Shown in pieces: positions 1 through 64,000 of a stretch of DNA of 64,000 nucleotides (positions are counted from its first letter, which is position 1; every line of letters begins with the position of its first letter). The notes beneath the pieces are model-generated. The model was not told where the DNA came from. It saw nothing but the letters and a program-made list of their open reading frames with translations, and searched no databases. This DNA is from Octopus vulgaris (lineage: Eukaryota), in assembly GCA_951406725.2 (NCBI GenBank), contig OX597816.1:70928001-70992000 (forward strand), given 5' to 3'. A program made the position numbers and the translations under genes.

Positions 1-160
1 GATGCTCTCGGTGTCGGGGGTTGACCTGCTTTCTCTTCTGCGGGTCTTACGAATAGCAAAGGACCACGTTTCGGACTTCTCCCATCTTGCGAGCTCTGGG
101 ACGAAGACCGTTCGCTCAACAGCAACAGCAGCTCAACAGCAACAGCAGCTCAACAACACC
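1..160 (+). mobile_element. 3' tail of a tRNA-derived SINE (same family as 15990-16383)
   Basis: 1-120 is the near-exact reverse complement of ~15993-16112 (GAAGACCGTTCGCTCAAC followed by a CAA/CAG-rich tail). Confidence 0.75.
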
Positions 161-854
161 TGCAGCAAGATAGGAAGAGAAAACAAATAAGACGAGAAAA
201 TATGAATGAGTAACAGCGTGCACAACACCACGAGCAGCAGAGAAACGTATTTCAGCAAACAGTAGAGAACATGAAACAACATGACAGCGTTATTTACCAG
301 CAAAACTAAAAGGGAAGATATCGAGAAAGAGTTCAGAATATGAATGCTGGTGAAATTGACAATAGCTGGTAGAATCGCTAGAGCATCGGGAAAATGCTTT
401 GTAGCATTTACCTAACTCTTTATGTTCTGGTTTTAAATCCCTAATCCTAAACCTACATTCATTTCTCTGGGATTGGTAAAATAAAGAACCAGTCTAAATA
501 CTAGAGTTAATGGTATCGACTAACCCACTTCTAAAAATTGATGGCTTTGTGTCAAAATGTATGTTAACAGAAAAGTATTCTTTCTTTACTAAGTTTGAAT
601 TGTAATTCATTTACGAAATAGCTACCACCACCGAAAGAATGTCCGAATAAATTAGGTTATGCTATTTATTTTGTTCGAGTTACATACCGTCAGTCATTTG
701 ACCCTTGTCAGCCTGGTCACGAAGATAGTGGATCAGTGATTTGCCTTTTGGAAACCTGTAACCCTTACAGTTCTATATTTAAGAGATGAGGAATTATATA
801 CACTATTTACATTATTTACATTTGACGATATTTGTTCTCATCTTGTTTGTTGTT

Positions 855-900
855 AACACAACGTTTCGGCTGATATACCCTCCAGCCTTCATCAGGTGTC
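855..900 (-). ncRNA. Minimal type I hammerhead ribozyme motif
   Basis: Reverse complement reads GACAC CTGATGA A GGCTG-gagggtatat-CAGCC GAAAC GTT GTGTT. Confidence 0.7.
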
Positions 901-973
901 TTGGGGAAATTTCGAACCTGGGTTCTCATTCCTAAGGTATTTTTCGATGTTAATATTATTATTATAGTTGTTG

Positions 974-1043
<70 letters not shown>

Positions 1044-1134
1044 AGGTCACGGGCATATTGCGTAGTGGTTAAGGGCGTGGGCTACTAACCCAAAGATTCC
1101 AAGTTCGATTCCAAGCAGTGACCTGAACACTAAC

Positions 1135-1177
<43 letters not shown>

Positions 1178-1224
1178 TCGAAAAATACCTTAGGAATGAG
1201 AGCCCAGGTTCGAAATTCCCCCAA

Positions 1225-1270
1225 GACACCTGATGAAGGCTGGAGGGTATATCAGCCGAAACGTTGTGTT
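1225..1270 (+). ncRNA. Minimal type I hammerhead ribozyme motif
   Basis: GACAC CTGATGA A GGCTG-gagggtatat-CAGCC GAAAC GTT GTGTT: stem I GACAC/GTGTT, 5-bp stem II, palindromic AACGTT in place of stem III. Confidence 0.7.
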
Positions 1271-1733
1271 AACAACAAACAAGATAAGGACAGATATCCG
1301 TCACATGTAAATAATACCTGTAACCCTTGTTTACAAGTTGTATAACATAAAAGAAGTGTGTTTGTGTTATGTTCCTAGACATGTAGATACTTGTATGTGT
1401 GCAGCATGTTTGATAAGCTGTTGATGCATGTGTGCACACGTGTGCATATACGCTTGCATGTGGCAAGTCTCCTGTTGTATATCTAGCAAGGTGCAGGAAG
1501 AAAGAAAGAAAGAAAGAAAGGCTGAAAGAGAGACAAAAAGAGAGGAAGTAACAAAAATTCTGTTTATGTATGCCGGAGACATTTTTCTTTTCTCTTTTTT
1601 TCTTTCGATAGCTTGATATTAAGTGAAATCAAAGAAGTCTATTGTAATATCTGATGTTTGGGTGTTTAATTAAATACTTTATCTACTTTGCAAGCTGTGT
1701 CTATTGAAACAGTAACAGGTTGACAGTTTAATA

Positions 1734-1782
<49 letters not shown>

Positions 1783-1970
1783 GACAGACTGACAGAAACA
1801 GAAAGAGAGAGAAATGGAGAAAAGAAAACGGAGAGAGAACAGCGGGGAAGGGGGGGCAGATATTTAGGGAGAAACAGAAGAGAGAATAAGAAAGTGAAAA
1901 AAAAGCTGGAAAAAGAGAAAAAAGAGAAAGATACACATTTGCGAAAAAATATGTTGTTATCTTCCTTGGA

Positions 1971-2178
1971 CAGTAATCCCTCGCTATATCGCGGTTCACC
2001 TACCGCGGTTTATTATTTAAGCTTGCGTCGATTCCTCCGTGGTGTTGTTTTGCATTTATAATGAAATAAACATATACAAATTATAAAAATAACAAAAAAT
2101 ATATACAGTACAGTACGGATTTTCACTTATCGCGTGTTTGTATTGAACGTAGCACCCGCGATAGTCGAGGAATTACTG
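1971..2178. mobile_element. pogo/Tigger-like MITE
   Basis: TIRs CAGTAATCCCTCGCTATATCGCG and CGCGATAGTCGAGGAATTACTG. The expected TA TSD is not preserved. Confidence 0.6.
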
Positions 2179-2739
2179 CATTTAAAAGGCATCGTAATAT
2201 TCAATGGCTTTGCCCAATTTTAATAACTTTTCATTTCACTGTTAATAGTTATTGGCACTTAGTTAAAGTCGAAAAGGACTAATACATTGTAACTTCACTT
2301 ATAAAACTGTGTAGTACAATGTAGCATTTTCTCGAGGCATTTGTTTCTCTAACTATTTTGTACGAGTTATATACGGTTAGTTTGTTATGAATTAAATACG
2401 TCGAAACAAAAGTGAAATAAATGTTAACTATAATGTAGCAAGCATAGAAAATCTAATGAGGAATAGTTATGTGATGAGTAAAAGTTAACATTGCTTAGGT
2501 ACTTATTAGTATTTCTTTCAGTTTGTCAAGTAGAGGAGACAACTCTGTACATATTTTGGTCTTATCACACATCCTCAGCGAAGCATAGACGTTCCTGTGC
2601 TGGCCGAATTAGGGCCGAGAAAATTACTATGAAGATCTACATTATTGTATACAAATAGGCGTGTAAAATTAGTATACTTAATTAGAATATCACTGAAGTT
2701 AATTAATTAACTTCACATACACACACACACATATTCTTT

Positions 2740-3104
2740 TGTTCTTTTATTCTTTTCAGTCATTTCATACTGGAGTACTGTCTTTAGCCGAACAAATCGA
2801 CCCCAGGACTTATTCGTTGTAAGCCTAGTACTTATTCTATCGGTCTCTTCGCAAAACTGCTAAGTTACGGGGACGTAAACACACCAACATCGGTTGTCAA
2901 GCGATGGTGGTAGGATAAACACAGACACACAAATGCATACACACACATATACATATACATACATACGACGAGCTTCTTTCAGTTTCCGTCTACCAAATCC
3001 ACTCACAAGGCTTTGATCGTCCCGATCAAGATGACACGCAGTGGGACTGAACCTGGAGCGATGTGGCTGGGAAGCAAACTTTTTACCACACAGCCACACC
3101 TGTG

Positions 3105-3106
<2 letters not shown>
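2740..3106 (-). mobile_element. tRNA-derived SINE, family A
   Basis: Reverse complement of the element at 8967-9446, including the internal (CA/TA)n and the AGCCTAGTACTTATTCTATCGG block. Confidence 0.8.
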
Positions 3107-3136
<30 letters not shown>

Positions 3137-3139
<3 letters not shown>

Positions 3140-4506
3140 CAGAGATACCCGGCGTTGCCCTGTTATATTCAATTGAAGAATTAGACTTTTCTGTTATATC
3201 TTCTGTAATGAACTGGAATATCTGTTTCGAATTTCATCAAAATTGCAGATGCGGGTTATTTCCCTCTTTACACACCCTAAAAAATTGTAATCGTGCCACA
3301 TGTATCCCATACTACTGATTTTTATGCGCATATTCCAAAATTCCAGTCTTATTGAACCTGTTAAAAAGATTTTGCTCCTGAAAAATGAAGGTCATGGAGC
3401 TCTAAAATGTGAGAGTTAATGCTCCTATTGGGGATGGGCATCTTAATGTGAACCAGAGAAGTTGAATTGTTGAAAATCTTTTTAACTTGGGTCTTATGTC
3501 TATTGTTTGAATTTCTTTGAAATAGGAAATATATGTTCACTGGGTTTGTAAAAGAGAGCAAAGCTACAGGAAACCAAAAGACGAATGATCACAATAAGCA
3601 GTCAGTTACCCTACCCTAGTCGTTACCACACCCAATGTAGGATTCCTCACCATCCAGGTGACAGGCACAGCTGTAAGATGCATTACGAATCTATAGCAAT
3701 TGGAAGGGCGTGACCCAACTGAAATCAACATTGTGTGACGTGAGGGCTAAGAAGAAATGAAAGCTGGAGTTTGCAAATGATCACTATACTGATACATAAC
3801 TGTGTGACGTGAGGCTAAGGAGAAATGAAAGTTGGAGTTTGCAAATGACCACTATACTGATACGTAACTGGACAGAATAAATTTAAAATCCATAAATGTC
3901 TTTGAATAACCAGTCACTCATCTGAGAAGGCCTTGAAATCAATGTTACCATCTGGGGACTATGTGTGACCGAGTGATAATAACAAGACTGAAAGGAGGTC
4001 TGCAATCAAATAACTTTACTCAACACTTTGCAACTGAATCAGTGGAGGCAAAGATGCTTCTCATTTACTTGACAATTTATGCAGCACATTGCAGAAATCA
4101 CAATATAAGTGTATGTCAAAGCAAACTGTTACACTGTTGTACCATTCAATTAGAAATAACGCCCAACTTTTATGCTCGGATAACCCTACAGCTTCCAAGA
4201 GCACAACTGTATTCGTTTTTGCATAGATAAAATGACAAAATTGTGGGTGTTAAGTCCCCATGGAGGGGTCTTTCTATCTTTGTAAGAAGATAAAATTTTA
4301 TAAATATGACTTCATTTGTGTCTAATATCTATAGTTAAAATTTCATCAACAGCAAAAATATATGAATTGTCATGGGGGTTTTGGCCCTTATGCATAGAAT
4401 ATAATTTCCAAATTTCATAAATATCCATTCAGTACTTTTGACCTGGTTTTGGATCATAAAAGAAATGACTAAAATTTCGGAGTTAAGGCTCTCATTAGGG
4501 TGTTTT

Positions 4507-4520
<14 letters not shown>
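3137..4520 (-). mobile_element. Non-autonomous Helitron-like element
   Basis: Minus-strand 3' end CAGGGCAACGCCGGGTATCTCTGCTA (hairpin plus degenerate CTAG). 5' end TCTAT..AAAACACCC near 4500-4520. Internal ~68-bp tandem duplication at 3733-3869. Confidence 0.55.
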
Positions 4521-4561
<41 letters not shown>

Positions 4562-4852
4562 TAGATATACACATACACACATACAAAGATAAATTGATAG
4601 ATACAACTGAGTGGGTAAATAAAAATATGAGACACAGCCTAGTGCTTTTTTATGTTGATAAGCCTAGTACTTATTCTATTTGTTTGTTCTTGTGAAACCA
4701 GTAAGTTATGTGGATGTAAATAAATGAACAGCAGTTGTGAAGCAGTGATGAGGGCAAAACACAGAGACATAGACACACACATACACTTACATATATACAT
4801 ACATATATATACGATTGATTTGTTTCAGTTCCTGTCTACGAAATCCATATAT

Positions 4853-6561
4853 ATTGTTGTTCGCATCCTTTTTGTCTCGGGAGACAATGGAGTTGCGCAT
4901 AAAATAATCTAGTCCGGCTTTTACATTTCATGTCCTAATACATCTCCTGCTGTGGCTGTGTAGTACTATCCTGGACAAACACTCCCTCTGGCAGGTGCCG
5001 CAAATGTAGCGAAGACTTTGCCTGGCTGATTGTAATGTCATAGTTTCTTGTTGACGTCTTTTCTTGTCTTTCCATTTCTCCTCTCTCTCTATGTCACTCC
5101 TTTGTGGTCCCCCTTTTACGGTACGTCGCCAATCTCCACGGTTGCTGGCAACTGCTTCCCAGTTGGTAATATTGATATAGCAGGCATTCATGTCCCTTTT
5201 GCAAACATCCTTGTATCGTAAGAACGGTCTTCCCACAGACCTAGTGCTCCTAGCAAGCTCTCCGTTGAGTATGCCCTTGGGGATTCTGCCATCTTCCATA
5301 CGGCTAACATGTCCAAGCCATCTAGTACGTCTTTGTGTGAGGAGTGCAAACAAGCTTGTTATTCCTGCTTGCTTGAGGACATCTTTGTTGGGGACATGAT
5401 TCTGCCATTTGGTGCGAAGGATTTTCCAGAGGCAGCGCAAGTGAAAGATATTTAGGTGACGCTCTTGGCGTGTGTATGGCGTCCAAGTCTCACTTCCATA
5501 CAGTAGAGTGCTAAGTACACATGCCTGGTAAATCTTAATTTTTGTGGTCTTGGTCAGCTTATTGTTGTCCCATGCCCGTTTGGAGAGTTGGGCCATCACA
5601 GCAGCTGCCTTGCCAATGCGTATATTGAGCTCAGCATCAAGGTTGTAGGTGACGGTAGAGCCAAGATAGGTAAACTTCTCCACCTCCTGTAGTCTGTGGT
5701 CTCCAATATGTATGTTTGGGATGTCCGATGTAGCCTGACCCATGATGTTGGTCTTCTTGAGGCTGATAACTAAGCCAAAGTTGCCACATGCTTGCTCAAA
5801 ACAGTTGATGAGCCTTTGTAGGGCTTCTTCTGTGTGTTATACCAGAGCGGCATCATCAGTAAATAGCATCTCCTTGATCAGGACGCTTCTGACTTTGGTC
5901 TTGGCACGCAGACGCGAGTGATTGAACAGTTTCCCATCACTTCTACTGTGCAGAAATACTCCATCATCTGATGTCTGAAAGGCATGTGACAGCATCAGCG
6001 AGAAGATGCCAAATAATGTAGGAGCAAGGACACAAACTTGCTTTACCCCATTTTTTATTTGGAAGGCGGCTGATGTTGAACCATTGTGCTGTATAGTGCC
6101 TTGCATATCATCATGGAAAGATTTGATGATCCTCAGCAGCTTTGGTGGACATCCGATTTTTTGGAGCAGGATGAAGAGGCCCTTTTCTACTTACCAAGTC
6201 AAACGCCTTTGTCAGATCAATGAAGGCCATATATAATGGCATTTTCTGCTTTCTGGACTTCTCCTGAAGTTGGCGTATGGAGAATATCATATCAATAGTT
6301 GATCTGCTTCTTCTAAAGCCGCACTGCGATTCTGGATTAATTCGAGAAGCAAGCAGTTGCAGCCTGGACAGGATAATGCGAGCAGAGACCTTTCCAACAG
6401 TGCTTAGAAGAGATATTACGCGGAAATTGTTACAATCACCACGGTCACCTTTGTTTTTGTAAAGCGTAATGATGTTCGCATCCCGCATATCCTGAGAGAC
6501 TTTACCCTCTTCCCAGCACTGACACAGATCTCATGAATGTGCCGAAGCAGGATGGTGTTTT

Positions 6562-6563
<2 letters not shown>
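4853..6563 (-). pseudogene. 5'-truncated RTE-clade LINE (reverse transcriptase, frameshifted)
   Basis: ORF pieces LYKNKGDRGDCNNFR, QCGFR, FIDLTKAFD, GVKQVCVLAPTLF, LFTDD, FTYLGS, LLYGSETW, WLGHVSRMEDGRIPK and a C-terminal CxxC..HxxxC. RTE-type 3' end with a (CAA) tail. Confidence 0.92.
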
Positions 6564-6621
<58 letters not shown>

Positions 6622-6674
6622 CATATATATATACATCCATATATATATATATATATATATACATATCCATATAC

Positions 6675-6897
6675 ATAGATTAAAGAGGTGCTTTTGTTTC
6701 ACTTTTAACACGAAATACTGAAATAGTGGAGAAGGTGTGATATTGCCCTAGCCAAGAAGTTAAACATTTTTTTTGCCCATGACAGTACATGGACCCTATG
6801 TAAGGCATTTGTAAAATTTGAATGAAATTGGTTGTGTAGTTCTCAAGTTTTAGGGATTCAGACAGACAGACACACATTCTCAGTTTTATATATAGAT
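6675..6897 (-). mobile_element. Helitron-like 5' terminal fragment
   Basis: Minus strand begins TCTATATATAAAACTGAGAATGTGTGTCTGTCTGTCTG, a typical non-autonomous Helitron 5' end. Confidence 0.5.
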
Positions 6898-6914
6898 ATA
6901 TATATATATATATG

Positions 6915-6967
<53 letters not shown>

Positions 6968-8010
6968 GGCGGGGTTTTTTTTCAGTTTCCGCGTACGAAA
7001 TCCATTGACAAGACTTTGGTCGCCCAGACTATATAATAGAGGACACTTGCCATAAGTGCCACGCAGTGGGATCAAATCATGAACCAATTGGATTGGAAAA
7101 ACATGGCTGCTGTATGTTCTTCTCAGGATGTCTTTCCAGTAGTTCTCTGTTCACACATGTAAACATGTGTCTCACTTAGCTACGAGCAACGCCTGTTAAC
7201 GATAATGAGGAAGCTTGGTTGGTGTCATCTGCATAAGGCCAGATGTGATTAAATGCACGATAACAATAGCAGAAGAAAACATTAGCAATTACGAAGTGCA
7301 GAGTCTCAATGGGCCGCATTGCTCATATACATGTTGCCATGGGGACCTGCATATTTTAAAACATATGTTCGCAACATAGGTTTCCTTCATATCAATTATT
7401 ATTAAGTAGAAATCTGTTAAAACCTCTTATTTGCTCATTAATAATCCTATTTTCATTAATTAAATTACTATTAATTATTTTTATCATTAAAAATATTTTG
7501 GGGCTTCCCCATTTTTAAACCTCTTGCGGGACGTACTTGTGTTTGAGAAGGGCTGCATGTTTGACATGCCTGTGTTGGATAACGTAATCTAGAAAGAAGA
7601 CGGAATAGGTCATCACTGCAATGCTGCTTTCAATGATTGATTTGGTCGATCAAGGCTAACTTGAGACATCAATGACAGCAGTCGGTTATTTGATCCGATG
7701 TCAACTCAGCGATCGAAACTGCAGTACTTAATCTCCCGTCAGTTACTCTAATAAAGGAGTTTAATATACAACAACCTAAGCATCTGCTGCAGGAGATAAA
7801 CCCGTTTCCGCAAGAAAAAAAGAAATCAACAAGTTGAGGCACAAACATGGCTGTGTGATTAAGACGATCTCAGTGCAATCATGAAGTTTTGAGCTCAGCT
7901 TCACTGCGCGGCACCTTAGGCATGCGTCTTCTATAGCTCCGGATCGACTAAAGCTTTGTCAATGGATTTGGTATGCAGAAACTATGAGGAATCCCGTTAT
8001 GTGTACGTCG

Positions 8011-8230
8011 CTTCTATTTTTTAATTATCATAAATCTTCCACCGAGGAGGGAGCCGGTTTCCAACAAAGATACAAGGCTCCATCTTTGAGATGTAGTTAA
8101 CACAAACAAATAAGCCTGTGTGTCTCTTCTATTTTAAAATTATTATATATATCTTCCACTGAAGGAGGGAGCCGGTTTCCAAGAAAGATACAAGGTTCCA
8201 TCTTTGGGCTGTAGTTAACACATACAAATT
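8011..8230. repeat. Tandem dimer of a ~115-bp unit
   Basis: Two copies of CTTCCAC..AGGAGGGAGCCGGTTTCCAA.AAAGATACAAGG.TCCATCTTTG..TGTAGTTAACACA. A related motif lies at ~8590-8635. Confidence 0.75.
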
Positions 8231-8966
8231 CACATTTGTAACTTGAGAAAAGTCTTGCATATTTTTACTGTTCCACTCACAGATTGCACTTGTAATGTAC
8301 GAGTCAGCCGATCGATTTCTCTTTCTGAAAATCCTAGTTTATCCAGATTCTCCTTTAAGCATTTACTAACAAAACCTAGTGCTCCAATTATTATTGATTT
8401 GAATATGAATTCATAATCTGGATATAGAAGCTGGAGGTTTCGAACCAGGAGCCCATTGCTATCTTTTTTTCCTTTGATTTACAAAACGATATTTATATCT
8501 GCAGGGTAGCTGATCTCTATAATGGTACATACATATGTATGTATGTATGTCATTATTCAGTTTATTTCAAGATTTCTAGCCAATAGTGAAAGAACCGGTT
8601 TCTAACATAGACTCAAGGTTCCTTCATTGGAATTTCGACATCAACAATAGGGTATTTTTGCTTGTATGTATGTATGTATGTATGTATGTATGTATGTATG
8701 TATGTATGTATGTATGTATGTATGTATGTATGTATGTATGTATGTATGCATGTATGTATGTATGTATGTATATATGTATGTATGCATGTATATATAAACT
8801 AGCACTTTGTCGGTTACGAAGACGAGTGTTCCAGCCGATCCGATCAACGGAACAGTCGACTCGGGAAATTAATTTGCAAGTCTCCAAGAATCGTACTCGT
8901 GAATTTGGGATCGTGATCAGAATACCCCTAACAACCGTCCACGCGCCTTCACTAAAAATATATATT

Positions 8967-9127
8967 AGGCGCTGGAGTGGCTGCATGGTAAGTAGCTTTC
9001 TTACCAACCACATGGTTCTGGGTTCAGTCCCACAGCGTGGAACCTTAGGCAAGTATCTTCTGCTATAGCTTCGAGCCGACCAAAGCCTTATAAGTGGATT
9101 TGGTAAACGAAAACTGAAAGAAGCCCG

Positions 9128-9208
<81 letters not shown>

Positions 9209-9446
9209 GGTGTTGGTGTGTGAGTGTGTGTGCGTGTGTACGTCTGAGTTTGTCTCCACCCACCATTGCTTAACAACCGATGTTGGTGTGTCTACGTCCC
9301 CGTAACTTAGCGGTTCGGCAAAAGACACCGATAGAATAAGTACTAGGCTTACAAAGAATAAGTTCTGGGGTCGATTTGTTCGACTAAAGCCGGTGCTCCA
9401 TCATGACCGCAGTCAAATAACCGAAACAAATAAAAGAGTAAAAGAC
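8967..9446 (+). mobile_element. Full-length tRNA-derived SINE, family A
   Basis: Head GGCGC..GAGTGGCTGCATGGTAAG..GGTTCAGTCCC, central microsatellite, 3' GAAACAA..AAAAGAG tail. Many other partial copies in the window. Confidence 0.85.
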
Positions 9447-9844
9447 TATATGTTTGTGTGCACGCACGTGTCTGTGAGTGTGTAGGTGTATGTGCGTGGA
9501 TGCATGTATGAGCGCGCGTGTATGTATATATGTATATTCATATATACGTACGTATGTATATATATATATATATATATTTGTGTATGTACCTACGTATGTA
9601 TACATATATGCATGCACGTATGTGTATATGTTTCGCAGATCGTACATGTGTTTGAGAAGGGCTGCATGTTTGACATGCCTGTGTTGGGTAACGTAATCTA
9701 GAAAGAAGAGGCAATGGAAGGTCATCACTGCAATACCCCGAGGCTACTGTTGAAGACACTTGCCCAAGGTGTCACGCAGTGGGACTGTACTTGAGGTTGG
9801 GAAGCAAGCTTCTTACCACACAAGCATGCTTGCGCCTTAGGGTG

Positions 9845-9912
9845 AAATGCTTACAGCACCTAGGTTTCCCAAGCGGTCACCCATCCAATTACTAACTAGG
9901 ATTAACGTAGCT
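9845..9912 (-). pseudogene. 5S rRNA 3'-half fragment
   Basis: Reverse complement ..TAGTTAGTAATTGGATGGGTGACCGCTTGGGAAACCTAGGTGCTGTAAGCATTT matches the eukaryotic 5S 3' half (box C region and terminal T run). Confidence 0.75.
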
Positions 9913-10456
9913 GTATATTATTATTATGCATGTATCATAACAATGTAGTTGCGAGCAAATATAGACATTGTCTGAGCCCTTCACAGAACATCTTGAGTGT
10001 GAGAGCGGAAAGGAGTAAAAACTACACCAGCAGCCGGTTGGAACTAAATTATAGTTAAAATACATGGGGCGATGTGAAATAAAGAACTTTGTGCAACAGT
10101 ACGACATGTGACCCTGTCCAGAAATCGAACCTGCTATCTCATGATAGTGAACCAAGCACTCTAACCACTCATCCACGCATCTTTACAAACATATATTCAT
10201 ACATATGCTTGTGTGTGTTAGCACACACACACACACATTAGTAGCAGGACCTACATTCTTCTCCATATCCAGTGTGGTACGACGCCAAGCATCAAACCAC
10301 AGACAGAACAGGTGATTGTGTGGAATATGGGCCACTAGTATTCATAAAATACAGAAATCATTTTTGGTATTTTATGCTTTAGAAAGTACCATATATGGTT
10401 TTTGTATTTTATTAATACAATGCTTATATATATACAAACATACATACATACATACA

Positions 10457-10550
<94 letters not shown>

Positions 10551-10864
10551 CATACATTTTAACTTGAGTTTTCTGCTGTATGCGACAAGCTACAGAGAAA
10601 CGCCAGAATGTATTCTAATCGAAATAAACGAAACGGAGTTTAAAGAACAAAGTACCTTTTGACTCGTCACCTGACGAGGAACGTCTTCACGGAATGATGC
10701 AGCACAATTATTTGTACAGAATCTCATCCTCGAGAAACCGATGCCCGACAGGTCGAAACAATCATAGTAATCAATAAAGAATTCTGATGATGACATCAGG
10801 TAGCCGAATACAGAGAACTGGCTTTAAACGGCATGCTACAAGGTGTATACCCAAAATAAAAATT

Positions 10865-10975
<111 letters not shown>

Positions 10976-11005
10976 TTGAGTTGTGGGGTATCGCACGAGT
11001 GGGAT

Positions 11006-12074
11006 TATATAAGAAAAAAGGTTTGAAAATGCAATTTAAACGATGTTTATTTACTTAACCGGTTTCACTCTTTGGTAAAAGATTGTCAAAAGTTACATTT
11101 AAGGAAACATTGAATAATATGGGTTCAAAAAAAGTTTTTTACATAATTGTCACATTGAATATTATGCATTCAAAAAAGTTTTTTACATAATTGTCACATT
11201 GGATATTATGGGTTCAAAAAAGTTTTTTACATAATTGTCACATTGAATATTATGCATTCAAAAAAGTTTTTTTACATAATTGTCACATTGGATATTATGA
11301 ATTCAAAAATGTTTTTTTATACATAATTGTCACATTATTTGGGAAAATTAGGCAGAAAAGGATAAAACAAATATATTATTGGGAATTGGTTGCGTTAATT
11401 ATTGGTTGTCGCAAATTGTCACATGTATATATATACAATCTTTGGTATATATATACAGCGTTTTGACAGCAAAAATTAAAATGGATTTTTTGTACATCTC
11501 AGAATATTTTAAGTATGTTTTTACTGACCTGTCAGTCTGCTAATACTGACAGGTCAGTAAAAACATACTTAAAATATTCTGAGATGTACAAAAAATCCAT
11601 TTTAATTTTTGCTGTCAAAACGCTGTATATATATACCAAAGATTGTATATATATACATGTGACAATTTGCGACAACCAATAATTAACGCAACCAATTCCC
11701 AATAATATATTTGTTTTATCCTTTTCTGCCAAATTTTCCCAAATAATGTGACAATTATGTATAAAAAAACATTTTTGAATTCATAATATCCAATGTGACA
11801 ATTATGTAAAAAAACTTTTTTGAATGCATAATATTCAATGTGACAATTATGTAAAAAACTTTTTTGAACCCATAATATCCAATGTGACAATTATGTAAAA
11901 AACTTTTTTGAATGCATAATATTCAATGTGACAATTATGTAAAAAACTTTTTTGAACCCATATTATTCAATGTTTCCTTAAATGTAACTTTTGACAATCT
12001 TTTACCAAAGAGTGAAACCGGTTAAGTAAATAAACATCGTTTAAATTGCATTTTCAAACCTTTTTTCTTATATA
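11006..12074. repeat. ~1.07-kb near-perfect palindrome containing a ~43-bp tandem repeat
   Basis: Arms 11006-11536 and 11545-12074 with an 8-nt loop CTGCTAAT. The ORF track shows mirrored ORFs differing by one residue. About 5 copies of TTTACATAATTGTCACATTG.ATATTATG..TTCAAAAA per arm. Confidence 0.95.
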
Positions 12075-12102
12075 TATATATATATATATAAATTTAAAAT
12101 TA

Positions 12103-12193
<91 letters not shown>

Positions 12194-13062
12194 GTATATA
12201 CATGCGATTCATCATTTCATCATCTGAGTTTGAGTGTTTTCATACAAGAAGTATCAAGATAAGTACCCGCTTCTGCGTTGTTTTCAATTTTAAATACTCA
12301 CTTAACGCCGATAGTGATATATGCACGTAATCCAGTAAAGAAAATTGTTAAATGACCCAAATCGTTTGATACGAGACTGGTGTACAAACATCCACCAGAC
12401 TTGCGAGATTAGTAGCAATCTGTCACTTTTAACAACACACAGCGCACGCTCAAATGTCCACGATATCACCCTTCACTCCTATTTAACTTTCCTTATACAG
12501 GCGTCATCCGCATGCCCTCTAAGCACTAGATGTGAAGATACAGCTTAATGGGAACAGGACACCCTAATCTCTTTTTAACAGTGCAAATATACAACCACCA
12601 TACATATCAGCATATCAAAGAAGCTTCTTGTACGTAACCCTTTCAGTTGCATGAACAATGCATAACTCAAACTATGAAAATCAGCACAAATGCCAGGATT
12701 CACACACAATAACTGATGTATCGTGACGGTCACTCCCAGCAAAAATACAAAACCTTATTAAATGTTAGATAATTATACTTGATTGGAGCTGCGGCGGTGT
12801 TCGTCCAAAACAGTGACTTCACCGACATCGTACACCACACAAATATATGTATGTGTAAGCATGCTTGTGTATATTCTATACATGTAAATGTATGCATATA
12901 TATATATAGTAATTAAGGTGGCGAAACACAGTCGAAAAACCAAAAAGGAAATAATTCACCGTCACTGTTTAGCTACAGTGAATTATTTCCTGATGTGTGT
13001 GTGTGTGCATGTGTAGACACACTTATATACATATATATTGTGGGGCGCACGCCCTCTCTCTT

Positions 13063-13147
<85 letters not shown>

Positions 13148-13800
13148 TATATATATATGTATGTATAGTTTACTTGTGGGTTAACAAGGCAACCAGTTGT
13201 TTCATGCGAAGGTGTCTTCACAGCTGTTCATGCATACCACAAGGTAGTGTTAGCATTCATCTCCATTTTCGATATTTGAAAAAAATGAATAGGAATCGTT
13301 TTTCTGATGTTGTTTTCTACTTTGATAATTAGATGTTTATAAATCATTAGTGTTTACAAATTGATTTGTAAACATCTTAGTGTTAAAGTGGAAAAAATTA
13401 TCAGAAATGCCATTCCTATTAATTTTTTCAAATATATAATACTGTACCAAGGAATTTCTACTTCTAATTACACACACGCATGCACGCACGCACACGCACG
13501 CACACGCACGCACGCACACGCACGCACGCACACGCACGCACGCACGCACACACACGCACGCACACGCACGCACGCACGCTCGCACGCGCACACACACACA
13601 CACATACACAGGGGATTCTTTCAGTTTCCGTTTACCAAATCTACTCACGATGTTTAGGTTGGTTCAAGGTTATAGTTGAAGACGCTTGGCCAATGTGCCA
13701 CGCAGTGAGACTGAACCCAGAATAGTATTCTTGAGAATTCAACTTCTTACTCCCACAGCCACGTCTGCGCATATATAGATATACAAAGTATATACTAGTA

Positions 13801-13848
<48 letters not shown>

Positions 13849-13958
13849 GATAGATAGATAGATAGATAAACAGATAGATATATACATGCATACATACATA
13901 CACAAATAAGCTAGTATTCACATATATACAGATATATATGAATTTACATATAAATATG

Positions 13959-14005
<47 letters not shown>

Positions 14006-14014
14006 GTATATATT

Positions 14015-14212
14015 ATATAAATACAGTGTACATTTAAACACAGAAGAGGTAACCATCATAGGAAACGTGGTTTAATATGATGGTTACTTCTTATGTGTTT
14101 AAATGTACACTGTATTTATATGAATAATATATAGTCGACTGACTAATTTTTCTACACGCTAGGCCACTGGTAGTAAAAATTTCCAAAATTTTTTCTTACC
14201 CTGATATTATTA
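14015..14212 (+). mobile_element. Truncated fold-back copy related to the 42-kb HHR element family
   Basis: Inverted arms 14015-14060 and 14076-14121. ATACAGTGTACATTTAAACAC and GACTAA..ACACG.TAG.CCACTGG are shared with 42100-42175. Confidence 0.6.
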
Positions 14213-14240
14213 ATATATGTATATATTATATATATATGTG

Positions 14241-14307
<67 letters not shown>

Positions 14308-14773
14308 GCATACATGCATGCATATTTTCATACATGCATACATACATGCATACATGCATACATACATACATACATATATACATACATACAGACAGACATA
14401 CGTGTATATATATGTGTGTGTGTTTGTGTGTGTATCCCTAAATATGTGTTCGTATATGTACACATATATGAATGAGTGTGTTTGCGTGTGTGTGTGTGTG
14501 TGTATGTGTGAATACGCGTGTCTCCATACTCAAAAGGCCTCATGTAATATTTTGGAACCAGAACATATACTCGTCAGCAAAAAAAAAAAATTGGCTGAAT
14601 TTCGATAGACTTCAAACCCCCTTTGAAGTAAAAACATCAAGTAACACCATCACCCATGGGACTTTTGTATGTCCACGCGCCCACGTGTGAGATTATATCA
14701 ATATATAAATTATATGCACACAAGCAAAACAATATATACGGCATACATAAGAGGCATATAAATAAGTAAATTT

Positions 14774-14822
<49 letters not shown>

Positions 14823-14836
14823 ACATATATATATAC

Positions 14837-14920
<84 letters not shown>

Positions 14921-15505
14921 ACGTATAGTCACACACACATATTCACATATGCGTTCATAAGCCCAACTTCTAGAGGTTTTAACGTATTCATTTTGCATAG
15001 TTTTCTCCTCCGCCATGTTTTGTCGTTCAGCATAAACGTTATGTCTGATATAACCTTTGGCACCATGAAACTGCACAACACCGATGCACTTCACACTTGG
15101 CATTAATGATAGGAATTAACCAAGTCCTCTGAGACTTATCTCCACTTCCATTTGTTTTTCCATATTTTTTTGCTGTCAGTATGCCTGTCTGTGTCTGTCT
15201 GTCTGACTCCCTCTGTATAGATGTGCGTGTGTGCGTTTCTATGTGTGCGTGTGTATGTGCGTGTGAGTATTGTGTGTGTGTGCGTGTGAGTATTGTGTGT
15301 GTGTGTGAGAGTGCCCCATTTTCTTTCTCTCCCTACCACCCACTGTCAGAACAAACCGTTTCACTCTTTTAGACTATCCTTAATTCATCTATATATCTAT
15401 CTGTCTGTGTATTTGTCAGTCTATCTCTGTACGCGTGTGTGTATCTGTACACACACACACACACACACACATATGACCACACATACACACATATACATAT
15501 ATAGG

Positions 15506-15620
<115 letters not shown>

Positions 15621-15699
15621 TATATGGATATATATGTGCGTATATGCACATACATAAATCATACATACGTGCATACAAACTTCTCTCTGTATATTCTCC

Positions 15700-15792
<93 letters not shown>

Positions 15793-15989
15793 ATGTATGT
15801 ATGTATGTATGTATGTATGTATGTATGTATATATGTATATCCCCAAAGAATACAGATTTCTTTCTTTCACCTGGTGAACCATTGTAATTCGTGTTTGGTT
15901 TATATTTGATCGATTGTCTTGTATGACTACAAGAATGGTGCTGCAGCTGTTGCTGCTGCTGTTTATACTATTATCCTTGATGTTGTTGT

Positions 15990-16383
15990 TGCTGTTGAGC
16001 GAACGGTCTTCGTCCCAGAGCTCGCAAGATGGGAGAAGTCCGAAACGTGGTTCTTTGCTATTCGTAAGACCTGCAGAAGAGAAAGCAGGTCAATCCCCGA
16101 CACCGAGAGCATCGACGGATGGATGAATGTGCATCCAGGCTCAGCAGTTGCGTAGGAAGTCGGGGACAACAAATAAGAAGAAAGAGTGAGAGAAAGTTGG
16201 GGCGAAAGAGTACAATAGGGCGACCCCTAACCCTAACCCTAACCCTACCACCCCTGCCGGAGCCTCGTGGTGCTTTAGGTGTTTTCGCTCAATAAACACA
16301 CACAACGCCCGGTCTGGGAATCGAAACCGCGATCCTCCGACCGCGAGTCCGCTGCCCTAACCACTGGGCCATTGCGCCTCCAC
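15990..16383 (-). mobile_element. tRNA-derived SINE (family C; resembles octopus tRNA-Arg-type SINEs)
   Basis: Minus-strand head GGAGGCGCAATGGCCCAGTGGTTAGGGCAGCGGACTCGCGG..GGTTTCGATTCCCAGACC (box A/B). Another head at 38617-38725. Confidence 0.85.
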
Positions 16384-16499
16384 TAGTGTTGGCGTTGGTA
16401 GTGATGGTTGTGGTAGTGGTTGAGGCCTCTTAGCGTAAGGGAATATACAATACGAAAAGAAGCGGCCTATAAATTCAAAAGATGTTGATTGATTGAAAT

Positions 16500-17130
16500 C
16501 TTAAAAGATTGAATATCATAGAGAAGAGGGAAACAGGACAATGGTAGTGAGTTCCAGAGGGCATCAGTTCGAGGAAATAAGCTATTAAAATAAAAGGGCT
16601 TGTGACTAACAAGAAACGCAACAGATACGATGTGTCTTGGAAGAGAAGCAGGTAACAGGTCTGAAGGTCTTGATAAAATGTACTAGACTAGAGAGTTCAT
16701 TAGGGCAAAGTCTATAGAAATACTTATAGAAATATTTATAGAAAAGACACAACAAAGATAAATTTCGACGGTGAACTAAAGACTCCAACTTAGTGGAAAG
16801 AAGACCCACCTTTCTGACAACTTGATACTGAATTCGCTGAAGTCATGTAATAACACTTAGAGGAGGCACCAGCCCAAAGATAACAGCAATATTCAATGTG
16901 AAATCGAATGATAGCCTTATAGAGATATAAGATACAGTCAGGCGTAAGAAATTTGCCTGCATGGAAGAGAGACCCGACGTTCTTGGCGGTTGAAATGGCA
17001 ATAGAATAAACAGATTTGTTCCAAGAGAGATCCTTGGGACAAGACAAGAAGTCGGATGCTGTTGTTTTCTGGGAGTGTGGGTGTTTCGTGTGAACTGGGA
17101 ATTTTATGCAGGAGATTAGTTTGTAGTGTT
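16500..17130 (-). pseudogene. Non-LTR retrotransposon RT C-terminal fragment (Ingi/Jockey/CR1-like group)
   Basis: DLSWNK..LYLYKAIIRFHIEYCCYLWAGA and LESLVHRRNLSLLCLFYKY motifs. Confidence 0.7.
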
Positions 17131-17132
17131 GT

Positions 17133-17440
17133 ATGAAGAACTTTGGGATCAACCCTGACACCTGGGAAACGCAAGTGCAAGATTGCTCTACCTGGAGAAG
17201 CTGCACCAACAAAGGCGCCACCTCCTACGAACAGAACAAGATTGCAGGGGTAGAAAGAAAACGCGAACAGCGCAAGTTCAGGGCCAACTTCTCGTCTTCA
17301 GTCCCAGCCGACCACCAGTGTCCGACCTGCAGCAGAGCTTTCCAAATATGCTTCAGACAGATCGACCACAGCCGGACACACTATGCCCCGTCTTCTCCCA
17401 CATGACATCCTTAGTTATCATCGACAATGATGGATGAACT
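17133..17440 (+). pseudogene. RTE LINE 3' end fragment
   Basis: INPDTWET..DCSTWRS..KG..CPTCSRAF..HSRTH followed by an RTE-like 3' hairpin (ATCATCGACAATGATGG). Confidence 0.75.
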
Positions 17441-17512
17441 AATGACACTGTTCTATAGAATATGTTCTTTGCTATATAGAATGGTAGTCTTTATATACTG
17501 TGTAGTATTTAG

Positions 17513-17552
<40 letters not shown>

Positions 17553-17555
17553 AAA

Positions 17556-17740
17556 GGGAAAGTTCACGAAAATAAACAAAAGACGAAGATAGGTGGTGTA
17601 CAAAACAAACAGATGTATTAGTATAACGCTCAGGAATAGAAAAAGTCTTTTACGTTTCGAACCTACGCTCTTATACAGAAAGGGACACAGAAAAAACAAG
17701 GAGAGAAAGAAATGTGTGAAGTGGCTAACGATCTATCATT
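17556..17740 (-). mobile_element. (TA)n-associated short element with variant HHR motif (17647-17682)
   Basis: Reverse complement of 28452-28640. Motif CTTT CTGTATA A GAGC gtag GTTC GAAAC GTA AAAG. Confidence 0.6.
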
Positions 17741-18169
17741 AATTTTTAATTAATAATAGAAGGGTAAAATTTATTAATTAGATTAATTAAATAATTAATC
17801 AATTAATTAACAATTTTACCAAGTAGATCGGTACGTTAAAATAACCTTTATAGGTAAAATTATCCACATAATTATAATTAGGGTTCAGCTAACTGCTTCA
17901 CCACATACCGAACTTAGAAATGGGAGTTAAAATTCCCTTTCTGCTACTATAAGAATCTCCATGACGGTAAACATAGTTTTTTAGTCATGGAGATTCTTAT
18001 ATATATATATATATATATATATAACAAATTAAATGGGTGGCTTATTAGCAATTTTAACCAAAAGATAAAATTAATAAGTAAAAAAAGAGACAGAGGGTAC
18101 AGACCAGCACCACTATTGTTGGAAATAAGAGTTAAAACAACTCAAAAACCACAAAGCACTATCTGAATG

Positions 18170-18425
18170 AGTGGAGGCGCGTGGCTTAGTGGTTAGGGTG
18201 TCAGCATCATGATCATAAGATTGTGGTTTCGATTCCTAGACCGGGCGAAGCGTTGTGTTCTTGAGCAAAACACTTCACTTCACGTTGCTCTAGTCCACTC
18301 AGCTGGCAAAAATGAATAACGCTGCGATGGACTGGCGTCCCGTCCAGCTGGGGGGACACATACGTCATAGAAACCGGGAAACCGGGCCCATGAGCCTGGC
18401 TAGGCTTGAAAAGGGCGCATAAATA
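18170..18425 (+). mobile_element. tRNA-derived SINE
   Basis: GGAGGCGCGTGGCTTAGTGGTTAGG..GGTTTCGATTCC head, TGTGTTCTTGAGCAA core, (TAAA)n tail. Confidence 0.8.
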
Positions 18426-18782
18426 AATAAAATAATATATATACATACACACATATATTCTTTTTCTTTTATTTCTTACAGTCATTCGACTGCGACCATT
18501 CTGGAGCACCGCCTTTAGTCGAACAAATCAACCCCAGGACTTATTCTTTGTAAGCCTAGTTCTTATTCTATCGGTTCATTTTGCCGAACCGCTAAGTTAC
18601 GGGGTCGTAATCACACCAGCATCGGTTGTCAAGCAAAATAATTAAGATTCAGATGAATTAGGTATTTAAATGTAGGCATCAAGCCAGTTTGATGTAACCC
18701 GCGCAGCTCGAAGTTAGGTGAATAAAAAGCAAACAAGTTACAAGGATGTCCAGCTACGTGGACATCCTTGTAACTTATCTTG

Positions 18783-18820
<38 letters not shown>

Positions 18821-18913
18821 ATACATGTAGATGTACACATATTCGTTCGTTTCAGTCAGTTTTATTCAGTTCACAAGATCACTGGTCATAACCCCAAACT
18901 AATTTCTAATTCA

Positions 18914-19146
18914 TTTCTTTTCTTTACTACCCACAAAGGGGCTATACATAGAGGGAACAAACAAGGACAGACAAACGGATTAAGTAGATTACATCGACCC
19001 CCAGTGCGTAACTGGTACTTATTTAATCGACCCCGAAGGTATAAAAGGCAAAGTCGACCTCGGTGGAATTTGATCTCAGAACGTAGCGGCAGACGAAATA
19101 CCGCTAAGCATTTCGCCCGGCGTGCTAACGATTCTGCCAGCTCGCC
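18914..19146 (-). mobile_element. SINE family B (tRNA-like head, GCCTTTCATCCTTTCGGGGTCGATAAA central domain)
   Basis: Close match to 26054-26284, 23777-24004 and 50503-50713. Confidence 0.85.
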
Positions 19147-21489
19147 AAACTAATTTCTAATTAATCGTAAAGCACTCTCAGGCATACATGTCATGGTTAC
19201 AGGAAAGGTACCAATAGAAAGGTCGAGTTAACGAACGGTGCTTTATATTGTCTATTGATCTACTTGAAACAGCTATCATATCCTCCGAAATGACTTATTC
19301 TTAATTCCATAAGTATGGCTTTTCCAATTGGAACATAAACGACTGGTCTTTTATAAATGCTAGCTGCTATGTTTGAGTTTCGTGGAGTTTACAGTAAGTC
19401 GTTGGGGTTCATTCTCTCGGCTGTTTTTAAGTTATGTACTCCGCACCGAATGAAGCATTGGCTTTATGACTCACTGTGTCTCATATTGAGATATTTATTA
19501 ATGTGCCACTCTAACAACTCCAGATACTGTTTCATCCCACCAGTAAAAGAATCAAAACAACAACGACAATAATACATAAATAGACAAATAAATATAAAAA
19601 AAATTGTTTGCATTTAATTAGCAGCAATCAATTTCTGGAAAAGCATATCTATGCTGATAGAAAACAAAAAATTGAATAAAATAATAGGAAACGGAGGGCG
19701 AAAATGAATTAGCTTTTGTGTCTATTTTATTTCTTTTTAGTAAAATTTATGAAAAATAACAAAAACGATTACATTTTCTGTTTTTTTTTTGTTTTTTGTT
19801 TTTTTTGCATCGATGTACCCACTCGGCTTGTCGCATCTAATAGCTCCCTGTTTATTTTATTCATCACAACCATTAGGAATCGATTTGTGAGGGCAAAATT
19901 GTCTGTGGCCTTTGACATATAAGCAACACGCTAAATATTTTGGCTTCAACCAGCCAAGACGATAAAGCGACAAAGATATAAATTCGACCATTCACGTGCT
20001 AGGAGTGATATCTTAAAGGTCAACTATGAAATTATCATCACATGCATTCATTGGAAGACAGAGAAGAAAAATACTACAAATAATACATTAAAAAAAGAAA
20101 GAAAGAGAGAAAGAAAGAATGAATGAAAGAGAGAAAGAAAGAGAGAAAGAATGAAAGAAAAATCATAATAAAAGCAAAATGATTTATGGAGACGTCTGGT
20201 AACATTTAGAAATCCATAGTCAGTCACAAAGGAACATATTAAGCGGGGTAAAAATGTTTTTTATGCGATTGGAAATATGGGAAAGCATAAGATCTCTAAT
20301 GAATGTTTAGGTCTATAGAGAATTACAATACTAATTTTCCAAAGAGGATTGCAACTTGGAAATAAAGAGGAATCAGCTAGAAAAGATAATCACAGATTCT
20401 GTCGTCAGGTCACAACAATCATCTGTGTTCCATTAACCTTTTACGGCCGATTAGAGGTGCTACTAAGGAAATATTTCTGTGGGTGTTTTCACAAGAATCC
20501 GGTACCCGTCACTGCTATAAGTTGATTAAAAACCGAGAAATGCTTTGGATTGATTCAATCTCAGAAGTGCAATCGTTTAGATCCATTATTTTATTTGCAT
20601 GGTTAGTTTCGTACTAATAAATTTACTTACTCTTTTTCTGTTTTTCTTTTAATTTTCAGTAGTAGAGTCAGAAGGGTGGGTCAGCGTCGGTGTTCTCTTT
20701 TTCTGAGAGAAGCGGGGCTGGAAGTTATCCTCAAACCGAAAGAACTGGCCTGAATGCTTAAAACAGACTGAGCTCTGCTAAATGATACCAAGAGTCCAGG
20801 TGGTGGTGATGGTGGCGATTTTGAACCAGGCGATTGATTAAATATCCTTTCTACAATATGAACAAGGTCTAAAATTCTAGGGGAGGGAGCTGGTCGATTA
20901 CATCCATCCCAATGTTCGCCTGGTATTTAATTCATCGATCCTGAAAGGATGAAAGGCAAAGTCGACCTCGGCAGATTTTGAACTCAGAAAGTAAAGACGG
21001 GCGAAATGCTGCTAAGCATTTTGTCCGGCATGCTAACGATTCTTCCATCTCACCATGGATTAAATGTGTGTGCGTATGTGTGTGTGTGTGTTACACTCAC
21101 ATACGAATATTTTAGACACACACAAGCCATGGATTAAATACAGAGCATCAAAACAATAGCAGTTCATCGAACAGGGTAGTACTTTATTTGATTGACCCCC
21201 AAAAGGATGGAAAACCAAAAATAATGAGAAGAGGGGATTCTTTGATCCCATCAACGCCAGTACTTGACTTGCATTTTATTTTATCGATCCCCACCAACGA
21301 AAGGGTGATAGACAAATCTGACCTTCACGGAAGTTGAAATCAAAACGTAAAAAGCTGGACTGAAAACCGCGAAACAAGTTTTTCCGACGCTCTGCCGATT
21401 CTGCCAACACACTGCCTTGAGAGGGTTTATAATGAAAGCATTAAAGTTAAATCATTGCTATCGTTTATTTTTATCCTTTGTCTTTTTCC

Positions 21490-21611
21490 CGTTTCAGTCA
21501 TTGAATTGCGGCCATGCTGGGGCAACGCATTGAATAATTTTAGTCGAATGAATCGACCCTTCTACTTATTCTTTTGTAAAAACAACACCGATTGCCAAGC
21601 GGTGTTGAGGG

Positions 21612-21642
<31 letters not shown>

Positions 21643-21885
21643 TACACACGTACACGTACACACACACGCATACACACACAAGCGCACGCGCGCACACACA
21701 CACATATGTATACGGCGAGCTTCTTTCAGTTTCCGTCTGCCAAATTCACTAAATCCACTCTCAAGGCTTTGGTCGGACCAAAGTTATAATAGAAAACACT
21801 AACTCAAAGTGCCACACTGTGGAACTGAACTCGGAACCATGTGGCTTGTGGTTGTGAAGCAAACTTCTTACCACACAGCCACATC
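21490..21885 (-). mobile_element. SINE family A
   Basis: Homologous to 8967-9446 in reverse orientation. Confidence 0.75.
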
Positions 21886-22280
21886 TGAAATCATTACTAG
21901 ATTTAGATGAAGGGAAGTCCCTTGGCTATTCCATTTGTGAGCCCCTCACCCTTGTCATGGGCACCAAATGCCTCATGACACCGTCAAAAATGCAGGGTGG
22001 GCCTAAAGTCAGTCACAAAATAAGTCAAATAGGCTCCGGAATTGTCAAAGGCATACTCTTACTCTTTACTCTTTTACATGTTTCAGTCATTTGACTGTGG
22101 CCATGCTGGAGCACCACCTTTTTAGTCGAGCAAATCGACCCCAGGACTTATTCTTTGTAAGCCTAGTACTTATACTATCGGTCTCTTTTGCCAAACCGCT
22201 AAGTTACGGGGACGTAAACACACCAGCATCGGTTGTCAAGCGATGTGGGGGGGACAAACACAGACACACAAACACATACT

Positions 22281-22323
<43 letters not shown>

Positions 22324-22327
<4 letters not shown>

Positions 22328-22860
22328 TTATCATAGCTCATTTTAATCATCGAGTACATGTGTATTCATCATAATTTTATTCACTTTTAGAAAAATTGAA
22401 GCATATAGGCGTAGGAGTGGCTGTGTGGTAAGTAGCTTGCTTACCAACCACATGGTTCCGGGTTCAGTCTCACTGCGTGGCATCTTGGGCAAGTGTCTTC
22501 TACTATAGCCTCGGGCCGACCAAAGCCTTGTGACTGGGTTTTGTAGACGGAAACTGAAAGAAGCCCGTCGTATATATGTATATATATATGTATATATATA
22601 TGTATATAAATATACGACGGGCTTCTTTCAGTTTCCGTCTACAAAATCCACTCACAAGGCTTTGGTCGGCCCGAGGCTATAGTAGAAGACACTTGCCCAA
22701 GATGCCACGCAGTGAGACTGAACCTGGAACCATGTGGTTGGTAAGCAAGCTACTTACCACACAGCCACTCCTACGCCTATATGCTTCAATTTTTCTAAAA
22801 GTGAATAAAATTATGATGAATACACATGTACTCGATGATTAAAATGAACTATGATAATGA
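22324..22860. repeat. Inverted duplication (~250-bp arms) of a SINE 5' half plus flanking DNA
   Basis: 22324-22575 vs 22611-22860. Both arms include the non-SINE flank CATCGAGTACATGTGTATTCATCAT. About 3 mismatches; TA-rich spacer. Confidence 0.9.
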
Positions 22861-23097
22861 TTTATCGATCCCGAAAGGAGGAAAAGTAAAGTCGACCTCG
22901 GAGGAATTTGAACTCAGGAGATAAAGACGAACGAAATTCCGCCAAGGCAACACGAACGTCCTCTCAACGATTAGCCAGAGATGATTTTTAAAATGGGAAT
23001 ATCTGAAATAAACTCGACTGCTCTTACAAATGAAAATACAAAAATGAACCCGACCGCTCTCAAAAGTTAAGTAAAAGAACCAAAAAAAACAAACAAA

Positions 23098-23295
23098 AAA
23101 AACGGAAAAATAATCCAGGATCCTTGTCCGGTACCGGATTGGTACCAAAATCTAATCAGTTCGTGCCAGTCACGAGGTTAAATATCCCTGAAAGTTTCAA
23201 TCGAATCCATCTAGTAGTTCTTGAGATATCTTGTCCACGGACAAACAAACACGACTGAAAACAATACCTCCGCCTTCGCTAAAGCGGGGATAATG
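23098..23295 (+). mobile_element. Helentron/DINE-1-like non-autonomous element fragment
   Basis: AAAGTTTCAATCGAATCCATC..GAGATATCTTG..ACAAACAAAC..AATACCTCCGCCTTCGCTAAAGCGGGGATAAT with terminal hairpin. Confidence 0.55.
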
Positions 23296-23401
23296 ACACA
23301 ATACAAATAAAAAGTCCAACGTTTTGGAGCGTAACTTTTGGCCCATCCTGTATTATATATTTTGGCTAGGGACCACTAGATTTTGGGGCTCTTTGTTTCT
23401 T

Positions 23402-24004
23402 ATTTCTTTATTAACCACAAGGGGCTAAAATCTTAGTGGGGAGAAACAAGGACAGGTAAAAAGGGATTAAATCGATTACATCGACCCCAGTGCGTAACTG
23501 GTACTTAATTTATCGACCCCGAAAAGATGAAAGGCAAAGTCAACCTCGGCGGAATTTGAACTCAGAACGTAGCGGCAGACGAAATACCTATTCCTTTACT
23601 ATCCACAAGGGGCTAAACACAGGGAGGACAAACAAGAACAGACAAATGGATTAAGTCGATTACATCGACCTCAGTGCGTAACTGGTACTTAATTTATCGA
23701 CCCCGAAAAGATGAAAGGCAAAAAAGTCAACCTCGGCGGAATTTGAACTCAGATCGTAACGGTAGACGAAATATCTATTTCTTTACTACCCACAAGGGGC
23801 TAAACACAGAGAGGACAAACAAGAACAGACAAATGGATTAAGTCGATTACATCGACCCCAGTGCGTAACTGGTGCTTAATTTATTGACCCCGAAAGTATG
23901 AAAGGCAAAGTAGACTTCGGCGGAATTTGAACTCAGAACGTAACGGCAGACGAAATACGGCTACGCATTTTGCCCGGCGTGCTAACCTTTCTGCCAGCTC
24001 GCCG
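23402..24004 (-). mobile_element. Head-to-tail trimer of SINE family B
   Basis: Three ~187-bp units starting near 23402, 23590 and 23777. Only the rightmost keeps the head (GGCGAGCTGGCAGAA). Confidence 0.9.
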
Positions 24005-24505
24005 TCAGAGGCTCTTTGTTTCTGACGACTAAACCTGTAGGTAAATCGCGCATTGTTTGTATAACATCTCTGAAATCTGTTTTATTCGATTTCATACCGA
24101 CTCAGCAGAGAATATTGACTGGACTTCAATAAATAAGCTTCTTCCGTTATTGCCCTTGTTTTTCTTCTGTTGTGTACAATGTAATTTCTACGTTAACTTT
24201 TCAATCGTAGTAAATGTGGTGATATATTTACACTACCGTCTTTATATATAGTTCTTGTGTGTGTGCGTGTGAGTGTGTTTTATTAATCTAGTGGTGTAAT
24301 TTTAATCTAACCCTCTTTCTCCGCTGCTCGTTTATCTATTTATTCTTATTCATTTAATTATTTACTTCTTTCAGAGTTTCTCTTTCTCTCTTACTCTCTT
24401 ACTCTCTCTCTCTCTCTCTCACACTTTTATCTACAACTCGCACATACACACACACACACACAGGCACACACGCGCGCACGCACACACACACACACACACA
24501 CACAT

Positions 24506-24668
24506 AGGCGCAGCATGTCTGTGCGATAAGAAGTTTGCTTCCCAACCACATGGTTGCGGGTTCAATCCCACTGCGTGGAACCTTGGGCAAGCGTTTTCTA
24601 CTATAGCCTCAGGCCGACCCAAGCCTTGTAAGTAGATTTGGTAGATGGAAACTGAAAGAAACCCGTCG

Positions 24669-24727
<59 letters not shown>

Positions 24728-24943
24728 TTGTGTGTGTGTCTGTGTTTGTCCCCCCCACTATCGCTTGACAACCGACGCTGATGTATTTACGTCCCCGTAA
24801 CTTAGCGGTTCGGCAAAAAGAGACCGATGGAATAAGTACTATACTTAGAAAAGAATGAGTGCCGGGGTCGATTTGTTCGACTACAGGCGGTGCTCCAGCA
24901 TGGGCGCAGTCAAATGATTGAAACAAGTTAAAGAATAAAAGAA
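24506..24943 (+). mobile_element. Full-length SINE family A
   Basis: Same head, central (TA/TG)n and tail as 8967-9446. Confidence 0.85.
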
Positions 24944-25435
24944 TATATATATATATATATATATATATACACGTGTGTGTGTGTGCATATGTGTATAAGT
25001 ATATATTTATGCACATCGTCACCATGGTCATCACGATCAGCACGGCATTAGAAAAGGAAAAAGGAAAGAAAATGTTATCCATTTAAACAAACACATCTTT
25101 CTTTATTTGCTCCTATTCTTGTGAGCACAACAGGTGTGGTATGTTTCGTAACTTAATATCGCAGCACAAATGCCCCATTGCCAAACATAAGACATAGGCT
25201 GATTTATGAATGATAAATTACGCAAAGACAAACTGTAAATGGTGCCAAACTCATTGCCAACTGACAAGCATAATTGGTTGGATTCGTTGACATTTTCGCC
25301 TATTTCTTGACGTTTAACGCGTTTCGGAATATATGCGGTAGTGTGTGAGTGCGAGTGCGCGTGTGTTTATACATATGTGTACACACACATATAGATATTT
25401 ATGTAATTATACACGTATACATATGTACATATACA

Positions 25436-25509
<74 letters not shown>

Positions 25510-25922
25510 AATGCACGCACATACACGTACACAAACGTATAAAAGATTGCAGATGTATATATGTATGCATGTATGTGTATATACACACAAATTGCGTGCG
25601 CATACATATATAAATAAATAGATTTATATATATATATATAAATCTATTTATTTATATATGTATACATCTATACATATATATATATATGTCTATGTATATA
25701 TATATATATACATACACACATTCAAGTGACTAATGCACACACAACCATGAATACAGGCACGCATATACATGCACATATACGTGTATGTATATGTATAAAT
25801 ATGTATATATCTGTATATATATATATATATATGTATATGTATGTATATATATATATATATATAATATACAAACATATAAAGATATACATACACACACATA
25901 TATATATATATCTGTGTGTATG

Positions 25923-25996
<74 letters not shown>

Positions 25997-26004
25997 TATA
26001 TATA

Positions 26005-26053
<49 letters not shown>

Positions 26054-26284
26054 GTTTCTTTATTGCCCACAAGGGGCTAAACATAGAGGGGACAAACAAG
26101 GACAGACAAACGGATTAAGTCGATTACATCGACCCCAGTGCGTAACTGGTACTTAATTTATCGACCCCGAAAGGATGAAAGGCAAAGTCGACCTCGGCGG
26201 AATTTGAACTCAGAACGCAACGATAGACGCAATACCGCTAAGCATTTCGCCCGGTGTGCTAACGTTTCTGCCAGCTCGCCGCCT
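26054..26284 (-). mobile_element. SINE family B, near-consensus copy
   Basis: TTTCTTTATTGCCCACAAGGGGCT...CTGCCAGCTCGCCGCCT flanked by (TA)n. Confidence 0.9.
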
Positions 26285-26537
26285 ATATATATATATATCC
26301 TCGAAGGGAATTCAAGGAGCTGTAATCAGTAAAGAGGATAATCGGTGATTGGTAATGGGATAGAAAACCAGAAATGAATCAGAGTTACATAGATCAGGCG
26401 AACGAAAACGATTTTTCGCGTAAGAAAGACCTCAGCGAATCTCAAATCTCAACAATAATCACACACACATATGCACAAACAAACATTTATACGTATGTAT
26501 ATATATATGTGTGCGTGTGTGTGTGTGTGTGTGTGTA

Positions 26538-26852
26538 GTGAAGGCGCATGTCTCAGTGGTTAGAGCGTCGTGCTTACGATCGTGAGGTTGTGAGCTCGAA
26601 TCCCGGACCGGGCTGCGTATTGTGTTCTTGAGCAAGACACTTTATTTTACGTTTCTCCCCGCGATGTCACAGGTGCCAACCTGTATCGGCCCCTTTGCCT
26701 TTCCCTTGGATTACACTGGTGGCATGGAGAGGGTAGCCAGTATGCATGGGCGATTGCTGGTCTTCCGCAAGCAACCTTGCCCGGACATGTTCCTGGGAGA
26801 GTAACTTTCTAGGTGCAATCCCATGGTTATTCATGACCGAATGGGGTCTCAG
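26538..26852 (+). mobile_element. tRNA-derived SINE
   Basis: GAAGGCGCATGTCTCAGTGGTTAGAGCG..GAGCTCGAATCCCGGACC head, TGTGTTCTTGAGCAAGACAC core. Confidence 0.75.
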
Positions 26853-26857
26853 ATACA

Positions 26858-26947
<90 letters not shown>

Positions 26948-27031
26948 TGTGTGTGTGTGTGTCTGTGTGTGTGCATGCAAAAACATATATATACATAATC
27001 ACCTGTGTGTGAGTGTATACGCAGGTATGTA

Positions 27032-28325
27032 CGAGGGGCGTTCAATAAGTAATGCCCCTGACCCACTTCCCATAGCAGTAGAGCAACGAAACTTGGCACA
27101 GTTATTAGTTTTGTTCTACATAGGAACCACCCAGAGTTACACATTTCTCCCATCGTTTGATGCAGCTCTGGAAACCGTTTTTGTAGAAGACCCCAGCTTG
27201 GTCCTCCAACCACGACTTGACTTCAGAAATCAAGGCTGCATCATCTGGGAAACGCTTTCCTTTCAAAAACAACTGCCTGGCTGGGAAGAGGTGAAAATCA
27301 GAGGGTGCAAGGTCAGAAGAGTAGGGGGGATGGGGGAGGAGTTCATAGCCGCACGCCTGTGCTTCTGATCTGGCGACACGTGAGTTGTGGACCGGAGCGT
27401 TGTCCTGCAGGAGGAGGATGCCATTGCTGATCTTGCCCCGCCTCTTGATTTTGATAGCTTCTCTTAACTTCCTCAAAAGGAAAGCATAATAGGCTCATGT
27501 AATTGTGGTACCCTTTGCCAGGAAATCTGTCATCACCACTCCGTCCTGGTCCCAGAAGACTGTGAGCATGACCTTGCCAGCAGAGGGCTGCACCCTTGCC
27601 TTCTTTGGAGTAGGTGTGTCACGGTGCTTCCACTGCATTGATTGGGCTTTGGTCTCTGGATCATAGTGATGGAGCCAGGTTTCATCCTCTGAAATCAGTC
27701 TTTTGAAAAATCTTGACCCGTCTTCTTGGCACATCTCCAAATTCATCCTCGAGCACTCAACGCGTTCTTGCTTCTGGAAAGGTGTGGGCAACCTGGGAAT
27801 CCATCTGGCAGACACCTTTTGCATATGCAAATGGTCATGAATGATAGTTTCTACAGACCCGGTACTAATCTTGACCACATGGGTTATTTGGCGAATAGTT
27901 ATGCGTCGATCTTCCAAAATGGCAGCCTCAACTTGACGGACAGATGCCTCATCAATGGCAGAAGGGGAGGCGACCAGATCTGGGAGCTATTTCCATAGAG
28001 TTCCGACCATGTTTGAATTCACGATGCCAGCGTTTTACAAAGTCATATGATGGGGCATCATCACCATAAGTTACTTTCATTTCATCAAAAGTCTCACGTG
28101 GTGTGCGTCCTTTCAAATACAAAATCCGGATGACTGCTCGATACTCAACAGGCTCCATTTCACACTTGACTCAGTTCAAACACGTGTAAATGAGAAACCA
28201 CATTTAGTTCAGAGTTGTAATTTGCCACTTAATCTATATAGATATAAATAATTGCACATGCAAAATTTCAGCTAGATCAAACAACAGCAAGTGGGTCAGG
28301 GGCATTACTTATTGAACGTCCCTCG
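27032..28325 (-). mobile_element. Full-length mariner transposon (DD34D, irritans-like); transposase disrupted
   Basis: ~37-bp TIRs CGAGGGGCGTTCAATAAGTAATGCCCCTGACCCACTT with TA on both sides. Protein pieces MEPVEYRAVI.., WIPRL, DETW, QDNAP and YSSDLAPSDFHLF are split over three ORFs. Confidence 0.95.
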
Positions 28326-28408
28326 TATATACACATATAATATGTGTATGCATTATATACATATACATACATACATACATACATACATACATACATACAT
28401 ACATACAC

Positions 28409-28451
<43 letters not shown>

Positions 28452-28454
<3 letters not shown>

Positions 28455-28645
28455 TCGCCATGGTAGATGGGTAGCCACTGCACACATTTTTTTTCTCTCC
28501 TTGTTTTTGTTCTGTGTCCCTTTCTGTAGAAGAGCGTAGGCTCGAAACGTAAAAGACTTTTTCAATTCCTGAGCGTTTTACTAAAACATCTGTTTGTTTT
28601 GTACACCACCTGTCTTCGTCTTTTGTTTTTTTCGTGAACTCTCCC
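28452..28645 (+). mobile_element. (TA)n-associated short element with variant HHR motif (28520-28555)
   Basis: CTTT CTGTAGA A GAGC gtag GCTC GAAAC GTA AAAG. Copies at 17556-17740 and 36320-36470, partial copy at 34231-34280. Confidence 0.65.
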
Positions 28646-28689
28646 CGCAGCATAATGACTGAAACGAGTAAAGGATAAAATATAAAAGA

Positions 28690-28816
<127 letters not shown>

Positions 28817-28835
28817 CATATCTATGTATATATAT

Positions 28836-29330
<495 letters not shown>

Positions 29331-29965
29331 TGAAATTTCTAAACTAACGATATGAATTATATTTGGAATACAAGATAATATAACGGATTTTACATATGAA
29401 TATTATGGATTATTGCAGAAGGATAACCAAGGAAGTATATATGGATTTAAAGGCTCTCATCAAAAGTAGTAATTTTTAATTTTTAATTTATCTTTCAAAC
29501 AAACACCATTTTATTCTTTTATTTCAAATTACTTCAAATTTTTTTTAGAAACTGTCATTCGATATGTTATACAGAATTTAAATTCTATATCTCTGAAGAG
29601 CAGAAGCGTTGTTTATGAATGCTTATCAATATAAGATTTCATTATAGGGACAACTCTTCTGTGAAACTATCGTGAGATACTTTAAATAATTAATTCAAAG
29701 CTTTTAAACCGTCATATACATTATATATTTATACATATACATATTTACAAATATTTTTATACATATTTATATTTATTTATTTATATATTTTTAATACTAC
29801 AATTATTTTTCACACGTGTATATCTTTCTGAAGAGTTTTGATATTGATTTCCTAAAATCAATAATAATATATTATTAAAAAATATCTATATCTATATATA
29901 TACGTATGTATGTATGTATATATATATATATATACGCGAGAAAAAAGCAACAAGAATGGATAGGT

Positions 29966-30056
29966 TTTTAGTACAATCGTTTCATACAAGGACAGGCTTT
30001 ATTAAAAGTTGCAAAAATTGCAGCATATAAACGTGTCCCGTACTCATCAGCTAAAA
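29966..30056 (-). ncRNA. Type I hammerhead ribozyme motif
   Basis: TTTTAG CTGATGA GTAC-GGGACA...TGTCCT-T-GTAT GAAAC GATT GTA CTAAAA: 6-bp stem I, intact core. Confidence 0.75.
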
Positions 30057-30287
30057 TACATGTGAGTTCTCTAGACATCCTAGTGGTTGAGGCTATACTC
30101 ATGAAGTAATGTAGATAATTAAGTAACATAAACAGATTTCCAAAGTTCATTAAAGTTCTTTAAAGGTGATGTACAGTCTTATCACAGAATTTTAAAAAAG
30201 TTTTAATAGCATCACAGAGAAAGTGTATATATATATGTATGTATATGTATATATATATGTGTATGTATATGTATATATATATGTATG

Positions 30288-30334
<47 letters not shown>

Positions 30335-30989
30335 ATATATATATACACACACATACGTGCACGGGCACCCACATACACACACATATATATATGCACATAA
30401 ATACATGCAGAAATATCAATATATTTTATATATGTACACAAGTATGTGTGTATGTATAGATGTACGAATGTGCACGGGTGTGTGTGTGTATGCACAAGTG
30501 AATGCATGTGTATAAGCAATCTGACTTGTAAATGGAAGGTCTTTGTCTGACTTAATATACCTTTACATATGCGATTAATAATGTGTATACAGGCGCAAGC
30601 TGCAGTAGCTAAGCATATGTCCACGTACAGTTAACATGTATGTGTGACAATGTCGTCAGCATTGAATGTAAGAGCTGTCAAAAGCATAAAGAAAAAGAAC
30701 CAGAATGATCTTTACGTATCATACTCACTGCACTGCAATAATTATATTAAACTACCACTCAATCATGTTGATGTTTCTGCTTCTATTATTCTTATGTGCG
30801 TCATGTCATGTCATAAAGAATATATTATTTCGTAATATATCCACATAAAGCGTACTAACTTAATGTGCACAGACAGAAGAGATACTTAAGTCTTTGTAGG
30901 TGGATTTATTTTATATCGATTCAGATACACTCTCTATGTTCGTGTGCTCGCCAATATCTCTCATTCTCACTCTATCTATCAATCAATCA

Positions 30990-31055
<66 letters not shown>

Positions 31056-31095
31056 ACGTATATATATGTTTACACACACAGGCACACACACACAG

Positions 31096-31136
<41 letters not shown>

Positions 31137-31293
31137 CGTAGTTAATTGTGACTGAGATTACTGGGTGGCAGCTATATTGCTAGAAATAAAAAGTAAAAGC
31201 CTTAGAACTACAAGGAAGCAGATTTTCTTTTCCTGGCGGTTATCTTCCCTGTTATATATAAATAAATAAATAAATAAATAAATAAATATATAA

Positions 31294-31357
<64 letters not shown>

Positions 31358-31492
31358 AAAATCAAAGTGGATGATAGATTTTCGTAGGTCAAGTTCCTTT
31401 AGCATGGGAATGCAAAGTAAATAAAACATTCATCAAGGTGTTAGGTTTCAAGCGCTCCAATATTACAACCCAAAGGAAAGCAGTATTACAAA

Positions 31493-31576
31493 ACCTTGCG
31501 ATCGTTTCGAGGAATGCGTATGAGTTGGACATGTTTTTGAGCCGATACAAATAGTCGCATTTCTCTCATCAGAGGT
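31493..31576 (-). ncRNA. Type I hammerhead motif, U16.1 mutated
   Basis: ACCT CTGATGA GAGAAATGCG...CGCATTCCTC GAAAC GATC GCA AGGT. Confidence 0.6.
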
Positions 31577-31814
31577 ACAAATGAATCGATTAAAATGGTT
31601 TGAAAATTGAGAAAGCTTAGAATATCTCCTACTTACAGAATATGACGTCATATCGAGTAGTTTTATAGTCTTTCAAAAATGTTATAGTATATTTTAAAAT
31701 GTTATAGCATTTTAAAAAAGTTCTCAAGGATACAGCGGGTCACTTGACCATTTTACTACCATCCACAGCGAGCAGTTGACCATTTAACATACTACTGTCA
31801 TGGCACTTTCACAT

Positions 31815-31880
31815 TCTTCTTCTTCTTCTTCTTCTTCTTCTTCTTCTTCTTCTTCTTCTTCTTCTTCTTCTTCTTCTTCT
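31815..31880. repeat. (TTC)n microsatellite
   Basis: Direct reading. Confidence 0.95.
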
Positions 31881-32039
31881 TTCCTACCAAAAATTCACAA
31901 CGACCTCGAACCTACAAGAGTAAACAAGAGAAACAGAGACAGGCAGAAACAAGGAAAATGCCACTTGTATTTGAACACTATGCAAATATTCTTTTAAAAA
32001 AAACTTTTCTTTTAAATTTTCCAAAATTTAATTGTTTTC

Positions 32040-32350
32040 CAGTCCCCGAATCAAAATCAGTGCGTGACCTGGGTATCAACATGAGTAATGATGCACATTA
32101 CCAAATCGGCAATAAAATGCAGACGTCCGGCTGGGTGGATCCTTCAAACTCTCATAACAAGAGGAAAGGAAACATTGATGGTCCTCTGGAGGACGTTCGT
32201 TCTCAGCCGTGTAGATTACTCCTCCTAACTGTGGTCACCAAACTGTAAAATTAACGGCGGAAGTCGAGGCGATCCAGCGAAGCTACACGAGGAAGATCGA
32301 TACAGTGCGACTGAAAGAGTTAAGACTCTACTCCCTGGAGCGAAGGTGGC
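32040..32350 (+). pseudogene. CR1/L2-group LINE RT fragment
   Basis: SVRDLGINMS, WIL..TR..LMVLWRTFVLSRVDYSS.LWSP and LKEL.LYSLERR motifs across frameshifts. Confidence 0.6.
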
Positions 32351-32424
32351 AAACATAATGACTGAAACCGGTACTGAAATGTTTTTTATAAAATTACTTT
32401 AGCATTTTCTATCTTGACTTTTTT

Positions 32425-32482
<58 letters not shown>

Positions 32483-32490
32483 TATAATCA

Positions 32491-32544
<54 letters not shown>

Positions 32545-32757
32545 TATAATCAATAAATGATAACTGATGTTTATCAATTATCAATTTTATCACCATTTTC
32601 TTATAGATAAACTTCGCTTTATTCTTTCCCTCACCTATCATTTATGAGCATTAATACTAATACTCATAATCACGTATAGGTAAGACACCAGTTAATTCAT
32701 TGGCTACAAGTATCCTTTACACAGTTGTTATAACCTCTAATGTAACGCACCTATATA

Positions 32758-34028
32758 CAGGGGTTGGACAAAATCATGAAAACACCTTAAAGTTTCAAAC
32801 AAATTTATTTTAATATGGGGTAGGACTGTCTTCGGCAGTAATTACAGCTTCAATTCTACGAGGTATGGACTCGTACAGAGTTTGAATTATTTCCGAAGGA
32901 ATTTTTGTCCATTCTTCAGCTAAAACAGTCTCCAGTTCTTGTAGTGATGATGGTGAAGAATATAGACTCCTTTACTGGTTTTTCTAAAATGCACCATAAA
33001 TGTTCAATAATATTGAGATCTAGGGACTGTGGTGGCCAGATAAGTTGTTGAACTTCACTAGAATGTTCCTCGTGCCATTCAGTAACATCTTTAGCTGTGT
33101 GAATTGCTGCATTATAATCATGTCATAAAAGATTGAATTTCCCTCTGGAAACAGCTCCACAACCATAGGATGAATTTGATCAGATAAAATGCTTAAATAA
33201 TCCTGACTATTAATTCTGCCATGAAGCGAAACCATTGGGCCGGCGGATTTCCAAGATACAGCCCCCAGATCATCACAGATCCTCCTCCATGTTTAACAGT
33301 TGGCAGTCTGGGTCAAATACTTATTTTGGCTGTCTCCACACATATACTCGGCCGGTGGTCGGAAATAAGGTAAAGGATGACTCGTCTGAGAAAATAACAT
33401 TCTTCCACTGCTCTAGGGACCAATTCTGTAGGGTTTTTTTTTTATTCCACTCTAAACGCTTTGCATTGTTTGTTTTTGAAAGTAGTGGTTTTCTGATTGC
33501 AGCCCTCCTGTGAAATCCGGTTTTGTGAGGCTCCCGGCGAACAGTTTTCTGTACAAACTGGGTTCTTGAGTCGGTCATTAAGCTCTGCAGTAATTTTGGG
33601 AGATGTACTTTTGTGATCCTTTCTAACAATTCGCGTAAGAGTCCGACCGTCCCTATCTGAAAGTTCTGTTTCTCTTCCGGAGTTTCCTCGACGAGGAGGT
33701 TTTCCCACTTTCTGTTAGGCTGTCATTACTTTTGAGATATTACATCTTGGTACACCATATATTTCGGCTGTTTTCGTTACGCTAGCGCCTGCCAGACGAG
33801 CGCCAACAATTTGACCTTTTTGAAACTCTGATAGATCTGTCATTTCAATGAATTTCAATTACCTTTTTCTGATGATATCTGAAAAGAAACAGCAATTTTA
33901 GCAAAACATATTAAGCAACACTAATAATAAATCAAAAACATTAAAATAAACAAGCTTTTGACGGTTTTATAGATATTTCAAAATTATGATGCTATGATGC
34001 ATGGTGTTTCCATAATTTTTTCCAACCC

Positions 34029-34031
<3 letters not shown>
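32758..34031 (-). mobile_element. Full-length Tc1 transposon (DD34E), decayed
   Basis: TIRs CAGGGGTTGGA.AAAAT.ATG.AAACACC with TA flanks. Motifs GRETELSDRD.RTL.R, RKPLLSK, WKNVIFSDESSF and WPPQSLDLNIIEHLW. Confidence 0.9.
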
Positions 34032-34097
<66 letters not shown>

Positions 34098-34110
34098 TGT
34101 ATATATATAT

Positions 34111-34201
<91 letters not shown>

Positions 34202-34665
34202 TGTATGTATGTATGTATGCATGCATATATGTAGCGTAGGCTCGAAACATAAAAGACTTTCTCACCTTCCTCAGCGTTCATCTCTATGGTCCAGCTACTT
34301 TTCAGGGTTACAGTATTTTCCACCATGTGAACCGAATTAGTGGATAAGAGTCAGCCTAACTGGTGTTCTACTGAAATACTATCAGCTATCATAATCCACG
34401 AAATATTGTCTAATCGATCACGCAAATGTAATTTATGTAATTTACATATGTGAAACCCGGAGAGGCGATGCTTTGAGAGAATCACTATCAGTTCATTTAT
34501 ATAAATTCTATATCAAATTTCCCCCGTTTTATAAGGGTAAATATCCAATCTTTCACTGCTGGTCTTACAGCTTTACTACGTTCCAAATTTACTTTCTTGT
34601 GCATATCATATATTAACTTTTTTTTTCAGTGAAAACACACATGCACAGACAAATACAGAGACAGA

Positions 34666-34713
<48 letters not shown>

Positions 34714-35024
34714 TAGAAAGAGAATACACATGTATACATATATACATACATACATATGACTGGACACACACGCACACATACACACACACAAACATATATT
34801 ATGATCTTGGAAAGTAGAAAATCGGAGTATTTCCAGTGATGCACTCAACCCGAGTTCGATGCTATCAATACCCGTGAATTGGAGTCTCAAGAAAGATTCA
34901 AATGCAACTGGTGTTGAAAAAATCCAGGTACCACACCGGTAAATACAATGTGTAGGTCTGGCGAAGAATAAGATATAATCTAAATAAAGAACCAAAGAAA
35001 GAGTTTATCACATCTTTAATGACC

Positions 35025-35147
35025 AGTTACAATTGTTTCTGCACCACTCCGTTGTAACGTTTGTAACGCCGTTGCACGCAAAAGTTCCATGGGGAAAGTT
35101 ACTTAATATTTGCGGTTTTATACTTTAGAGTGTCAATTAATCAGACT
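35025..35147 (-). ncRNA. Degenerate hammerhead motif with long stem II insert
   Basis: AGT CTGATTA ...~100 nt... GAAAC AATT GTA ACT; paralogue of 39006-39122. Confidence 0.45.
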
Positions 35148-35346
35148 TTCGCCAAGAGGTGTGCTCTTACGCTGTGTGACTGTTGTTTATATCGGGAGGA
35201 AACAACAAGTATAAAATCAAAATAGAAATGGTAAAATAGCGGACAAGGTCTAGAAAATATTAATACAATATCAGAATCCAGAAAACCGGACTTATGAGCC
35301 TATGACTTAGGAAGGACCCTTGATCCTTTATTTATACATACTTACA

Positions 35347-35567
35347 TACGAGGGTGCGCTGAAAAGTTCCTAGCATTGGTAAAAGAAAATACAGGAGAAT
35401 TAGTTAATTACGATTTTATTAAACACATTCTCGTCTCAGATTCATACACTTATTGCAACGGTCCTTCAGTTTTTCTAAGCCTTGTAAAAGAAGTCAGAAG
35501 GTTGGGCCTCCAACCAGGCATTTCGAGATACTCTTAAAACCAGAAACTTTTTAGCACCCACCTCGTA
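35347..35567. mobile_element. Mariner-derived MITE
   Basis: TA-CGAGGGTGCGCTGAAAAGTTCC...GAAACTTTTTAGCACCCACCTCG-TA. Reverse-oriented relative at 42911-43115. Confidence 0.7.
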
Positions 35568-35766
35568 GCAAACATCAACACAAGGAATATTGGTAGAACA
35601 TTAGCATCAAAACTTCAACCAAGCGCAAATCTAACAGACCGGATATTGACAAGAAAACATACGTAACGTCATAGAAAGCATCAGCTCTGTTGATGCAAAT
35701 AAATCTTCGAAAATCAAAGCAAAAGAGGATAACTTCGGATAACCGCCTCAAAACTTTCACCTAGAT

Positions 35767-35808
<42 letters not shown>

Positions 35809-36265
35809 TTTTATACCTAGAATAATTGGTACACTTGAGTTTTGTGTACAAACGCTAAAGTCTTTCAGGAAAAGAAATCAACCAGCTAAATGCAATCTGT
35901 AAGCGGACAGTAAAAATACTCGAGACTTTTTCTCAAGTTCAAAATTTTTATTTGTTTTCGTTATCTACGTTCCAACGAAGGCCCTCAGTATCTCTTAGCA
36001 ACTTACAGGAAAACGTCGATATACATGCCAGAACCAACTTCATGGTCCAGAAGTGAAGATCTAGAAACATTAATGATAGCTCGCGTTTAAGTATGAGTTT
36101 GTGTATGTGTCATTCTTAACTGTCTAACCACACATCAGTTTTGGTGAAGCAGATCTGTGTTGAAAAACATTCTATGAGTGATAACCACGTCTGATTTTAT
36201 GTGTATATTAATAGATAGATAGACAGATATATGTGTGTGTGTATTTATGTATATATTCATATATG

Positions 36266-36322
<57 letters not shown>

Positions 36323-36409
36323 GAAATTTATAGAAAAACAAAAGACGAAAACAAGTGTATGAATATCAAGCAAGTGTATCAGTTTGACGTTCGAGGAAAA
36401 TGAAGAAGT

Positions 36410-36445
36410 CTTTTACGTTTCGAGCCTACGCTCTTCAACAGAAAG
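36410..36445 (-). ncRNA. Variant minimal hammerhead motif (CUGUUGA)
   Basis: CTTT CTGTTGA A GAGC gtag GCTC GAAAC GTA AAAG. Confidence 0.5.
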
Positions 36446-36610
36446 GAATAAGAGGAAATAAACAGAGAGAGATAGAGAGAGAGAGAATGAAAAAAATGTC
36501 ATACTAAATGAGAGACAGAAATAACTTTTTTTATTCTCAAATGCGTGATAATGCTAATAAATAGTGTGATCAGGGTAAATTACCCATACATTGCTGAAGA
36601 ATACGTTACC

Positions 36611-36682
36611 TGCCAGCCATGAGACTCGAACTCACATTCCTGTGATAACGCGTCAAGTGCTTTACCATTAAGCTAAACTGTC
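36611..36682 (-). pseudogene. tRNA-like sequence (pseudogene or SINE head)
   Basis: GACAGTT TA GCTT aatggta AAGC..TGA cgcgtta TCA..GTGAG TTCGAGT CTCAT GGCTGGC A. D and T arms are good; acceptor and anticodon stems are mismatched. Confidence 0.55.
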
Positions 36683-37271
36683 CAGCAATGTATTCTTCTG
36701 CAATTTTAGAACTTATAAATTTAGCCTCATAAGACGCTAAATATTTTTAAAGATGGTAGCATGTGATTTTATGGAGTTTTCGACGCTACTATTTCTAGCA
36801 GGCTCCAGTGGTCGCATGAAAAAACTCCTTCATGCCTTATAAATCAAAGGTGCGTACTTTCTAGATGAAGTGACTCCTTTGTTCTGAAACTAAATTACGG
36901 TATTATGAACGTACTTAGCAACTCTGAATGAAAACGTCGGCGCTTTGTTAGATTAGGAAACAATGCACACGCACACACACACGTACACACACACACACAT
37001 ACACACACGCGCGCGCGCGCGCGTACATGCATTTATACATGTATGGTTTTATGTGGTTATATATTTACATACACATATATGTATGCATATATGTATATAT
37101 ATATGTGTGTGTGTGTGTGTGTATGTACATATATGTATGTATATACACGCGCGCATACATACATACAAACATAAGCATAATACATATATATATATATATA
37201 TACATACATAAAAATATTCATACATACATACACACAGGTATTCATACCTACACACACACACACACACACAC

Positions 37272-37358
<87 letters not shown>

Positions 37359-37489
37359 TATACATACATGTTGATTTAACGCAAACTTGAAGATTAAGAC
37401 ATACACATGTAACACACACATAAGCAGTGTGTTCGTCAGTGTGTGTATATATATATACCCATATATACAAGTATGTATTTCCACATGCA

Positions 37490-37528
<39 letters not shown>

Positions 37529-37919
37529 GCACATAATACACACACACACACACTCTTTCACACATACATATAAGCATGTCTAATACGATGTAAGAAATAA
37601 TTTCTGACACTAGTAAAATGCATAAAGCAAGCGGCGGACAGACATGGCTGATTAAGGGGAACCTGCAGAATCGCACAGACTGTCTCTCGTCTAATTAGAA
37701 CATTATTTGTTCAAACGCTGAAACATGAATGTACGCGTGCACACATTTATAGAGGCACGTGTGCATAGATGTAAAAAGAGAAGGGGGGGAGTCCTTAATA
37801 TTCAAATTAGTAGAAACTCTTTCAAGCATTCATTCATTTATTTACTAGATATATATATATATAATTAGCTGATCAGACGAAAGCGACAACGATAAAGACA
37901 ATACTGCAATAATAATAAT

Positions 37920-37975
<56 letters not shown>

Positions 37976-38302
37976 CAACAACAATAATAATAATACCATT
38001 AAAAATAATAATCTTAAAACAAGCGAAAACTATTATAGCTCCAGTCGATTGTGTTTGCATCATTACACTTCAGACACTGACACCAACCGGAAGTGGTTGG
38101 TGGCGCTATATGTCGGATTAACACTAGAGAAGTCATAATACCAATTATCATCCGGCTATTAAAATTAAAATCGTTGTAATGACACTCCTTCGTGTCATTT
38201 TGTATTGAAGCGTGCGATGCATTGGGTTACACTATGTGTGTGTGTGTGTGTGTGTGTGTGAGTATATATTCTTTCATTATTCTTTTACATGCTGGAGCAC
38301 CA

Positions 38303-38373
<71 letters not shown>

Positions 38374-38519
38374 GTGTGTGTGTATAAATGTATCTATTCG
38401 TATGTGAAAATGTGTGTATTTGGGATTCTGTACGTATACGTGTTTATATTTATCTATCTATCCATAGACGGAAAAAGTGGCCAACAGCCGCTACTACTAC
38501 TACTACTCCTACTACTAAC

Positions 38520-38553
<34 letters not shown>

Positions 38554-39005
38554 AAGTACACACATATGCACATAAGCACATAAGCACACACACACACATA
38601 TATACATATATAGATGTAGAGGCGCAATGACCCAGTGGTTAGGACAGCGAACTCGCTGTCGGAGGATTGCGGGCGTTGTGTGTGTTTATTGAGCGAAAAC
38701 ACCTAAAAGCTCCAAGAGGCTCCATTGTCCGGAAATCTTTCGTCACACATCTGTGACCTCTTCAGAGACATTTTTCGTTTTCGTGTGTGCTCTTGCTCCA
38801 CTTACTCCATTCTGTTCTTCTAAGATGTGAATCCGAGACCATGTGGTTGGGAAGCAAGCTTCTTACCATACAGCCACACTTGCGTCCAGCCTCCTATCCA
38901 CACAGCCATGCCTGCACCCAGCTTCTTACCACACAGTCATGCCTATCTATATACATATTGTCAAAATAAGAAGACGAAGAAAGGGCTTAGCACATCTTTA
39001 ACGAA

Positions 39006-39122
39006 AAGTTACAATCGTTTCGATACCACACTGATTTTAACGCCCTTGCACGCAAAAGCTCCTTGTGAAAAGTTACGTAATATTTGCGGTTTTATACATT
39101 ACAGCTGCACTTCATCAGACTC
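39006..39122 (-). ncRNA. Hammerhead motif with long stem II insert
   Basis: GAGT CTGATGA AGTGC...GTATC GAAAC GATT GTA ACTT. Confidence 0.55.
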
Positions 39123-39980
39123 ACAACAAAAGGTGCGCTCTTCCAATGAGCATCTCTCAAACGTTGTGTCATTTATATCAGATTGACTCCCACGGCGCTT
39201 GTTCTGATTCTCTGCGCTCTGAGATCAAATCCCAACGAATTCAACAGTACCTTTTTTTTTATCCTTTCTGTGTTAAAAAGGTATCAGCAAGTGCTGTGGC
39301 TAGACAGGATTGTAAGAGCATCAAATCGGATGCCTTGCGATATTTGTTTCAGCTTGTTGGTTTCTGAGCCGAATTCAGCTAAGGTGTTTAAGAAGCACAT
39401 TCGCCAGATGGAAGTCTAGCGAGGCAACTCCGATATATATTGTTTCTTTTAAAAGCACAGCACGTCCATAAGAGATTTTATTTCTACCGCAAACAACAAC
39501 ATCTCGCCAGTCAACTGTCAATATATGTTAAGTGTGATACAGAGATGATCATTTTAATTCCTTGATACAAAAAGCCAGCATCAAAGAAATAGTGGTGGAT
39601 GGCGTCGAGAGAGGGGTTTCTTCAACCGGAGAGTCATGTGACCTGGTGAATGAATGAATGAATGAATGAATGAATGATGGAATGAATATGGATGCGGATA
39701 CAGCTGTGGGATTAAGAAGTTTATTTTGCATCTACATGGTCTCTGTGCAGTCGCTTGAATGATTAGAAATTACAGCAAAATTTGTTTCAACTTACACCGG
39801 AGATCAAGTATTGAATCCGCAACAATTACATCAGCAATTACATCTTGGAAGAAACGTTTTTCGCTATTTAATAACACACCAAAGTCTGGTAAACTCAATT
39901 TTCATTTATATTTTGGGTTGTCAGAATTTTAGTCGTACTTTTGCGGCCAGGTCAACTAGTGAGAAAGAAGGGGAAGGGAG

Positions 39981-40012
<32 letters not shown>

Positions 40013-40170
40013 ATATAAGCAGTGGAAAGTCGATAAAGAAATTGGCTCGGTTTCAGTCTCAAGCCCAAGTTATTCTATTGGACACCTGGGGTGGGTGGAT
40101 TAAATGAACACTTCTTGTTAAGAACGACAATTACTTAGTCTTCACCCTTTTAGGAAAACAACACTAACTC

Positions 40171-40407
40171 GTTATGTCTGGGGAGAGTCATTTTCTTTTG
40201 GTGCCTTATAATTTAACACACTCGCCGGTAAAATTTCCACTTATTTCTTTTTTATTTTTCGAACGGACAGAATCAAGGTTATTGAAAAGGTTGCGAGACG
40301 CAACGAAAATTATTAGGAAAATAAAAATAAGGAATAAGTGGAAATTTTACCGGTGAGTGTGTTAAATAATAAGGCACAAAAAGAAAATGACTCTCCACAG
40401 ACACAAC
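40171..40407. repeat. Inverted repeat (~90-bp arms, ~55-bp spacer), MITE-like
   Basis: GGAGAGTCATTTTCTTTT..CCGGTAAAATTTCCACTTATT and its reverse complement at 40317-40407. Confidence 0.8.
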
Positions 40408-40521
40408 AGAATATGCTTCAACACACGAACTCATATTAAGAATCTTACAAGCCAAATCCCAAAATGAAAATAACTCGTTAACTTTTTACTAACACTAAAA
40501 TTTAATACGCACACAAAATAT

Positions 40522-40562
<41 letters not shown>

Positions 40563-40753
40563 CACATATATATGTACATATACGGCGGGCTTCTTCTTTA
40601 AGCCCGCCGAATCCATTCAGAAGACTTTGGTCGGACCGAGAGGATAGTAGAATACATTTGTCCAATGTGCTATACAGTGGGATTAAACCCCGAACAACGT
40701 GGTTGGCAAGACGCAAACTTCCTATCATACAGCCTTGCTAGCGCATATATATA

Positions 40754-40836
<83 letters not shown>

Positions 40837-41336
40837 TGTGTGTTTGTATACGCTCTCAAGCATATTGCAACCACATATACGAAAGTATACGAAAGACTTT
40901 ATGCGATTACAAGATTCCTAATTGAGCTGTAGGAGAAAGCAGCACGGTGAAGTAAATATTCAATAACTCGTGCACCCCAGCAACCCCTCACTAAGACTGA
41001 TATCTGCCGAGGCTTCAAGGGCGGAAACCCGAGACAGTACATAAACTACCTTCCTGCACCTCACAACATCTTGACTCTCTTAATAGAGCTATTATATATT
41101 CATTAAATCAGCCTACCATCTCTCTCTCTCTCTCTCTTTATCTCTCTTTGTCTGTCCTGCCCTCTTATCCATTGTCTGTAGTTTTTCCGCTTTAAACTAA
41201 TCTTTCTACTTATCTATCTACACCACTACTTCTCAAATTTACTTTCTTTATGACAACGGTTACCATATTTTTCTGTAAAGTATTCTGTTTGTTTGATGGG
41301 TGATCCCTCGTATACATACATACATACATACATACA

Positions 41337-41454
<118 letters not shown>

Positions 41455-41520
41455 CGTGTGTATCGTTGACGATTTTCTTTCTCCGTCTTCCTCTTCTTTG
41501 GACTTTTTCCTTTATTCTAT

Positions 41521-41555
41521 ATTTCTGACGAAGAGCTCCGCTCGAAACGTGAAAT
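41521..41555 (+). ncRNA. Minimal hammerhead motif (cleavage triplet GUG, probably inactive)
   Basis: ATTT CTGACGA A GAGC tcc GCTC GAAAC GTG AAAT. Confidence 0.5.
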
Positions 41556-41783
41556 CCTCTTTCTTTCCTTTTCTGAGCGTCCAATATATATATATATTTC
41601 AATTAGAGGTTGTGTTAAGCTCATGAAGGGATGGTTTCATCCAAGGAAATGCTCGTTCAATACCAAGTATTTTAGGGGAATTGATTTCCATAAAAACAGT
41701 TTATATTCATATAAAAGAAGAAAAGGAAAATGCAGATTGGGAAGTTAATAATTGTTTATTATTAACAGAAAATTAATTCTCTT

Positions 41784-41873
41784 CACTTACAGCTGTTTCA
41801 ATTAATACTCAGTAAATATTAAGTAAGTATTAAGTTTATCTTTATTTGACCTGAGCGTAATATCTTCAGAGGG
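41784..41873 (-). ncRNA. Type I hammerhead motif
   Basis: CCCT CTGAAGA TATTA..CTCAG...CTGAG..TAATT GAAAC AGCT GTA AGTG; palindromic loop 3, one stem I mismatch. Confidence 0.55.
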
Positions 41874-42002
41874 CAAAAAAATATACCTTTGGATATTTTA
41901 TATGTTTATTTGGATTCATTGAATCTATAAACACATCCAAAATACGTTTGTTCTGATAGCAGATCTACAATAGAAAAATATATACGTGCATACATACACG
42001 AA

Positions 42003-42064
<62 letters not shown>

Positions 42065-42068
<4 letters not shown>

Positions 42069-42628
42069 CATATCAAGGGAAACTGAAATTTATTAAAATT
42101 TACATTTCCAGTGGTCTAACGTGTAAAAATTTAGTCCAAAAGACTATGTAAGATACAGTGTACATTTAAACACATGAGGAATCTACTCATAGGATTCAAC
42201 ACGCTAGAAAGAACAGCTAGGTTCTATAACCACAAAATTAGGGATAAAATTCGACAGGAATGAAATGAAAAATAAAAACATTTTACCATCTAGTTTCCTG
42301 GACCAATTGGTTTCTGATTTTAGTTTAGCGAGTAAATGAATAACATATGCACTCGCCAGGTGAAATCTTCTTCAGCAGGAACACCTAGGGTTAAACGTAT
42401 ACACACGAGGTGATCAAACTACGTGCCCCTTGCTTATACATGCTAACCTTTTCAAAATCTACTGCGCAGCCGCAGTCCTTCGCCAGCAATAAAAAATGCC
42501 AACTTTTAAAAACCGAAAATTATCCCAAAACTTACAATATTTAATCATTTCAAAGGGAAATGGAAATTTATTAAAATTTACATTTCCAGTGGTCTAACGT
42601 GTAAAAATTTAGTTCAAAAGACTATGTA
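42065..42628 (-). mobile_element. PLE/retrozyme-like non-coding element, ~478-bp monomer plus 86-bp terminal direct repeat
   Basis: 42065-42150 is repeated at 42542-42628. HHR inside; left end abuts (TA)n. Confidence 0.7.
42295..42381 (-). ncRNA. Type I hammerhead ribozyme motif
   Basis: TTCCTG CTGAAGA A GATTT..TGGCGAGT..ACTCGCTA..AAATC A GAAAC CAATTG GTC CAGGAA: perfect 6-bp stem I, GUC site, palindromic loop 3. Confidence 0.8.
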
Positions 42629-42844
42629 TTAGTCAAAGGACTGCGTCTGCGGAGTAGATTTTGAAAAAGTTAGGATGTATAGTTAGGATTAATAGGGTCA
42701 CTTTGCAATCACCTACTTTTGAATTCAGTGCTATTACATGGTACCCAGGGCAAGTGCCTTACACTGTAACTCCGCGTCAATGCTTTATGAGTGATTTTGG
42801 TAGACGAAAATTGAGGAAGTCACTCATACACATATACATACATA

Positions 42845-42914
<70 letters not shown>

Positions 42915-43339
42915 AGGTGTGTTGAAAAGGGTGTCGCGAAAGGCCTGGTTGGAGGCCTAACTTCCGAGCGCTTTTACAGAGCTTAGAAAACTGAAGGACC
43001 GCTGCAATAAGGGTGTGAATCTGAGAGGGGAATATCTTGAGAATAAAATCTTAATTGACTGATCCTCCTGATTCTTCTTTTACCCCAAACCAGGAAATTT
43101 TCAGCACCTCCTCCTCCTATATATATATATGTATATATTATTATCATCTTATAATCATCTCATAATAATGACCTTTATGACTCGTATAACTACCTCAGTC
43201 AATCTAAATGTATATATTTGTCACTACCTGTCATAAATAGCCTTTTTCTATCTGCAATATGCATTTTCGTTGATTTTTCATATTTTACCCTTACATTTCC
43301 ACGTGTATTTTATATTTTCTTTTCGTAACATATTTCTAC

Positions 43340-43370
<31 letters not shown>

Positions 43371-43384
43371 CATATATATATATA

Positions 43385-43828
<444 letters not shown>

Positions 43829-43917
43829 ATATTTATATGTATTTGTAACCACATGTGAATCATTGGCGATTTTCCTTCCACCGTCTTCCTTTTCTCTTGG
43901 ACATGCCTCCGTCTCCT

Positions 43918-43952
43918 GTTTCTGACGAAGAGCTTTGCTCGAAACGTAAAAC
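43918..43952 (+). ncRNA. Minimal type I hammerhead motif
   Basis: GTTT CTGACGA A GAGC ttt GCTC GAAAC GTA AAAC. Confidence 0.65.
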
Positions 43953-44060
43953 CACCTTTCTTCCCTTCCCTGAGCGTCTGCTAATACTTTGCATGTACCA
44001 TGTCTTTGCGTCGTTGTTTTTTTCTTGTTTGTTTTCGTTTTTTTTTGGGGGGGGATTCAC

Positions 44061-44094
<34 letters not shown>

Positions 44095-44257
44095 CAGCCG
44101 TTGTTGGTTTGTTTACGCTCCCGTAACTTAGAAGCTCGGCAAAGTAGAGCGGAAGAATAAGTAGTAGATTTTAAACTATATCTATATAAGGATAGATACC
44201 TTTCGACTAAAACCCTTCAAGCCGGTGACCCAGCATGGTCGCGGTCGAACAATTGCT

Positions 44258-44288
<31 letters not shown>

Positions 44289-44409
44289 CTCTCTCCCTCT
44301 GTTTCCCTCTTCTTTCCCGATCTTTTTATTTCGTTCCCTTCACATCCATTAGATTTAACACACACATGCACACAAAGCAATATATTTGATTTTCTCTCCC
44401 CACTCTCTC

Positions 44410-44569
<160 letters not shown>

Positions 44570-45299
44570 ATGTGCGCTCAGTTGAGAGTCTGCGCTAACC
44601 CCTGTAAGTACTCTTGCACACAACACCCAGGTAAGGAGACGCCCTTAGTTAATATGTGACATGCTATTCAGACACAGATATGATCTTTATCGTCTACGAG
44701 GCGATTATTGTCACTGATATCTCGTTACACAGTCACATTCACACCCATTTACATACAAACACACACACACACACACACACACACGTATATACATAGCATA
44801 CACACTCACACATACACGCATGCATGCACACACATACACACACAAATGCACATAAACCCACAAACATACACACACACATGCACACATATACAAATTGACG
44901 ACAAACGTTCGTGTATATGTGCACGGGCGTGCGCATGTGTGTACGCTTACTTTACACACATTTATATACATTCATTCAGACATAGTCACACATTTTACAC
45001 ACACACACACACACACACACATTTATATACAGCACACACACATAAAAGTTCAATCACTAACACTTATAGAAAAGACATTTGAAACAAAATAAATTGCTTT
45101 ATTCTATTATTTGTTTCAGTCATTTGACTGTGGCCATGCTGGAGCACCGCCTTTAATCGAACGAACCGACCCCAGGACATTCTTTATAAGCCGAGTACTT
45201 ATTCTATCGGACCCTTTTTGCCGAACCGCTAAGTTACGAGGGACGTAAACACACCAACATCGATTGTCAAGCGATTGTGGGGTAAGGCTTCACTTCCAC

Positions 45300-45645
45300 A
45301 CACGCCAGCTTAATTTAATTCGTCCTTAGTCGAAAGACACCTGTTGTTAATGTCCTGTTATTTGCATTTGTATTTGTGTACCATTTCTCCGTTTTTCTCC
45401 GTCCTTGTTTTCGTATACATTCGCTGCTTTCTTCCGAGGAATCTAGTGCTCTTAGTTTAGTTTTTCCTTAGGGCTGGTCAGATTGGAGCAATCCCGAGTA
45501 TAACCAGCCGAAATTGCAACGATAATCTGGAACTCGACTGAGGAAAGAATATTCCGAATGACCCGACCTTGTTTTTTTTGTCCCTTTTTTGTATCATCTA
45601 ACAGTCTACATGTTTTGCGTTCTTGTCCCATTTTTTGTATTCCTT
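45300..45645 (+). mobile_element. Dispersed ~340-bp repeat ending at (TA)n (family D)
   Basis: Homologous copies at ~46700-47035 and ~53985-54325 (CCAGCT..TAGTCG.AAGACA..CAGCCGAAATTGCAACGATAATC). Confidence 0.65.
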
Positions 45646-45858
45646 TATATATATATAAAGGAATACATATATATATATATATGTGTGTGTGTCCCTAGCA
45701 CTTGGCATCCTTATTTAGGAGCCCTTAATTATATTTCTACATGAATAATATTTTTCTTTATGAATAATATTTTGTCTAATGACTAATTCGTCTTTTGTGC
45801 TGGGCCACTGGTAGTAATCTATATTATTACCCTTTTGATTATATTCATATATATATAT

Positions 45859-45890
<32 letters not shown>

Positions 45891-47033
45891 GCATATATAT
45901 GTATATACACACACATATATACATATATATATATACGTATGTATGTATATATACGACGGGATTCTTTCAGTTTCCGCCTACCAAATCCACTAACAAGGCT
46001 TTGGTCGGCCCGAGGCTATAGTAGAAGACACTTGCACAAGGTGCCACGCAGGCAAAGGAAAAATATCTACTTTCCAATACATATTACATTTTATTCATCT
46101 GGGTTTATATTCCACGCACACACATTTACACACACATACACACGCACACACACACACACACACACGTAAACACATACACAGACACACATACCCACACACA
46201 TCCACGCACATACACAACCACACACACAAACATGCACACACTGACACACCAACACATACACATTCATCCATCCATCCACCCAGACGTACATACATATGTA
46301 TATATGTATATATATAATATATTATACACGCACACACACACTTTCTTTCCTCTTTTCTTTTTCCCGCTCTCCCTCTCTCCCTTCCTTGGAATTCTCTTTC
46401 TTTCATCTTTCCTTTTTCTCGCCCCCTTCTGTCACATGTCTTGGCATTCTCTCTCTTTAATCTCTCTACTTTCCTCTGTTATCTCCCTTGTACTTTTTCT
46501 CCGTCCCTTCCACTTTCTCTCTCTCTCTCTAGTTCCTTCCTTAATTATTCAATCCTTCTGATCCCTACCTTTCTCTCTTCCTCCCACGTGATCGGTGCTC
46601 GGCCAAGCATGATCTTTTTTTCTTGGCCTGACCACCGATCGCACAGCACCTTATTTCCCTTCTCCTGACTTTCATCTGTGTCTGTTGCCACAAGTTTATT
46701 TCCAGCTTAATTGTGCTTTTTAGTCGAAAGACATGTTGTTATTCATGCTGTTTGTATTTGTAATCGTGTAACATTTTCTCCGTTTTCTCGCTCGTTTTTT
46801 TTGTTTGTTTTTGTCCGTGTTATCGCACGTATTCGCCCGCTTCCTTCTAAAAATTTAATGCCTTTAGCTAAGACTTTTGGGGCCTACCAATTTTGAACAG
46901 TCTCAAGTGTTACAGGCCGAAACTGTAGTGATAGAAAGCCACGAATGTTCCGTCCTAGTTCTCCTGTCTGTCCTTTGCATCGTCCGTCTGTCCGTATGTT
47001 TTCATTGTCGTCCGTTACGTTCTTGTTTTTTTT

Positions 47034-47104
<71 letters not shown>

Positions 47105-47112
47105 CTATTTAC

Positions 47113-47170
<58 letters not shown>

Positions 47171-47247
47171 ATTATTATTTACACAATACTGAACACATAC
47201 ACATATAATATATATATATATATTATATATATATATGTTTTTTATAT

Positions 47248-47321
<74 letters not shown>

Positions 47322-48126
47322 CACATATATTTAATATTATATATATAATAATTTTTTGTATTACTATATTTTAATTTCAATTAAAATATTATTAATATAT
47401 TCTATATTATATTTATAAAATATATTTTAATTTTTATAAAATATATATATATATATATTCATACATATATATATATACATATATTAATATATATTTAATA
47501 TATATATATTATATTTAATAATATATAATTTATAATAATTTTATATACATTATAATATACATATTTACATACATACAAATAATTTTAATTTTTTTCTTCA
47601 AAATTTTTATAATATGTTTATGTTTATATATATTATTATTTTTATATATTATATTATGTTGTTTTTTATATTTGTGTAATGTTTTGTGTGTATGTAATTA
47701 TGTATTGTGTGTGTCTTTTTATTTTTTATTTGTTTATTATTTGTTTATGTTTATGTATGTATTGTTTTAATTATTATGTATTATTATATATTTCTTTTTT
47801 ACATTTTTTTATTATATACATTAATTAATAGTAAACAGAAGATAATATATAATACATAAATAATAATTAATAATACATTATTTTACATGTAATAATTATA
47901 ATATATAATAATACATAATTTTTATTATATTTTTATAGTTATGTATGTACTTTTATGTTAATCGAGTTTGAGAATAATATTCTATCTTATGTCTTTATAT
48001 CTCTATCTCTGTCTCACACACACACATATATATACACATGTTTGTATATATTTGTTGTGTACAGTTTTATATTTTAAAAAATAATATGTTTTGTGTATGT
48101 GTGTGTTGTTTTATTTGTTTTATTTT

Positions 48127-48195
<69 letters not shown>

Positions 48196-48199
48196 ATAT

Positions 48200-48286
<87 letters not shown>

Positions 48287-48290
48287 TATC

Positions 48291-48323
<33 letters not shown>

Positions 48324-48330
<7 letters not shown>

Positions 48331-49107
48331 AATTAGGGCTTAGTAAAATAAATTACTTTGCCAGAATTTGCTAGAAATAGCAGCCAAGAAAAGTTTTTTG
48401 CCATTTCCACTACTTAAAGAAAATTTCTCTCAGATAATGTTTACTCAAAACAACTTACGAAGGTATGGAGGTAAAAACAGAAAAATATCACAAGTACAAA
48501 GATTATTTGAGAACGTTAACGTTTCTAGATTAGCCAAATAAACTCAGCATTTCTTTCGTCAGCTCAACATTTCTTATTTTGGATTTGGAAGCACTAAAAA
48601 GAAAGAACATACCCTTTGGCGACTTATCACCTCAGATGACCCGTTCAGACTGCCAGTACCAACAAATTCAAAATGTACAAGCGAAGATTCACTGCTCTCC
48701 CCTTCCACCCACGTGGGTTATCTAGCAAACATTATATTTTAACGGTGAGAACCGAGGCAATATGACAGAGAGAAATGAATTATAATATCAACAATTGAGG
48801 GTAAAAATTAATTAGTTATTAATCAATTTCACCAAGTATTCAGTATGTAAAAGGACCATTTAAGGCGAATTCAAAATATTACATTATAAAATTAGGGCTT
48901 AGTAAAATAAATTACTTTGCCACATACTGAATTTGCTAGATATAGCAGCCAAAAAAAAGTTTTTTTGCCATTTCCACTACTTAAAGAAAATTTCTCTCAG
49001 ATATCTGAGAGAAATTTTCTTTAAGTAGTGGAAATGGCTTTTTTTTGGCTGCTATTTCTAGCAAATTCAGTATGTGGCAAAGTAATTTATTTTACTAAGC
49101 CCTAATT

Positions 49108-49114
<7 letters not shown>
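48324..49114 (-). mobile_element. PLE/retrozyme-like element: direct repeat + HHR + terminal fold-back
   Basis: 48324-48436 is repeated at 48883-49003 (period ~559 bp). 48883-49114 is a palindrome centred on GATATC. Flanked by (TA)n on both sides. Confidence 0.75.
48507..48567 (-). ncRNA. Type I hammerhead ribozyme motif
   Basis: TTGAG CTGACGA A AGA...TCT A GAAAC GTTAAC GTT CTCAA: 5-bp stem I, palindromic loop 3. Confidence 0.75.
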
Positions 49115-49139
<25 letters not shown>

Positions 49140-49615
49140 ATAAACCTCTGAGCGAGGTATAAACAGTAGCTGCACGGCATCGTGAATTATATTTGCCACT
49201 TATTTGTGGCTAACCCCTAAGGGTGGTTGCTACTGTAGCTTGTAGCCCCAGGACGGTTTCGTCTCGGAGCGGGACCGAGAAAACCGTCTCATATTCTTTT
49301 AAATTTAATTCATTGTAATTAATTCTTTCGTATGTCTTTTTGTTCCCGCATGTTTGTGTATGTCCCCTCTGTATTCAGGCCTTGTGCCTATAATAAAGAG
49401 AAAACCGCTGATTGTCACACGCTAATGGCGGGTCAATACCCAGAAACTCGAGTCCATGTGTATCATAAGTTGAAGACGGGAAGGATGGCTTCCCTTTGCA
49501 AATACTGACAGGGCACAGAAAGTGTGTCAATAGCCAGCTGAAGGAGGTGTCCTCCTGAGGCTTCAGTTGCATCCACACTTATGAGTTAGCCACATTTAAG
49601 TGGCAAATGTATTCA

Positions 49616-49677
<62 letters not shown>

Positions 49678-50502
49678 ATGTTAAGGAGAATTACAGGTAG
49701 GTCAACAGTTATACATATATTCTGCCATAGATCAATGCATATCACTCCATATAATATACCAATATATCAGTCGTTAAAATATTAAAACATATTAAAAATT
49801 CATGAATACACAAATATATAAAAATCTAATATACATATATTTTTTTATACCTTTGGGTCTCGGGCTTTTTAGTTGAGCACTTCTGACTACTGCCTGTACA
49901 CCACAGGAAATTGCTGTTGACAAACAACAGCAGAAATTGTATTCACCTTAATAGACGTCATTGATTGGTTGAAATTGCCGAAATGCCGAATTTAACAACA
50001 AATAGCTTACAAACTGCAGAATTTTCTCAAGAAAGCCAAGCGAAAAAGATGTTTTATGTAACGCATTCTACCAGTATACGAAGTTTAAAAGTGTTTAGTT
50101 ACAAAGACATCATTTTAAAAATCTGCCGGTCAAAGTGAAAAGATCCAATCCATTTGCAAGGTTTTTGTTGGCCTAAGGTTATAGTAGAAGACACTTGCCG
50201 AAGGTACCCAGAACCATGAAGTTGGGAAGCAAGTTTCTTACCACACAGCCACGCCTGCACCTATGAAAAAAAAATATTTTAAATTTTTCTATTTTTTGAA
50301 ATTAATCATTTATAATTACTGACCTAAAAGTTCTTCGCAAAATGCTTTTCAGCTGTAAACGACGTAACTGTCGGCCGATTACATTTTGAAGATCCGGTTT
50401 GTATTAATTCTCTTCCTTCTTCTCATACAAATCTCGGGAGTTATAAAAACGGACGTGAGAGTAGTACTTCCTCTCTCTGACTAAGTGATATTGACTGAGT
50501 CG

Positions 50503-50713
50503 AAGGCAGCGAACTGGCAGAAACGTTAGCACGCCGGGCGAAATGCGTAGCCGTATTTCGTCTGCCATTACGTTCTGAGATCAAATTCCGCCGAGGTCGA
50601 TTTTGCCTTTCATCCTTTCGGGGTCGATAAATTAAGTAGCAGTTACGCACTAATCCGTTTGTCTGTCTTTCTTTGTCCTCTCTATGTTTAGCCCCTTGTG
50701 GGTAATAAAGAAA
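50503..50713 (+). mobile_element. SINE family B
   Basis: AGGCAGCGAACTGGCAGAAACGTTAGC...GCCCCTTGTGGGTAATAAAGAAA. Confidence 0.85.
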
Positions 50714-51416
50714 CAGATAAGTGATATTGACTGAGTCGTTAGCGCGTCGGATTCAATACCTCACCATACTTGTTTTGTTATCTAGCGCCCTGGGTTCAAA
50801 TCATACCAAGGTCAACTTCGCCTTTTATCATTTAGGGCTCGATAAAAAAAAAGTAGCAATCCCGAGCGGTGGATTGTCGAAACTCTTAGAACGTTGGATA
50901 GGGTACTTTGCAGTGTTTGATCCGGTGCTTTGTGTTCTGAGTTCAAATCTTGCTATGGCCGACATACGTCATAGACCAAATACATTAAATATTCTTAGAG
51001 GTATCGACTGGATGACTAGTATTCGGGCCAAGTCTCTGGTCTGAGAATAACTTCCTCTCTGTCTCTCACGTGTTTCGGAGGCCCTGTAAAGTGTTATAAG
51101 TACTACTTTCCCTCTTGACTAAAATCTTGAATCTTTAACTTGTTTCAGGTATTGGACTTTGCCTATGTTGGAGCACTGTCTCAAGTGTTTAGTCGAACAA
51201 ATTTATCTTATTATTTACTTTAAAAAAACTAATACATATTCTATCGAACTCTTTTGCCGAACCGCTTTGTTACGGAGACATAAACACACCAGCGTCGGTT
51301 GTCAAGCAGTGCAGAGGCGGTGGGACAACCACAAACATAAAGACATTCATGCACATTTCTATACGTGCGCATGTATGTGTGTGTATATATATATATATAT
51401 ATGTGTGTGTGTATAA

Positions 51417-51498
<82 letters not shown>

Positions 51499-52462
51499 GA
51501 GGATTCCACAGTTTCCGTCTGCCAAATCCACTCACTAGGCAGCCCGAGAATACAGTAGAAGACACTCGCCCAATGTGCCTCGCACTGAAACTGAACTCGA
51601 TACCACGTTGTTGTAAAGTGAACTTCTTCACCACATAACCATTTCACATATGATAAAACAAAATTCTGGGCCGGGTGAAATGCCTTGTTCTAGAGATCAG
51701 TATACTTTAATTTTCCATTGCATACACATTTCGCCAAGATTTTTGCATCAGAATACAAACACACAACATGTACTAAATATTACATATGTATTTTCTATGA
51801 AAAATGAACTTAATTATCGGTTATGTTTTTCTTCCCTTGATTTAAAGTTTCTTATACAAATAAATATCCGTAAAACGTGATTTATGACTGTCACAGATCG
51901 GCTAATGCTTTTGTCGTCGCCGTCAGAAGACTGTAACTCTAATGCATAATGGATACACACACACGCATACGCGCGCGTGTGTGTGTGTGTGTCAGTGTAC
52001 GAGTGCGCGCGCGAGCGTATATATATATATATATATATACACGTGTGTGCGTATATATACATATATATAGTTAATCCAAACAAGAAAGCACAAAAAAACA
52101 CAACGCGAGGACGTGGAACAAATATAGTATTATATATACACACACATACATACACACTTGCATACATATATATGTATATATATATATATATATATGCGTA
52201 TGCATATGTATATCTATATCTAAATGTATACACATATATATGTAAGTATATTTGCATGCATCTGTGTATATATAAGCATACCCAGACATACTCCATGCAT
52301 ATCTATGTATGTGCATACATGCAAGCATTCACAAATGCACATATGTATATATACAAATACAGGTCTATCTAACGCTCTATCTATTACACACACACACACA
52401 CACCATATATATACACACACAGATACATACACACACATACATACACGCACACACATACACAC

Positions 52463-52551
<89 letters not shown>

Positions 52552-52559
52552 AGCATATA

Positions 52560-52768
52560 CTCTTTTACTTGTTTCACTCATTTGACTGCGGCCATGCTGG
52601 TGCACCGCGTTTAGTCCAACAAATCGACCCCAGGACTTAATCTTTGTAAGTCTAGTACTTATTCTATCGAACTCTTTTTCCGAACCACTAAGTTACGGGG
52701 ACATAAACACACCAACATCGGTTGCCAAGTGATGTTGGCGGCAGACACACAAACACATACACACACAT

Positions 52769-52823
<55 letters not shown>

Positions 52824-52960
52824 TACGAGGGTTTCCGTCAGTTTCCGTCTACAAAATCCAGCCACAAGGCTTTGGTCGGCCCGAGGCTATAGTAGAAGAC
52901 ACTTGCCCAAGGTGCCACGCAGTGGGACTAAACCCGGAACCATGTGGTTGGTAAGCAAAC
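52560..52960 (-). mobile_element. SINE family A
   Basis: Reverse complement of the 8967-9446 family, 5'-clipped. Confidence 0.8.
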
Positions 52961-53116
<156 letters not shown>

Positions 53117-53251
53117 TGTATGTATATATATATATATACATGTATGTATATATATATATATATATATATATACATACAAACATGCATATATATATATATA
53201 TATATACATACATGCACATATATATAAACGTATATATACATACATACACAA

Positions 53252-53282
<31 letters not shown>

Positions 53283-53625
53283 CGCATAGATATACATACA
53301 CACATTTTCCTGCAAGAGACATTTAACTTTCATAAAACGAAAATAAATCTTAATATAAGTTACATAATATCTCGATAAATCAAAGTATTCTTTTCCCTAA
53401 CTGACGTGTCCTGTTCCTCGAAAACAATAATAAAAAATATTATAGAAATGAAATTAAAACAATCAAAAACATACATAAATACGTAAGCTATGGAAAGAAA
53501 GACATCACTCTCATTGCTCTTAAATTCTCTTAAAAACACTAAAACACTTATACATAAAATCCCTAATGTATGTACAACTGACGAGGAACATATTTCCAGC
53601 TGATGGTCCACATATCCTAATTTCA

Positions 53626-53662
<37 letters not shown>

Positions 53663-53667
53663 CACAC

Positions 53668-53753
<86 letters not shown>

Positions 53754-53905
53754 TGGCTCTGTGGTAAGAAGCTTGCTTACCAAACACATGGTCCGTGTTC
53801 AGTCCCACTGCATGACACCTTGTGCAGGTGTCTTCTGCTATAGCCTCGGGCCGACCAAAGCCTTGTGAGTAGATTCGGTAGATGGAAACTGAAAGAAGCC
53901 TGTCG

Positions 53906-53983
<78 letters not shown>

Positions 53984-54884
53984 GCCAAAATACGCCAGCT
54001 AAACTTGTACTGTTTATTAGTCGTAAGACACCCGCTGTTTTTGTCTTGTTTTTTACCATTATTGTTTTTTGTATTTTATATTCGTGTGGCATCGTCCGTT
54101 TTTCTGTTCCTGTTTCGTATACATTCGATCCTTCTTCCAAGAAATCTAATGCTCGTAGCTTAGTTTTTCCTTGGGGCTGGCCTGTCTCAAGATTAATCAG
54201 CCGAAATTGCAACGATAATCCGGTTCTTGACTGAAGATTGAAGGCTTCGAATGTCCCGTCCGTGTTTTTTGTATCGTCTTCTAAATGTTTTACGTTGTCG
54301 TCCCAGTTTGTATCTTTCTACATAAAATTATATATATATATATGTAAAATCAAAATAAGCAACAAGGATATCCAGAGATAATGCAGTACGAGAGATTACG
54401 TTGAATGTTAGTCGTTTACAGTTTCGCCTTACGTACAATAGGAAGGAATGGGGGTTCTGTTGTGTATTTTTTCGTCAATGCAAATAAAGGACACACACGT
54501 GCGCGCACACAGATGCATGTATTTATATGTGCACGTGTGACTATGTAATATCTATGAGTGAGTGTGCGTGTGTGTGTTTGTGTACGTATGTATTATGTAG
54601 GCCTGCATACTTAAATACATATATTTTTTACTTGCTTCAGTCATTTGACTGAAGCTATGATGGAACACCGCCTCGAAGGGATTTTTGTTGAACAAATCGC
54701 CCCCAGAAAATTTTTTGAGCCTAGTACTTATTCTATCGGAATCTTTCGCCGAACCGTTAAATTACTGGGGCGTAAACGCACCAACGCCGGTTGTCAGGCA
54801 GTGATGGGAGTGGGGCCAAACACAGACACAAAGATTCACACACACAGATATATATATATATATTTGTTTATATGTATATATATA

Positions 54885-55090
54885 TGTGACCTCGTGTGTA
54901 CCGCTGGCGATTTTTTTCCTCTGTCTTCCCTTCTCTGGATCTTTCCTTCTCCTATGTTTCCGACGAAGAGCTCCGCTCGAAACGTTAAACCCTCCTTCTT
55001 TCCTTCTTTCCTGAGCGTCCAATAATACTATATTTGTTCCACGTCCTCGCGTTGTTGTGTTTTTTGTGCTTTCTTGTTTGAATTAACTTT
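54885..55090 (+). mobile_element. (TA)n-flanked short element with minimal HHR motif (54956-54990, core CCGACGA)
   Basis: GTTT CCGACGA A GAGC tcc GCTC GAAAC GTT AAAC. Same family as 41450-41585 and 43846-44045. Confidence 0.6.
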
Positions 55091-55804
55091 ATATATATAT
55101 ATGTATATATGTAGATATATATATATATCGATTTCACTGGTGTGAAATCAATGTTAATTAAATTAATATCTAATTTCTCACCCTTATTTTAAATTTAAAT
55201 TTAAATTAATACGTTCTCTAACCGGCAAAGGCCACTGCAGTAAAGTATTTTCTGCAGCAGCATTTTTTACGGTAATTTAGCGCGCCAAAACGAGGACATT
55301 TGAAATAGTAACCACGAGTATAATGGGTAGAACTGTTTACAATTCTGACTTTGTGCGGACGTCCTAGTATGCAGTCCTGCAAATTAAATTCATCTGGACG
55401 GTCACACCGATGATCTACGGACATTTACGTAAGTAAAATTACGTAATATGTTCATAGTGAAACATGTATGTGAATAATCCATATTTTTATTGCTTTTTCT
55501 TTTATCTTACTCGATTACGTTTTGGTTGTTTTGCTAATCCGACGGTCAATCCGATCAACGGTGACGTACCATGAGAAACGAAGCCATGCATAACGAACCG
55601 CGAACGAACCCGTGCTCGAGACCGTACGAACGAACCAAAGAGGACCGTCACATGCGACCACCAAACGAACCGCAGGCGAGGACGTCGTCCACGACCCTCG
55701 TGAACCCCAGCATAGGGGTATATATGTATGTGTGTGTGTGCATATATATATAATTCATGAGTTATTATTTAATTGAATGCGACGCATCGATTTCCGAGTA
55801 AGTA

Positions 55805-55867
<63 letters not shown>

Positions 55868-56168
55868 GTGTGCGTGTGGGAGTGTGTGTGTGTGAGTGTG
55901 TGTATGTGTACAGGTGGCCCAAAAGTCACTAGACAATTTTAAAATACAACTTTTCTACAATTAATCTCTTCAGGTACTTTGTTTTAGATACCGACATTTA
56001 ATTCCACTTGAAAAACATGATTTTCAAAACTAATTTACAAGGCTTTCCAAGAAATTTATTATTGTTTGTAAAAGAATAAAAGTGAACGCTAAGCAAATAA
56101 AGCGGTCATCATATTTTGAAATGGTCGGGTGAAATTCGGGCCATTCTATGTATATGGATACGTGTATA

Positions 56169-56200
<32 letters not shown>

Positions 56201-56361
56201 CTTCTACACATATACATATATGTAGTATATATGTATATAATACACACAAATACATATATATATATATATAGACAATATACATACACATATATAGATGTAT
56301 ATTTTTTTACACACGCACACACATCAAAGAAGGAAGGAGAGAATAAGAGAGACAGAGAGAG

Positions 56362-56411
<50 letters not shown>

Positions 56412-56804
56412 GGAGAGAGAGTGACGAAGAGGGAAAGGAGGAAAGAAAGAAAGAGATATAGATACCATTTACCCGCCCAAAATATTTCATAATTAACGTT
56501 AATTGTTGTGAAGTGAACTAATCGCGCAATTAGCGCCATTAAAAAAAACTTACCATTATCTACCACAGTACTAGACGGTTACGCACCCCCACTTCACTAA
56601 CTCACAATCTTTCTTTTTCACCCTCCTAGTTTTGTCTTATATTTTTCATACACACATTTAAGCACACACACACACACACAAAATATATATTCATATCCAT
56701 TTATACACACATACACACACACACAAATACACACATATTTATGAGTGTGTGTGTATCCAGCTTGGCCGCAGTCAAATGACTGAAACAAGTAAAAGAATAA
56801 AAGA

Positions 56805-56836
<32 letters not shown>

Positions 56837-56981
56837 CAAACTTTGTTGGACTTATCCTAATTTTCTCACACAACTATCTCTCTTTTTTTCCCGTTTCTCT
56901 CTCTCTCTCTGTCTCTCCCTCTCTCTTTCTCCCCATTTCTCTCTTTCTCTGCCTCTCTGTCTCTCTCTGTCTCTCTCTGTC

Positions 56982-57021
<40 letters not shown>

Positions 57022-57544
57022 GCTTTCTCTCTCCACACATTCAGACACACGTAACCTAGCGTAAATAGACACATACGTGTATGTCTGTCTGTGTGTCTGT
57101 CTCAATATGTGTATGTATGTAAGCATGTGTTTATGCATGCATGTATGGATGGACTGATGTGTGTGTATGTGTGTATATGCGTCAAAGTATATACCTCCTT
57201 TTCTATTAATATATTTCTTCCCTCTGCGTGCATGTGCGTGTTTATCGTTGCGCCTATGATGTGTGTGCGTTTGTTTGTGAATGTGCTTTTGTGTTAAGTA
57301 CGGATAAGCAACAACTATTTACATTTAGAGGATATTAGAAAAGTGCAAATGCAACACAAGTAGTATCAGAAATAGTATCGAAATCTGATAACAACAACAA
57401 CAATGACAACTACAATAATACTGGTTTTAAATTTCGGCAGAATTTGAGTTCAGAGCGTAAAGACGGACGAAATGCGGTTAAGCATTTTGTTTGTCGTGCT
57501 AACGATTCTGCCATTTCGCCGCCTTCAATAATAATAATAATTAA

Positions 57545-57998
57545 TTCTTTTATTAGCCACAAGGGCTGACAAAAATTAATTATAACAAAAAAGGGACAAA
57601 ACAGGACGAAAGGTTACAAAGAGTTTTGTCCGTTTGTGAAAAAAATCCGAGTAAAAAAGCAGTTTAACAACGAAAATATAACAACGAAAAACTCCCAATA
57701 GGGGGAGGCGTTACGAAAGGTTCCTGGTGGAAAAAAAAAACCATAAAAGCCAACGGGAGCCTGGTCAAAAGCGGAGTAGAGAGCCCCTTTCTCCTTTTAT
57801 ATTACCTTTTTAAATCACAGGTGCAACCTCAGAATGGCTCCTTTCATACTAGCCATTCTTGCGACATTTATCCACCTTTCAGCAAACTTGCTATCATACA
57901 GCACTTCCCTCTCCACTCTCATCTTCCTTTTCAAGTTAAACTTGAAAAAGTTGACGAGGCCTGGGCCAAAGAGGAAAGTGTCTAACCTTAGCCCTTTC
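57545..57998 (-). pseudogene. 3' end of a LINE (probably L1/Tx1-like ORF2 tail plus 3' UTR)
   Basis: ORF ending ..FFKFNLKRKMRVERE..KFAERW.. followed by a T-rich UTR ending GCCCTTGTGGCTAATAAAAGAA. Confidence 0.5.
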
Positions 57999-58219
57999 AA
58001 TAATAATAATCCTTTATATTATAGGCATATGGCCTGAAATTTTGGAACTAGTCGATTACATCGACTCCAGTACTTGACAGGTACTTATTTCATCGACCCC
58101 GAAAGGATGAAAGGCAAAATCGACCTGTGCGGAATTTGAACTCGGAACGGAAAGTATTTTGTCCGACGTACTAACAATTATGCCAGTTCACCTCCTTAAT
58201 AACAACAACACCAACAACA

Positions 58220-58286
<67 letters not shown>

Positions 58287-58287
<1 letters not shown>

Positions 58288-60654
58288 GAAAACACCTGAA
58301 TGGTTAGCAAGTGGTATTACTTACCTACTCCCAAAGAATAACGAAACCAACCTTCCAAAAAACTATCGGCCTGTCTATCCACCACGTATAAAATCCTAAC
58401 ATTTATCCTGGCGGAGAAAACATATGCATTCATGGAGAAGAACGATATTTTCCACATTGAACAAAAAGGGTGCCGCCGAGGCTCTTACGGATGCAAAGAT
58501 CAACTGCTAATCAATCGTATGATCCTTGAGAACTGTCACAACAAGCGCAGAAATCTCAGCACCGCATGGATTGACTATAAAAAGGCCTTCGACAGTATAC
58601 CGCATCCATGGATCTTGAGATCGCTGGACATCTTCAAAATTTCCCCTGTGATTTCAAACTTCCTGAAGCACAATATGTCGTTGTGGAATACGAATCTCCA
58701 ATTATACCACTCTAATGGAGTACTTGCCTCAGAAAATATAAACATCACCTTTAATATTCTGCATAGCCCTAATACCCCTTACAAGTGAATTAAACAGAAC
58801 AGGGTATGGGTATAAAATTGCCAATAAAAAAATAAGCCATCTATTTTATATGGATGACTTAAAACTTTATGGTAAAGACAATAATGAACTTGAAGGCCTA
58901 TTGCGCACCGTGAAAGCATTCAGCGATGACATCGGGATGGAGTTTGGACTTGAGAAGTGTGCCAAGGCCACTTTCCAGAAAGGGAAAGTGAAGACCACTA
59001 ATTCAGTCGTGTTAGATGTTGACACAGTCATAAGAGAGCTTGAGCAAGAACAAACATACAAATATTTAGGGATAAATGAAGGCTCTGGTATTCAGCATGC
59101 AAGCATGAAAGAGAAGATCAGGAAGGAATGTTATAGGAGATTTCGTGCAGTCCTGAAATCTGAACTAAATGCACGTAACAAGGTGTTAGCTATAAATTCC
59201 TTAGCAGTTCCAGTTGTTACTTATAGCTACAATGTGTTGAACTGGAATATGAGTGAAGTAAAGAATATAGATAGGAAAATACGCAAGCTGCTGAGTTGTA
59301 ATAGGATGCACCACCCAAAGGCAGACGTAGATCGCCTTTACCTTCCCAGAGCCCAAGGAGTTTGAGGCCTGATCCAATTTGAACTAGCTTACAAAACAAC
59401 CACAATTGGACTGGCCAAATATCACGAAATATCGAATGACTGGATGCTAAAGCTCGTGGAAAATCACGAGAGACGAAAGAAGCTTCATTCTATCATAAAG
59501 GAAAGCAAAAAATTTGCTATTGATCTCGTGCAGGATATCCAAACTGAACAACCCGAGGGAAGTACGGCAACTATTGTTGCAAAGAAGGTGAAAATGATGG
59601 CAATGAAAAAAGCGCACGAGCAATTGGCTGATAGGTGGGAGGAGAAACCTCTGCACGGCAAATATGTGACCCGCAGCAAATAAGCTGATGTTGACCAGAA
59701 GCAAACCCATCAGTGGCTACGGAGCTCAGGGCTAAAAGCAGAGAGCGAAGGTTTCATCCTGGCTGCTCAAGATCAAAGCCTATTAACCCGGAACTACCAG
59801 GCCAATGTGATGAAAAATGGAGCAGACCCAAAATGCCGATTCTGCAACGACATGATTGAAACAGTGGACCACCTAATCTCTGGCACACTTCTCAAGTCCA
59901 AACTCCATCCCGATGTCATCGCTGAATGCTTTCACGGTGCGCAATAGGCCTTCAAGTTCATTATTGTCTTTACCATAAAGTCTTAGCACCAGTGGAGTAT
60001 AAATTAAGACATGACAGAGTTGGCCAATATCTCCACTGGCTAATAAGTCGGCATTACAATATCAAAACTGCCGACAAGTTGTATAATCACCACCCTGAGG
60101 CTGTAACTGAAGGAGAAAATGTAACCATTCTGTGGGACTTTCCAGTACATACAGACCGAACCATCAAGGCCAATAAACCAGATATTGTTGTGAAAGACCA
60201 AAACAATAAAGTTTGCTTATTGATCGACATGAGCATCCCCTGTGATCATAATATCTCAGCGAAAGAGTTTGACAAGCTCAGAAAATATAAAGACCTACTC
60301 ATTGAAATTGAGAAAATGTGGCATCTCAAGGCGGTTACAATACCAGTGATCGTAGGAGCACTAGGAATGATCAAGAAGGGAACCGAAAATTATATGAGAA
60401 TGATCCCTGGCTTACCATCCCTACAAGAAGTGCAAAAGATTGTCTTAACTGGTACATCACACGTATTGAGAAGAGCATTGTCGATGTGAGAACTGTTGCT
60501 GCTCATGTATTTTAATTTAACTTTAAAAAAAAAAAAATGAACGAACTATTGAGTTTGGTTTAATGGCCTACCAATGTATACTATGAATTTCTTTGCCCTA
60601 GGAGTCGGGAAGACACTCGGCAAGAAATGGAAGCAAATTTGAAAGAAGAAAAAA

Positions 60655-60655
<1 letters not shown>
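58287..60655 (+). pseudogene. 5'-truncated R4/Dong-like non-LTR retrotransposon (RT + CCHC + restriction-like endonuclease)
   Basis: EQKGCRRGSYGCKDQLLI, WIDYKKAFDS, YMDDLKL, YKYLG, CRFC..ETVDHLISG, RHD, LWD..KPDIV..IDMSIP..K..KY. (AAT)n on both flanks. Confidence 0.92.
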
Positions 60656-60716
<61 letters not shown>

Positions 60717-60923
60717 CCTTTCTACTATAGGCATAAGGCCTGGAATTTGTGGGGAGGGAGATATTCGATCGCATGGACCCTTGATTGGTACTTAATTTAT
60801 CGACTCCGAAAGGACGAAAGGCAAAGTCGACCTAGGCGGAATTTGAGCTCTGAACGTTAAGTCGGGCGAAGTACCACTAACCATTTTGCCCGGCTTGCTA
60901 ACGATTCTGCGAGCTCATCGCCA

Positions 60924-61118
60924 CCAGGACTCAAAGCAGAGACAGAAGGATTTTTAATTGCAGCACAAGACTAAAGCCTCCCCACAAGATATTGCCAAAA
61001 ACATGTAATGAAAAGAAATATAACAAGTAACTGCAGAATATGTGGAGATGGACAAGAAACAATAAATCATATTATCTCTGGCTGCCCAGTCCTGGCTAAG
61101 AAGGAATATATTCACAGA
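60924..61118 (+). pseudogene. Second R4-like LINE fragment (zinc-knuckle region)
   Basis: GLKAETEGFLIAAQD..CRICGDGQETINHIISGCPVLAKKEYIHR. Confidence 0.8.
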
Positions 61119-61345
61119 CTGGATGCCTGTATCCCTGGAGATTACATCAGGGTAGGAGAGTGTGCGCCCTCTGGTATCGCGAGCAGATAGCTTCCAGAGG
61201 AGAAGAGTAGAAATTACCTCGTTTTCAGCTCTACAACAATGTCCAGCAAACTGGACTCTTCTACTTTTCACAAGAGATGGTACAGGTAGTAAGTTCCCAT
61301 ATATTTGTACTTTGGTTGGATGACGCTTCCACGAGATATTCGCTC
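61119..61345 (-). pseudogene. RTE/RTE-X LINE C-terminal fragment
   Basis: ISWKRHPT..RRVQFAGHCCR..LLLW..RGR.LSYPDVI. Confidence 0.7.
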
Positions 61346-61894
61346 TGACAATTGCTGCACCGACAGAGAGACTAAGTTGTATAATCTTTTGGACAACATT
61401 GGTAGCGTAGAGAGGAGAGACATGCCACATAGCCAGCAGCTGGTCTTCCGTACAACCTTGCTCAGGCCCATTATCCTGTTTGGGTACGGATCCATAATCT
61501 CCCGAAATTGAAGGATGCTAATGATATACTCGTATATCTCTGGAAGGAGACACCTTTCAAGAGTTAGTTTGGGAACCGGTCAACCATGTCTATCGAAGGG
61601 AAAACCTTTCGGAAATACTCCAAGACCTGAATATTGACACTTTGAAATGTTCCCTGTGAGTCACAGTTGCCATTAAGCCATTAAGCCACTGAAGAATGAG
61701 AAGTTTCGCATTCTCCTAACAGGTCTATCTCTTTATCTCGTCAGTGAGAAAAACATACAGTCCACTTTTAATGGCCAGACTAAAAATGTATATTTATTAA
61801 GGACACACAACCGTAAGTTTGTCTTACATCTCCTTCTTTATTCTCTCTCTCTCTCTCTCTTCACACACACATAGATTTCTATCCACATTCCAGC

Positions 61895-61956
<62 letters not shown>

Positions 61957-62157
61957 CACATGCGCTCAAAATAAACTCGGAAGACGAAGTGATAACAAAC
62001 TGTAATTATTAGTTTGACGCTCAAGACGGATATCGAAATTTCACACACACGCACACACACACAAACACACACACGCGTGCGCTCACGCACATACGTGCAC
62101 AAACATATACATACACATACACATATACATGCACGCATACACACACACATGTCCATA

Positions 62158-62215
<58 letters not shown>

Positions 62216-62741
62216 TGTATGTATGTATGTATGTATGTATGTATGTATGTATGTGTGTGTGCGCGCATGTTTGTATGTATATGTATGTATGTGTGTGTGT
62301 ATGTACTCGTATGTATATGCATATGTAATTGTATAATGAAAATACTAATGAGCCAGTGGCATAAATTTACACAAGACAAATAAAGGTATATTAAATAACA
62401 TACAAGAGAATTTTTATCTGTATTCTTCAGACGAAGATGATTCCCTTCGTCTCAAGAAACAGCAAAACAAATGCTTGGTGTCAATTGCGACACACTGTAA
62501 AGGAAAAACAGGGAGATAATCTCAAGAATGAAGAATTCTCTGGAATTGACATGAGATTAAGGAAAGACTATTTGTCCATCTTTTCTGAAGATAAAAGAAC
62601 AAAAGTTATACGTGTTTCTGTTTCAATAAGCGTCATCATCGCAGTAGTTGTCTTATCTCCAGTCCAACAGGCACAAGAGTTGAAATGAGTAGAGAAAATA
62701 AATATCTTTGAATAATTTGCACGATTTAAACAGATGTACAA

Positions 62742-63731
62742 TACCGTGCAAAAGTCTTTAACCACTTTAAATCATTGTAAATTTCTACTAATTGCCAACT
62801 TATAAATGGATGCTTCGCATTGCACTTTTTACAGAGGAAACATTGGCCCTGTTGGGGTCATTTCCATATCTAACCATTATATTTCGTTGTAGGAGTTCTG
62901 ACAAATTCTCGCTTATTAGAAAACGAAACGAGCCACGTTACACGACGAAAACTATGAAGTTTGAGGGTAAGAGTCTGATACTTTGGGGATACATAAAAAG
63001 TAATGGTTAAAGAAAGTTGGTTAAAATTACCGGTAACTTGAGTAGTGCTAAATACACCCAGTTGCTGAAGAACAATTTGATACCAGACTTGGATGAAGGT
63101 GAGACTTTTCAAGTATGATGGCGCTCCATGCCACAGATCGCACGCAACACAACAGAGTCTGGTTGATGAAAATGTTACTGTATTGAAAGATTGGCCAGCT
63201 CAGAGCCATGACTTAAATATCATCGAGCAAATGTGGACAGAACTAAAGAGAAGAGTTCGTCAGAAGAATCTACACAATCTTGAAGAGTTGTGGGAGCTCA
63301 GCCACAGAGAATAGCATCTCAAACCTGTGAAGATGGTGAAGGATTTGTACGCATCTCTTCCCAGGTGCATTGAAGCAATTATTCAAGCCAAGGGAAGCCA
63401 CACGAAATATTAACAATGTTCAGTAACTTCTTGAAATGAACATTATGTAATGAATTTTCATTATAGACATTTTTCTGTCTCAAAACTCTGTATCTAGATT
63501 GGTTTATGTGAGGTAACCGAAAACTTTTGCACGGCCATATTTGGTGGTCGTGTCGCATCTTCTCCTCTCATTCAGAAACCCCACAACAAAATATGATGAT
63601 TAGGTAAGTAAATGACTGTAACAGGGCCAATATTTCATCTGTAAAAAACGCAATGCCAAACATCCACTTATAAGTTGGGAATTAGTAGAAATTTACAATG
63701 GTTTAAAGTAGCTGAAAACTTGTGCACAGTA
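62742..63731 (+). mobile_element. Internally deleted Tc1 element with long TIRs
   Basis: ~160-bp imperfect TIRs (62742-62900 and 63572-63731). Transposase C-terminus LILWGYI, DGAPCH, WPAQSHDLNIIEQMW and AKGSHTKY. Confidence 0.85.
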
Positions 63732-63771
63732 CTGTAAGTATATTATACAAGTGTGTGTGTGGTGGGGTGTA

Positions 63772-64000
63772 TACAGGGTGTCCCCCCAAAAGTATATTCA
63801 CACTTTGTATGACAATTAATTCAGTGTTTATTGACTTAGAAACAAGATTAATGGTTCAAATTTACATATACATGGTCAATAATGCACTCACTCTAACTGA
63901 CAATAAACACATTGTTTATTGACAATGATTAATGGTTAAACGCAAAATGGATTAAATGCATTTTTATAAATGTTCAAACTGACGACCATCGCTCTCCAAA
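63772..64000 (-). mobile_element. Tc1/mariner-superfamily element 3' end (runs off window)
   Basis: TA-CAGGGTGTCCC terminus; minus strand ends DGRQFEHL*. Confidence 0.55.

What the first reader, a model, noticed from the sequence alone, without database searches (positions are those of the whole stretch)
42065..42628. 1.2-mer element with one HHR per period: footprint of a circular or tandem RNA template
Seen: a ~478-bp period, an 86-bp terminal redundancy, and a clean HHR (GUC site, CAAUUG loop) in the middle of the unit rather than at its end. Established: retrozyme and PLE copies occur as partial tandems. Inference: reverse transcription ran more than once round an HHR-processed ~478-nt circle, or along a tandem transcript.
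Basis: partly seen in the sequence, partly recalled or inferred. Interest (0 to 1): 0.75.

Follow-up and report, generated by a model that had tools for sequence, protein, structure and literature searches.

The report
Hammerhead retrozyme with Penelope insertion marks
This is one ageing copy of a common 487-base non-coding jumping repeat that carries a hammerhead (self-cutting RNA) motif and sits in TA microsatellites, likely pasted there by a Penelope-type retrotransposon enzyme from an RNA that is likely a circle, a kind of element (retrozyme) already known from other animals.

Summary
The repeat and the hammerhead are real. The element is one of many dispersed copies (265 exact hits of one 22-mer). 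Copies are not randomly permuted: 81 of 90 end at one of two fixed sites, about +150 and +245 nt after the cut, then (TA)n, while 5' ends are truncated or inverted. In 37 of 37 classifiable head-to-head insertions, one arm ends at each site. These are Penelope-like (PLE) marks; the '1.2-mer' is one unit plus the PLE 'tail'. The two repeats inside an insertion share subfamily variants, so the template is re-copied, which favours a circle; no RNA data test this. No array of two full units and no sequence-related autonomous partner were found. The ribozyme shows covariation, including the core 3-8 pair, but has a mismatch at the base of helix II. Verdict: new member of a known kind (animal non-LTR retrozyme or non-autonomous PLE). 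The scan already reported this architecture on other DNA, including this genome.

The parts
42006..42066 (.). (TA)30 microsatellite, the insertion target at the element's 3' end
   Evidence: (TA)n-type runs follow nearly all family 3' ends
42065..42635 (-). direct arm of the element: one unit plus tail, 571 nt, non-coding
   Evidence: longest stop-free stretch 55 aa and no PLE protein match in the window
42065..42150 (-). 3' copy of the terminal redundancy = 'tail' between the two preferred 3' end sites; 42065 is the major site (about +245 in family coordinates); 9-nt deletion at 42150/42151 lies in the minor site (about +150)
42295..42381 (-). type I hammerhead motif: helix I 42381-42376/42300-42295, core CUGAAGA 42375-42369, long helix II 42367-42316 with A.A mismatch at its base, GAAA 42314-42311, helix III with AAUU loop, predicted cut 42301/42300
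42543..42635 (-). 5' copy of the terminal redundancy (end of the upstream partial unit)
42636..42681 (+). 46-bp inverted piece joined to the 5' end; reverse complement of 42435-42480, 91% alike; reaches neither preferred end site
14019..14210 (.). second, short and decayed family copy in the window: head-to-head arms (14086-14210 plus, 14063-14019 minus) between (TA)n runs

Best explanation
The element is a dispersed, non-coding, hammerhead-bearing repeat of about 487 nt whose copies end at two fixed sites next to (TA)n, and it is likely a non-autonomous passenger of a Penelope-like retrotransposon, likely copied from a hammerhead-cut and re-ligated RNA circle. Shown: anatomy, copy ends, arm pairing, variants shared by the two repeats of an insertion, covariation of the ribozyme fold, intact PLEs in the genome. 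Inferred steps: (1) a rare copy with two hammerheads is transcribed, cut twice and ligated to a monomer circle; (2) a PLE RT/GIY-YIG protein cuts a (TA)n tract and primes reverse transcription inside the RNA at about +245 or +150 nt after the cut; (3) often both DNA ends prime, one at each site, giving head-to-head arms; (4) synthesis stops at random, usually under one unit, sometimes up to 1.8 units. The window copy started at the major site, ran one lap plus about 93 nt and ended with a short inversion.
For: 3' ends: 42 of 90 at +138..+168 and 39 of 90 at +241..+246, 9 elsewhere. 5' ends decay smoothly, 42 of 90 carry an adjacent inverted arm, and 34 of those 42 arms end at or near the same two sites (last count by hand). 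Head-to-head pairs with both arms auto-classified: 37 of 37 are major+minor (p 1.5e-11). This matches PLE anatomy: 5' truncation, partial tandem, inverted 5' copy, tail at one end, (TA)n bias (PMC8557442); two internal RT starts and extension of both target strands (PMC11167929). 51 of 65 arms that reach +10 cross the cut site by more than 10 nt, so the template is mostly uncut or re-ligated. The two repeats in one insertion disagree at only 11% of subfamily-polymorphic sites against 42% for random pairs, and share 19 variants seen in no other insertion against about 5 expected (51 insertions), while subfamilies differ by up to 26%: the unit is re-copied along the lineage. Ribozyme fold: 13 of 24 pairs show double-sided change, 0 of 500 shuffles as high; core 3-8 pair C-G 69, U-G 43, U-A 18, C-A 3 of 135. 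Copies with two cut sites in tandem exist (L153, L160, L168, L170, L178, L219). Intact 781-aa RT+GIY-YIG elements ending in (TA)n are in the genome.
Against: No RNA evidence: no listed holder is on record as RNA and only contigs were available. A circle has no end, yet no array of two full units was found (longest arm 858 nt of 191; no same-strand pair at unit spacing among 100+100 listed pattern hits), and arm lengths show no mark at one lap. Only 2 of 90 copies pass the upstream cut site. The oldest-looking subfamilies spread with a U3.G8 core, and helix II has a basal mismatch, so cutting may be weak; cleavage was dispensable for insertion by the anole PLE in vitro. A small excess of 5' ends at the cut (7 vs 2.0 expected within +-2 nt; post hoc window, and a similar excess at -40..-31) hints at some cut linear templates. 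No sequence link to any of 36 PLE loci. By eye, 2 of the 66 unclassified pairs (L097, L193) look minor+minor. The covariation controls do not remove relatedness.
Confidence: 0.58

Rival explanations
1. Same PLE machinery and the same two start sites, but the template is a linear, mostly uncleaved more-than-unit transcript; length and repeat identity are regenerated by a jump to a second RNA molecule or by re-initiation, and the hammerhead plays a side role.
For: Uncleaved RNA was the dominant substrate for the anole PLE. No arrays of 2 or more units. Weak-looking cores spread. 31 of 37 arm pairs overlap on the template by more than 20 nt, which two RNA molecules explain simply.
Against: Pure read-through cannot keep the two repeats matched while the lineage drifts by about 18% net, and 5' truncation would shorten sources each round, so an extra untested jump step is needed. 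No recurrent 5'-versus-3' repeat differences of the kind a fixed tandem master would leave (top site 9 vs 2, read as CpG decay).
Confidence: 0.32
2. A SINE-like passenger of a LINE (or other non-PLE) enzyme, with inversions made by ordinary twin priming.
For: 5' truncation and inversions also occur with LINEs (recalled). 8 of 42 inverted arms, and the window's own, end at internal points. No PLE partner identified by sequence.
Against: Two discrete internal 3' ends about 93 nt apart, partial tandems, arms that both end in (TA)n, template overlap of the arms and the one-of-each rule are not twin-priming features (recalled); the hammerhead has PLE-type traits.
Confidence: 0.07
3. A one-off local duplication, or a small LTR-type element with 86-bp LTRs.
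For: The single locus alone shows only an 86-bp direct repeat.
Against: 265 and 300 exact dispersed hits of two short patterns, variable 5' ends, hammerhead outside the repeats and of type I.
Confidence: 0.02

Closest known systems
Animal non-LTR retrozymes (Cervera & de la Pena 2020, PMC7229834, parts 2-4 of 6 read; Li, Clavereau & Pollet 2026, 10.64898/2026.07.22.740005, parts 1-3 of 5 read)
   Same: Non-coding AT-rich unit with one type I hammerhead, no LTR-like ends, PLEs in the same genome; circles and PLE mobilisation are the published model.
   Different: Unit of 487 nt is above the 170-400 nt of the 2020 paper (inside the 51-972 bp of the 2026 preprint). No true multimer arrays found here; copies are dispersed, under 2 units, with fixed 3' ends and head-to-head arms, which the parts read do not describe for retrozymes. 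Circles not shown here.
Endonuclease-positive Penelope-like elements and their non-autonomous derivatives (Craig et al. 2021, PMC8557442, 12 passages; Frangieh et al. 2024, PMC11167929, parts 1-2 of 4)
   Same: 5' truncation, partial tandem, adjacent inverted 5'-truncated copy, tail at one end, (TA)n targets, two internal start sites.
   Different: No ORF; the tail is about 93 nt rather than 30-40; no similarity found to the ends of the PLEs examined; the strict one-arm-per-site pairing is not stated in the passages read.
PLE-type hammerheads with palindromic helix III and U3-A8 core variants (Cervera & de la Pena 2014, PMC4209133, parts 1-2 of 4)
   Same: Extra nucleotide after A9, palindromic short helix III, U3-A8 variant, high variability within a genome.
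   Different: Helix II is much longer (5 + 9 bp with an internal loop), there is an extra A before G12, and C3-G8, U3.G8 and U3-A8 all occur inside one family.
Plant LTR retrozymes (as summarised in the two retrozyme papers above)
   Same: Non-coding, hammerhead-bearing, terminal direct repeat at this locus.
   Different: Type III hammerhead inside LTRs, PBS/PPT and 4-bp TSD there; here type I, outside the repeat, with variable 5' ends.

Membership tests
Type I hammerhead ribozyme | Core CUGANGA ... GAAA ... NUH with helices I, II, III, open at helix I | tested here: met
   window copy has C3-G8
Type I hammerhead ribozyme | Structure supported by covariation | tested here: met
   13 of 24 pairs with double-sided change in 40 hand-picked copies of 145; relatedness not removed
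Type I hammerhead ribozyme | G10.1-C11.1 pair directly next to G12 | tested here: not met
   an extra base on each side (C, A or U opposite A); A.A in the window copy
Type I hammerhead ribozyme | Match to an Rfam hammerhead model | tested here: not met
Type I hammerhead ribozyme | Self-cleavage | not testable with these tools
   needs in vitro transcription
Animal non-LTR retrozyme | One type I hammerhead per short non-coding, low-GC unit | tested here: met
   GC 0.29 in the 2-kb bin
Animal non-LTR retrozyme | Tandem copies with at least two hammerheads (the 'active' form) | tested here: inconclusive
   Not this copy; at least 6 loci hold two cut sites in tandem, but no array of 2 full units among 191 arms; genome searches score only 40 candidates
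Animal non-LTR retrozyme | Expressed as monomeric linear and circular RNA | not testable with these tools
   only contigs of runs guessed to be RNA
Non-autonomous Penelope-like element | 5' truncation, partial tandem and adjacent inverted 5' copy | tested here: met
Non-autonomous Penelope-like element | Two discrete 3' ends (optional tail) and microsatellite target | tested here: met
   81 of 90
Non-autonomous Penelope-like element | Autonomous RT+GIY-YIG element present in the genome | tested here: met
Non-autonomous Penelope-like element | Sequence similarity to the pLTR or 3' end of an autonomous partner | tested here: inconclusive
   none in 36 loci, most from one young family; one head-to-head junction with a PLE fragment among 202 flanks (L042), also explicable by a deletion
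Plant-type LTR retrozyme | Type III hammerhead inside fixed LTRs | tested here: not met
Plant-type LTR retrozyme | PBS, PPT and 4-bp TSD | not tested
   TSDs cannot be read in (TA)n; PBS/PPT not searched

The most novel reading that the evidence does not exclude
A PLE enzyme dimer holds both ends of a cut (TA)n tract and primes them at two fixed registers about 93 nt apart on one retrozyme circle, which explains the PLE tail, the inverted pLTR and the partial tandem in one step; the circle lineage hops so fast (about 6-7 times the host rate) that its ribozyme core drifts to U3.G8 and is repaired two ways (U3-A8, C3-G8), a genomic record of selection on an RNA replicon.
Probability: 0.25. Interest if true: 0.72.

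Novelty: new member of a known kind. Interest (0 to 1): 0.42.

Why it matters
As a family it is ordinary: another animal retrozyme. Its value is as a countable footprint for an open question, namely how PLEs make tails, inverted pLTRs and more-than-unit copies, and whether retrozyme circles are their templates. The one-arm-per-site rule and the matched repeats give exact predictions (start sites at about +150 and +245, a 487-nt circle) that the published in vitro PLE assay could test.

Tried and rejected
Rfam at gathering and at E<=10: no hammerhead; the MIR7533 hit only reflects the 46-bp inverted repeat. RNA: no RNA holder listed. Contigs of five runs guessed to be RNA hold pieces of the family; parts without cover and depth are not used. 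Two contigs that stop at 42300 looked like a cleavage mark, but 42300 is 30 nt from the polymorphic site 42330, so assembly branching explains it. Partner search: blastn and a profile of 31 copies against 36 GIY-YIG/PLE loci gave nothing significant. PLE ORF pieces near L027, L131 and L170 end in their own (TA)n and are separate insertions. Pile-up of arm lengths at one lap: not seen. Recurrent differences between 5' and 3' repeats, the mark of a fixed tandem master: not seen. A direct genome-wide count of unit-spaced hammerhead pairs was not obtained, so rare long arrays are not excluded. Coding capacity: none. Look-up of earlier findings by sequence: none. Literature: five searches; none listed a paper on this family. 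The words 'octopus' and 'cephalopod' in them were my guess at the host; earlier AI notes use the same words, but no data call names it. No supplements were read; those of the 2014, 2020 and 2021 papers, and Repbase or Dfam entries, may hold this family.

Full report
Observation. The window holds a direct repeat at 42065-42150 and 42543-42628, 478 apart. A type I hammerhead motif lies on the minus strand: helix I, CUGAAGA at 42375, a long helix II, GAAA, a 3-bp helix III inside the palindrome CCAAUUGG, and GUC with the predicted cut at 42301/42300. The element reads on the minus strand from 42635 to 42065 and ends in (TA)30. The window copy lacks 9 nt at the unit junction (compare the copies), so the family period is about 487 (median 482 over 60 self-matches). 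Rfam does not recognise the ribozyme, and the single-copy fold is unremarkable (z -1.39).

Family. The genome holds 265 exact copies of a hammerhead 22-mer and 300 of a downstream 25-mer, against 0 for reversed controls; a DNA search had 2117 candidates, of which 40 were scored. Contigs of runs from four coded organisms hold the family. From the first 100 listed of the 265 places I analysed 90 loci: two opposite-arm views were dropped, four paired places were taken once, and four places already held were left out. All 100 listed of the 300 places were analysed for 5' ends. The unit has no coding capacity.

Ends. Counting from the cut, 42 of 90 copies end at +138..+168 and 39 at +241..+246 (the reference stopped at +246, but (TA)n follows within a few bases). 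Six are cut short, two end in between and one runs on. 5' ends decay smoothly, about 18 of 90 exceed one period, and only 2 pass the upstream cut site. 42 of 90 carry an inverted arm at the 5' junction, and by my hand count 34 of these arms end at or near the same two sites, most of them beside (TA)n. Of 103 pairs, 66 had an unclassified arm; by eye many are also major+minor, two look minor+minor (L097, L193), none looked major+major, and a minority, like the window's, have a short internal inversion. In 31 of the 37 pairs the arms overlap on the template by more than 20 nt.

What this matches. Craig et al. (PMC8557442, passages) list 5' truncation, partial tandems, an adjacent inverted 5'-truncated copy, a tail often at one end only and (TA)n bias as PLE features. 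Frangieh et al. (PMC11167929, parts 1-2) show that a PLE protein cuts and extends both target strands, starts inside the RNA at two sites that bound the tail, and does not need hammerhead cleavage in vitro. The window's 1.2-mer is therefore one unit plus the tail, and the mid-unit hammerhead follows from where synthesis starts. The genome has intact 781-aa RT+GIY-YIG elements that end in (TA)n. None of 36 such loci resembles the unit. One locus among 202 flanks, L042, joins the element head-to-head to a PLE fragment with no microsatellite between, a weak hint that a deletion could also explain.

Circle or linear template. 51 of 65 arms that reach +10 cross the cut by more than 10 nt, so the template is mostly uncut or re-ligated. 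There is a small excess of ends at the cut (7 vs 2.0 within +-2 nt), from a post hoc window and matched by a similar excess at -40..-31. In 51 insertions with direct redundancy (9 of 60 self-matches dropped as not the unit or poorly aligned), the two repeats disagree at 11% of subfamily-polymorphic sites against 42% in random pairs. They share 19 variants seen nowhere else against about 5 expected, with no recurrent directional difference beyond a likely CpG site. Since subfamilies differ by up to 26%, each lineage must re-copy the same unit; a circle does this simply, as proposed by Cervera and de la Pena (PMC4209133; PMC7229834), but a jump between linear RNAs would too. Against a circle: no array reaches two units (longest 858 nt of 191 arms), lengths show no mark at one lap, copies with two hammerheads are rare, and no RNA data could test it. 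I put the circle at about 0.6 and the linear jump at about 0.3.

Ribozyme. In 40 hand-picked copies of 145, 13 of 24 pairs change on both sides, above all 500 shuffles and all slid controls, though relatedness is not removed. The core 3-8 pair is C-G in 69, U-G in 43, U-A in 18 and C-A in 3 of 135 (Fisher p 7e-5 without tree correction), and U3-A8 is a known PLE variant. The base of helix II is a mismatch in most copies. The tree is a ladder with similar end branches. Groups chosen by eye from it differ by about 0.18 net between the ends, while repeat-pair divergence suggests about 0.10 for the U3.G8 end (6 insertions) and 0.05 for the far C3-G8 end (3 insertions; rows that one search dropped are left out). 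That gives a source lineage changing roughly 6-7 times faster than its inserted copies. This is a rough inference from few rows, an unrooted tree and a sample anchored on a conserved motif. The window copy is in a younger C3-G8 group.

Verdict. A real, moderately old copy of a high-copy, non-autonomous hammerhead retroelement with full PLE insertion anatomy: a new member of the animal non-LTR retrozyme / non-autonomous PLE kind (10.64898/2026.07.22.740005, parts 1-3). Five paper searches listed nothing on this family or on the one-arm-per-site rule, but supplements and repeat databases were not seen. Earlier notes of this scan describe the same design on other DNA, including a ~490-nt unit in this genome that may be the same or a sister family; they are leads, not support.

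Noticed in passing
window 895 (-), 1230 (+), 41522 (+), 43919 (+), 48562 (-): Other hammerhead-like motifs with short helix II, apparently of unrelated repeat families; 895 and 1230 have the same core and helix II on opposite strands, pointing apart.
   Followed up: no
window 23401-23958: 187-bp unit in three tandem copies, 89% alike.
   Followed up: no
window 11107-11336 and 11745-11973: Two arrays of a 44-bp unit whose consensus units look reverse-complementary, like the ends of a fold-back element.
   Followed up: no
window 36611-36682 (-): tRNA-like match just over the Rfam cut-off, probably a SINE head.
   Followed up: no
window 42690-42850: 5' flank of the element is a fragment of another dispersed repeat (77% to a flank in L080), followed by (TA)30 at 42853-42912.
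   Followed up: partly
L091:1245-3590, L067, L085: Young intact PLE family (781-aa frame; RT, cysteine linker, GIY-YIG) with a U3-A8 minimal hammerhead-like motif shortly before its (TA)n end.
   Followed up: partly
L042:328-1770: Head-to-head composite of a 5'-truncated PLE (L077-like) and the 487-nt element, with short inverted pieces of both at the junction and (TA)n at both outer ends.
   Followed up: partly
L027, L131, L058 (oriented 1-1250): Another PLE family with a long simple-repeat 3' UTR and a UUGAAAA-core hammerhead-like motif, inserted in (TA)n tracts near the element.
   Followed up: partly
window 42305-42418, runs X1 and X16: One high-depth contig variant with an 11-nt shorter helix II and an opposite-strand joint occurs in runs of two coded organisms; perhaps one shared head-to-head insertion inside a host transcript.
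   Followed up: no
L078: GIY-YIG hit followed by a splice-like break that looks like an exon of a host nuclease gene rather than a PLE (identity recalled, not tested).
   Followed up: no

What the first reader, a model, noticed from the sequence alone, without database searches (positions are those of the whole stretch)
48324..49114. All hallmarks in one insertion: (TA)n target, HHR, ~559-bp partial tandem and 5' fold-back
Seen: terminal redundancy of ~115 bp, a complete HHR with a GUUAAC loop, and a loop-less inversion of the second repeat. The three repeat copies differ by small indels, which argues against a simple read artefact. It is the best single model locus for the mechanism: priming at TA, copying past one unit length, then hairpin-primed second strand.
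Basis: partly seen in the sequence, partly recalled or inferred. Interest (0 to 1): 0.75.

Follow-up and report, generated by a model that had tools for sequence, protein, structure and literature searches.

The report
Two-armed hammerhead retrozyme, atypical mirror copy
This is one copy of a many-copy, protein-free 564-base repeat that carries a hammerhead ribozyme motif and sits in TA microsatellites as two back-to-back arms; it is likely pasted in by a Penelope-type enzyme copying one RNA from both cut DNA strands, and this copy is a rare mirror-shaped exception rather than the model case.

Summary
The anatomy is real: (TA)n, 1.2 units, a type I hammerhead motif (48567-48507, minus strand), a loop-less inversion at 49002/49003, then (TA)n. 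It belongs to a dispersed non-coding family with a 564-bp unit (559 here) that is built like animal non-LTR retrozymes and Penelope-like (PLE) insertions.

The proposed mechanism, a hairpin-primed second strand, is not supported. Of 120 loci, 82 are two-armed. In 66 of 68 scorable ones, one arm ends at a 'short' site and the other at a 'long' site 103 nt away; this locus is the only short+short case. Twelve of 80 arm pairs share no sequence. Both arms come from one template (0.6-1.0% apart against 2.3% between loci).

Mirror junctions are enriched (7 of 82, 1.0 expected), but this one has a 2-nt TA overlap and no loop, so it cannot self-prime. The best model is priming from both target strands on one multimeric or circular RNA, with the two cDNA ends joined by microhomology.

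No partner PLE was found in 60 loci; cleavage and expression are untested. The scan already noted this two-site pattern in other families of this genome.

The parts
48133..48329 (.). (TA)n microsatellite, left flank (likely target)
   Evidence: TA on both outer sides in 66 of 80 two-armed family loci
48326..49003 (-). Arm 1: 1.2 units (559-bp unit plus about 117-nt redundancy); RNA sense is the minus strand; its 3' end is at the 'short' site
48326..48436 (-). Repeat copy 1 (3' end of arm 1), with a private 6-bp deletion
48507..48567 (-). Type I hammerhead motif: stem I 48567-48563/48511-48507, CUGACGA 48562-48556, stem-loop II 48555-48526 (A.A at its base), GAA 48525-48523, palindromic stem III 48522-48513; predicted cut 48512|48511
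   Evidence: cleavage not tested
48781..48884 (-). 103-nt 'tail' between the long site (48781) and the short site (48885); internal here, but it forms one end of most two-armed family copies and is the best-conserved part across sister families (91-97% against 74-82%)
48885..49003 (-). Repeat copy 2 (pseudo-LTR-like redundancy, 5'-truncated)
49002..49003 (.). Mirror junction: 2-nt TA overlap, no loop; the only such loop-less junction in the genome
49002..49114 (+). Arm 2: inverted, 5'-truncated copy (about 117 nt of unit), 3' end also at the short site
49109..49139 (.). (TA)n, right flank

Best explanation
This is a two-armed insertion of a non-coding, hammerhead-bearing 564-bp repeat (a non-LTR retrozyme), likely made when a borrowed Penelope-type enzyme cut both strands of a (TA)n tract and primed copying of one multimeric or circular RNA from each cut end. 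Shown: the anatomy, TA flanks, two fixed arm ends 103 nt apart, a shared template for both arms, read-through of the ribozyme site, and short overlaps at the junctions. Inferred: each arm is an independently primed cDNA, normally one from the long site and one from the short site; the two cDNA 3' ends pair through 1-5 nt and each then templates the other's second strand. Here both arms started at short sites, both stopped at the same base (likely a shared RNA end or break), and they joined through TA. The enzyme, the RNA form and ribozyme cleavage (probably as a dimer through the palindromic stem III) are untested.
For: Arm pairing: 66 of 68 loci with both ends at a fixed site are long+short (P=1.6e-17 against 50:50). 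In the set not chosen by end type it is 22 of 27 (1 short+short, 4 other). The pattern recurs by eye in sister families at 74-82% identity.
Not fold-back: 12 of 80 arm pairs share no sequence, and in 23 of 80 neither arm contains the other. In 20 of 21 loci whose short-site arm exceeds one unit the partner arm is long.
Junctions: 37 of 60 resolved junctions overlap by 1-5 nt.
One template: arms differ by 0.99% and 0.63% within loci against 2.31% and 2.27% between loci of the same subfamily; 22 of 100 locus-private alleles are on both arms.
Asymmetry is original: mirror and non-mirror loci have equal arm divergence, 14/1416 and 168/17330.
Zero-loop mirrors: 5 of 6 allow no self-pairing and 1 allows a single pair.
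Read-through: 109 of 202 arms cross the predicted cut site and only 4 of 202 end within 185-199.
Literature: an anole PLE cuts and extends both strands and starts at two internal sites that define the tail (PMC11167929); the tail is often at one end only and TA is a PLE target (PMC8557442).
Against: This locus breaks the long+short rule, and a fold-back that stops at the first TA-like site would give exactly short+short. A long+long exception without a mirror also exists (L093), so same-type pairs do not need fold-back. Mirror junctions exceed chance (7 of 82 against 1.0; 2 of 20000 shuffles), which needs the extra assumption of a shared RNA end. Three near-mirrors (L020, L047, L106) do allow 2-4 self-pairs. 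Gene conversion between arms could also make them alike. PMC11167929 saw no difference in start site between strands in bulk. No partner PLE sharing the terminus was found in 60 loci. The hammerhead shows conservation but no covariation beyond shuffles, and a distant relative in L011 has lost the core. The loci were chosen by best match or by end motif, not at random.
Confidence: 0.65

Rival explanations
1. Fold-back: one cDNA primed at TA runs 1.2 units, folds on itself, copies its own last 117 nt and jumps back to the target at the first TA-like site.
For: It explains short+short and the exact mirror at this locus. Mirrors are enriched (11 of 82 within 6 nt against 2.5 expected). L020 and L106 have natural 3-4-bp hairpins at the junction. 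All three copies share a rare allele.
Against: This junction has no loop and zero self-pairs. It cannot give the 12 of 80 loci whose arms share nothing, nor explain long partners in 20 of 21 loci with a long short-site arm. Asymmetric loci are not older than mirror loci, so later erosion of palindromes does not rescue it.
Confidence: 0.2
2. The insertion began as an ordinary long+short pair, and the short+short end and/or the exact mirror arose later, by deletion of the 103-nt tail between TA-like repeats or by loss of a central spacer.
For: The other 12 or so near-mirror loci are long+short. The tail lies between two TA-like motifs. The three copies already carry private indels.
Against: The right end has the ordinary short-site junction form seen in other loci. 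Mirror loci are not more diverged than others. From recalled knowledge, long palindromes tend to gain central asymmetry, not lose it.
Confidence: 0.1
3. The inverted arm is an assembly or read artefact (a fold-back chimera of a long read).
For: Loop-less palindromes are a known long-read artefact (recalled). This exact junction is unique in the genome.
Against: The arms differ from each other. Arm 2 ends at a family-typical end followed by unrelated flank. 82 of 120 loci are two-armed with ordered ends. One 44-nt contig of run X11 crosses the centre without mismatch, though it is below the tool's 31-letter rule and may come from the source individual.
Confidence: 0.03

Closest known systems
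Animal non-LTR retrozymes (Cervera and de la Pena 2020, PMC7229834, passages read; Li, Clavereau and Pollet 2026, bioRxiv 10.64898/2026.07.22.740005, parts 1-3 of 5 read, supplements closed)
   Same: Small, AT-rich, non-coding unit with a type I hammerhead; tandem copies (up to 13 in a row in a sister family); strongly folded monomer (z -5.4); PLE mobilisation proposed.
   Different: The unit of 564 nt is above the 170-400 nt of the 2020 paper but within the 51-972 bp of the 2026 preprint. This locus has only one hammerhead. In the passages I read, neither paper describes two-armed insertions with fixed ends ('inverted' occurs 0 times in PMC7229834 and once in the preprint). RNA circles and cleavage are untested here.
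EN+ Penelope-like element insertions (Craig et al. 2021, PMC8557442, passages read)
   Same: Partial tandem (pseudo-LTR), inverted 5'-truncated copy, tail often at one end only, (TA)n targets, hammerhead in the repeat.
   Different: No RT or GIY-YIG ORF. The tail is 103 nt, not 30-40. That paper ascribes the tail to endonuclease-mediated resolution and calls the cycle undefined. This locus has no tail at either end.
Anole Poseidon element PAc in vitro (Frangieh et al. 2024, PMC11167929, main text and part of methods read)
   Same: Both strands cut and extended at AT-rich DNA; two internal start sites that define the tail; ribozyme cleavage not needed for insertion and no reads ending at the cut.
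   Different: PAc starts at RNA sites without homology to the target, whereas both sites here are TA-like. The paper does not address whether the two ends of one insertion use different sites.
L1 twin priming (recalled, not read here)
   Same: Second priming from the other target strand, inversion, microhomology at the junction.
   Different: L1 arms cover non-overlapping parts of one RNA; here arms usually overlap, exceed one unit and start at two fixed sites.

Membership tests
Animal non-LTR retrozyme | Type I hammerhead motif in the unit | tested here: met
   Core and three stems present; identical in 31 of 40 copies, core matched in 38 of 40; core intact in 13 of 14 aligned family and sister variants. 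No Rfam hit; no covariation beyond shuffles.
Animal non-LTR retrozyme | Small, low-GC, non-coding unit in tandem and dispersed copies | tested here: met
   564-bp unit; no stop-free stretch over about 70 codons in a two-unit copy (read by eye); GC 0.30 for 48001-50000; 474 exact long-end matches; arrays in sister families.
Animal non-LTR retrozyme | Two consecutive complete hammerheads (criterion for an 'active' locus in the 2026 preprint) | tested here: not met
   This locus has one hammerhead; other family loci such as L019 have two. The locus is a derived copy, not a likely source of unit-length RNA.
Animal non-LTR retrozyme | Self-cleavage, and linear or circular unit-length RNA | not testable with these tools
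   Needs bench work or raw RNA reads; only contigs were offered.
Non-autonomous Penelope-like element | Partial tandem (pseudo-LTR) plus inverted 5'-truncated copy | tested here: met
   This locus; 82 of 120 loci two-armed; 65 of 202 arms longer than one unit.
Non-autonomous Penelope-like element | Tail at one end only (two start sites) | tested here: met
   Family: 66 of 68. This locus itself lacks the tail at both ends.
Non-autonomous Penelope-like element | Microsatellite target | tested here: met
   TA on both sides in 66 of 80 two-armed loci. No target-site duplication can be read inside (TA)n, and the empty site was not seen.
Non-autonomous Penelope-like element | Terminus shared with an autonomous RT + GIY-YIG element | tested here: inconclusive
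   None among 30 of 148 GIY-YIG matches and 30 of 150 matches to a second PLE-like protein; thousands of candidates were not scored.
Autonomous Penelope-like element | ORF with RT and GIY-YIG endonuclease | tested here: not met
   No long ORF in the unit.

The most novel reading that the evidence does not exclude
One PLE protein-RNA complex primes both target strands at two fixed sites on a single, probably circular, retrozyme RNA, so the two ends of an insertion exclude each other. Loop-less mirror junctions such as this one record both cDNAs running off the same RNA break and being joined end to end. That would explain the tail, the pseudo-LTR and the inverted copy of Penelope elements in one step. 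I found no such pairwise rule in six full-text searches; older subscription papers and supplements were not searched.
Probability: 0.4. Interest if true: 0.65.

Novelty: new member of a known kind. Interest (0 to 1): 0.4.

Why it matters
The element type and each hallmark are in print. What the family adds is a count that bears on an open question: how Penelope-type elements make their tandem and inverted insertions. The two ends of an insertion almost never use the same start site (66 of 68), and both arms come from one template. This predicts paired products in the existing in vitro PLE assay. The locus itself is useful mainly as the exception: a loop-less mirror that can separate end-to-end joining from fold-back.

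Tried and rejected
Rfam: no ribozyme in the window at gathering score.

Hammerhead covariation: 2 compensatory cells, not above shuffles. One search used a misregistered structure string and is void.

Pile-up of 5' ends at the ribozyme cut: none, 4 of 202.

Asymmetric junctions as eroded palindromes: rejected, because mirror and non-mirror loci have equal arm divergence.

Partner PLE: not found in 60 loci. The weak matches in L068, L087 and L222 look like separate insertions of sister families. A motif taken from loose contig ends led to non-coding sister retrozyme families, not to an ORF. A distant sister family (30 of 82 matches fetched) showed no adjoining PLE ORF apart from the seed locus.

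Expression: no RNA holder is listed on record. Runs guessed to be RNA hold the unit as contigs, which shows nothing about strand, ends or circles.

Empty site: not attempted, because the left flank is low-complexity and the right flank is another repeat.

Circle or tandem transcript: 12 of 69 locus-private alleles sit in two or more tandem copies of one arm. This fits a circle but does not exclude a young tandem source.

Rows dropped before counting: 10 of 130 loci (same place fetched twice or near-identical duplicates); 2 of 82 at a locus edge for pair counts; 12 of 80 with an end at neither site; 22 of 82 junctions unresolved; 2 of 16 hand-picked mirror junctions unresolved.

Full report
1. 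Observation. The stretch 48324-49114 is as described: a TA tract, a unit repeated after 559 bp for about 115 bp, an inverted copy of that repeat with no loop, and a second TA tract. A scan for type I hammerheads found one on the minus strand at 48567-48507, so the RNA sense is the minus strand and arm 1 ends 3' at the left TA tract. The motif has CUGACGA, GAAA, a 5-bp stem I and a palindromic stem III (ACGUUAACGU), but an A.A mismatch opens stem II and the site is GUU. Rfam does not score it and it is not the lowest-energy fold. By analogy with amphibian retrozymes, whose short helix III needs dimers (PMC7229834), it probably cleaves as a dimer if at all; this is inference.

2. Family. The window lies in a 2.8-Gb genome (G000). 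The unit gave 2241 candidates, of which 40 were scored, the best at 92-97% identity. Exact end patterns gave 61 and 474 matches (the two patterns are not equally strict, so the counts are not comparable). The family unit is 564-565 bp and falls into two subfamilies (50 A, 37 B, 3 mixed of 90 typed). Sister families at 74-82% identity have 545-560-bp units, arrays of up to 13 units and 1081 exact matches to one motif. The hammerhead is identical in 31 of 40 copies from the best-matching loci. Its core is intact in 13 of 14 aligned variants, with 87% of stem cells paired but no covariation beyond shuffles. A cut-to-cut monomer from L019 folds far better than 60 shuffles (z -5.4). There is no long ORF. 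This is the make-up of animal non-LTR retrozymes (PMC7229834; bioRxiv 10.64898/2026.07.22.740005).

3. Insertion anatomy. I parsed 120 non-redundant loci out of 130 fetched: the best DNA matches, all 61 short-end matches, and 30 of the 474 long-end matches. Eighty-two are two-armed, with both 3' ends outward; TA lies on both sides in 66 of 80. Arm ends fall at two sites 103 nt apart: short (window 48326 and 48885) and long (48781). Of 68 loci with both ends at these sites, 66 are long+short, 1 is long+long (L093) and 1 is short+short: this locus. In the subset not chosen by end type, 22 of 27 are long+short, 1 is short+short and 4 have another end. Craig et al. describe partial tandems, an inverted truncated copy and a tail often at one end only. 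Frangieh et al. show that a PLE cuts and extends both strands and that two internal start sites define the tail.

4. Fold-back or two primers. For most loci fold-back fails. Twelve of 80 arm pairs share no sequence, and in 23 of 80 neither arm contains the other. Later erosion of palindromes does not explain this: arm divergence is the same in mirror loci (14/1416) and non-mirror loci (168/17330), and 14 of 52 non-mirror loci have identical arms. In 21 loci the short-site arm exceeds one unit, so a fold-back would meet a short site first, yet 20 end at the long site. Of 60 resolved junctions, 37 overlap by 1-5 nt, 4 are blunt and 19 carry inserted bases. Both arms come from one template: 0.99% and 0.63% apart within loci against 2.31% and 2.27% between loci, with 22 of 100 private alleles on both arms. 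Gene conversion is not excluded.

5. Arms stop within 2 nt of each other in 7 of 82 loci (1.0 expected; 2 of 20000 shuffles) and within 6 nt in 11 (2.5 expected). I examined 16 hand-picked mirror or near-mirror junctions, 2 of them from sister families, and resolved 14. Six have no loop and centre on a natural 2-6-nt palindrome; five of these, including this locus (TA), allow no self-pairing with a loop of 3 nt or more, and one allows a single pair. Three allow 2-4 pairs and could be true fold-backs. A loop-less centre is what two identical cDNA ends give when they pair with each other. The simplest cause of identical ends is that both ran off the same RNA end or break; this is inferred. The short+short state of this locus is the best point for fold-back, and I give that model 0.2 here. 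The junction is unique in the genome; one other locus (L192) has a near-mirror at the same place and is long+short. One 44-nt contig from run X11 crosses the centre without mismatch; this is weak support because it falls below the tool's bridging rule and may come from the source individual.

6. Template and enzyme. Of 202 arms, 109 read through the predicted cut, 65 exceed one unit and only 4 end near the cut. The template was therefore uncut multimer or a re-ligated circle, in line with the finding that PAc uses unprocessed RNA. The genome holds PLE-like GIY-YIG matches with open frames up to 781 codons, and several of the loci read end at TA tracts. None of 60 PLE loci examined shares the terminus, so PLE mobilisation rests on architecture alone.

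7. Verdict. This is a new member of a known kind. I reached the long+short rule before seeing that earlier notes of this scan report the same pattern for several other families of this genome; those notes are unchecked and are not evidence. An earlier look-up gave me the retrozyme paper as a lead. Six literature searches did not show the pairwise rule in print. Older PLE papers outside the library, and supplements I did not open or could not see, may bear on that claim. L1 twin priming and palindrome instability are recalled, not read. Interest 0.4.

Noticed in passing
window 49140-49618: Another element between TA tracts, directly beside arm 2, with imperfect inverted repeats of about 33 bp near its ends (about 49181-49213 and 49585-49617). 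Possibly another two-ended repeat; no canonical hammerhead was found by my scan.
   Followed up: no
window 43560-43720: A near-perfect inverted pair with a hammerhead-like motif (CUGAUGA...GAAAC) in each arm; probably another mirror-type insertion.
   Followed up: no
window 42381 (minus) and 30056 (minus): Two more type I hammerhead-like motifs with palindromic or short stem III and long stem-loop II, from unrelated repeats.
   Followed up: no
window 11107-11336 and 11745-11973: Two arrays of a 44-bp unit in opposite orientation.
   Followed up: no
window 36611-36682 (minus): tRNA-like sequence, Rfam 34.7 bits; could be the head of a SINE.
   Followed up: no
L011:957-1388: A relative about 70% identical that has lost the CUGANGA core but keeps the termini, inserted tail to tail with a family copy in one TA tract.
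   Followed up: partly
L065, L067, L068, L087 (3' of the GIY-YIG ORF): The abundant PLE family with a CxxC linker ends at TA at two points about 40 nt apart, and carries a hammerhead-like motif with a variant core (UUGAUAA...GAAAC) upstream of them.
   Followed up: no
family position 193 (window 48512): The cleavage-site base differs between subfamilies (U in A, A in B), as does the pair at the base of stem II (A.A in A, A-U in B); subfamily A spread with the weaker-looking ribozyme.
   Followed up: partly
L147, L148, L150, L151 (contig C31): Four near-identical copies of one short two-armed insertion on one contig, probably a segmental duplication.
   Followed up: no
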